From a virus (lineage: Duplodnaviria > Caudoviricetes), in IMG/VR virus record IMGVR_UViG_3300037851_000185, positions 1 through 34,063 of that record: 34,063 nucleotides of DNA; one strand, 5' to 3'. A program made the translations under genes and the position numbers. The notes beneath the pieces are model-generated. The model did not search any database, was not told the origin of the DNA, and saw only the letters and a program-made list of their open reading frames with translations. Shown one piece after another: positions 1 to 34,063 of this stretch (positions within the stretch are counted from its first letter, which is position 1; each line of letters starts with the position of its first letter).

Positions 1-64
1 GGACGGCGTTGCACCAGATCGTTGACCTGGAGCGAGTGGTTACTCGCCTTCTATGGAGCCGTCC
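1..64 (-). ncRNA. candidate structured RNA (three-way junction) downstream of capsid gene
   Basis: 7-bp closing stem 1-7/58-64 (GGACGGC/GCCGTCC) enclosing hairpins 14-30 and 32-47; family not recognised. Confidence 0.3.
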
Positions 65-74
65 CTGGAGGGTC

Positions 75-94
75 CGATCTAATCGATTAGATCG
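75..94. repeat. CTAATCGATTAG palindrome copy 1 (20-bp perfect palindrome)
   Basis: CGAT-CTAATCGATTAG-ATCG, immediately after the capsid stop codon. Confidence 0.85.
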
Positions 95-95
95 A

Positions 96-1490
96 TCAAG
101 CGCCGTGCTGAACGACGACTGCCCGCTTGAACGAAGCAGGGCTGGTCCGGTTCGTCTCGTCGGTCGGAATCGGGAAGTCTCCCGAGAACGACCAAGCAGC
201 CGAGGTCTGCTGCTGGAGGCGATCCAACGGCGCACGAAGGATCAAACGGATACGATCCGTCATCACCTGCATACCGTTGTTCTGCACCGCGAACTCGCCA
301 ATCTTCCCGATGACACCCGCTTCCGAGATGTACTTCGACTCGTCGAGGTACTTCTCTTCAAGGGCGCCCATGCCCGTGAAGATCGGACGATGGATCTCAA
401 TCGCCGTTCCACCCACCGGAGCATTGAAGATCTCAGGCGCGAACGTGAAGCCATAGGACGGATCCTGGTCCACAGTCGCGTTGAGAGGAGCCTCAGTGTT
501 CCGGTAGAACGTCACACCCGCGATGTGCGCCAAGGCGAACTCGCGATAGTGAATGTAGTCGGGAATCGACTGGTTGAGCCGCTGGAACTCGTTGTCGCCG
601 AAGATTTGACTCTCGGAGATCGGATCCAGGTGGCAGTGGTAGCTGCCGTCCTCGTGGACCGGAACATTGTCCGCTCGCATCTGGGCGACAGCCTGACGGA
701 TGTCCGCCATCGTGAACTGATCCGCTGCTCCGATTCCGTCGATCGACGTCGATCCACCGGAGTTGATGACGCGCGAACGATTCGCCGCAAGGACGATGTC
801 GCGAGCCGCAACGCCAGTGTGCGCAGCGTCGAGGGTGAGGGTACCACCATGGATCTCATCACCCGCGATCGAGGGAGCGAACGCGATCACGTTGCGCGTG
901 ATCGGAACGCCACCCGAGATGATGGTGATCGGCAACGGATTCGCCGAAGAGACCGGCGAAGGACGACCGTTCAACAACTTCCGGGTGAAGCCATTGAGGC
1001 TCACCACCGGAAGAGACGTCGAAGCACCAGTCGCAGCCGAGACGACGGTGTTACCCGACGTGTAGGCATTGAACAACTTGTCTCGGGACACGCGGTTCAA
1101 GCTCTGACCCGCCTGGAGACCAAGCTGGTGCAGATTGCGGAGGTACACCGAAGCCAAAGAGACGTAGCTCGTCGGCATGTGGGTATCGATCGCATCTCCG
1201 TACTGGAGGGCGGACGCTTCCCACTGTTCGACGTCATAGGTCTTCGGGGTCGGATCTTGGTTGGCTTGGAGAGCCCGAGTCGAGGGACGCGGAATTCCAG
1301 TCCGGGTGAACGTCTGGTTCGCACCGAGGTTGACGGGCCACTGCTCGGGAGCAGCCTCGCCTCGATACAAGAGACGTGGGTAGAGCGCGTCTCGGAAGAC
1401 GCGGACGAGCGTTCGATCCTGAATTGCCGAAACGACACTCGGATTGAACGCGACGATGAAGTTTCCACCTGGGATCGGAGACTCAGTCAT
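96..1490 (-). CDS. major capsid protein
   Basis: 464 aa, SD GAGGA upstream, follows scaffold-like gene; QYG motif, T-x-x-DIRQAVAQM..NVP and YHCHLDP segments typical of HK97-fold capsids. Confidence 0.85.
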   Translation of the reverse strand: MTESPIPGGNFIVAFNPSVVSAIQDRTLVRVFRDALYPRLLYRGEAAPEQWPVNLGANQTFTRTGIPRPSTRALQANQDPTPKTYDVEQWEASALQYGDAIDTHMPTSYVSLASVYLRNLHQLGLQAGQSLNRVSRDKLFNAYTSGNTVVSAATGASTSLPVVSLNGFTRKLLNGRPSPVSSANPLPITIISGGVPITRNVIAFAPSIAGDEIHGGTLTLDAAHTGVAARDIVLAANRSRVINSGGSTSIDGIGAADQFTMADIRQAVAQMRADNVPVHEDGSYHCHLDPISESQIFGDNEFQRLNQSIPDYIHYREFALAHIAGVTFYRNTEAPLNATVDQDPSYGFTFAPEIFNAPVGGTAIEIHRPIFTGMGALEEKYLDESKYISEAGVIGKIGEFAVQNNGMQVMTDRIRLILRAPLDRLQQQTSAAWSFSGDFPIPTDETNRTSPASFKRAVVVQHGA

Positions 1491-1540
1491 CGAACTTCCT
1501 CACTTTGCGGGCTCAACCTACAGGACCGAAGTCCCGCCAA

Positions 1541-2422
1541 TCAAGCCATTCCCGGCGAGAAGCCATACTTCTCTCGGGTGTGTTTGTTGAAATCCACTTT
1601 CTTCATGTCGAGAGCGTTGACCTCGTCCTTCTGAGCCTTTCCAGGATCGGAAGGAGGTGGTGCTCCCTGCGCAGGGAGAGTGCCGTTCCCCGGTGACGGT
1701 TGAGCAGAACCATTGGACCTCTCTTCCGCGAGAGAGGACGGTCCTGCCGGGACTCGCTCTTCGCCGAAAAGAAAGGGCTTGGACTTCTTCATGGTCTCGA
1801 AGAACTTCGTGATTCCTTCCGGGTTGATCTCCTCGCCCTCTGGGAGCTTGCGGATGTGAGCCCGCAACTGGTGGATTCCGTAATCCACGTCCTTCAACCC
1901 GGCTGAGAACGCCAACTCGCGGATCTCCGTCTCGGTCTGGATGCCCTCCAACTCCGACGTCTTCTCTTGCAGCTCACGCTGAAGTCGCTTGGCCTCTACA
2001 CTCGACTGCGTGAGCTTCGTGTTCAACTCCGAGATTCGATCCTCGAAGTCCTTCATCCGCTTGTCCTGACGCTCCACGTTGCTCATGCCGTCTTCACGGG
2101 CCTTCAAGAGTTCGGCGATCTTCTTGTCGAACGCCTCCTTCTCGTAGGTCTCCATTCCAAGGGCCTGGGCAACCTTCTTCATCTCTGAACGAAACATTCT
2201 CCTCGCACGCGACAAGACGGTCTCGTCCGAGACGCGACCGTGTCCGTTCTTGTTCTTCGACGTACTCATGTCATTCCTCTTTTGACGCGCAATCTCATTC
2301 GTCGGCTTCGCCTGATCTGAAGGAGACGCGGAAGGAGTCGGAGCTACCGACTCGGGTTCGCGTGGGGGATCTGACACAACTGCCGATTCCTGCGTCCGCT
2401 CACTCGCATTCGTCTGTGTCAT
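1541..2422 (-). CDS. capsid scaffolding protein
   Basis: Charged coiled coil, KKSKPFLF motif, P/G-rich tail; directly upstream of the capsid gene; SD GGAG. Confidence 0.75.
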   Translation of the reverse strand: MTQTNASERTQESAVVSDPPREPESVAPTPSASPSDQAKPTNEIARQKRNDMSTSKNKNGHGRVSDETVLSRARRMFRSEMKKVAQALGMETYEKEAFDKKIAELLKAREDGMSNVERQDKRMKDFEDRISELNTKLTQSSVEAKRLQRELQEKTSELEGIQTETEIRELAFSAGLKDVDYGIHQLRAHIRKLPEGEEINPEGITKFFETMKKSKPFLFGEERVPAGPSSLAEERSNGSAQPSPGNGTLPAQGAPPPSDPGKAQKDEVNALDMKKVDFNKHTREKYGFSPGMA

Positions 2423-2435
2423 GGTTCTCCACGGG

Positions 2436-2459
2436 GAGCGACTAAGCGATTAGTCGCTC
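2436..2459. repeat. palindrome copy 2 (variant CTAAGCGATTAG) with extended arms
   Basis: GAGCGA-CTAAGCGATTAG-TCGCTC in the intergenic gap upstream of the scaffold gene. Confidence 0.75.
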
Positions 2460-2470
2460 AAAGTGCTCGA

Positions 2471-2890
2471 TCAGTCCCTCTGACCGAGCAACCTCTGACC
2501 GAGGCTGGTAAGGGTGTTGTTCCCGTCCGCCCTCGCGTAGAGGAAGTTAGAAGCGGTGACGGCGTCCGCAGCCGCAAACCGCATCGAAGACGAACCGGGT
2601 CCGCTCCAGACGACTTCGCCCGAAACGGGAACCACGTCCGAACCACCGATCTTGATCCGCTTCCGACCCGTCACGGTGCCTGCCGTCGCGACCACGTCGT
2701 AGACCATGCTCGCGGCGTTCGCGAGTGTCTTGGCGTTGGCCGAAACCGCAGCAGCCGCTTCGGTGGGGGCGAGGCTCTGAACGAGCATCCCCATGAGATC
2801 TCCCATCGCCATCGCGCGGTCGATGTCGGAGATCTGCTGAACGACTCCGTTGTTCTTTGCCTCTCGAAGACTGGGTACCTGTGCTGACAT
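2471..2890 (-). CDS. putative virion/head decoration protein
   Basis: 139 aa, A/V/G/S-rich, SD GGAGGAG, within head module. Confidence 0.5.
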   Translation of the reverse strand: MSAQVPSLREAKNNGVVQQISDIDRAMAMGDLMGMLVQSLAPTEAAAAVSANAKTLANAASMVYDVVATAGTVTGRKRIKIGGSDVVPVSGEVVWSGPGSSSMRFAAADAVTASNFLYARADGNNTLTSLGQRLLGQRD

Positions 2891-2916
2891 CTTTACTCTC
2901 CTCCATTGAGCCGGGT

Positions 2917-3309
2917 TTAGGTTCCGGCGACCAGAAGTTCCATATCACCAACCCCACGCACCGAGAGAGCAGTAATTTGCTGCCCCGATACCGGGCTTGA
3001 GTACACGAAGAGATCGGAGAGTCTGATGATCTGATCCGCTCCTCCCGCTGTCGTGAACCGAACCTCGAAGTTCGTCGCGTTCCTCACCCGAAGGGAAAAG
3101 AAGCTGACGTTCGTGATTCCAGTACCCGCCAAGAGGTCAACCCAAGTGACGGGAGAATTGACCGAGAGAGACTTCGCCGAATCCGCCTGAGTCGTCTGGC
3201 TCAGGTTGATCGAAAAGACGCACTCTCCACTCGGGAACGGGGCACAGGTGGGTTGGATCGGCCCCAAGGTTGCTGCCCCAGCAACCTCAAGTTTCTTCGG
3301 AACACTCAC
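2917..3309 (-). CDS. putative virion structural protein
   Basis: 130 aa, beta-rich composition, within head module. Confidence 0.5.
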   Translation of the reverse strand: MSVPKKLEVAGAATLGPIQPTCAPFPSGECVFSINLSQTTQADSAKSLSVNSPVTWVDLLAGTGITNVSFFSLRVRNATNFEVRFTTAGGADQIIRLSDLFVYSSPVSGQQITALSVRGVGDMELLVAGT

Positions 3310-3312
3310 CTA

Positions 3313-3501
3313 TCACCCACCAACCGACTTGAGGTTCTTCACGGGAAGAGAGTCGTGCTGAACCGGCATCTGGCCAGTCCCGAACTTATCGGCTTCGCTC
3401 ATCGTGGCAGCCGCGTCCTTGTACTTCCCGAGGTACTCGTCCTTGCGCTCGGAGTCCTCTTTGGTCGGTTTGTTTTGAGAATTGTCTGCCATTTGCTTCA
3501 T
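3313..3501 (-). CDS. small hypothetical protein
   Basis: 62 aa, ATGA overlap with upstream gene, SD GGAGG. Confidence 0.6.
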   Translation of the reverse strand: MKQMADNSQNKPTKEDSERKDEYLGKYKDAAATMSEADKFGTGQMPVQHDSLPVKNLKSVGG

Positions 3502-3707
3502 CCTCCGAGTTTAACCGGCTTCGGCTCTTTCGCTGCCTCACCAGGCTTGACGTTTCCCTCGACGCCCCAGGGCTTGTTGCCCTTGCAGTCGCACTTGGGC
3601 TGACCACAAGCACCACAGTAGCCGGGAACTTTCCCAGAACCACCGGACTCACCCAACTTCTCTGCGATTGATCGGGGGCTACGAGGAGACTTTTCCATGA
3701 AACCCAC
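3498..3707 (-). CDS. small Cys-containing hypothetical protein
   Basis: 69 aa, CGAC..CDC motif. Confidence 0.55.
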   Translation of the reverse strand: MGFMEKSPRSPRSIAEKLGESGGSGKVPGYCGACGQPKCDCKGNKPWGVEGNVKPGEAAKEPKPVKLGG

Positions 3708-3737
3708 TCATACCAGCGAGGGAGTGGGGGTCACAAG

Positions 3738-3920
3738 CTACTTGAGACGTTTGTACGGAATCGGATTGGAAACGGGATTGTCCGGTGGCTGATCTGGAAG
3801 TGAACCAGACTCTCGCTTTTGCTCTTCGAGAACGCGACGCTTCTCGTTCGCCATCTCGCCTTCGGAGGGAAACGGCTTCGGAGGAATCTTGATCGGATCG
3901 TTGGGTGGTGAGTGGGCCAT
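3738..3920 (-). CDS. small proline-rich hypothetical protein
   Basis: ATG at 3920 two bases after the upstream stop, SD GGGAG; start trimmed from the ORF track. Confidence 0.55.
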   Translation of the reverse strand: MAHSPPNDPIKIPPKPFPSEGEMANEKRRVLEEQKRESGSLPDQPPDNPVSNPIPYKRLK

Positions 3921-3922
3921 TT

Positions 3923-4390
3923 CTACATCTCCCTGTACGCGGTGAGACCAACGTAGCCGGAACCGTCCGCAACCGCGTCTCCCGCGACTCCGATCCGGTA
4001 GAACTTGAACCCGCCTGGAATCGACAACGCAATTCCAGCGGTTGCGATTGCGGCTGCGACGGAGAGCCCGTTGCCGTTCTGAGTGAGACCAGTGACCGCT
4101 GGGATCGCCATCTGAAGACCGAACCAAAGAAGTCCGTCGAAGGATCCCTCTATCGAGACCGTGAACGTGGTGTGCGCTCCTGCGTCCGTGACCTTGAGGA
4201 GAAGCAACGCCTTGACTCGCTCTAGGAGCTTGTCGTCGGTCTGAAGGAAGCGATTGTCCGCGACCCCCGAGGGCTTCGTTGCCGCGATGACGTACTTCTG
4301 AGCGGAAGGAACGGTCCCAGACGAGACCTGTGGAATCGGATCGGATGCAGCTTCATCCTTGAACGCGAGCCTGGAGATTCGGTTGCTCAC
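3923..4390 (-). CDS. putative virion structural protein
   Basis: 155 aa, GTGA overlap, SIEGSFDG..W beta-sandwich-like segment. Confidence 0.55.
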   Translation of the reverse strand: MSNRISRLAFKDEAASDPIPQVSSGTVPSAQKYVIAATKPSGVADNRFLQTDDKLLERVKALLLLKVTDAGAHTTFTVSIEGSFDGLLWFGLQMAIPAVTGLTQNGNGLSVAAAIATAGIALSIPGGFKFYRIGVAGDAVADGSGYVGLTAYREM

Positions 4391-4980
4391 GCTTCTTCTC
4401 CTTCGCTCTCTTCACTCTCCTCGCCCTCGTCACTCTCCTCGCCCTTGTCCTTATTTCCCGCACGAGCCTCAGAGATACCAATCGCAACGGCCTGCTTCCA
4501 CTCGGGGCTGTCCTTCTTTGGGTTCCCTTTTGCGCGCATGTGCTTCTCGATGTTCTTGGAAGCAGCCGACTGCTCCTCCTCGGTGAGAGGCTCATACTCG
4601 GGGTTGAGGTACTGGGTCGCGTGCTTCAGCTCGTCCAGTGCGTGCTGGACCATCTCCTCGTCGGGTTCCTTCTCCGAGAGAGCGGACGCCATGGACATCA
4701 CGGCCTCGAAGATTTCCGGCTCATTCTCTTCGAGCCACTTCAGGAGTTCTTCGGCTGCTTCGACGTCATCGACCACTTCCTCACCTGCCCAGTACGGGCT
4801 GTGGGACGCTTCGCCCTCTTCGGGAAGTTCGTCTTCTCCGAGGAGGAGATCGAGATCATCCGATTCCTTCTTCTCGGGTGAGGCTCCTGGCTTCGCTTTG
4901 GGTGGTTGAGCCTTGGGAGCCTTCTCGGGCTGCTTCTTTCCCTTGGCCCAGTTGCGAAGCACATCTCCTGAAATTGCCAT
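4387..4980 (-). CDS. acidic hypothetical protein with KQAVAIGISEAR motif
   Basis: 197 aa, very E/D-rich; C-terminal motif resembles the DUF6496-type KQAIAIxLSEAR; SD GGAGG. Confidence 0.65.
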   Translation of the reverse strand: MAISGDVLRNWAKGKKQPEKAPKAQPPKAKPGASPEKKESDDLDLLLGEDELPEEGEASHSPYWAGEEVVDDVEAAEELLKWLEENEPEIFEAVMSMASALSEKEPDEEMVQHALDELKHATQYLNPEYEPLTEEEQSAASKNIEKHMRAKGNPKKDSPEWKQAVAIGISEARAGNKDKGEESDEGEESEESEGEEA

Positions 4981-5003
4981 GAACGATTCCTCCAGATTCG
5001 CCG

Positions 5004-5246
5004 CTACCCTACAGACGCGGGTTGGTTCTGAGCAAGAGCTTCAGTCTTTTCGACCTTCTCGGGGATCAGGTCTTTCGGGTCGATGATCGATCGCTCGATT
5101 CGTAGCCGTTTAACCTTTCCGTCTACGACCTCGATATGGATGGTTCCAAACCACTTCGTTCGAGTGACTTTCTTGAGGAGGCGATACAGTGCTGGCTCCC
5201 AGCGTTTGATCTCGTCCTCCTGGGACGCCTGATTGGTCATTCCCAT
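5004..5246 (-). CDS. YezD/DUF2292-like small protein
   Basis: FGTIHIEVVDGKVKRLRIERSI motif; SD GGAGGT. Confidence 0.5.
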   Translation of the reverse strand: MGMTNQASQEDEIKRWEPALYRLLKKVTRTKWFGTIHIEVVDGKVKRLRIERSIIDPKDLIPEKVEKTEALAQNQPASVG

Positions 5247-5388
5247 CTACCTCCCACGCGACCTTCAGTCCACGCGCTCTCGCATACTCTTCGACTTCTG
5301 CTCGGGAGTACACACGAACCTGACGCGAAATCGACTCCTGAATCTTCTCGAAGGGAGTCTTCACGTCGCCGATTCGTTTCCGTCTCAT
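5110..5388 (-). CDS. hypothetical protein
   Basis: ATGA overlap with the gpF-like stop; its tail overlaps the next gene by 137 nt. Confidence 0.35.
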   Translation of the reverse strand: MRRKRIGDVKTPFEKIQESISRQVRVYSRAEVEEYARARGLKVAWEVDGNDQSGVPGGRDQTLGASTVSPPQESHSNEVVWNHPYRGRRRKG

Positions 5389-6437
5389 TTGTAGGGACGT
5401 CCGGGTCGATGTCCCGGTGGGATCTCTACACCAACTTTCGCTCGCCATCGAGTCGGCTCTGCCGCTCTGAGTTCGCCCTTCGTGAGTGGACGGTCCTCCT
5501 CGGTCTCTTCCCAGGCCGGATCCCATGGAATGACGACGGCTCGGTCGTTGGGTCGGTTCGGAGGGTGCATAAACTCAATCTTCACCCAAGCACCCGCCTT
5601 CTTCCGCTTGTACGAAAACGGTTTGTTGATCGGCACCGTCTGCCCGTGGATGAGGAACGAGTCATCCCCAGTCCGGTCGTCGAACGTCTCGATGAGGCGC
5701 TTCTGGAGTGAATCGTCTCCGAGTTCCTCGCTCGTTCGCTTCATCGCCTCGTGCTTGGTCGCTCCGTGTGCATGGGCCATCTCGGTACGGACAATGCGCT
5801 CTGCTTTCCATCGTTGTTCGTCGAGCACTCCACCTGCATCCATGGCGTCTCGGATCATGTCTTCGAGTGGCTTCCCAGAGAGCGCGCCAATGGAGAGTCG
5901 ATTCTCCATCGCGGAGATCGCGTTGAGTGACCACGACTGGGACTGTAGTCGGTACCGTCGGAGGAGCGAGGAATCGACGCCTTCGACCATGTTTCGGAAG
6001 ACTGACGCCTTGTCGAGATCAAGGACGGGAGTGGTACCTCGGAAGTGTTCTTCGAGGAGCTTGTACTCCTTGACCGCGTGCTCCCCTCCGAGTTCGGCAG
6101 CGAGCATTCCAACGTCCTTGAGGTGGGTCTCCACGTCGCTCCCCATCTTGGAGAGGACTGCGTCCACCTGACCGAGCATCGCCCTGAGCTGCACAGGAGT
6201 CGCCTTCTGACTCGCCTTCCCGGAGCGCAGGAGACGGTCGTAGATATCGGACCTCGCCTCTTTGTAGAGCGTTTCGAGACCCTTCACACCGCGCTTTTCA
6301 ACGACTCGCTTGAGCTGGTGGAGGTGCGCCTCAAACAACCGTTGGGCGAACTTCGACTTCGGCCCCCCACTCGAAGGACCAGAGCGAGTTCGAACGACGA
6401 AGCCCTTTGCTGGCTCGGATGGCTTCTTCGTCGCCAT
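5385..6437 (-). CDS. Mu gpF/SPP1 gp7-like head morphogenesis protein
   Basis: KAERIVRTEMAHAHG, DDRT..HGQ and HPPNRPNDR motifs; downstream of portal. Confidence 0.85.
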   Translation of the reverse strand: MATKKPSEPAKGFVVRTRSGPSSGGPKSKFAQRLFEAHLHQLKRVVEKRGVKGLETLYKEARSDIYDRLLRSGKASQKATPVQLRAMLGQVDAVLSKMGSDVETHLKDVGMLAAELGGEHAVKEYKLLEEHFRGTTPVLDLDKASVFRNMVEGVDSSLLRRYRLQSQSWSLNAISAMENRLSIGALSGKPLEDMIRDAMDAGGVLDEQRWKAERIVRTEMAHAHGATKHEAMKRTSEELGDDSLQKRLIETFDDRTGDDSFLIHGQTVPINKPFSYKRKKAGAWVKIEFMHPPNRPNDRAVVIPWDPAWEETEEDRPLTKGELRAAEPTRWRAKVGVEIPPGHRPGRPYK

Positions 6438-6450
6438 CTAATCGATTAGA
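6437..6450. repeat. palindrome copy 3
   Basis: TCTAATCGATTAGA supplies the TAA stop of the upstream gene and abuts the gpF-like ATG. Confidence 0.85.
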
Positions 6451-6964
6451 GCGATCCGCCCTTAACCACCTTCGCAGAAGACTGCCGCACAGCCTGGAGC
6501 GAGTCACCCTTCGCAGAGATGTGCCCGTCCACGTGCCCCTTTGCAGTCGCCTCGGTGACTCCGTTGTAAAAGCGAGAGTTCGGGGTCCAATGCGCCATGA
6601 CCGCACCTTCTGGTCTCCCGGCAAAGTCATTGACCGCGTCAACTCCGCCCGAAAGGTCCACGCCTGCCTGCTTCGCAAGGTCTGGAAGCGATGCGATGCA
6701 AGCGTCCCAATTTGGCTGTCCACCTTTCACGAGGACGCAAGAGGGAGGGACTGGGTCAAGGCGTTGGATGGGTCGGTGACTCGTTCCGTAGTGCGGAACC
6801 TGAACGAGCACACGACCCGTCGTAGGCTGAACGAACATCTGATGTGGGACCGTCGGAGGTGGTTGAATGACCACTTGGGGTGGCGCGGTCGGAGCCACGT
6901 TCCTCGACACTCGGATCGGAGTACCTTCAGTTCCCTTGCCAGCCCACGAACTGTAACGACTCAT
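6446..6964 (-). CDS. hypothetical protein
   Basis: 172 aa between portal and gpF-like genes, SD GAGGAGG. Confidence 0.65.
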   Translation of the reverse strand: MSRYSSWAGKGTEGTPIRVSRNVAPTAPPQVVIQPPPTVPHQMFVQPTTGRVLVQVPHYGTSHRPIQRLDPVPPSCVLVKGGQPNWDACIASLPDLAKQAGVDLSGGVDAVNDFAGRPEGAVMAHWTPNSRFYNGVTEATAKGHVDGHISAKGDSLQAVRQSSAKVVKGGSL

Positions 6965-6967
6965 CGA

Positions 6968-8914
6968 CTACATCCCTCCTCTTGGTCCCTCAACTCTATC
7001 ACCTTCGGGTGCAGGTGGTTCCTCGTTGACCTGTCCGATGATCGCGATTGCCGTCTCCTTCGGGAGACCGAACAACTCCAAGATCATCTCAAGCGCCGAA
7101 CTCACAGGAATTTCATGCGCGTGTACCTGCTGAACGATTGAGACGAGGGCTTGAGTTCCACCCACGCCGATCTTCACAGCGAGTGCCTCGTCTGGAGAGC
7201 CTTCGCCCGTGTCACCTTCTCCCTCTTCGAGTGGTGACTCTTCTACCCCGAACTCGTCGCCGTAGTTCTGGACGGGTTGGTTCTTCATCTGTTCGAGAAC
7301 CCGTCGCTTGAGGCCCTCGACGTCTTCGATTCCGAACGCCCGAGCAACGAGTTGAATGCCAGTCTCGATGTCGATGAGGTTCGCCATGACCGCTGCTGCT
7401 GTGGTCGAGACGAGCATCTGAATATCGCCTGGAGTTGGAGGGAAGAACTCACCCCACTTGAGAGAGACCAAGGAACCGAACCCTGGCGATCGTTCCACGA
7501 ACTCACGTGCGGGTTGGATGTCTGGATTGAGTGGATCGGGATCCTTCTCAACGATTCTTGGAGGAACGTCGAAGAGTGGGACCACGTTCCCGGTGTACTG
7601 AGCAGGCTTCGCCCAGAGTCGGGCGAGTTCGAGAACGATCGCCGTGATCGTCTCAATACCTTCACCGTACTGCTCCCTCAGCCGCGCTGCTTTCTTGAGC
7701 ATGGGCTGGAAGAGGAGCTTAATCGCGAGTGCAGACTGAGCAGCGCCCGACATCGTCGCTGGATCCGCGAGAATGACCTGACACTTGTCTAGCGCGCTCT
7801 GCTTCAGGTCTTTGACGAACGCGGAAGAGGCCGACTGGGCCGAACCAGACATCTCCAAGTACGAAGCAGAACCGCCGATGCCGACGTTGAGCGCGTTCTC
7901 GGACCCCTTCCGAATCGGGACGTTCATCTTCTCCAATTTGGGGTCGCGACCCAGGATCAACGTCGGGTCTTGGTTCACGAGCAGGGCACGATTCTGCTGG
8001 GAGACCTGGCGATCAATCGCCTCGAAGAGTTGATACGCACCTTCGCAATCTGGGATCCCATCGAAGTCATCGGAGCACGGGATGTTCTGAATCCAGACTC
8101 CAGGGAAGATTCCAAGCCCGTGCCGATGGGTCTGGTACTCGTCCACGACCAACTCTGGGAGGTTGGTTCCCTCGACCGGAGCAGGGTGGAAGTGGACATC
8201 CATCTCCTCGTCGATGATGCGCCGATACAAGAACGGCATCTGCTGGACCTTCCCCGTTGGTCTTCCGGTCTTCTGGTCCACCACCTCGACCTCTCTGAAG
8301 AACAAGTATTGGATGAGTACGCCTGCAAGCGTTCGTGAGTCGGGGTCATCCCAAACGTAGTCGGAGATCGTCTTCGGGTTGTGTGCCTTGAACACGAACC
8401 GTCCACGTCCCTTGCGCCTGTCCTTCTTCAGGCCGACCGTAACGAGCGAAGAACCCATCGACCCACCGTAGGAGCGAGCCTGGGTCATCTCTCGCCAGAA
8501 GAAGGACTGCTTGAAGACGGCCTGGAGGAAGTCATCCGCGATAGGGTCGTCTTCGACCTGGACTCTCGGGGTACGGTCCTCGCCGAAGAGGAGGTCTGTG
8601 AATCGATCGACCACGAGCGGAGTGAGGCGTTGGGGTGCAGTCGGACGCTTCTGATGGACCTTCAGACCCTCGGCTTGGTTCACGAAGCCAGTAGGAAGAA
8701 TCACATCCGGGGAAATGGACTCGACTACGTCCGCTGGGTAGCCACTCCAATCGTGCTCCAGGTGAACGTACTCAAGGCACTTGTAGAACGCGTCGTATCG
8801 ATCCAATCGCCTGTATCGAGTCGAAGCCCCGTCCAGCCCTGCCTGGTACAACTTCTGACGGACCTCGAACGCACGTGGGAACGCCGAACCACCAAAGGAC
8901 AGATCGATCGCCAT
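6968..8914 (-). CDS. portal protein
   Basis: 648 aa; LTPLVVDRFTDLLFG, HRHGLGIFPGVWIQN, QSALAIKLLFQP motifs of SPP1 gp6-like portals; acidic C-terminal extension. Confidence 0.88.
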   Translation of the reverse strand: MAIDLSFGGSAFPRAFEVRQKLYQAGLDGASTRYRRLDRYDAFYKCLEYVHLEHDWSGYPADVVESISPDVILPTGFVNQAEGLKVHQKRPTAPQRLTPLVVDRFTDLLFGEDRTPRVQVEDDPIADDFLQAVFKQSFFWREMTQARSYGGSMGSSLVTVGLKKDRRKGRGRFVFKAHNPKTISDYVWDDPDSRTLAGVLIQYLFFREVEVVDQKTGRPTGKVQQMPFLYRRIIDEEMDVHFHPAPVEGTNLPELVVDEYQTHRHGLGIFPGVWIQNIPCSDDFDGIPDCEGAYQLFEAIDRQVSQQNRALLVNQDPTLILGRDPKLEKMNVPIRKGSENALNVGIGGSASYLEMSGSAQSASSAFVKDLKQSALDKCQVILADPATMSGAAQSALAIKLLFQPMLKKAARLREQYGEGIETITAIVLELARLWAKPAQYTGNVVPLFDVPPRIVEKDPDPLNPDIQPAREFVERSPGFGSLVSLKWGEFFPPTPGDIQMLVSTTAAAVMANLIDIETGIQLVARAFGIEDVEGLKRRVLEQMKNQPVQNYGDEFGVEESPLEEGEGDTGEGSPDEALAVKIGVGGTQALVSIVQQVHAHEIPVSSALEMILELFGLPKETAIAIIGQVNEEPPAPEGDRVEGPRGGM

Positions 8915-8949
8915 GGCGAGAACCTACTCCAAGAGACCCCTTCCCGTCG

Positions 8950-9438
8950 CTAGCGGAGAAGGATCCCTTTCTTCCGAAGCTCAAACTTTCGATCCTGCTC
9001 CCTCACCCACGTCTGGAACTGTTCCGGTGTCCGAAAGAGCGAGAACAGGTCTTCGACGGTGAACGCCATCTTCGTCGGAAGCGACCGACGCCACTGACCG
9101 TGCTCGTGCGACTTTGTCGTGTAGAGGTGAGCGTTCTCGACGGGTAGACCTCTCCCGTCGAACAACCCATCCAAGTGCCTCGGGATGATTCGTTGCGTTC
9201 CAACGACCGCGTCGAGTTGTGAAGGCAGGTACCAAACGAACCCATGAGACTCCATGACCTTGTTCCAGACTTCGGGATTTCGTTGGACGGCGCCCTTCAA
9301 GGCTTCTTGATTGCGCTCTCGGATCTCGTAGGGATCGACTGGACCAACGAACCTCGGGTCTGCCTTGCCGTCCCGAACCCGCGTCCTGACCTTCTCGATC
9401 CGCGCTTCGACTTCTTGGTCGCTAGGCTTCCGGCTCAT
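8950..9438 (-). CDS. hypothetical protein
   Basis: 162 aa, ATGA overlap, SD GAGG. Confidence 0.65.
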   Translation of the reverse strand: MSRKPSDQEVEARIEKVRTRVRDGKADPRFVGPVDPYEIRERNQEALKGAVQRNPEVWNKVMESHGFVWYLPSQLDAVVGTQRIIPRHLDGLFDGRGLPVENAHLYTTKSHEHGQWRRSLPTKMAFTVEDLFSLFRTPEQFQTWVREQDRKFELRKKGILLR

Positions 9439-9851
9439 TTCACTTCCTCGGCTGCAACACTCGTGGGGATCTTGGCGTTCCGTCCTTTCAGGAATTCCTC
9501 GACGACCGGAGCCCTCGTCTGGACCTGTTCCGCGACCTTCATCGCAACGTCACGGAGAACCGTCGTAGCGTGCCCTTCGGTCATCGGATGACCTCGCTTG
9601 TCCGCTTCATCACGGACGAGACGGACCAAGAGGCGAAGCAACGCTTCCTCCTCTGCCTTCTTCGGGTCACTCGGAACCTTGATCTCGACGACGGTTCCGA
9701 TCGGAAGGGCAACAATTCCACCCTCAACCTCGCGAACATCCGCATTGATCTGCAACGTGAACGAAGCCGGTAGAGGCTCCATCTCTCCACTCGGGTGATG
9801 GCAGCACCAATACCGCTTCCCGTGATCATCCACTTCAATGCTGTACTTCAT
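9435..9851 (-). CDS. hypothetical protein
   Basis: Start moved to ATG 9851 (ATGA overlap, purine-rich leader). Confidence 0.6.
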   Translation of the reverse strand: MKYSIEVDDHGKRYWCCHHPSGEMEPLPASFTLQINADVREVEGGIVALPIGTVVEIKVPSDPKKAEEEALLRLLVRLVRDEADKRGHPMTEGHATTVLRDVAMKVAEQVQTRAPVVEEFLKGRNAKIPTSVAAEEVK

Positions 9852-10066
9852 ACTTCTTCCTTCAGAACTCCAACTGCGACGACTTGCCCTTGGTACGGAG
9901 TGTCCCACGAAGCAACCAGCGTATCCGGCAGTAAGGTGTAGCCTTTAGTTTCCGCGTCGAGTGCGAGCTTCTCTCTTGCTGCTGTTTCGAGGAGTTTCCT
10001 CTTCGCCGGAAGACCCTTCAGGCCCTTCGGGAAGATCATCGGAATCGAGAACACGGCTGTCTTCAT
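9848..10066 (-). CDS. hypothetical protein
   Basis: ATG 10066; stop coupled to next start; overlaps upstream ORF by 122 nt. Confidence 0.4.
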   Translation of the reverse strand: MKTAVFSIPMIFPKGLKGLPAKRKLLETAAREKLALDAETKGYTLLPDTLVASWDTPYQGQVVAVGVLKEEV

Positions 10067-10460
10067 GGCGGATGTGGGGCTCAATTCGAGCCATGGCTTT
10101 CTCCAGGTATCCCTGTGCGATGAGGAGGAGCAAGTACCCGTCACCGGGATCTCTCATCTCACCTGCCAGGGACGAAAGGGAAGAGATCGCCCGAAGGAGG
10201 TCGGTCGAATCCACGACCGGGAGGATGTCAACGGGCTTCTCTCGCTCGCCCGAAGTGAACGCCAACCGTGCTTTCTGAGCCTCTGAGAGATGCACCTCCC
10301 GGTTGGTCGAATTCATCTCCTTGACTTCCGCTTCTTCCGCAACGCGGATCCTTCCAAGCTCCTGAATCTCTCCCTCGCACTCCTCCGAGCACCACCATTC
10401 CTCGGAGGTACTGGGTTGGAACGTAGAGCGGCAACTCAAGCAGATTCGATTCGCCAGCAT
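9945..10460 (-). CDS. hypothetical protein with N-terminal Zn finger
   Basis: CLSC..F.P.....WCSEEC treble-clef-like motif. Confidence 0.6.
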   Translation of the reverse strand: MLANRICLSCRSTFQPSTSEEWWCSEECEGEIQELGRIRVAEEAEVKEMNSTNREVHLSEAQKARLAFTSGEREKPVDILPVVDSTDLLRAISSLSSLAGEMRDPGDGYLLLLIAQGYLEKAMARIEPHIRHEDSRVLDSDDLPEGPEGSSGEEETPRNSSKREARTRRGN

Positions 10461-10465
10461 TTGAC

Positions 10466-10825
10466 CTACCCAGCGAACGCGACTGCGTGCCCTGCACGGA
10501 TCATTTCAGCCTGAACATCGAGGAGAAGCTCTCCGCCATCCGAGGTCGTATCGACGAAGATTCGACCAAGCCAGCGGTCGAAGCTCTTTCCCTTCGCGAA
10601 CTGCACCACGAGAGGTCGCTCATTCAGAATCGCCTTCAAGTAGTCACGGGCTGCGATGGCTCGCTCCTTCTCCTTGCTCATCTCCGGTGCGTTGATTCCG
10701 ATAAGTCGGACGTCGAGAACCCGGCTCACCCGCAACCCGAGATCGATCTCCAAGTGGACCGTGTCTCCGTCGATGGCGCGAATGAACCTCGCCCGATAGG
10801 CATTGGCGTCGTATGGCCTGCTCAT
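10466..10825 (-). CDS. thermonuclease (SNase-like)
   Basis: AIDGDTV, VRLIGINAPE, FDRWLG, MIRAGHA motifs. Confidence 0.9.
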   Translation of the reverse strand: MSRPYDANAYRARFIRAIDGDTVHLEIDLGLRVSRVLDVRLIGINAPEMSKEKERAIAARDYLKAILNERPLVVQFAKGKSFDRWLGRIFVDTTSDGGELLLDVQAEMIRAGHAVAFAG

Positions 10826-11373
10826 GTCCCCTCTTGGTGGAGAATCGTGAGCACCTCGGAAGCGTCGAAGTCGTACACGTCCGAAGTGTCCAGCTCTCTC
10901 CCTTGGAGGAGATTACACATGAGCGTGTTCCCGTCGCGATCTCGGGTCGAAAAGACCCGGAGACGTTCGAGCGTACTGTTCACCTCCAACAAGCGGATCG
11001 GGCCAATCGGACGACCCGTCCGAGTATCAACCTTCAACCAAGCCGAGAAGAGTTCCTCAATCCCGACGTTGTCAGAAGTCGTGATCTCGAACGCCTGCCC
11101 AATCGGACCCACGATCACGATCGCCCAGGGCGTCGTGTCGATCGCAGTCGAGTAGACCGTCTGCTCGTTGTCCAAGACCGCAAGAAGCCCGTCCGCAATC
11201 TGGTTCAGCGTAGACCCGAACGCTGCTTCATACTCAAAGGCGATCGGAACACCATTGATCGGTAGCGTAACCGAATAGACCTCTGGACCAGGACCAACCG
11301 GAGTCGAGAGAATCGAAACCCGGTTAGATTGAGCCCTCGAAAGGGAAACGACATCGCCTCGGTGGAAGGTCAC
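10822..11373 (-). CDS. hypothetical protein
   Basis: 183 aa between terminase nuclease and thermonuclease; ATGA-coupled to the latter. Confidence 0.6.
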   Translation of the reverse strand: MTFHRGDVVSLSRAQSNRVSILSTPVGPGPEVYSVTLPINGVPIAFEYEAAFGSTLNQIADGLLAVLDNEQTVYSTAIDTTPWAIVIVGPIGQAFEITTSDNVGIEELFSAWLKVDTRTGRPIGPIRLLEVNSTLERLRVFSTRDRDGNTLMCNLLQGRELDTSDVYDFDASEVLTILHQEGT

Positions 11374-11382
11374 TCAGCGAGA

Positions 11383-12156
11383 CTAGCGCGAAGAAATATC
11401 CCCGACCACCCCAACTTCACCGTAGCTGCTGCCCCAAATCTCCAACCCCTGCCTCGCGAACCAGAGCGCCATGACGCCGTCGGTCGTAGCTGCAAGAGGG
11501 TGGTTGCGTAGCTCATAGTCGAGCCGTGCCCAGTGTCCTCTCGGAGCAGGATCATCGGGAGTCGCGCCTTCCCACTCCGAAAGTGGGAAGACCCAGGCGT
11601 TGTTCTTGAACTCAGTTTGGAGAACCGGGAGTCCCTTCTCAGGGTCGAACTTCAGCCCTCCGGTCGTGGTGGTCGGCTCCACCTTCATCCACCAAGGGAA
11701 CCGCGCTGGGAACGCCTGAGCCCACTCGATGAGGGCAGCCTGGTACCCGTTGTCCTCGACCATGAACACGGTCGGATTGAAGAGTGAGTTGACGGTGTTG
11801 ATCTGTTCGCACGTCTCGTTCGACTTCCACTTCCCGTACCGGACGTCGCAGACGTGCCTCCTCCGGTTAGGTCCGAGAGCGACGGTCACGATCACGTTTC
11901 CGGGTCGCTTCTTCGAGGAGAGGTCTACACCAGAGACCTTGATCCAATTCGAGCGTTGGATCTCTCCGATGGAGACACCGGGAACTCGGCACTTCTCGTA
12001 ATCGGGGAAACTGATCTCATCGTCCGAGAAAGCACGTAACCGGAAGCCACGCTCAAACGATCGAGGTTCGGTTTCAGACCGCTTCCTGAGCGAGCCTTCG
12101 TTCCACTTCGGAGAGAACAACGGTATCGGCCTAAGCCGAGTCGGAACACTCATCAC
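11383..12156 (-). CDS. terL: terminase large subunit, C-terminal RNase H-like nuclease half
   Basis: PLFSPKW linker, SGVDLS, VEDNGYQAAL, HP..TTDGVMALWFA; own SD-like GGATAGGTG. Confidence 0.8.
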   Translation of the reverse strand: MMSVPTRLRPIPLFSPKWNEGSLRKRSETEPRSFERGFRLRAFSDDEISFPDYEKCRVPGVSIGEIQRSNWIKVSGVDLSSKKRPGNVIVTVALGPNRRRHVCDVRYGKWKSNETCEQINTVNSLFNPTVFMVEDNGYQAALIEWAQAFPARFPWWMKVEPTTTTGGLKFDPEKGLPVLQTEFKNNAWVFPLSEWEGATPDDPAPRGHWARLDYELRNHPLAATTDGVMALWFARQGLEIWGSSYGEVGVVGDISSR

Positions 12157-12235
12157 CTATCCCTGGAGTGTAGATAAAACAGAACCGTTCCGAACGCGAA
12201 GCAAGCACCCACCACGAACCCCGACGAGAACTGAA

Positions 12236-12970
12236 TCACCGCTTCTGCCTCGCCCCGAGCAATTGGAATAGCTCAGGCACGTCAAAGCTGGGAGAGCCGT
12301 TCGCTCGATTGACCTGCTCGACGAAAGACCTGGCAGCCTTGGCGAGCTTCGCTTCCATCTCAACGACCTTCGCGGGCTTCTCGGTCGCCTCCTTCGGTTC
12401 AGTCGTCGCCTCGACTCTGACTGAAGAACTCGACGTGGATGGACTTCGCTCGATGAGGTGCCCGGCCATGACGGCTGAGACCTTGATGAACTCTTCGAGG
12501 TCAGACCGTGTCAGGTTCTTTCCATCCTGCAACGCCGTCACAATCTCATCGACCTGTACTCGGTAAGCGTCGATCGGACGCGCAAGGACCGAACGTGACC
12601 GCTTCAACTCTCCCCGCTTCAACTGCGAGATGCAGAAGGAGAGGACTGCAATCGCGTACTGATGAACATCTGAGAGTGCAGACGTGTCCTCAGAAGTCGC
12701 TTCAGCGCCTTTCCTGAAGTCTTCGAGGAGGATCTTCAACCGACCGACTTCTGTCCGCTCCTCCTCGATGACCCGGAGTACGGCTTCGTCGAGGTCCATG
12801 CCTCTGGTCTCTGGGTACTTCGCGCAGAGGTAGTCAGAAATCTTCTCCAACTGCCTTCGATCCTCGGCAGCCGCAACATCCGCAGGCCTGGGTGGAGGTT
12901 CAGCTTCCTCCACCAGTATCCACTTCGCCAGACCTCCCGGTGTTTGTTGGTTCTTCGGACGGAGTCCCAT
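12236..12970 (-). CDS. hypothetical protein
   Basis: 244 aa, helical composition, SD GGAGGG. Confidence 0.6.
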   Translation of the reverse strand: MGLRPKNQQTPGGLAKWILVEEAEPPPRPADVAAAEDRRQLEKISDYLCAKYPETRGMDLDEAVLRVIEEERTEVGRLKILLEDFRKGAEATSEDTSALSDVHQYAIAVLSFCISQLKRGELKRSRSVLARPIDAYRVQVDEIVTALQDGKNLTRSDLEEFIKVSAVMAGHLIERSPSTSSSSVRVEATTEPKEATEKPAKVVEMEAKLAKAARSFVEQVNRANGSPSFDVPELFQLLGARQKR

Positions 12971-13319
12971 TCTTCCCCTCCAGTCGAGTCGTGATCGTCT
13001 CGACTCGTTCCTCGATCTGCTTCAACCAAGATTCGGTGGCAGGACCAGGGCTCGTGAGCGTGGCAGTCAGAGCGGTACGGAGCAAGTCCATACATTCCAC
13101 GATCGGCGCAACGCGTGAGACCGGGGAGAGATTACTCCTCAGTCCCCACCGAACTCGAATCGCTGTCTCCGTCGTCGTGATCTTCCGATAAAGACAGGCG
13201 TACCGATTCTTCGGATTGATCGGCGTGCGCTTGAATCGTTCCGCTGCGTCCTGGTCCTCAAGCGACAACACTCGGACGATCCTCTTCACGAGCCGTTCTA
13301 TGTCCTCACGATGGTTCAC
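12900..13319 (-). CDS. hypothetical protein
   Basis: 139 aa, GTGA overlap. Confidence 0.55.
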   Translation of the reverse strand: MNHREDIERLVKRIVRVLSLEDQDAAERFKRTPINPKNRYACLYRKITTTETAIRVRWGLRSNLSPVSRVAPIVECMDLLRTALTATLTSPGPATESWLKQIEERVETITTRLEGKNGTPSEEPTNTGRSGEVDTGGGS

Positions 13320-13624
13320 TTGGTCCCGTTCGCCTTGAGGGCGCCACGTAGCAAGGCGAGGTACCCGACCAAGTCCTGAACGGTGTCCTCTGACGCGTCT
13401 GGGTCGAACCCAGTGGTGCGGATCCGTGAGAGCTTGTCGTCCACCCTCACGAGAATCTGCTCGACGGCGCTCGCTCGCGAGAAGACTCGACTCGGATTCG
13501 CAGCCGAGTCTCCATACGCCTTGTTCTTCTGAACGAGAAGGTTGGAGACCTCGAAGAGAAAATCGATCGACGCCTTACACGCGGGAGTCGAATCCTCGTA
13601 ACCACGGACCTCGAACTTTGCCAT
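13316..13624 (-). CDS. nucleotide modification associated domain 1 (Nmad1/DUF1599-like) protein
   Basis: KNKAYGDS, VRVDDKLSRI, EDTVQDLVGY motifs. Confidence 0.8.
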   Translation of the reverse strand: MAKFEVRGYEDSTPACKASIDFLFEVSNLLVQKNKAYGDSAANPSRVFSRASAVEQILVRVDDKLSRIRTTGFDPDASEDTVQDLVGYLALLRGALKANGTK

Positions 13625-13774
13625 GCCAGAATCATCCCCTGATCACGACAAGAGGCAGCCCCCAACCCCAAACGAAACTCTCCCAAAGCAACCGAGCGAA
13701 TGTCCCCAGGACTGCCGCAACAACGAAGAAGAAGATCCAGACGAGTAGGATCATCCCAAGTCGCTCGAAGAACG

Positions 13775-13978
13775 CTAGCGCCTGAGCCCCCATCGCTGAA
13801 CACTTCGATGCCAGAAGATTCTCATCCATGTCCATAGCCCAATCGGGTCGTCAGTGACTTCATACGACGTGCGTCCGCCGATCTGACTTACGGTTCGCAC
13901 GACCCGTCCTTCTCCGCCATTCACTCGAATCTTGGAGCCAGGACGAAGATACCAAAGTGAAGTCGTGAAGGTTCGCAT
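13775..13978 (-). CDS. small hypothetical protein
   Basis: ATG 13978 just after palindrome copy 4. Confidence 0.4.
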   Translation of the reverse strand: MRTFTTSLWYLRPGSKIRVNGGEGRVVRTVSQIGGRTSYEVTDDPIGLWTWMRIFWHRSVQRWGLRR

Positions 13979-13983
13979 CGCGA

Positions 13984-13995
13984 CTAATCGATTAG
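13984..13995. repeat. palindrome copy 4
   Basis: Exact CTAATCGATTAG supplying the TAA stop of ORF 13992-14213. Confidence 0.85.
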
Positions 13996-14213
13996 AGGTC
14001 CACGACCAGACTTTCAAGCTCTCGATACACCGCTCTCGCTTCTTTCACATACGGGAAGCCTGGCTCCTCGCCCGACTTGAGGAACGTCCGCAGCACCGTA
14101 GCGTCACCGTCGTTCCGCACCAGGATGGCTCTCGGTGGATAGTCAGATTCGACTTCCACCTCTTTGTAGAAGACTCCTGCTTCAGTTTCCAATTTGACCT
14201 TGTAGTTGATCAT
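13992..14213 (-). CDS. small hypothetical protein
   Basis: 73 aa, fits gene tiling. Confidence 0.55.
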   Translation of the reverse strand: MINYKVKLETEAGVFYKEVEVESDYPPRAILVRNDGDATVLRTFLKSGEEPGFPYVKEARAVYRELESLVVDL

Positions 14214-14562
14214 CTTCAGTCGGCTCCATAGTGGATGTCTGTGAAAAGGTCGAGCCAGGGATCATCGTCGTCCACGTCTCACAAGAAAACCAAGGCGAGG
14301 TACACCAGACCACCTCGAACCCTGCTTGCCGGATGACGTGAACTCCATTGAGCGCACCTGGGAGGACCGGAAGCTCCCTCCAGAAAGAAGGGTGCCCGAG
14401 GATCTGTTCGGCGTCTTTCTTCCCCCGTTCGCCGAGGAACGAGAACACGCCCCAGTTGGTTATGTCGTGGGATGACAATGAGGAGTTCAAGCGATTCAGA
14501 AGGTGCCCGGTGAAATCGGCAACCACACCATCCACACCGAGGATGACTGTCTTATTCGGCAT
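14182..14562 (-). pseudogene. degenerate HAD-family 5'(3')-deoxyribonucleotidase
   Basis: ILGVDGVVADF (first Asp of DxDG replaced by Gly), FWRELPVLPGA, TSP; C-terminal K and DD motifs missing in frame. Confidence 0.65.
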
Positions 14563-14983
14563 TGAACATCTCCAACGAGAGCGGCTCCAGCCCTCTCGCC
14601 CGCCGAATCTCGTCGATCTCCGGGACCGAGAACGCACCCGTCAACGTCTCCCCTGCGTGCCGAATCCGACCCTCAAGTTCACGCAACCGCAACACCCAAC
14701 GGTCGTGGTCTCGCCTGAGCCTCAACACGTCTTCGTAGGCAGGACTCCAACCATACGTCCCCTGATGGGCAATCTGCTCGGGAGCAATGTGTCCGAGCGC
14801 AACGACCGTAATACCATCCAACTGAGTCCTGAGTTGTTCGACGCACTTCCGCTCTTTCTCGACCAACTTCCACAAGTCCTCAACGATCCGATTCGCAGTC
14901 ACGTCGTCAAACACCCTGTCTCCTGCCATCGTGGCAGAAGCCTCGCCGACCAGCTCTCCGATTCGTCGCTTCAAGTCTTCCAT
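14552..14983 (-). CDS. hypothetical protein
   Basis: ATG 14983 with SD GAGGAGG; coiled-coil composition. Confidence 0.6.
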   Translation of the reverse strand: MEDLKRRIGELVGEASATMAGDRVFDDVTANRIVEDLWKLVEKERKCVEQLRTQLDGITVVALGHIAPEQIAHQGTYGWSPAYEDVLRLRRDHDRWVLRLRELEGRIRHAGETLTGAFSVPEIDEIRRARGLEPLSLEMFNAE

Positions 14984-15219
14984 CGTGCCTCCTCGTTCAG
15001 CGAGGCGAGAGACCAGGCGTGCTCCCCTGGCTCGGTACACCTTTGCAGTCGAAACACAGCCGCTCCGAAGAGTGGCCTTCAGTCGCTGCCTCGACCTTCA
15101 TTCCGCTGGGAGGGGGGGGCAACGGACATCTGGTCTGCTGTTAGTTCAGCGTATCCAAGGAGGTCGGTTCCTCCCACCGAATCTCTCGTCTCGGAAACTA
15201 TCTTCCCGCATCTGAGGGA

Positions 15220-15447
15220 TCACTCCATTTCTTCATCGGTGATGGAGGCGATGATCGCCGCTTGTTCGAGTCGGCGACCGAGGAGGATGCCGACTCTTCC
15301 GACCCCGACCAGGGCCTTTACGATTGGGTAGACCTGAGTGTTCTCGACCTGTCGCGACTCTTCAATGGCTGTCTCGAAGAGTTTACGGATCAACTTCTCT
15401 TCTGCGTTGCAGGCGTCGTGTAGAGTCTCAGTGTCTTCATCGATCAT
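15220..15447 (-). CDS. small hypothetical protein
   Basis: ATG 15447 with SD GGAGGGG. Confidence 0.5.
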   Translation of the reverse strand: MIDEDTETLHDACNAEEKLIRKLFETAIEESRQVENTQVYPIVKALVGVGRVGILLGRRLEQAAIIASITDEEME

Positions 15448-15476
15448 CAGAAGCCCCTCCCAAAATCGACGGGAGA

Positions 15477-15818
15477 TTACGCCGAGCGCAACTTCTTTGC
15501 AGAGATCGCACTTGACACCGGCAAGAAGAAGCAACCGATGCACACGACCGAGAGCCGAGCCCTATTCACCCGGAACGCCAGTGGAAAGACCCCATCGGGT
15601 GTCAGGTAGACTGCACCCTCAAACGAGTTCCCGATCCTCGCAGCCGCTCTCCTGGGGTCCAGACGCCCATAGAACCGGCACACGTCGCATCGTAGGAAGT
15701 AGGTGGGCGAGTCTCGGTAGAGGACTTCGCGGATCCGGTCGAAGGAATGGGCCTCACGCCAGACAGTTGAGATGAGGGACCGGGCACGGTCTCCATCTTG
15801 GCCGAGATTGCACTTCAC
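15477..15818 (-). CDS. hypothetical protein with two CxxC motifs
   Basis: CDVC and CIGC; SD AGAGG. Confidence 0.5.
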   Translation of the reverse strand: MKCNLGQDGDRARSLISTVWREAHSFDRIREVLYRDSPTYFLRCDVCRFYGRLDPRRAAARIGNSFEGAVYLTPDGVFPLAFRVNRARLSVVCIGCFFLPVSSAISAKKLRSA

Positions 15819-15830
15819 GTCTCTGTTCCT

Positions 15831-16109
15831 CTACCGACGACGCTTCGTAACACGATGCTCCCTCTCTCGAATCTTCCGAAGGTGATTCCGAGCCGTCGAA
15901 TACGACAGTCCCGTGTAAGCAGCAACCTCCGCAGCCGTCGGGCATCGATCCTGACCCAACTCCTCCAACGCTGCGTTCACCACCTCATTCGAGGTCGGAG
16001 TGTCCCGCTTGGGCTCTGCGTAGACCCGTCCATTGGACAGGACCGTGAGCTTGACGTTCTGGACTCGGCTCTTGGTTGAAGAACTCACTCCCCATTCGGT
16101 CCGTTGCAC
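15831..16109 (-). CDS. helix-turn-helix DNA-binding protein
   Basis: PTAAEVAAYTGLSYSTARNHLRKI; start uncertain. Confidence 0.7.
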   Translation of the reverse strand: MQRTEWGVSSSTKSRVQNVKLTVLSNGRVYAEPKRDTPTSNEVVNAALEELGQDRCPTAAEVAAYTGLSYSTARNHLRKIREREHRVTKRRR

Positions 16110-16113
16110 GAAC

Positions 16114-16335
16114 TCATGTTCTCTGCCTCCGTCGCCGATGCTGCTCTCCGATCTGCATGGATCTGAGAGCGCGCTTCAACTCGGCGCCGTTAACCGCGAC
16201 CAAGTCATCCGGTAGCGCGTCCTTCGACCGGCAGATTCCGACGTACACCTCGTCGCGGCAGTACCCGCCACGGATGACCAGAAAGCGCCCGTCGGACGTC
16301 TCCAGGTAGAACTCGTCGTAGGCTTCTTCACCCAT
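16114..16335 (-). CDS. small hypothetical protein
   Basis: 73 aa, SD GGGAG. Confidence 0.5.
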   Translation of the reverse strand: MGEEAYDEFYLETSDGRFLVIRGGYCRDEVYVGICRSKDALPDDLVAVNGAELKRALRSMQIGEQHRRRRQRT

Positions 16336-16467
16336 CAGAACGGCACTCCCAGCGCGTCCGCAACTCGCACGAGTAGCCCGCGCAGCCGTGCAGAAAGTCG
16401 TCCATGACGTGCTTGTTGATGAATCGACGAGCCGCCGCTGCCTCCTGACGCATAAACTCTTCGAGCG

Positions 16468-16995
16468 TCACGACGCCACCTCGCTCTCTTCGTCGTCAGT
16501 GAACGTGATGTTCGTGCAGAACTCGGCCAGGAGCCGCAGGTTCGGCAGCGCGAGATCGTTCCAGAGCTTCGCGCGCCACTCGGGCGGCGCGTCGAGCTTG
16601 TCGTGGATGGCTGCGAGCGCATCGATCCGCTCAATCACCTCGCCCTTCAGTCGCGACCAGTCCGGGCCATCGCTCGGCGGCGCGTCGTACCAATCGCCAC
16701 CATCCGGCGACTCGTGGCGGCCCTGGTGACCGTGCTCGCGGCGACACACCCATGACGGTTCCTCCGGGCAGCGTGCGCCACATGCGGCCTTGTTAACCGC
16801 CGCGTCCTTCGTTGCGCTGTTAAGCGCTTTTCGGCGCAGTTGAAACACGGCCCGCTGGGCCTGTTGCTTGTCCATGACGGCCCCTTCTGGCGTTTTTGGG
16901 ATGGTTCGCTGCCACGCGCCGCGACCATCGTATTCATCGATTGCCCAGCCTTTACCGGCATCTAGCGGGCGCACATGGAAGATTGACTGGCTCAT
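16468..16995 (-). CDS. hypothetical protein with Cys/His metal-binding motif
   Basis: CGARC....WVCRREHGHQGRH; SD GGAG. Confidence 0.6.
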   Translation of the reverse strand: MSQSIFHVRPLDAGKGWAIDEYDGRGAWQRTIPKTPEGAVMDKQQAQRAVFQLRRKALNSATKDAAVNKAACGARCPEEPSWVCRREHGHQGRHESPDGGDWYDAPPSDGPDWSRLKGEVIERIDALAAIHDKLDAPPEWRAKLWNDLALPNLRLLAEFCTNITFTDDEESEVAS

Positions 16996-17001
16996 CTGCT
17001 G

Positions 17002-17355
17002 TTAACTCCGATCCTTGTTAACCGACATCGACTGATCGAATGCCTCCCCTATATCACCCGTCTGCGCGGGTGGAGTGAACCGCGACTCTCCCTCGGGTAC
17101 GAACGCGAGCTGTCCACTCCCCCAGGCGTGGACGAGCTTCCCGCCACAGTGACATTGAACCGGAAGATTGAAGGTCGTCTCCGACTCGACGAAGAACGAG
17201 AACCCACAAGGGGATCGATCGCACGCGACTTTGAGGAGGGTCTTGGCGGGTAGCTTAACCACATTCCCCTCTTTGTCTTCGAGTTCGACGTAGTGGTGGT
17301 TGGTGACGTACCGGAAGCCTCGAATCTGCGATGGGAGGAAGGCGGAAACTTTCAT
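17002..17355 (-). CDS. hypothetical protein, possible Zn ribbon
   Basis: CDRSPC and CHCGG. Confidence 0.55.
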   Translation of the reverse strand: MKVSAFLPSQIRGFRYVTNHHYVELEDKEGNVVKLPAKTLLKVACDRSPCGFSFFVESETTFNLPVQCHCGGKLVHAWGSGQLAFVPEGESRFTPPAQTGDIGEAFDQSMSVNKDRS

Positions 17356-17407
17356 GTGGCCATCCTACGGACGAGCCCTAGGAGTGCAACCGCCGAAGAA
17401 GTGGGGA

Positions 17408-18490
17408 TCAGGATTCGCCGATTCGTGTAGCGGGATACCGATTACGAATCACCTGAGCAAAGAAGGAGCCCTTCGAGGTCGAGGCCTGGAACGCGGCGTG
17501 GACGTCTGACGGAACGCCTTTGTAAGCGTACCTGGACCCCGACCGGAACATGACCTCCAACGCCTCTGCATTCGGGTCGTAGACGATCTCCCTGACGTTC
17601 GTGGAATCTTCCACGACCAACCTCGCGAGCGCCAAGGAAGGCCCTCTGATTGCGCTAGGGATCGGATAGCCATCCGGTGCGTTGTAGACCTCCTGCTCGA
17701 CTCGCTTGAAGTCCTCGGAGATCCATTGGCGGAGTACACACCATGCCGGTCGGTTGAGGATGACGTGAGTGAAGTCGGCTTGATGCCAAGGCGTCCCAAT
17801 GAACAGCACTCGTCCCGACGGCTCCAAGCGGTGCATCCAGACGTTATCGATGTTGTCGATGATCTTTTGCCGTAGGGCTGGCTCGTCGATCGCGTTGCGC
17901 TGGTCCACGACGTCGTCAAATACGAGGAGGTCTGCACGACCACCTGTACCTGCGGAGAGGACGCCTGCTGCCTGAATGGAGGGATCGATGGAGAAGCCGG
18001 GTCGGTCGAGGAATACTTCGTGTTGGGTCCACTTGCTCTGGATCTTGGCCTTGGACGCCTTCTGATTGGAGACCGGACGGACGCCGGGGAAGACGGCTCT
18101 GTAGCGTGCAGAGGAGATCATGGCCGAGATGCCCATGACGCGCTCCATCGCCTTCTGATCGTTCTGGCAGACGATCTTCGTTCGGGCGTTCACGTCCTGC
18201 CCGATCTCAAACGCCGTCCGTCCAATGGTCATCTGGCTCGTCTTCCCGTGGCCGAACGGAGCCAGGATTGCCGGGATCCGACCAACCTTCCAGCACCACT
18301 CCGCATGGAGGTGCCAGAGTCGGTGGATCGTGGCCTGTTTGAGAGAGAAGCCTTCTTCGTCTCGCATGACGAATTCAACGAAAGGGTGGAACGAGGTACG
18401 GCACTCCTCGTACTTCGACCTGAGCGCAGCAGACGCAGCGACCCCGAGGTCGCCGTAGCGAGCCTCTTCAACTGAACGAGCGTTGACCAC
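17408..18490 (-). CDS. terL: terminase large subunit, N-terminal ATPase half, with in-frame C-terminal KTSC domain
   Basis: Walker A APFGHGKT, GGRADLLVFDD Walker B, GTPWHQAD coupling motif; last ~70 aa STNVREIVYD..LEVMFRSGSRYAY.GVP..SKGSFF..IRNRY match KTSC. Confidence 0.88.
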   Translation of the reverse strand: MVNARSVEEARYGDLGVAASAALRSKYEECRTSFHPFVEFVMRDEEGFSLKQATIHRLWHLHAEWCWKVGRIPAILAPFGHGKTSQMTIGRTAFEIGQDVNARTKIVCQNDQKAMERVMGISAMISSARYRAVFPGVRPVSNQKASKAKIQSKWTQHEVFLDRPGFSIDPSIQAAGVLSAGTGGRADLLVFDDVVDQRNAIDEPALRQKIIDNIDNVWMHRLEPSGRVLFIGTPWHQADFTHVILNRPAWCVLRQWISEDFKRVEQEVYNAPDGYPIPSAIRGPSLALARLVVEDSTNVREIVYDPNAEALEVMFRSGSRYAYKGVPSDVHAAFQASTSKGSFFAQVIRNRYPATRIGES

Positions 18491-18505
18491 CGAACGAACC
18501 TCTCC

Positions 18506-18523
18506 CCACTAATCGATTAGTGG
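18506..18523. repeat. palindrome copy 5 (18-bp perfect palindrome)
   Basis: CCA-CTAATCGATTAG-TGG just upstream of the terminase ATPase SD. Confidence 0.85.
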
Positions 18524-18533
18524 ACCCCGAACG

Positions 18534-18734
18534 TCATGCTGCCTTCTTAGTCGGGTCGTAAAACGCCACGTCTGAAACGGTCTCCTCGGAGTCGGTACCG
18601 AAGACAACTCCTTCCGAGAACGTCGCCTGATAGAACGCCCTCGCAGCCAACTCCAGCTCCTTCAGGGTCGAGCAGCCCATGGAGAACCGCATCGCAACGG
18701 TCTCTAGCTCGAATCTCGCTTCTTCAAGGTCCAT
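18534..18734 (-). CDS. small hypothetical protein
   Basis: 66 aa, SD GAGGAGGAG. Confidence 0.65.
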   Translation of the reverse strand: MDLEEARFELETVAMRFSMGCSTLKELELAARAFYQATFSEGVVFGTDSEETVSDVAFYDPTKKAA

Positions 18735-18744
18735 GATCTCCTCC

Positions 18745-19524
18745 TCAATGATGAGTTCGATCCGCGTTCAACTGGTACTCAATCAACCGCTCCACGTCGG
18801 GGGTGATCTTGTCGTTCGCCAGATCGATGATTGCCTGCTTCAAGACAGACTCCCCTCCCAAGACCTCGGCAGCTTGCTTCCCGTCTACCTTCGCTACGTC
18901 GTAAGCACTCGCCTTCATAAACTCACTCGGCTCTCCGGTATGGAGCCTCAGAATCTCCATCGAGGTCTTGAGCGTCGCGACTGCTCGCTCGTCAAGCCAC
19001 TGGAGCTTCGTCAACAACCCAACCGCAAGCTGCCAGGTAAGCTGCCCCTGACCCGCTGCCTGAACAATCGAATCCGCTGCACGCTGGGCGACAGTCAGCC
19101 TCGCCCTTGAGACCTGACCCGACACCGCGAGTGCAGACATGCTCGCCGACATCGCTGCACGAACGGCTTGGGCTTCGCGGGAACGCTCCTCCCTCGCGTC
19201 GAGTTCTGCCTTGGCGCGTTCCTCACGTAACTTGCCCGCTGTCTCCTGACGCTCCTTCTCGACCTCGTAAAGCTGCGCCCTGACCCTCGCCTGTTCATCC
19301 TGGAGTATCTGCCGAATCGGTCGTGTAGCCCAAGGCGGATTGGTCCATCCTTCCCTCCAACCTTTCCTCGCAGTTCGCAGCTCGCATCCGGCATGTCGTG
19401 CGGCATTCGAGAAGTTGTCTGGCTTCTCGCGGTACGCTTCGACGAGCAGATCATACTGCTCCCTGGTAAGACGGCAGGTACCCATGACTCTTCGGAGAGT
19501 GCAGGGAGTGGTGTAGTTGGTCAA
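18745..19524 (-). CDS. probable terminase small subunit (HTH plus coiled coil)
   Basis: NFSNAARHAGCELRTARK HTH, LHTGEP near the C-terminus, first gene upstream of TerL; real start may be ATG 19485. Confidence 0.55.
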   Translation of the reverse strand: MTNYTTPCTLRRVMGTCRLTREQYDLLVEAYREKPDNFSNAARHAGCELRTARKGWREGWTNPPWATRPIRQILQDEQARVRAQLYEVEKERQETAGKLREERAKAELDAREERSREAQAVRAAMSASMSALAVSGQVSRARLTVAQRAADSIVQAAGQGQLTWQLAVGLLTKLQWLDERAVATLKTSMEILRLHTGEPSEFMKASAYDVAKVDGKQAAEVLGGESVLKQAIIDLANDKITPDVERLIEYQLNADRTHH

Positions 19525-19624
19525 GATGCCGTGGCATCACAGCATTCGGGGAGCGTCGGATTGGCGTGTTCTGGGACTTGAAGAGGTATCGAAGCGTCAG
19601 GTGAAGTGAGGTAGGTTCTCGGGC

Positions 19625-20005
19625 ATGGAAGATACGTTCTGCATGGAATTCGCCCTGTCCGAAGAAGAATCCATCTGGCTCCGAACCGAACTGAAGCCAA
19701 TCCACAGGCAACCCGACGAGGAGACCTGGACCAATGAGCACCCAGGAATCGAGCCTACGAACTGGCCTGGATTCCAGGCTGAGTTCATGGGGGGACTGGT
19801 GAGGATTCGAAGTGAGCGTGGGAGTGCCTCTAATGCGCTCCTGGCACTCCAGCGGATGTTGGTGGCGAGTGGTAGCGATCGGAAGATCGGACTCTCTTGG
19901 GTGGCTAGGGATGCGTCAGGGTGCATCGTTGGGCACGTGGCCTACGTGACCTCGTCCGGGACGACGACCTACACGACTACGGACTGGCTGGCCGCGAATC
20001 TCTAA
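19625..20005 (+). CDS. hypothetical protein (only credible plus-strand gene)
   Basis: 126 aa in a gap in the minus-strand tiling, GAGGT upstream. Confidence 0.6.
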   Translation: MEDTFCMEFALSEEESIWLRTELKPIHRQPDEETWTNEHPGIEPTNWPGFQAEFMGGLVRIRSERGSASNALLALQRMLVASGSDRKIGLSWVARDASGCIVGHVAYVTSSGTTTYTTTDWLAANL

Positions 20006-20216
20006 CCTGACCACAGACCACGCATCGCTTCGGGAACCAGGGCTTTGTACGGTCTCCTGCGAGGGAGTCGGGACAGGCGCAACTTTGGGAACCGTGACCG
20101 TAGCCCTGCCAGTAGCAGGCGTCGAAGCCGTTGGCCGAGTAGGGGTATGGGTAGCGACGCTTCCCGTGCTCTAGCCCGATTTGGTAGGCGAGGGCCATTC
20201 TTTCCTTCCAGCTCAT
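19977..20216 (-). CDS. small hypothetical protein
   Basis: 79 aa, YWQGYGHG, CVVCG. Confidence 0.45.
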   Translation of the reverse strand: MSWKERMALAYQIGLEHGKRRYPYPYSANGFDACYWQGYGHGSQSCACPDSLAGDRTKPWFPKRCVVCGQVRDSRPASP

Positions 20217-20432
20217 CGCCTGGCCCTTGGCTTCTTCACTGGGTTGCGCGATGCGAGGCGTAGGAGGCTCTGCTCGGGAAGGTAGCCGAGAACGGTGTAC
20301 TGCTCGCGCAATTCGTCGTCAGTGAATTCGCGCGCTTCCATGAAACCTCAACAAACGTACCCCACACATATCCCACTACGAACGCACCATTATGATGACG
20401 AAGAAGAATCCACTCGTGCCGCTTCAGTCGCA

Positions 20433-20696
20433 TTACTTCCACCCTGCCTTGGCGCGGTTCAGCGCCCCTTCGTCCGGTTCGTCGTCCACGAAGACTTCGA
20501 CCAACTCGAAATCATCTGGCGTTCCACCGTCGAGTTCGCCGGAGGTGGACCACTCACCCGGCGTACCCCTCGCGCACTGATGACAAAGGCCCATGATCGA
20601 GGATTGCTGTGCTAGCTCGATCGCATCTTTGAGCATGTCGGCTTCGACTTCGACGTGTACTGAGATGTTCATGTTGGCGACGAACGTGTACTTCAT
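20433..20696 (-). CDS. small acidic hypothetical protein
   Basis: ATG 20696 with SD AAGGA; VEVEAD...AIELA motif. Confidence 0.6.
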   Translation of the reverse strand: MKYTFVANMNISVHVEVEADMLKDAIELAQQSSIMGLCHQCARGTPGEWSTSGELDGGTPDDFELVEVFVDDEPDEGALNRAKAGWK

Positions 20697-20716
20697 TTCG
20701 ATTCCTTCTCTCGGGT

Positions 20717-20938
20717 TCACCCATATCTCCCAGAAAGTTTTGCGAGTCGTGCGGCTTCTTCAAAGAGAGCCTCGACCTCTTCATCAGTCGCAGGACGCCA
20801 CGGTATCGCCGGTCGTCCATACAACGCCACGAACCGGAGAGCTGAGATTCTGTCCACGGTCGTCTTCGATCCGTCTGAGTAGACCGTCGTGAGGTAAGGC
20901 GCGTCTGGAACCAACTCGAATGAGTTACTCATCGACAT
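20717..20938 (-). CDS. small hypothetical protein
   Basis: 73 aa, SD GAGGG. Confidence 0.5.
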   Translation of the reverse strand: MSMSNSFELVPDAPYLTTVYSDGSKTTVDRISALRFVALYGRPAIPWRPATDEEVEALFEEAARLAKLSGRYG

Positions 20939-21135
20939 CCCTCGTTCGTAACCCTCACCAAGAACTTCTCAGCCTCGCCTGACTCGATCTTCTTCGCGTG
21001 AGATTCATACCAAGGACTTCGTGCCCGTAACCATGCCACGATCGCTGCACGCTCCATCTTCCGACCCTCTTCAACACCTACGTGGTAGTCACAGCACAAC
21101 GGACCTACGTCTGGGAGACAGTCGAAATTGCTCAT
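20929..21135 (-). CDS. small hypothetical protein
   Basis: ATGA overlap at 21135; ERAAIVAWLR motif common in phage accessory ORFs. Confidence 0.55.
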   Translation of the reverse strand: MSNFDCLPDVGPLCCDYHVGVEEGRKMERAAIVAWLRARSPWYESHAKKIESGEAEKFLVRVTNEGCR

Positions 21136-21350
21136 GCGGGCTCCAGGTGGAGGAGTGAGCGTAGAACTAGGTTCGCCGTGTTGACTCGGACAGTTTGGTC
21201 TCGGTCGCACCACCTGACGAGAGGGAAGTGGGAGTCTGAACCGTCGGTCACGACTCCATCCTTTGGAACGTCGGTATACATATCCACCGACCGGAGGAAT
21301 TGGGTCCGGTAACAGACGATGTCGCCCACTTTGAATGTCTGAGGAGCCAT
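21132..21350 (-). CDS. small SH3/KOW-like hypothetical protein
   Basis: FKVGDIV..G.V....VRW....NLV pattern. Confidence 0.55.
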   Translation of the reverse strand: MAPQTFKVGDIVCYRTQFLRSVDMYTDVPKDGVVTDGSDSHFPLVRWCDRDQTVRVNTANLVLRSLLHLEPA

Positions 21351-21382
21351 CGGGATGAATCATCCCGCGAGAGGTAAGGGTG

Positions 21383-21601
21383 CTAGAGGGGAGCTTCTCG
21401 GACGAACACGGCCACTCCGCCAAGGCTCTTGGCTTCAGCCTTTGATTGGCTACGAGTCAGAGCGAACGAAAACGCCTTCGCGTCCTGACGCGACCAAACA
21501 TCCATGTGCCGGTACTTGTAGAACCCGCGTTTGATGAACCGGAGTTCACGGCCACGGAAGACGTAGACGATGCGAGGCTTCACGGCTCGAAGCTCCTCCA
21601 C
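21383..21601 (-). CDS. small hypothetical protein
   Basis: 72 aa, fits tiling. Confidence 0.45.
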   Translation of the reverse strand: MEELRAVKPRIVYVFRGRELRFIKRGFYKYRHMDVWSRQDAKAFSFALTRSQSKAEAKSLGGVAVFVREAPL

Positions 21602-21825
21602 TCGGAGGTAGCACCCGAGCTACGAATCTGAACCTGAACGGTTCCATCTTCACACTCCGACCAGAACTGGACGATACACTCCACCTTAGACCCCATCGGA
21701 CGAACTGCCTTCGCGTCCTGTACCAAGATCCCTCCATCATCGAGGATGACCGCAAACGAGCCCTCCCGGTCTCGCCTCGCCCGATCACATGCAGCCGCGA
21801 TGGCTTGATCTAGTGTGTAAGACAT
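21580..21825 (-). CDS. small hypothetical protein
   Basis: TGATG overlap at 21825, SD GAGGG. Confidence 0.5.
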   Translation of the reverse strand: MSYTLDQAIAAACDRARRDREGSFAVILDDGGILVQDAKAVRPMGSKVECIVQFWSECEDGTVQVQIRSSGATSEWRSFEP

Positions 21826-22118
21826 CAGTACACCCTCGCCCTTCCACGCAGCACTCGCTCGTCCTCTTCCAACCCAAACAGGGTCGAGACGTAGAGGCGT
21901 AGCTCTCCCACGTAGGCTTCGCAGTTCAGGCAACCCGCTTCCGCCTGGTAGTAGTCGTGTCCGCCGATTCGCTTCTTCGCTCCTCCAACTCGCAGAGGCA
22001 CCTTACAGTGCGGACAGAGCGTACCGGGCACATCCACTCCACTCGCAGACGGTTCTGGGACCGAGAGCTTGATCACTTCGTCGTTCATCGTAATCGTCAG
22101 CTTCATATCTACCTCCAT
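21825..22118 (-). CDS. Zn-ribbon hypothetical protein
   Basis: CPHC and CLNC; likely start ATG 22106 after GGAGG. Confidence 0.6.
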   Translation of the reverse strand: MEVDMKLTITMNDEVIKLSVPEPSASGVDVPGTLCPHCKVPLRVGGAKKRIGGHDYYQAEAGCLNCEAYVGELRLYVSTLFGLEEDERVLRGRARVY

Positions 22119-22120
22119 TC

Positions 22121-22555
22121 CTAGAACTCAGGAGAGCTGTAGGACGCTCGAACTCCAAAGCACACAATCTGGCGGGTCCGCTTGCCACCAACGAAGTAAA
22201 GGCCCTCTTGGCTTCGCGTAGCGACGTCGGTTCGCTCGGTCGAGACGAAGACGCCTCTTCCCCGCACATCATCCCGTTGTAGTAGGACGCGACGCCCACT
22301 CTCCGAAACGTGGACCACGGTCGCCGGGTATTGATCTGAACCGACATGGATCGTTGCAGGTGTCCCGACCACCGGAGCGACGTGTTGCGTCGGGAGGACG
22401 ACCTCCAGATCGAGGACGACCTCAAGCGTCTTGTCCCGAACCAACTCTCCACACACCGTCGGCAGTCGCCTCCCTGGACGAGCCTGGACGAGCGCACGAG
22501 TACCCTCCACCACCACCGGATAATCGTAGCCATTGTCCCAGTAGACGAGATTCAT
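22121..22555 (-). CDS. hypothetical phage protein
   Basis: PVVGTPATIHVGSDQYPATVV motif; ATGA overlap. Confidence 0.65.
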   Translation of the reverse strand: MNLVYWDNGYDYPVVVEGTRALVQARPGRRLPTVCGELVRDKTLEVVLDLEVVLPTQHVAPVVGTPATIHVGSDQYPATVVHVSESGRRVLLQRDDVRGRGVFVSTERTDVATRSQEGLYFVGGKRTRQIVCFGVRASYSSPEF

Positions 22556-22830
22556 GACTCACCTCGCTTCATCGAATCGAACTCTTCAGCGAGCCTACGT
22601 GCCATATTGGTGCGCTCGCGATCTTCGTGGATGAGAACCAACTCCGCTGCTGCCTCCTCCGGTGTATCGAACGAACGAGCCGAAACAGGCTCCCAGGGCC
22701 AAGCTCCGACCTTCTCGTCGATCTCCCAGCCGTCTGTGTACCGCAGATGCGGTAGTAAGCCCGACCCGCTACAACGACGTAGAAGTGAACGGTCTGCCAG
22801 GAAGGAGGCTCCATCTTGGTGAACAACCAC
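22552..22830 (-). CDS. small hypothetical protein
   Basis: Stop coupled to next start; start uncertain. Confidence 0.4.
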   Translation of the reverse strand: MVVHQDGASFLADRSLLRRCSGSGLLPHLRYTDGWEIDEKVGAWPWEPVSARSFDTPEEAAAELVLIHEDRERTNMARRLAEEFDSMKRGES

Positions 22831-22852
22831 TTAGTTCCGAGATCAACTTTGA

Positions 22853-23269
22853 TCATACCGTCCTCCGTTCCTCGTGTTCGATGTAGTGCCGATCGACGAG
22901 CGCATTCGCGGCCTCTTCCGGGGACACGAACGGACCTTCAAGGTACGCTTCCCAGGCTCCTCCGAGTTCCTTCCGCTCAACCTTCCAGAACGACTCGTCG
23001 CCTACTCGCCTCACGAACCGATACTCGTCGAGGTCGTAAGAAGTGACGTATTCGACCAACGGGCGTCGTTCCACCTTCGCGTTGAACGACCAATCCGTGC
23101 CGAGATGCCCAACAATCGGCCGATGTCCTGTCTCGTCCGACTCCAACGCTCGTAAGAACACTGAAAGCTCGAACGTATTGAGCATGCAGATCGAACGGGC
23201 CACTGACGCTGGGAGCTTCGCTCTCAGAATCTCCTCCATCCGATCTAGCATCCAAGTCTTCTCGCTCAT
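22853..23269 (-). CDS. hypothetical protein
   Basis: ATG 23269 with SD GGAGG. Confidence 0.6.
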   Translation of the reverse strand: MSEKTWMLDRMEEILRAKLPASVARSICMLNTFELSVFLRALESDETGHRPIVGHLGTDWSFNAKVERRPLVEYVTSYDLDEYRFVRRVGDESFWKVERKELGGAWEAYLEGPFVSPEEAANALVDRHYIEHEERRTV

Positions 23270-23287
23270 GTATCCTCCCGTGGAACG

Positions 23288-23343
23288 TAGAGAGGGGGAG
23301 CCAAGACCGAGGAGCATCCCTCAGCCCTGACTCCCCCTCTCTA
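23288..23343 (-). promoter_or_regulatory. 26-bp intergenic RNA hairpin (possible RNase III-type processing site)
   Basis: 13-bp perfect inverted repeat extended by 13 more pairs; all five non-Watson-Crick pairs are G-U on the minus strand; 4-nt loop. Confidence 0.7.
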
Positions 23344-23353
23344 ATCGATTAGA
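23340..23353. repeat. palindrome copy 6
   Basis: TCTAATCGATTAGA supplying the TAA stop of the DUF932-like gene. Confidence 0.85.
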
Positions 23354-24525
23354 ACGCCGTGACAGTCAGGAGCTTGCCCGCTGCTCGGTCGAGCGCGACT
23401 CGTTCATCCGCGTAGGAAATCTTCTGGGACAGCTCCGTCAGCGAATTGCTCACAGCCCAGACCGTCCTCGGGTCTCCGTAGTCGTCCACTCGGACCTGAG
23501 CGAGATCGATTGCCTCGCCCACGAGCTTCTGACTCAGGCCAATCTTGTGTTTTGCAGTCAGGCCGAAGACCGTGTCTAGGACGTCCCCCTTCGTCGCCCC
23601 GAGGACCAACTTCCGAGCCGACTCAATTCGCGCTTCGGTGTCAGAGACGGACGAATCCGCGTAGCGACGCAGCTCGATGGAGAGGTTCTGGAACGCGCGA
23701 GAGTTCGCCGTTCCAACGTGGCGCACACGAATCTCTTGAACGCCCTTCGCTCCCCAGACGATGTGGTTCCCACACACCGACTTGTAGAGGTAGGACATGA
23801 ACCCGAACGCCGAAGCTCCGACCTCGGAGTTCCAGCAGAAGAACCCACGACGAAGTCCGTCCTCGGACCCGTCCTCGATTCGCCGGTCTTCATTGACGAG
23901 GAAGCAGAACATATCGTGGTCAGAGACGTAGACGCCCGCTGGGGCAATCATGTCTCCGACCTGGACCGAGAGCCCTCCGAGTGAACGAGGGGAGCGGAGG
24001 ACATCCGCCTGAGTCGCTGGGCGCGCACGAGGATCGTCTACGTTAGCTGGACGGGCAGGAGGCAGACGCCACCCACCCCCCCAGGTCTGCGAGTCTCTCC
24101 AGGACGTCTGCGTTCCAGATGCGCGAATACCGCGAAGAAGTGATCGACCGAAGGAGGATGTCCCCGTTCCGGTGGAACAGCAGGTTCGCGGGTTCGTCTC
24201 CGTTCGACTCCCGTGCCTTCATCCCGTAGTTGAGATTCTGCGCAGCGAGCGTCGCTGGCAGTCCACGCAAGTACCCAGCAGGCGCTCCTGCTAGACTGCT
24301 CAACTGGCCGAAGGCCCAGTGTGTGAGCTTCGCAGGGATGCCAGAGCGACCAACGAGGTGAACGTCCTCGCCTTGCGCCTCCACCCGAAGGTCGCCGTAA
24401 TGTCCCGGCTTCTCGACGGCGACTGAGCGATAGGCGTCAGACGCAGCGTGGGCTTCTTGCACAGTCCAGAAGCGTTCGTCGTCTGGGCGAATTGACCACT
24501 GCTTGTGTGCTTTGAAGAGTTCCAT
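23349..24525 (-). pseudogene. DUF932-family protein split by a +1 frameshift in a G7 run
   Basis: RPDDERF, THWAFGQL, APAGYL, SRYSRIWN in ORF 24043-24525; removing one G at 24076-24082 gives GWRLPPARP..VGDMIAPAGVYVSDHDMF..RGFFCWNSEVG..VCGNHIVWG continuous to 23349. Confidence 0.8.
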
Positions 24526-24527
24526 AA

Positions 24528-24704
24528 TTAGCGAACCTCCTCTTCCACGAGGTCCGTCGCCCAGACCTTCAGTACTTCGCCGTCGATGGAGACGAGCGCG
24601 TACCAGCCTGACTCGCCCTTAGAGATGGAAGCCAAGCGGAGTCCGTCCTTCGCCAGTTCCGCGTTTATCTGAGCGTCCTTCGCCGCTTTCGTAGTTTCGT
24701 TCAT
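24528..24704 (-). CDS. small hypothetical protein (58 aa, below ORF-track cutoff)
   Basis: ATG with SD GGAG; MNETTKAAKDAQINAELAKDGLRL...; TAA two bases before the DUF932 ATG. Confidence 0.55.
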   Translation of the reverse strand: MNETTKAAKDAQINAELAKDGLRLASISKGESGWYALVSIDGEVLKVWATDLVEEEVR

Positions 24705-24824
24705 ACAATCTCCACCCCCGACCGTGGCCTAAGCCGACTGTGGGGGTCTTTAGTGGGGCGTCGTGCCCAGGAGAAGGTTAATAGAACGAAAGGACCGAGA
24801 AAAGCGGAATCGAAAGCGCCCGAA

Positions 24825-25364
24825 TCACCTGGGAAGGATGCGTCTTACAGCCAGCGCAACGTCGGAAGGGGTCTCTCGGGACACGTCGATGGTGGTTGTC
24901 TTTTCCCAAACGGGTAACTCCACGAACCGCTCGGACTTCGTCCTCCGTCCACGGACCCATGTGGCGTTCTGTAGCTCTGACCCAATCGACGCAGCTCGCT
25001 TCTGGCGGCGACTCTCCGCGATCGATCTCTCTGCCTTCAGCAAGACGCAGAACTTCCGCACCGAAGAAGGGGACATCTCAATCGCACCCGCGTAGGCAAA
25101 GCGGTCTCCGTCGAGGAACGTCAGTGGGTACTTCGGGGCGAGGATCGTCTTCCAGACTTCGATTGCGGCGCTGACTCCGTTGTACGGGATCGTGTCTGCT
25201 CCGTCGAACGCACCACCTGTGTAGTGTCCTGCTGCGAGCGCCATGCCCATCGTCCACTTGGGGCTTCGATATAGACGACAGGAAGAGAGCGGACCCAGGA
25301 ACTCTTTGACGACTGATGTCTTCCCGACACCGGGCTCACCGACGACCCAGACGACCACATTCAT
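24825..25364 (-). CDS. P-loop nucleotide/DNA kinase of base-modification clusters
   Basis: GEPGVGKT, GHY..GAFDGADTI, LDGDRF, QNATWVRGRRTK; ATGA overlap at 25364. Confidence 0.8.
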   Translation of the reverse strand: MNVVVWVVGEPGVGKTSVVKEFLGPLSSCRLYRSPKWTMGMALAAGHYTGGAFDGADTIPYNGVSAAIEVWKTILAPKYPLTFLDGDRFAYAGAIEMSPSSVRKFCVLLKAERSIAESRRQKRAASIGSELQNATWVRGRRTKSERFVELPVWEKTTTIDVSRETPSDVALAVRRILPR

Positions 25365-26230
25365 CGTCGTCTCCAGGCCAACTCGGCGACCTCGGCAGCG
25401 AGCATCGGACCACACTGTACTCCGCTCTTGTAGAGCGAGCGCACCAACACGACGCCTTCCATTGGCTCAAAGTAGAGGCTCTCTCCAAATGCCTTCTTCA
25501 TGCTCAAGCGAGGCTTCGGCCTCCAACCCTGTATCAACTCGACATTTCCAACTCGCTCCAACTCGATCCCGTTCAAGTTCGCAGCTTCCACGAACTCGTT
25601 GATCTTCTGCTCTGCCCGCTGATCCTGCTCGATTGGATGCTTCTGAAGGAGTGTGTCAGATCCCGCCAACCAGAGCTGCCAATTCCAAGGACACGGGTAA
25701 AGATACAACCCACCAGCAACCCAATCGACCGGGCGACGCGGATGAACAAAGTGGTAACTTGGTCTCGGAGTCTCCTTCACGTTGAGCGAAACGAGAGACC
25801 TCCAACCCCAAACCGGAATCGGATTGAATGGTTCAACCTCCATCACTCCACGCGCACGAATTCGCAGCTTCGCTGGAACCTCTTGTGGGACTCGATGGGG
25901 AGCGTACAGCTCACGGACCCAACGCACATACCCAGGAACGTCCATAATCCAACTCGGTCGCTCGTCTCTGACTCCACGAGTGATGTGAATTGTCGGCTCG
26001 ATCCACCTCCACTTCCCATCTGCGCTTTCAAGTAGCCCGACCCAGTTCCTATAGCCCTTCGCAGCAAGTTCGTAAGAGCTGTCGTCCTGCGGAAGAATCG
26101 CCCCAGTCGAAGCCATCCATGCAGTGTACGGAGAGTCCACGTCGGACCACGTGAACTCGATCCCCCGCTTATCCAACGCCTGAAGGATGAACGCACCAAG
26201 CAACCCACAACCCGTGACGTGAACGCTCAT
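25361..26230 (-). CDS. FAD-dependent oxidoreductase (glycine oxidase/DAO-like)
   Basis: VHVTGCGLLG Rossmann motif, AWMASTG, QGWRP, YKSG....P..A. Confidence 0.8.
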   Translation of the reverse strand: MSVHVTGCGLLGAFILQALDKRGIEFTWSDVDSPYTAWMASTGAILPQDDSSYELAAKGYRNWVGLLESADGKWRWIEPTIHITRGVRDERPSWIMDVPGYVRWVRELYAPHRVPQEVPAKLRIRARGVMEVEPFNPIPVWGWRSLVSLNVKETPRPSYHFVHPRRPVDWVAGGLYLYPCPWNWQLWLAGSDTLLQKHPIEQDQRAEQKINEFVEAANLNGIELERVGNVELIQGWRPKPRLSMKKAFGESLYFEPMEGVVLVRSLYKSGVQCGPMLAAEVAELAWRRR

Positions 26231-27102
26231 ACAAGCTCTCCTCGATCCACGAACGCCCTCTTCCGATCCTTACGAACCCCAGACCACCCACTCAACTCGC
26301 CAAGGTAGCGAGGCGCAAACACGGCCTTCCGAGCGGCCCAAAACACTTCGGAAGAACCAGACGACTCTAGCTTCGTCTGCTGATCGTCGATGTCGTGTCC
26401 AACGTAGTACCTGCCGTGTGTGAGGCTATTGTAGTCGCAAAGACACGTCTCAAGTTGGTCGAGTCCACTGAAGGCCACGCCACGCTTCCGCGTCTCGGCG
26501 AGAAGTTCCTTCTGGAGTCCAACGTCCCGAGCGCATCGCTTCCAGTTCTCTCCCGTGAGAGTCACCATTCCGGGGATCGGTCCTGCGCTCTCTCCGCCGC
26601 CACCGACCCCAATGTCGTCTGCCGTGATCGCGTATCCGTGGACGTTCTTAAGGAGATCGGCCCACTTGTAGCTCGACCAATGTCCGCCGTAGGGAATGGA
26701 TTGGAACGAGGATCGAACGCTCCTCCAACCTCGCTCTCCACCCTCTCCGACACACACACGAACCCATGCGCTCAGGCTTCGGTGCGGACGGAACACTGCC
26801 TCATACATGGCGTTGACGTGGACTTGCGCGAGGTCGTTCCCACGGAAGGCGCGGCGTTCGGTCCCGGTCGGAAGACGAATCGTGTCCAATCTGGCTGGCG
26901 ACGGGTAACGCTTCCACGCCAACTCGGCAGATCCGACGTTGTACCAAGTGACGTATAAGAACGTCCGCCAAAGCGCAGTCTCAAGGTCCACTTCCTCTTT
27001 CGCGTAGACCTCGCGGAGAACCGGATACATCGGGTCAATGTCACCCGACGAAAGCTGACGCTTTGAAAACTCAACGAAGTGTCTGAGGTGATTCTCGTTC
27101 AT
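26227..27102 (-). CDS. amino acid:DNA transferase (aGPT-Pplase2/ADDT family)
   Basis: GDIDPMY, PTGTERRAFRG, G.WSSYKWADLL, QLETCLCDY....GRYYVGHDID. Confidence 0.8.
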   Translation of the reverse strand: MNENHLRHFVEFSKRQLSSGDIDPMYPVLREVYAKEEVDLETALWRTFLYVTWYNVGSAELAWKRYPSPARLDTIRLPTGTERRAFRGNDLAQVHVNAMYEAVFRPHRSLSAWVRVCVGEGGERGWRSVRSSFQSIPYGGHWSSYKWADLLKNVHGYAITADDIGVGGGGESAGPIPGMVTLTGENWKRCARDVGLQKELLAETRKRGVAFSGLDQLETCLCDYNSLTHGRYYVGHDIDDQQTKLESSGSSEVFWAARKAVFAPRYLGELSGWSGVRKDRKRAFVDRGELV

Positions 27103-27518
27103 CGGACCTTCACATAGATCGCCATCGCGTGCCCGTCTTTGGCGTGAACCTCGCCCTTGAACGAGAACCCAAGGCGCTCATAGAACGACCGTGCCTTGTT
27201 GGTCGAATTCGTCTTCAGAGTCATCGGGAAGCCGATGTACTCGACCAACCGACGACCAAGCCCTCTGCCCCTAGCGGAAGAACTGACCGCTATCTCGTAG
27301 AGCACCCGAACCCCGTCCCTCTGACGAATCCGGTAGTGGGCGAACGCGACTTCCCGAATCCCAATGAAGATGTCGTTCTCGGCCTTACCGTTTACCCATC
27401 TCCAAACAACCGCCTTCCCGAACGAACCAAGCTCTACCTTGTTCTCGTCGAACAACCGGACGATCCAACCCTGGTCGCTCTCGTCCAGTCGGACAATCTC
27501 ACCTGGGCTTGTGTCCAC
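27099..27518 (-). CDS. GNAT acetyltransferase
   Basis: LYEIAV...RGRGLGRRL, N.ARSFYERLGF. Confidence 0.9.
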   Translation of the reverse strand: MDTSPGEIVRLDESDQGWIVRLFDENKVELGSFGKAVVWRWVNGKAENDIFIGIREVAFAHYRIRQRDGVRVLYEIAVSSSARGRGLGRRLVEYIGFPMTLKTNSTNKARSFYERLGFSFKGEVHAKDGHAMAIYVKVR

Positions 27519-28335
27519 TCTGCGCTCTCACCTTCTCACGGGCAGTCTTGAGTCCACGGATGCGCTCCAACTCGTCCTTGGGCTCCAGGCAGTTGCACAT
27601 GAGCTTGAGCGCGTAATAGACGACCGTGTAGCGATACGCAGAGGGAGACTTCGGGCGGAAGTATTCGACCCCGTGCAACTCGCCCTGTCCGTCGAACAAG
27701 AACGCACGAGCACCCTCCGTCGAGAACGCGAGCCGATACTCGGGGAACACGAGATTCCCACCTTCCATGCCCCGACTGAACCCGAGCATCGAAGACCACG
27801 CGCCTTTGAAGTTCCCCGTGTCGTAATGGTAAGGCAGCGCGTTGTTCTTGTTACAGATCCCACTGGTGAACACCGAGCCAGGAATGACCCACCGATCCTT
27901 CACTCGCCGAAGCTGTTCCATGTGCTTCTCGAATCGCTTTGGATTCGTCTTCCTGAACCACTCACTCAACCGAGCAGCCTGCTCCGTGAAGATTCGATGC
28001 TCGTTCGGGAAGTCTCGGGACATCGAAGCAGCGTGGCAGAAGTCGGCACGACCCGGACGTCTGGGCATGAAGCCAAAGATGCGAGCCACATTCGGATCGT
28101 CTGAACCGAGTGGCTTCATCTTGCTGCCTCGGTTCGTCGTCGCGTACTCAAGACGATTGAGCGCACCGATGATGTCCGCGTAAGGCCAATTCACCTTCCG
28201 ATAGATGACCACTGGCTCGTCTCGCTCGTTCACGAGAACGCAATCATCGTCTATGAGTTCGTCGTAGTCGGCCTTCGTCAGCTGATCGAAAACCTTTCGA
28301 TTCGTGGTGTGCTTAGTTGCCAGCTTCCTCTTCAT
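27499..28335 (-). CDS. TET/JBP-like 2OG-Fe(II) oxygenase
   Basis: FTSGICNKN..LPYHYD.GN (HxD), GGNLVFPEY, LHGV, RYTVVYY. Confidence 0.85.
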   Translation of the reverse strand: MKRKLATKHTTNRKVFDQLTKADYDELIDDDCVLVNERDEPVVIYRKVNWPYADIIGALNRLEYATTNRGSKMKPLGSDDPNVARIFGFMPRRPGRADFCHAASMSRDFPNEHRIFTEQAARLSEWFRKTNPKRFEKHMEQLRRVKDRWVIPGSVFTSGICNKNNALPYHYDTGNFKGAWSSMLGFSRGMEGGNLVFPEYRLAFSTEGARAFLFDGQGELHGVEYFRPKSPSAYRYTVVYYALKLMCNCLEPKDELERIRGLKTAREKVRAQSGHKPR

Positions 28336-28972
28336 AGTGCCCCAGCAAAGCCAAGAACGCCCCAGTGTGGGTGTTGACGCCTTCTCGTTCCATCACCGCT
28401 TGGATTCGCGACATGACGGATTCGTACTCGTGAGCCTCAAAGTAGAGGACCACCTGCTTGATCTCGGCAGCCGCGTAAGTTTCGAGGTCGTCCTCGTAGC
28501 TCGCACCGACGACCAGTTCCTTCGTCGTTTCTTCGGCGACTGCCAGCATCTCGGCAACTTGGTCCTCGGACCAGCCCACGCCAGAGAGGCCATCCACATC
28601 GGAGAGTTCCTTCAGAATCTCGACGAGCTTCCCTTCGTCCCATCCACCCGTCTGTACGAGTCAGTTGTCGGCAAGTAGGTACGCTTCTGCCTCTCGGTCG
28701 TTCTCGAATGAGATGCCACGGATGACCGGAAGGAGCCACGACTTGCCCTTCTTCTTGACCCTATCGGGAGGATCGCTCCCCTCCGATTGCATCTTGAGAA
28801 GTGTCTCAAGGCGACCGTGGCCTGCAACCAATTGACCAGAGCGTTCGTCGATGAGGAGTGGTTGTATGAACCCGAACCGACGAACCGAGTCACCTAGCGT
28901 AGAGAGATCGTGCAACTTCGGGTTGCGAGGCCACGCCTTTACCTCTTCCAACGGAACGTAGTCGATACGCAT
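28313..28972 (-). pseudogene. ParB-like N-terminal-domain protein interrupted by an in-frame TGA
   Basis: PRNPKLH, FGFIQPLLID, LVAGHGRL, YLLADN-TGA-LVQTGGWDE; the two track ORFs share one frame. Confidence 0.75.
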
Positions 28973-29000
28973 CGCATCAGCCTTCCTTGAACCTTCTCCT

Positions 29001-29294
29001 TCACACCTTCAGATCGGTCGGAAGCCACCCAAGGACTACCAGGGCGTCCCGTAACACTCGGACCTCGTCTGAGTCCATCCCCGTTGTTTCGCCTCGCTCC
29101 AACATCCTCACCACGATTCGCTGGAGCACCTTCTTCTGAGCCTCGAACTTCGCACGCAAGTCTCGATTCTGAGACTTTTCTGCCACCTCGGGTAGTTTGA
29201 GTTCTTGACTTGAATGAACCGTTACGTCGTTCACAACACTCTCCGTACCAGGCAGCTCAAGCTGTCCGGGTAGTGACTTCATGCGCTTCGACAT
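29001..29294 (-). CDS. hypothetical protein
   Basis: 97 aa, GQLELP near N-terminus. Confidence 0.55.
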   Translation of the reverse strand: MSKRMKSLPGQLELPGTESVVNDVTVHSSQELKLPEVAEKSQNRDLRAKFEAQKKVLQRIVVRMLERGETTGMDSDEVRVLRDALVVLGWLPTDLKV

Positions 29295-30903
29295 GAATCC
29301 GCTGGGCAGCCTTCGGCTTCAACGCCTCGACCAAATATGGGTTGTGGGTAATGACGACGACCTTCCGGTCGTCTGCCAGTTCCACGAGGTAGTCGCCTAA
29401 CGCAGTCACGCCTTCCTCGTCGAGACCATCGAACACCTCGTCCAAGAACAGATCCCCTCTTACACCCGAAGCTCCCTCCGCAAGAGCCGACAAGCCGATG
29501 AGCATCGCAATATCGACTCTTCGGCGTTGCCCATCCGACGCAGCCTGGTATCCGAGACCTCCTCCTGCTCCGTTGATCTGCATCGAGATCGTCTCGACCG
29601 TGTTCCCTGACTTCTGCTCGGAGTACGGCTTCAGCTCCAACGAGACCTCTGGAGAGATCGTGGAGAGGACGCCGTTCGCAACGACCTCCAACCCGCTGAG
29701 TGCCTCGGCGAGAACCGCCGAACGAACTCCTCTCAGGCCAAGGACGAGCTGGGCGGCCTTCAGTTCCTCGACCTCGACCTCGCACTTTGCACGGTTCCGT
29801 TCGTGTTGTGAAAGATCCTTCTGGAGCTTCTGGATCTGATCCCGTGAATCGTCTGAAGCCTTGAGGAGACGATCCTTCAACCCACTACTCGCCTTGCTCT
29901 GCTGGATCTTCACCTTCAGAGTTGAAGCCTGCTTGAGCAATCTCTCCATCTCTTCGGCCTTCTTCTGAACGACTCCGTCGATCCGCTTCTTGGTGCTCTC
30001 GGATTCCTTGGCACCCTCTTCGGCCTTGAGCTTCGCGGCATCCACTCGCTTCTTGATCTTTGCGACGAACGTAGCTTCCAGTGGCCGTTCGCAGGTCGGG
30101 CAGTTCCCATTCTTGAACCGCTCTAATTCTCGCTCGGACGCAGACAACTCAGCTCTCGATTCGGCCAGTCGATGCACCACCTCATCACGTTCCGCTCTTG
30201 CCTCTCGCAACGACTTCTCGGCCTTGGCTCGCGACTTCTCGACGGAGTCCAACTCAGAGCTGTCCACCTCTGGCGCGCTCTCCTCTGCCTCTTGGAGCGA
30301 AGTCTCGGCCAACGTGAGTGCCTCTCGCTCTCGCTCCAGCGCAGAGGTGCAGCGTTCAATCTGCGAGATCGCCAAATTCAGTTCGGCTTCGGCCTTGCGC
30401 AAGTCCACTTTGCAGGCGGACAGAGCGTCGTCGAACTTGGACAATCCGAGGATCGCCTCAAGTAGCGCCTTCCGGTCTGAGTCTCGACCCGCTGAAAACT
30501 TCGCGGCATCTGCCTTGGTGAAGACGGCGCAACGCTTCCACACCTCATGGGAGGGGATGAGTTCAGACAGAGCCTCTTGTGCTTTCGCGGACGAAGGGTA
30601 CGTCGAGTTGTTGTGTTCGGTCTCGAACGCCAACACCGGAGAACCTTTCGCGGTCTTTGTACGAGTCGCGAACAGGCCCTCTTTTCCAATCGCCCAGGCT
30701 GAAACGTGACCCTTTGAATTGGCTCGCCAAGGGCTGCTCCCTCGGACGGTGTCTCCCCAGAACGCAGTCGAGATCATCTCGATGATGGAACTCTTCCCTT
30801 CACCGTTATTCCCAGTCACGAGCACGAGCCCGCTTCTGACAAGATCAAGGTCGAGGTCGTCGAACGCCATGAAGTTCGACGCTGCAAGACGGTAGACAAT
30901 CAA
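29257..30903 (-). CDS. sbcC: SbcC/Rad50/gp46-like SMC ATPase
   Basis: NFMAF, GNNGEGKS, CPTC zinc hook, SDGQRRR, FLDEVFDGLD, VITH; start reassigned to TTG 30903 (TTGA overlap). Confidence 0.92.
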   Translation of the reverse strand: MIVYRLAASNFMAFDDLDLDLVRSGLVLVTGNNGEGKSSIIEMISTAFWGDTVRGSSPWRANSKGHVSAWAIGKEGLFATRTKTAKGSPVLAFETEHNNSTYPSSAKAQEALSELIPSHEVWKRCAVFTKADAAKFSAGRDSDRKALLEAILGLSKFDDALSACKVDLRKAEAELNLAISQIERCTSALEREREALTLAETSLQEAEESAPEVDSSELDSVEKSRAKAEKSLREARAERDEVVHRLAESRAELSASERELERFKNGNCPTCERPLEATFVAKIKKRVDAAKLKAEEGAKESESTKKRIDGVVQKKAEEMERLLKQASTLKVKIQQSKASSGLKDRLLKASDDSRDQIQKLQKDLSQHERNRAKCEVEVEELKAAQLVLGLRGVRSAVLAEALSGLEVVANGVLSTISPEVSLELKPYSEQKSGNTVETISMQINGAGGGLGYQAASDGQRRRVDIAMLIGLSALAEGASGVRGDLFLDEVFDGLDEEGVTALGDYLVELADDRKVVVITHNPYLVEALKPKAAQRIHVEAHEVTTRTA

Positions 30904-31262
30904 GCGACACTCTCCCGCACACCAGAGGCGATCTTGTCGATGATCGTGAACGCTTCGAGCATCCGTTCCTGAACGTCCTCGGGCAGCTCGGAGTAGTCCT
31001 TCTTGCGGTGTCTCCGTTCGACGTAGACCATGCACGCACTCGGTCGAATCTCACCCTCGGAGAGAGCGACGATTCCACATCGGTCGCAGGTATACGCCTG
31101 GCGTGAAATCGCCACCGACACATCCCCCCAAACGAAGATGATCTGGCCAGTGGTGAACACCATCGGGCACACGCCACATCGATCTGCCGAATCGGACCAC
31201 TCGTAGTACGACGCACTGTGCCATCGCTTGATCACCTCGGAATCAGCAATCTTCGGATTCAC
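30900..31262 (-). CDS. Cys-rich hypothetical protein
   Basis: CGVC and CDRCG; coupled by overlaps to both neighbours. Confidence 0.6.
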   Translation of the reverse strand: MNPKIADSEVIKRWHSASYYEWSDSADRCGVCPMVFTTGQIIFVWGDVSVAISRQAYTCDRCGIVALSEGEIRPSACMVYVERRHRKKDYSELPEDVQERMLEAFTIIDKIASGVRESVA

Positions 31263-32344
31263 TTCAGGTACCCCTTCACGCGCTCCAACACGCGCTCCTT
31301 CTTGACGCCCTCGGAGAGTTCCATCTTCCCGATGAAGGTCTTGAGCGCGCCTTCGAGCGACGCCGACGAGCGTGCGAGCTGCGCTGCCTGGGATGCCGCT
31401 TTCCGCTGACTGGTTCCATCGACCATCACCGAACCATCCACGATCTTTTCGAGCTGACGCATGGCGTCGATGATTCGCCTCGCCTCAACCACCTCGTCCG
31501 GCTGAACATGCACTTCCACGAACACCGAACAATCTTCTTCCCCGAGGTCGAAGTCTCTTGCAGAGTCCAATCCGCGAAGGGAAATGAACCTCGGTCCAGG
31601 GACACGGATAGACTCGAACTGAAGAGTCTCACTGTCCCAAATCGCCATCCAACCGTAAGCGTCGAACCCAGGATTGTCGAACCCCGTGGGACACAGGCAC
31701 CCGACCTGCTGCACGGACGGACGACTGAACCAACGCTTCCGCTCGTGCCAGTTCCCCGCTGCGACTCCACCCAACTTCCGCTCACGCATCATCTCAGAGA
31801 GCACCTCGACCGAGATCGAGTCGGGTGCGTCCACGAGGTACTTCGCAGTCGAATCGTCTCTCACCCCGGAATGAATCCCGACGAGTGGCGCACTCCCCTT
31901 CGCGCGCCTTCGTGGAAGATGCCTCTCCACCTGAGCAGGGATGATCTCGTCCGCCTTCCCGTGCGTGTACGGTAGCGCGAGGAAACTCAACTCTGGGAAG
32001 TACGTCGGTTCCTCGACGATCCTCGCAATCGGCTTGAGTGGGGCGAGCGCGTTGTCCCCCGGCCGATCGGAAGTCAGGTCGTGATTGCCTGCCACGATCA
32101 GAGGAGAAGTCGCGAGGCTCAGAATCTCCTGTACGGCCGCCTCAACCTGTGGACTCGGACGGTCGTGATCAAACAAATCCCCGAGCACTACAAACGCAGC
32201 GCAGTCGTTGCGATTCGCCGTATCAACCGCCAACGAGAGGGCGTCCAGTACCATCGTACAACGAGAGTTGATCCCGCCTAGGTACGCTCCACCGAATCTC
32301 TTTGGATTGCCGACGTGTACGTCAGCCACAAGAGCGAGCTTCAC
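31259..32344 (-). CDS. sbcD: SbcD/Mre11/gp47-like metallophosphoesterase nuclease
   Basis: ADVH, LGDLFD, AGNHD, GIH, GNWH motifs. Confidence 0.92.
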   Translation of the reverse strand: MKLALVADVHVGNPKRFGGAYLGGINSRCTMVLDALSLAVDTANRNDCAAFVVLGDLFDHDRPSPQVEAAVQEILSLATSPLIVAGNHDLTSDRPGDNALAPLKPIARIVEEPTYFPELSFLALPYTHGKADEIIPAQVERHLPRRRAKGSAPLVGIHSGVRDDSTAKYLVDAPDSISVEVLSEMMRERKLGGVAAGNWHERKRWFSRPSVQQVGCLCPTGFDNPGFDAYGWMAIWDSETLQFESIRVPGPRFISLRGLDSARDFDLGEEDCSVFVEVHVQPDEVVEARRIIDAMRQLEKIVDGSVMVDGTSQRKAASQAAQLARSSASLEGALKTFIGKMELSEGVKKERVLERVKGYLK

Positions 32345-32354
32345 ATTCTTCTGA

Positions 32355-32681
32355 TTACCGGGCAGGAATCTCCATTCCGTCTATTTCCACCTGACCGACC
32401 TGGGTGAGATAGAAGAACGCCCCGGAACGAGTGAACCAACCCTTCGTCTCTGCCTCGATCAGTTCGCCCAGTACGGGTAGTTCAGGGAGCCCGAGGTCAG
32501 CCGCGATGGATCGAGCGGTGAATCCGGTCGGGTGCTTCCGTGCCCACTGTAGGACTCGGGACAGAGGTGCCTTCGAGGGCTCTGCCTTCTTCTCTTCCTT
32601 GGCCTCTTCGCGTTCGTCTGGTTTGTTCGCCTTGGTCGCCATCTGCGAAGGTTCTACTACGCCTGACCCTTCACAATCCAC
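32355..32681 (-). CDS. hypothetical protein, possible winged helix
   Basis: FTARSIAADLGL...YLTQVG; start may be ATG 32642. Confidence 0.55.
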   Translation of the reverse strand: MDCEGSGVVEPSQMATKANKPDEREEAKEEKKAEPSKAPLSRVLQWARKHPTGFTARSIAADLGLPELPVLGELIEAETKGWFTRSGAFFYLTQVGQVEIDGMEIPAR

Positions 32682-32920
32682 ATCCGAACCCGGTCGGACG
32701 CTCGGTTCGCACGGGACTCGTCGCCCTTGCTAACCTCTGCCTCCAAGATCCCCGCAACGATCGCGGCTGCACGCTCCAGGGTGAGCTGAGACAAGTCGTT
32801 CGGATACCCGAGAATTGCCCAGATTCCGACGAGACCCGCCAGTAGATCCTCAGACCGCGTCTTCCCGACCTCGGACTCGAAGATCATCCGAGCCCTGGAC
32901 TTGATCTCCTTGTGGATCAT
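32657..32920 (-). CDS. hypothetical protein
   Basis: ATGA overlap with the RecA-like stop. Confidence 0.5.
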   Translation of the reverse strand: MIHKEIKSRARMIFESEVGKTRSEDLLAGLVGIWAILGYPNDLSQLTLERAAAIVAGILEAEVSKGDESRANRASDRVRMWIVKGQA

Positions 32921-34026
32921 TCCATCGCACCCGCGTCCAGCTCCGACTCAAGCCTAGAAAGAATCTCAGCCCCATCCTCGGTGTAAAGATCCTTCATGCG
33001 GTACTTCTCACCCTGCCACTCGAACGACGAACCAACCGTCAGCCGAATCTCCTTCGGAGCGTCGATCAAACCTCGGTGCATCGCTTCGTGGACCAACTCC
33101 CGAGGACGGTCGAACCCAATCGGAGAGATTCCATCACCTGTCGCCGTGTAGAAGTACGCCTCCCCAAACGCAGGACCGTGCTTGTTCTTGAGTATCTTCA
33201 CGCGATGCCTACGCCCAACGACCGGAGCACCCTCCTCCGAGTGATCCTTCACCTGACCCGCGAACGTCACCCGTGACTGCACCATCGAATCGTAAACGAG
33301 TGCGTTCCCTCCACGCACCTTCACCTCGGGCGTCCATCCACCATTGACAGCACCCTCGTACTCGTGAGCGATGGCGGCGAAGATGATGTCGTCGTCTCCG
33401 ATCCTCGGTCCGAGTGCAATCAACCACGACGTGTTCATCGCTGCTTGGAGGCGACCAACACCCGAATGAACGGCGTCTCCTCCCTCCTTCTCCAACTTCT
33501 TGAGGGTAGACTTCGGGACCATCTTCGAGAGCGAATCCACGACCACGAGAAGAGGAGTACCCGGACGAATCTTTCCTTCGCGCTTCTTCTCTTGGTACCC
33601 GTCCAAAACACCGTCCACTTCTTCGACGATCTCCTCGAAGGTGAGTGGAATCTTCTTCTCGTTCGAGTTCGGATCTGTGCGTCCAATGTAGAGACAGCGG
33701 CGAGTATCCACTCCAAGCTGCCTGAACCACGTCGAAGTGGACGCAGACAACTCAGCGTCCACAAACGCACAGATCCCTCCGATGTTCTGGAACGAACGAA
33801 TCAACGCACAAGTGAACACGGTCTTCCCACCACCAGACGGACCATGAACCAGCCAGATGCACGAGAGAGGCGCACCACCAACCCGTGTTGCACGGTTGAA
33901 GCCACGGAGGATGGTCGGGACTGTCTTGAAAGTCTCGACCTCCTCCATGAGCCTCGCTCGCTTCGAGCGAGACGCAAGCTCGATGTAGATCGAGGAGGGG
34001 TCTTCCTCCTTCTTGCGTCTCACCAC
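32917..34026 (-). CDS. recA: RecA/UvsX-like recombinase
   Basis: GPSGGGKT, FVDAE, VVVDSL, GGNALVY, KILKNK. Confidence 0.9.
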   Translation of the reverse strand: MVRRKKEEDPSSIYIELASRSKRARLMEEVETFKTVPTILRGFNRATRVGGAPLSCIWLVHGPSGGGKTVFTCALIRSFQNIGGICAFVDAELSASTSTWFRQLGVDTRRCLYIGRTDPNSNEKKIPLTFEEIVEEVDGVLDGYQEKKREGKIRPGTPLLVVVDSLSKMVPKSTLKKLEKEGGDAVHSGVGRLQAAMNTSWLIALGPRIGDDDIIFAAIAHEYEGAVNGGWTPEVKVRGGNALVYDSMVQSRVTFAGQVKDHSEEGAPVVGRRHRVKILKNKHGPAFGEAYFYTATGDGISPIGFDRPRELVHEAMHRGLIDAPKEIRLTVGSSFEWQGEKYRMKDLYTEDGAEILSRLESELDAGAME

Positions 34027-34063
34027 TTCACATCCCGCTTTCGCTCGTTCGGCGGACGCTTCA

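Follow-up and report, generated by a model that had tools for sequence, protein, structure and literature searches.

Six overlapping genes and a divided ParB

IMG/VR record IMGVR_UViG_3300037851_000185 is a partial genome of a freshwater phage of the Caudoviricetes, 45% complete according to CheckV, with 55% of the genome missing; its 34,063 nt are referred to below as the window. Six genes overlap head to tail on the minus strand at 24825..28972. They encode a ParB-like protein (28313..28972), a TET/JBP-family Fe(II)/2OG oxygenase of 278 aa (27499..28335), a GNAT acetyltransferase of 139 aa (27099..27518), an amino acid:DNA transferase (ADDT, or aGPT-Pplase2) of 291 aa (26227..27102), a flavoenzyme of the DAO/glycine-oxidase fold, 289 aa (25361..26230), and a P-loop kinase (Ploopntkinase3), 179 aa from its ATG and predicted to be a 5-hmU DNA kinase (24825..25364). 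The ParB and TET genes share 23 nt and the TET and GNAT genes 20 nt; the GNAT/ADDT, ADDT/FAD and FAD/kinase junctions are ATGA overlaps. An earlier note on this DNA had described just this arrangement, and the coordinates bear it out. Neither a sigma-70-type promoter nor a minus-strand terminator was found in 24400-29600. Elsewhere in the window there are further broken genes.

The earlier note also took the motifs to be intact. The catalytic residues of the oxygenase and the transferase and the motifs of the kinase are indeed kept, but in ParB an in-frame stop codon, TGA at 28661-28663, had been overlooked. Located after a conserved ADN motif, this codon divides the gene into an ORF of 103 aa (28661-28972) and a remainder of 115 aa. 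An N-terminal nucleotide-binding-type domain and a C-terminal domain are both still encoded, but no longer in one frame. The protein was identified through PHROGs only; its two halves match phrog_620 and phrog_723 end to end, and in relatives the gene is a single ORF. Reassignment of TGA was ruled out because five of the cassette genes terminate in TGA, three of them within the ATGA overlaps. The 103-aa product is on record from both JGI/IMG and Logan. When contigs from metagenomes and viruses were scanned for patterns across the stop codon, none matched, so that independent genomes speak neither for nor against it.

Loss of the C-terminal domain might leave the pathway silent or weak in this genome. 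We regard this as an even bet; it is a claim about this one allele and does not conflict with the main explanation developed below. Deletion of the corresponding domain from ParB176 reduces activity to 2% (PMC13229309), and a similarly short tail occurs in just one of 97 other TET-linked ParB sequences; the recovery of the truncated form from two assembly sources and the other broken genes of the window fit the same picture. Against it, JGI/IMG and Logan may share reads, and the TGA falls outside the coverage of the Logan contigs over 22000-30000. A GTG at 28597 could serve as a restart for the C-terminal half. The dependence on ParB of oxygenases of this group is, moreover, presumed by analogy: the variable insert of the window enzyme has 19 aa, compared with 12 aa in 27 of 30 relatives, and in tested enzymes insert swaps abolished ParB dependence (PMC13229309).

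The oxygenase and the probable origin of 5hmU

The profile searches that the earlier note proposed recovered the transferase (PF18724, 2.6e-13), the acetyltransferase (3.5e-11) and the kinase (9e-7, over the cut-off); Tet_JBP (1.5e-5) and DAO (1e-4) both fell below their cut-offs, and these two assignments were confirmed by fold searches with AlphaFold models. The oxygenase also matches phrog_6059 (2e-31). Its model has a pLDDT of 93, and its top PDB fold matches are all of the TET family (CcTet, NgTET1, TET2, CMD1), with E-values of 2e-11 to 3e-8 for TET-type structures versus 1.6e-5 at best for AlkB-type and other 2OG enzymes. The enzyme displays the TET-type double-stranded beta-helix, the HxD...H metal triad (H170, D172, H221) and the 2OG-binding Arg (R235), these four residues being invariant across 31 aligned sequences. 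In the model, a helix (252-272) lies beyond the invariant C249, and this probably equals the C-terminal extension published for clade C1.

A quick tree places the oxygenase in a 35-row short-insert group, split from an NRG-long-insert group with SH-aLRT support of 100; the insert is 12–13 aa in its own group and 26–51 aa in the NRG group. The long-insert signature was present, by eye, in all of the tested 5mYOX sequences compared, which are outside the tree. On these comparisons the short-insert group that includes the window oxygenase appears distinct from the tested enzymes, and this is one part of what is new here at the subfamily level.

We predict that the enzyme is a thymine 5-methyl hydroxylase, thymine being much more likely than 5mC as its substrate. 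The earlier statement that characterized phage TET enzymes oxidise only 5mC is out of date, because O'Toole 2026 demonstrates ParB-dependent T-dioxygenase activity in phages and places genes for P-loop kinases and AADTs next to these enzymes (PMC13229309). When 71 ADDT clusters from 88 IMG/VR loci were surveyed, TET genes were present in 49, thymidylate synthases in 11 and the two together in none (Fisher p 3e-7); the two are therefore alternative sources of 5hmU. The thymidylate synthase family PF00303 was likewise missing from all five complete TET-type genomes, three of them with all six genes, and present in 5/5 synthase-type controls. The earlier note had remarked that the window lacks a dUMP hydroxymethylase and a C5 methyltransferase, and profile searches of this 45%-complete record agree: PF00303 and the C5-MTase family PF00145 are absent.

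It is most improbable, in our estimation, that the oxygenase targets 5mC instead, or that the 5hmU comes from a dUMP hydroxymethylase encoded outside the recovered part of the genome. Tested T-dioxygenases do oxidise 5mC as well, in vitro (PMC13229309), the incompleteness of the record leaves room for a hydroxymethylase, and one of the five complete TET-type genomes, a six-gene one, carries a C5-MTase about 35 kb from its cassette. The other two complete six-gene genomes have none, however, and a C5-MTase motif occurs in only 1/80 loci seeded with the window oxygenase group. Mutual exclusion of TET and synthase genes, the absence of the synthase from complete relatives, and the pairing of transferases of the kind found here (Asp-type; see below) with thymidylate synthases at L024, L026, L031 and L047 also count against these readings. 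Synthases of the dUMP type are recognised by an Asn/Asp rule; among the synthases beside Asp-type ADDTs (L024, L026/L030, L031, L047), the check for the dUMP-type Asn worked for L031 only.

A probable path from 5hmU to an acetylated amine

The kinase has the P-loop GxxGxGK, G-x-D and E/D-G motifs expected of its family, and G14, K15, G55 and D57 are invariant in 76 rows. The transferase retains D21, D23, E82, R84, W142, K146, E218 and C222, among them the catalytic Cys (C222) and, with T219, the metal-binding residues (E218, D23) that characterise ADDT/aGPT-Pplase2 proteins; it is about 27% identical to the PaMx11 ADDT over 171 aa. What it lacks is the Lys248 + Tyr257 signature of the glycine transferases M6 gp51, YuA gp10 and PaMx11 gp46. 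In YuA, Lys248 binds the glycine carboxylate, and it acts together with Tyr257 as the switch for the choice of donor (PMC13458397); here the Lys248 position is occupied by Asp223, and Asp is invariant at this position in 36 aligned sequences. The pocket residues Tyr232, Glu82, Lys146, Asp23 and Asp237 are kept.

Does such a pocket still bind glycine? The Asp-type enzyme might use another donor—a basic amino acid, a diamine, or some other amine—such that the flavoenzyme and GNAT would generate an undescribed thymine derivative. We think this unlikely. In its favor, Asp in place of Lys248, with Asp237 and Asp239 nearby, forms an acidic pocket that resembles the requirement for diamine transfer; Asp-type ADDTs form a large clade separate from the characterized glycine and diamine enzymes (FastTree); and the flavoenzyme belongs to a family of its own, with 210 representatives at 50% clustering. 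But the remaining glycine-pocket residues are retained, and the clade alternates between M6-type and PaMx11-type downstream modules: in a set of 75 distinct ADDT motifs, those of the Asp type go with a flavoenzyme in 39 cases, with an M6-type PLP + radical SAM pair in 10, and with both in none, and in characterized phages both modules are on the glycinyl-T route. Any alpha-N-linked amino acid, furthermore, should still yield 5-aminomethyl-U on oxidation. The fuller version of this idea, in which the short-insert oxygenase contributes to an undescribed post-replicative derivative and its lengthened insert has freed it from ParB, allowing ParB to decay, seems to us doubtful as well.

Since sequence searches of the PDB gave no useful matches for the flavoenzyme, fold searches were needed. 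The neighbors of its AlphaFold model are DAO, glycine oxidase, IdaA, MnmC and PaMx11 gp47. IdaA, an oxidase that cleaves N-carboxymethyl groups, is tied with DAO (Z 23.3, rmsd 3.1, 263 residues aligned); gp47 comes at rank 22 in Foldseek and is not among the first 50 in VIA. BLAST finds no match between the flavoenzyme and gp47, but profiles of the two align full length (HH probability 96–97%, about 15–17% identity), pairing R237 and K268 with R242 and K268 of gp47. The fold and these two residues, which bind carboxylate in gp47, match those of an N-alpha-GlyT oxidase (NGTO). The base-flipping cage of gp47 (W51, Y180, Q182) is less apparent, for the base-stacking W51 is unmatched and the profile alignment, at this identity, is poor near 180. 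Members of the subfamily adjoin a canonical Lys/Tyr glycine-type ADDT and thymidylate synthase in 7/75 cases. The flavoenzyme is a distant homologue of gp47, in a separate subfamily.

The acetyltransferase is 39.5% identical to PaMx11 gp48 over 81 aa, overlaps cassette neighbors on both sides, and comes with a flavoenzyme in 10/10 GNAT-bearing clusters (p 0.056, not significant). All six genes occur together in 7/71 ADDT clusters. We consider it very unlikely that GNAT serves a different target, a protein or metabolite, and that the pathway stops at 5-aminomethyl-dU, the product predicted for five-gene versions of the cassette; its identity to gp48, its overlaps and its occurrence with a flavoenzyme argue otherwise, even though GNATs are commonplace in phages and the other five genes occur without one in 29 clusters, and likewise in CaiB, Tonitrus and Phelemich.

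Our preferred reading, to which we assign a probability of roughly 60%, is that the cassette modifies thymine after replication to give 5-acetylaminomethyl-uracil, perhaps in low yield in this genome because the predicted ParB activator is interrupted. The oxygenase, normally activated by ParB, would convert T in DNA to 5hmU, and the kinase would convert this to 5-phosphomethyl-U. Cys222 of the ADDT would then attack C6, phosphate would be lost, and an amino acid would be joined through its alpha-nitrogen; with glycine, the most likely donor, the result would be N-alpha-glycinyl-T. Oxidative cleavage of the N–C-alpha bond by the flavoenzyme would leave 5-aminomethyl-U, and acetylation of the amine by GNAT would give the PaMx11 base. 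Each of these chemical steps has been demonstrated in other phages. What was observed here is which genes are present and which co-occur, their folds and residues, and the stop codon; the activities, donor and product of the window proteins are what we infer. The new base entertained in the earlier note gives way to a known one, 5-AcNmdU, as the most likely product, although the Asp-pocket transferase, short-insert oxygenase and distant flavoenzyme mean that the base could differ from that of PaMx11. Strong palindrome avoidance was considered as an argument against a modified genome and dropped, because a 30-kb stretch of PaMx11 gives a similar ratio (0.49 vs 0.41).

Relation to known systems

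The post-replicative route put forward in the earlier note remains the best reading, with thymine favored over 5mC, but the core idea is already published (PMC8989533, PMC13229309), and the novelty here is at the subfamily level. In contigs described in Lee 2022, TET/JBP is proposed to substitute for dUMP hydroxymethylase beside these genes, and sequences 22-25 of Fig. 2 follow the same logic as the window, with TET_JBP replacing the hydroxymethylase next to kinase and ADDT (PMC8989533). We found no report of a complete TET-initiated amino-acid hypermodification route, either reconstituted or measured in virion DNA. Such a cassette, requiring no change in the nucleotide pool, would be a portable means of placing amine handles on ordinary DNA.

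Five of the six cassette genes are found in cultured Gordonia and other actinophages. Gordonia cluster DR (CaiB, Wooper and others), Rhodococcus Tonitrus, Mycobacterium Phelemich and Microbacterium Kozie, whose first genes were compared (PMC11955845, PMC13355239), share the oxygenase group (34–35% identity), the Asp-type ADDT (34–35%) and the kinase with the window; the window's flavoenzyme subfamily also takes in CaiB gp5 and Tonitrus gp8 (27–28%). They differ in gene order and in lacking GNAT, and Kozie lacks ParB. Our literature search found no nucleoside analysis of these phages. Cultured phages of Gordonia, Microbacterium and M. smegmatis offer a cheap test: since they share the oxygenase group and the Asp-type transferase, 5-aminomethyl-dU is to be expected in their virion DNA with glycine as donor, and a new base with another donor.

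Clade C1 of the ParB-dependent phage T-dioxygenases (PMC13229309) resembles the window in that a ParB gene immediately precedes the gene of a TET/JBP enzyme that carries a helical extension at its C-terminus, and in having a P-loop kinase and AADT alongside, with no adjacent C5-MTase. The window departs from the tested enzymes in its short variable insert and different motif, and its ParB is broken, with the TGA between the N-terminal and C-terminal domains expected of a clade C1 ParB. GATases, kinases and AADTs are the neighbors given for clade C1 in the main text of that study, and the text of its 12 supplements contains no FAD or DAO term. The 5-AcNmdU pathway of Pseudomonas phage PaMx11, gp46-gp49 (PMC8989533, PMC11472151), presents a close parallel to the downstream genes: ADDT, DAO-fold flavoenzyme, GNAT and P-loop kinase are clustered in both, with the catalytic Cys/Glu of the ADDT and the counterparts of gp47 R242 and K268 in place. 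The window has no gp50-type helical gene, and a PaMx11-type dUMP hydroxymethylase is absent both from this 45%-complete record and from three complete six-gene relatives. In PaMx11, 5hmU comes from a thymidylate-synthase homologue; in the window, ParB and the oxygenase would supply it instead.

Layout of the cassette and its genome

The cassette is real and recurrent. Its six genes, all on the minus strand, overlap one another head to tail as the earlier note described: a ParB-like gene (28313–28972), a TET/JBP oxygenase (27499–28335), a GNAT (27099–27518), an amino acid:DNA transferase (ADDT; 26227–27102), a flavoenzyme (25361–26230) and a kinase (24825–25364). The three ATGA overlaps it reported are the last three junctions: GNAT/ADDT, ADDT/flavoenzyme and flavoenzyme/kinase. 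Of its five enzyme assignments, ADDT, kinase and GNAT score above the Pfam cut-offs, and Tet_JBP and DAO below them. These two weak calls are settled by AlphaFold models, which match TET-family and DAO-type structures. The top structural matches of the oxygenase (pLDDT 93.2) are all TET-family enzymes, with AlkB types three orders of magnitude behind. The flavoenzyme (pLDDT 94.9) matches DAO, glycine oxidase, IdaA, CmiS2, MnmC and PaMx11 gp47; its alignment with gp47 is full-length and retains gp47 R242 and K268.

The window is the entire record: 34,063 bases of a linear viral contig, rated 45% complete. The public run that matches it best is a freshwater metagenome, possibly its source. Its genes include those for capsid, scaffold, portal and terminase, plus SbcCD-like and RecA-like ones. 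In GC content and palindrome avoidance, the cassette matches the remainder of the record, suggesting that it is a long-standing resident. Across the window (1–34063), 6-bp palindromes are strongly avoided (199 observed vs 488 expected), a pattern suggestive of a host with many Type II restriction systems. Twelve are absent though expected at least 5 times, including CTCGAG (0/23), GTCGAC (0/23.5) and GAGCTC (0/15); in the control, 0/1574 non-palindromic pairs are missing. TC/GA is likewise in excess (1.51).

Two predicted suppliers of 5hmU

We scored 88 IMG/VR loci (77 ADDT-seeded and 11 flavoenzyme-seeded, with flanks up to 6 kb, many of them incomplete) with profiles built from those seeds, and grouped them into 71 clusters at 90% ADDT identity. 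A TET gene is present in 49 clusters, a thymidylate synthase in 11, both in none and neither in 11; ParB accompanies 44 of the 49 TET clusters vs 0 of the 11 synthase clusters. All six cassette genes occur in 7/71 clusters, and five, without GNAT, in 29/71. GNAT is found in 10/71, each time with a flavoenzyme. In whole-genome checks, PF00303 was detected in 0/5 TET-type genomes and in 5/5 synthase-type controls; the TET-type genomes held one C5-MTase, distant from the cassette. On this distribution, the downstream genes are supplied by either the oxygenase or a thymidylate synthase, evidence for 5hmU as the intermediate and so for thymine as the substrate.

In the cultured-phage collection, the oxygenase has 107 matching records, the ADDT 15 and the flavoenzyme 8, and every match to the latter two is an actinophage. 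ParB, oxygenase, ADDT, kinase and a flavoenzyme are present in CaiB, Tonitrus and Phelemich; Kozie lacks ParB, and none of the four has GNAT. The Tonitrus genes were named a thymine hypermodification system in its genome announcement (PMC11955845), and a second announcement lists genes 1–5 of cluster DR phages as nucleotide-modification genes (PMC13355239). One 327-kb genome (L044/L045) has the six-gene cassette at 9142–12852, three ParB-like genes and two tandem oxygenase genes. Related ADDT loci in Streptomyces, Microbispora, Nocardioidaceae, Acidimicrobiales and Anaerolineaceae assemblies (L097–L102) are probably prophages or phage contigs; L098–L102 have ParB, TET and kinase neighbors.

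The oxygenase and its interrupted ParB partner

A quick tree built from 59 oxygenases has 35 rows in an actinophage group that includes the window enzyme and 24 rows in a separate NRG-long-insert group. The variable insert is 12–13 aa in the short-insert group to which it belongs and 19 aa in the window, vs 26–51 aa in the NRG-long-insert group; its two closest relatives also have longer inserts, of 21 and 17 aa. The published tested enzymes that we examined, compared by eye, carry the long-insert signature, and the motifs YHYD, YHRD and YHFD are not in the published file of those enzymes. The window oxygenase thus appears not to be of the tested type, so its thymine specificity and ParB dependence are extrapolations. 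That its longer insert confers ParB independence is speculation.

Among the best 80 of 551 short-insert loci (L103–L182), 77 have ParB, 4 ADDT and 1 a C5-MTase motif. A bare ParB–TET pair is the commonest arrangement; directly after it, with 59/101 downstream ORFs scanned, come terminase genes in 16/36 clusters and a TET-associated glycosyltransferase in 8/36. In one ParB–TET locus (L110), the ADDT is divergent, Ala occupying the Lys248 position, and the stretch analyzed showed no kinase.

The ParB gene, described earlier as intact, is interrupted by an in-frame TGA after its conserved ADN motif, at a position most often occupied by Arg (11/19 distinct ADN contexts, 38/84 aligned rows). Its two halves match consecutive stretches of the same PHROGs, and a similarly short ParB occurs in only 1 of 97 other TET-linked sequences. 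The 103-aa product is on record from both JGI/IMG and Logan, two agreeing assemblies possibly built from the same reads; none of the contigs aligned to this region spans the codon. ParB without its C-terminal domain loses activation, activity falling to 2% (O'Toole et al. 2026, PMC13229309). By analogy, if the oxygenase is ParB-dependent, the premature stop would leave this genome with a silent or weakened pathway.

Other genes on the minus strand also appear broken or split. A DUF932/phrog_1362 gene (23349–24525) is divided into two ORFs, apparently by a frameshift close to a homopolymer of 7 bases (24076–24082), where the Logan contig (run X1) is identical and gap-free. The terminase large subunit is apparently split (17408–18490 and 11383–12156) into parts that match consecutive parts of phrog_38: the ATPase part, with a KTSC domain fused at its C terminus, and the nuclease part, ~5 kb downstream. 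An ORF at 14182–14637 resembles, by eye, a HAD-type 5'-nucleotidase; its first motif is altered, and a frameshift or deletion seems to have occurred close to its end.

Amino acid donor, route and comparison with known systems

The window ADDT keeps the catalytic Cys, the Glu and most pocket residues, with Asp in place of Lys248. In YuA, Lys248 binds the glycine carboxylate, and a diamine transferase became a glycine transferase once that Lys and Tyr257 were installed (PMC13458397). The Asp is the main doubt on the glycine route. Gene context nevertheless favors an alpha-N-linked amino acid as donor, either glycine or one like it. In a set of 75 distinct ADDT motifs, the Asp types sit with a flavoenzyme in 39 and with M6-like PLP and radical SAM genes in 10 (radical SAM only in 3 more), and the window's flavoenzyme subfamily also stands beside canonical Lys/Tyr ADDTs, in 7. 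With FastTree, the window ADDT falls in a 20-row clade whose neighbors mix TET, synthase, flavoenzyme and PLP/radical SAM. Four loci (L009, L010, L017, L023) combine a TET oxygenase and a kinase with an Asp-type ADDT, a PLP enzyme and a radical SAM gene; they are predicted to follow the M6 aminoethyl-uracil route, but post-replicatively.

We infer every activity in the window cassette. The oxygenase would turn thymine in DNA into 5hmU, which the kinase would phosphorylate and to which the ADDT would attach glycine or a similar amino acid through its alpha-N. Whatever the alpha-N-linked amino acid, the flavoenzyme would oxidize the adduct to 5-aminomethyl-U, the substrate for acetylation by the gp48-like GNAT. 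A new base is an unlikely product, perhaps one chance in five.

Parts of this scheme have precedents. Lee et al. (PMC8989533) reconstituted the PaMx11 route to 5-AcNmdU and stated that in some contigs TET_JBP takes the place of dUMP hydroxymethylase, as a proposed source of 5hmU within DNA. O'Toole et al. 2026 (PMC13229309) showed T-dioxygenase activity and ParB dependence, and found that 13–16% of mined contigs have AADTs and about 7% have GNATs. Fig. 2 of the former or Fig. 3 of the latter may already depict the six-gene set. We class the window cassette neither as a glycine transferase system nor with clade C1, the ParB-dependent T-dioxygenases of O'Toole et al., because defining features of these groups are absent or not clearly present. 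Judged by analogy, it would work like the PaMx11 pathway, sharing its ADDT, flavoenzyme, GNAT and kinase logic, but with a predicted oxygenase front end of the published kind.
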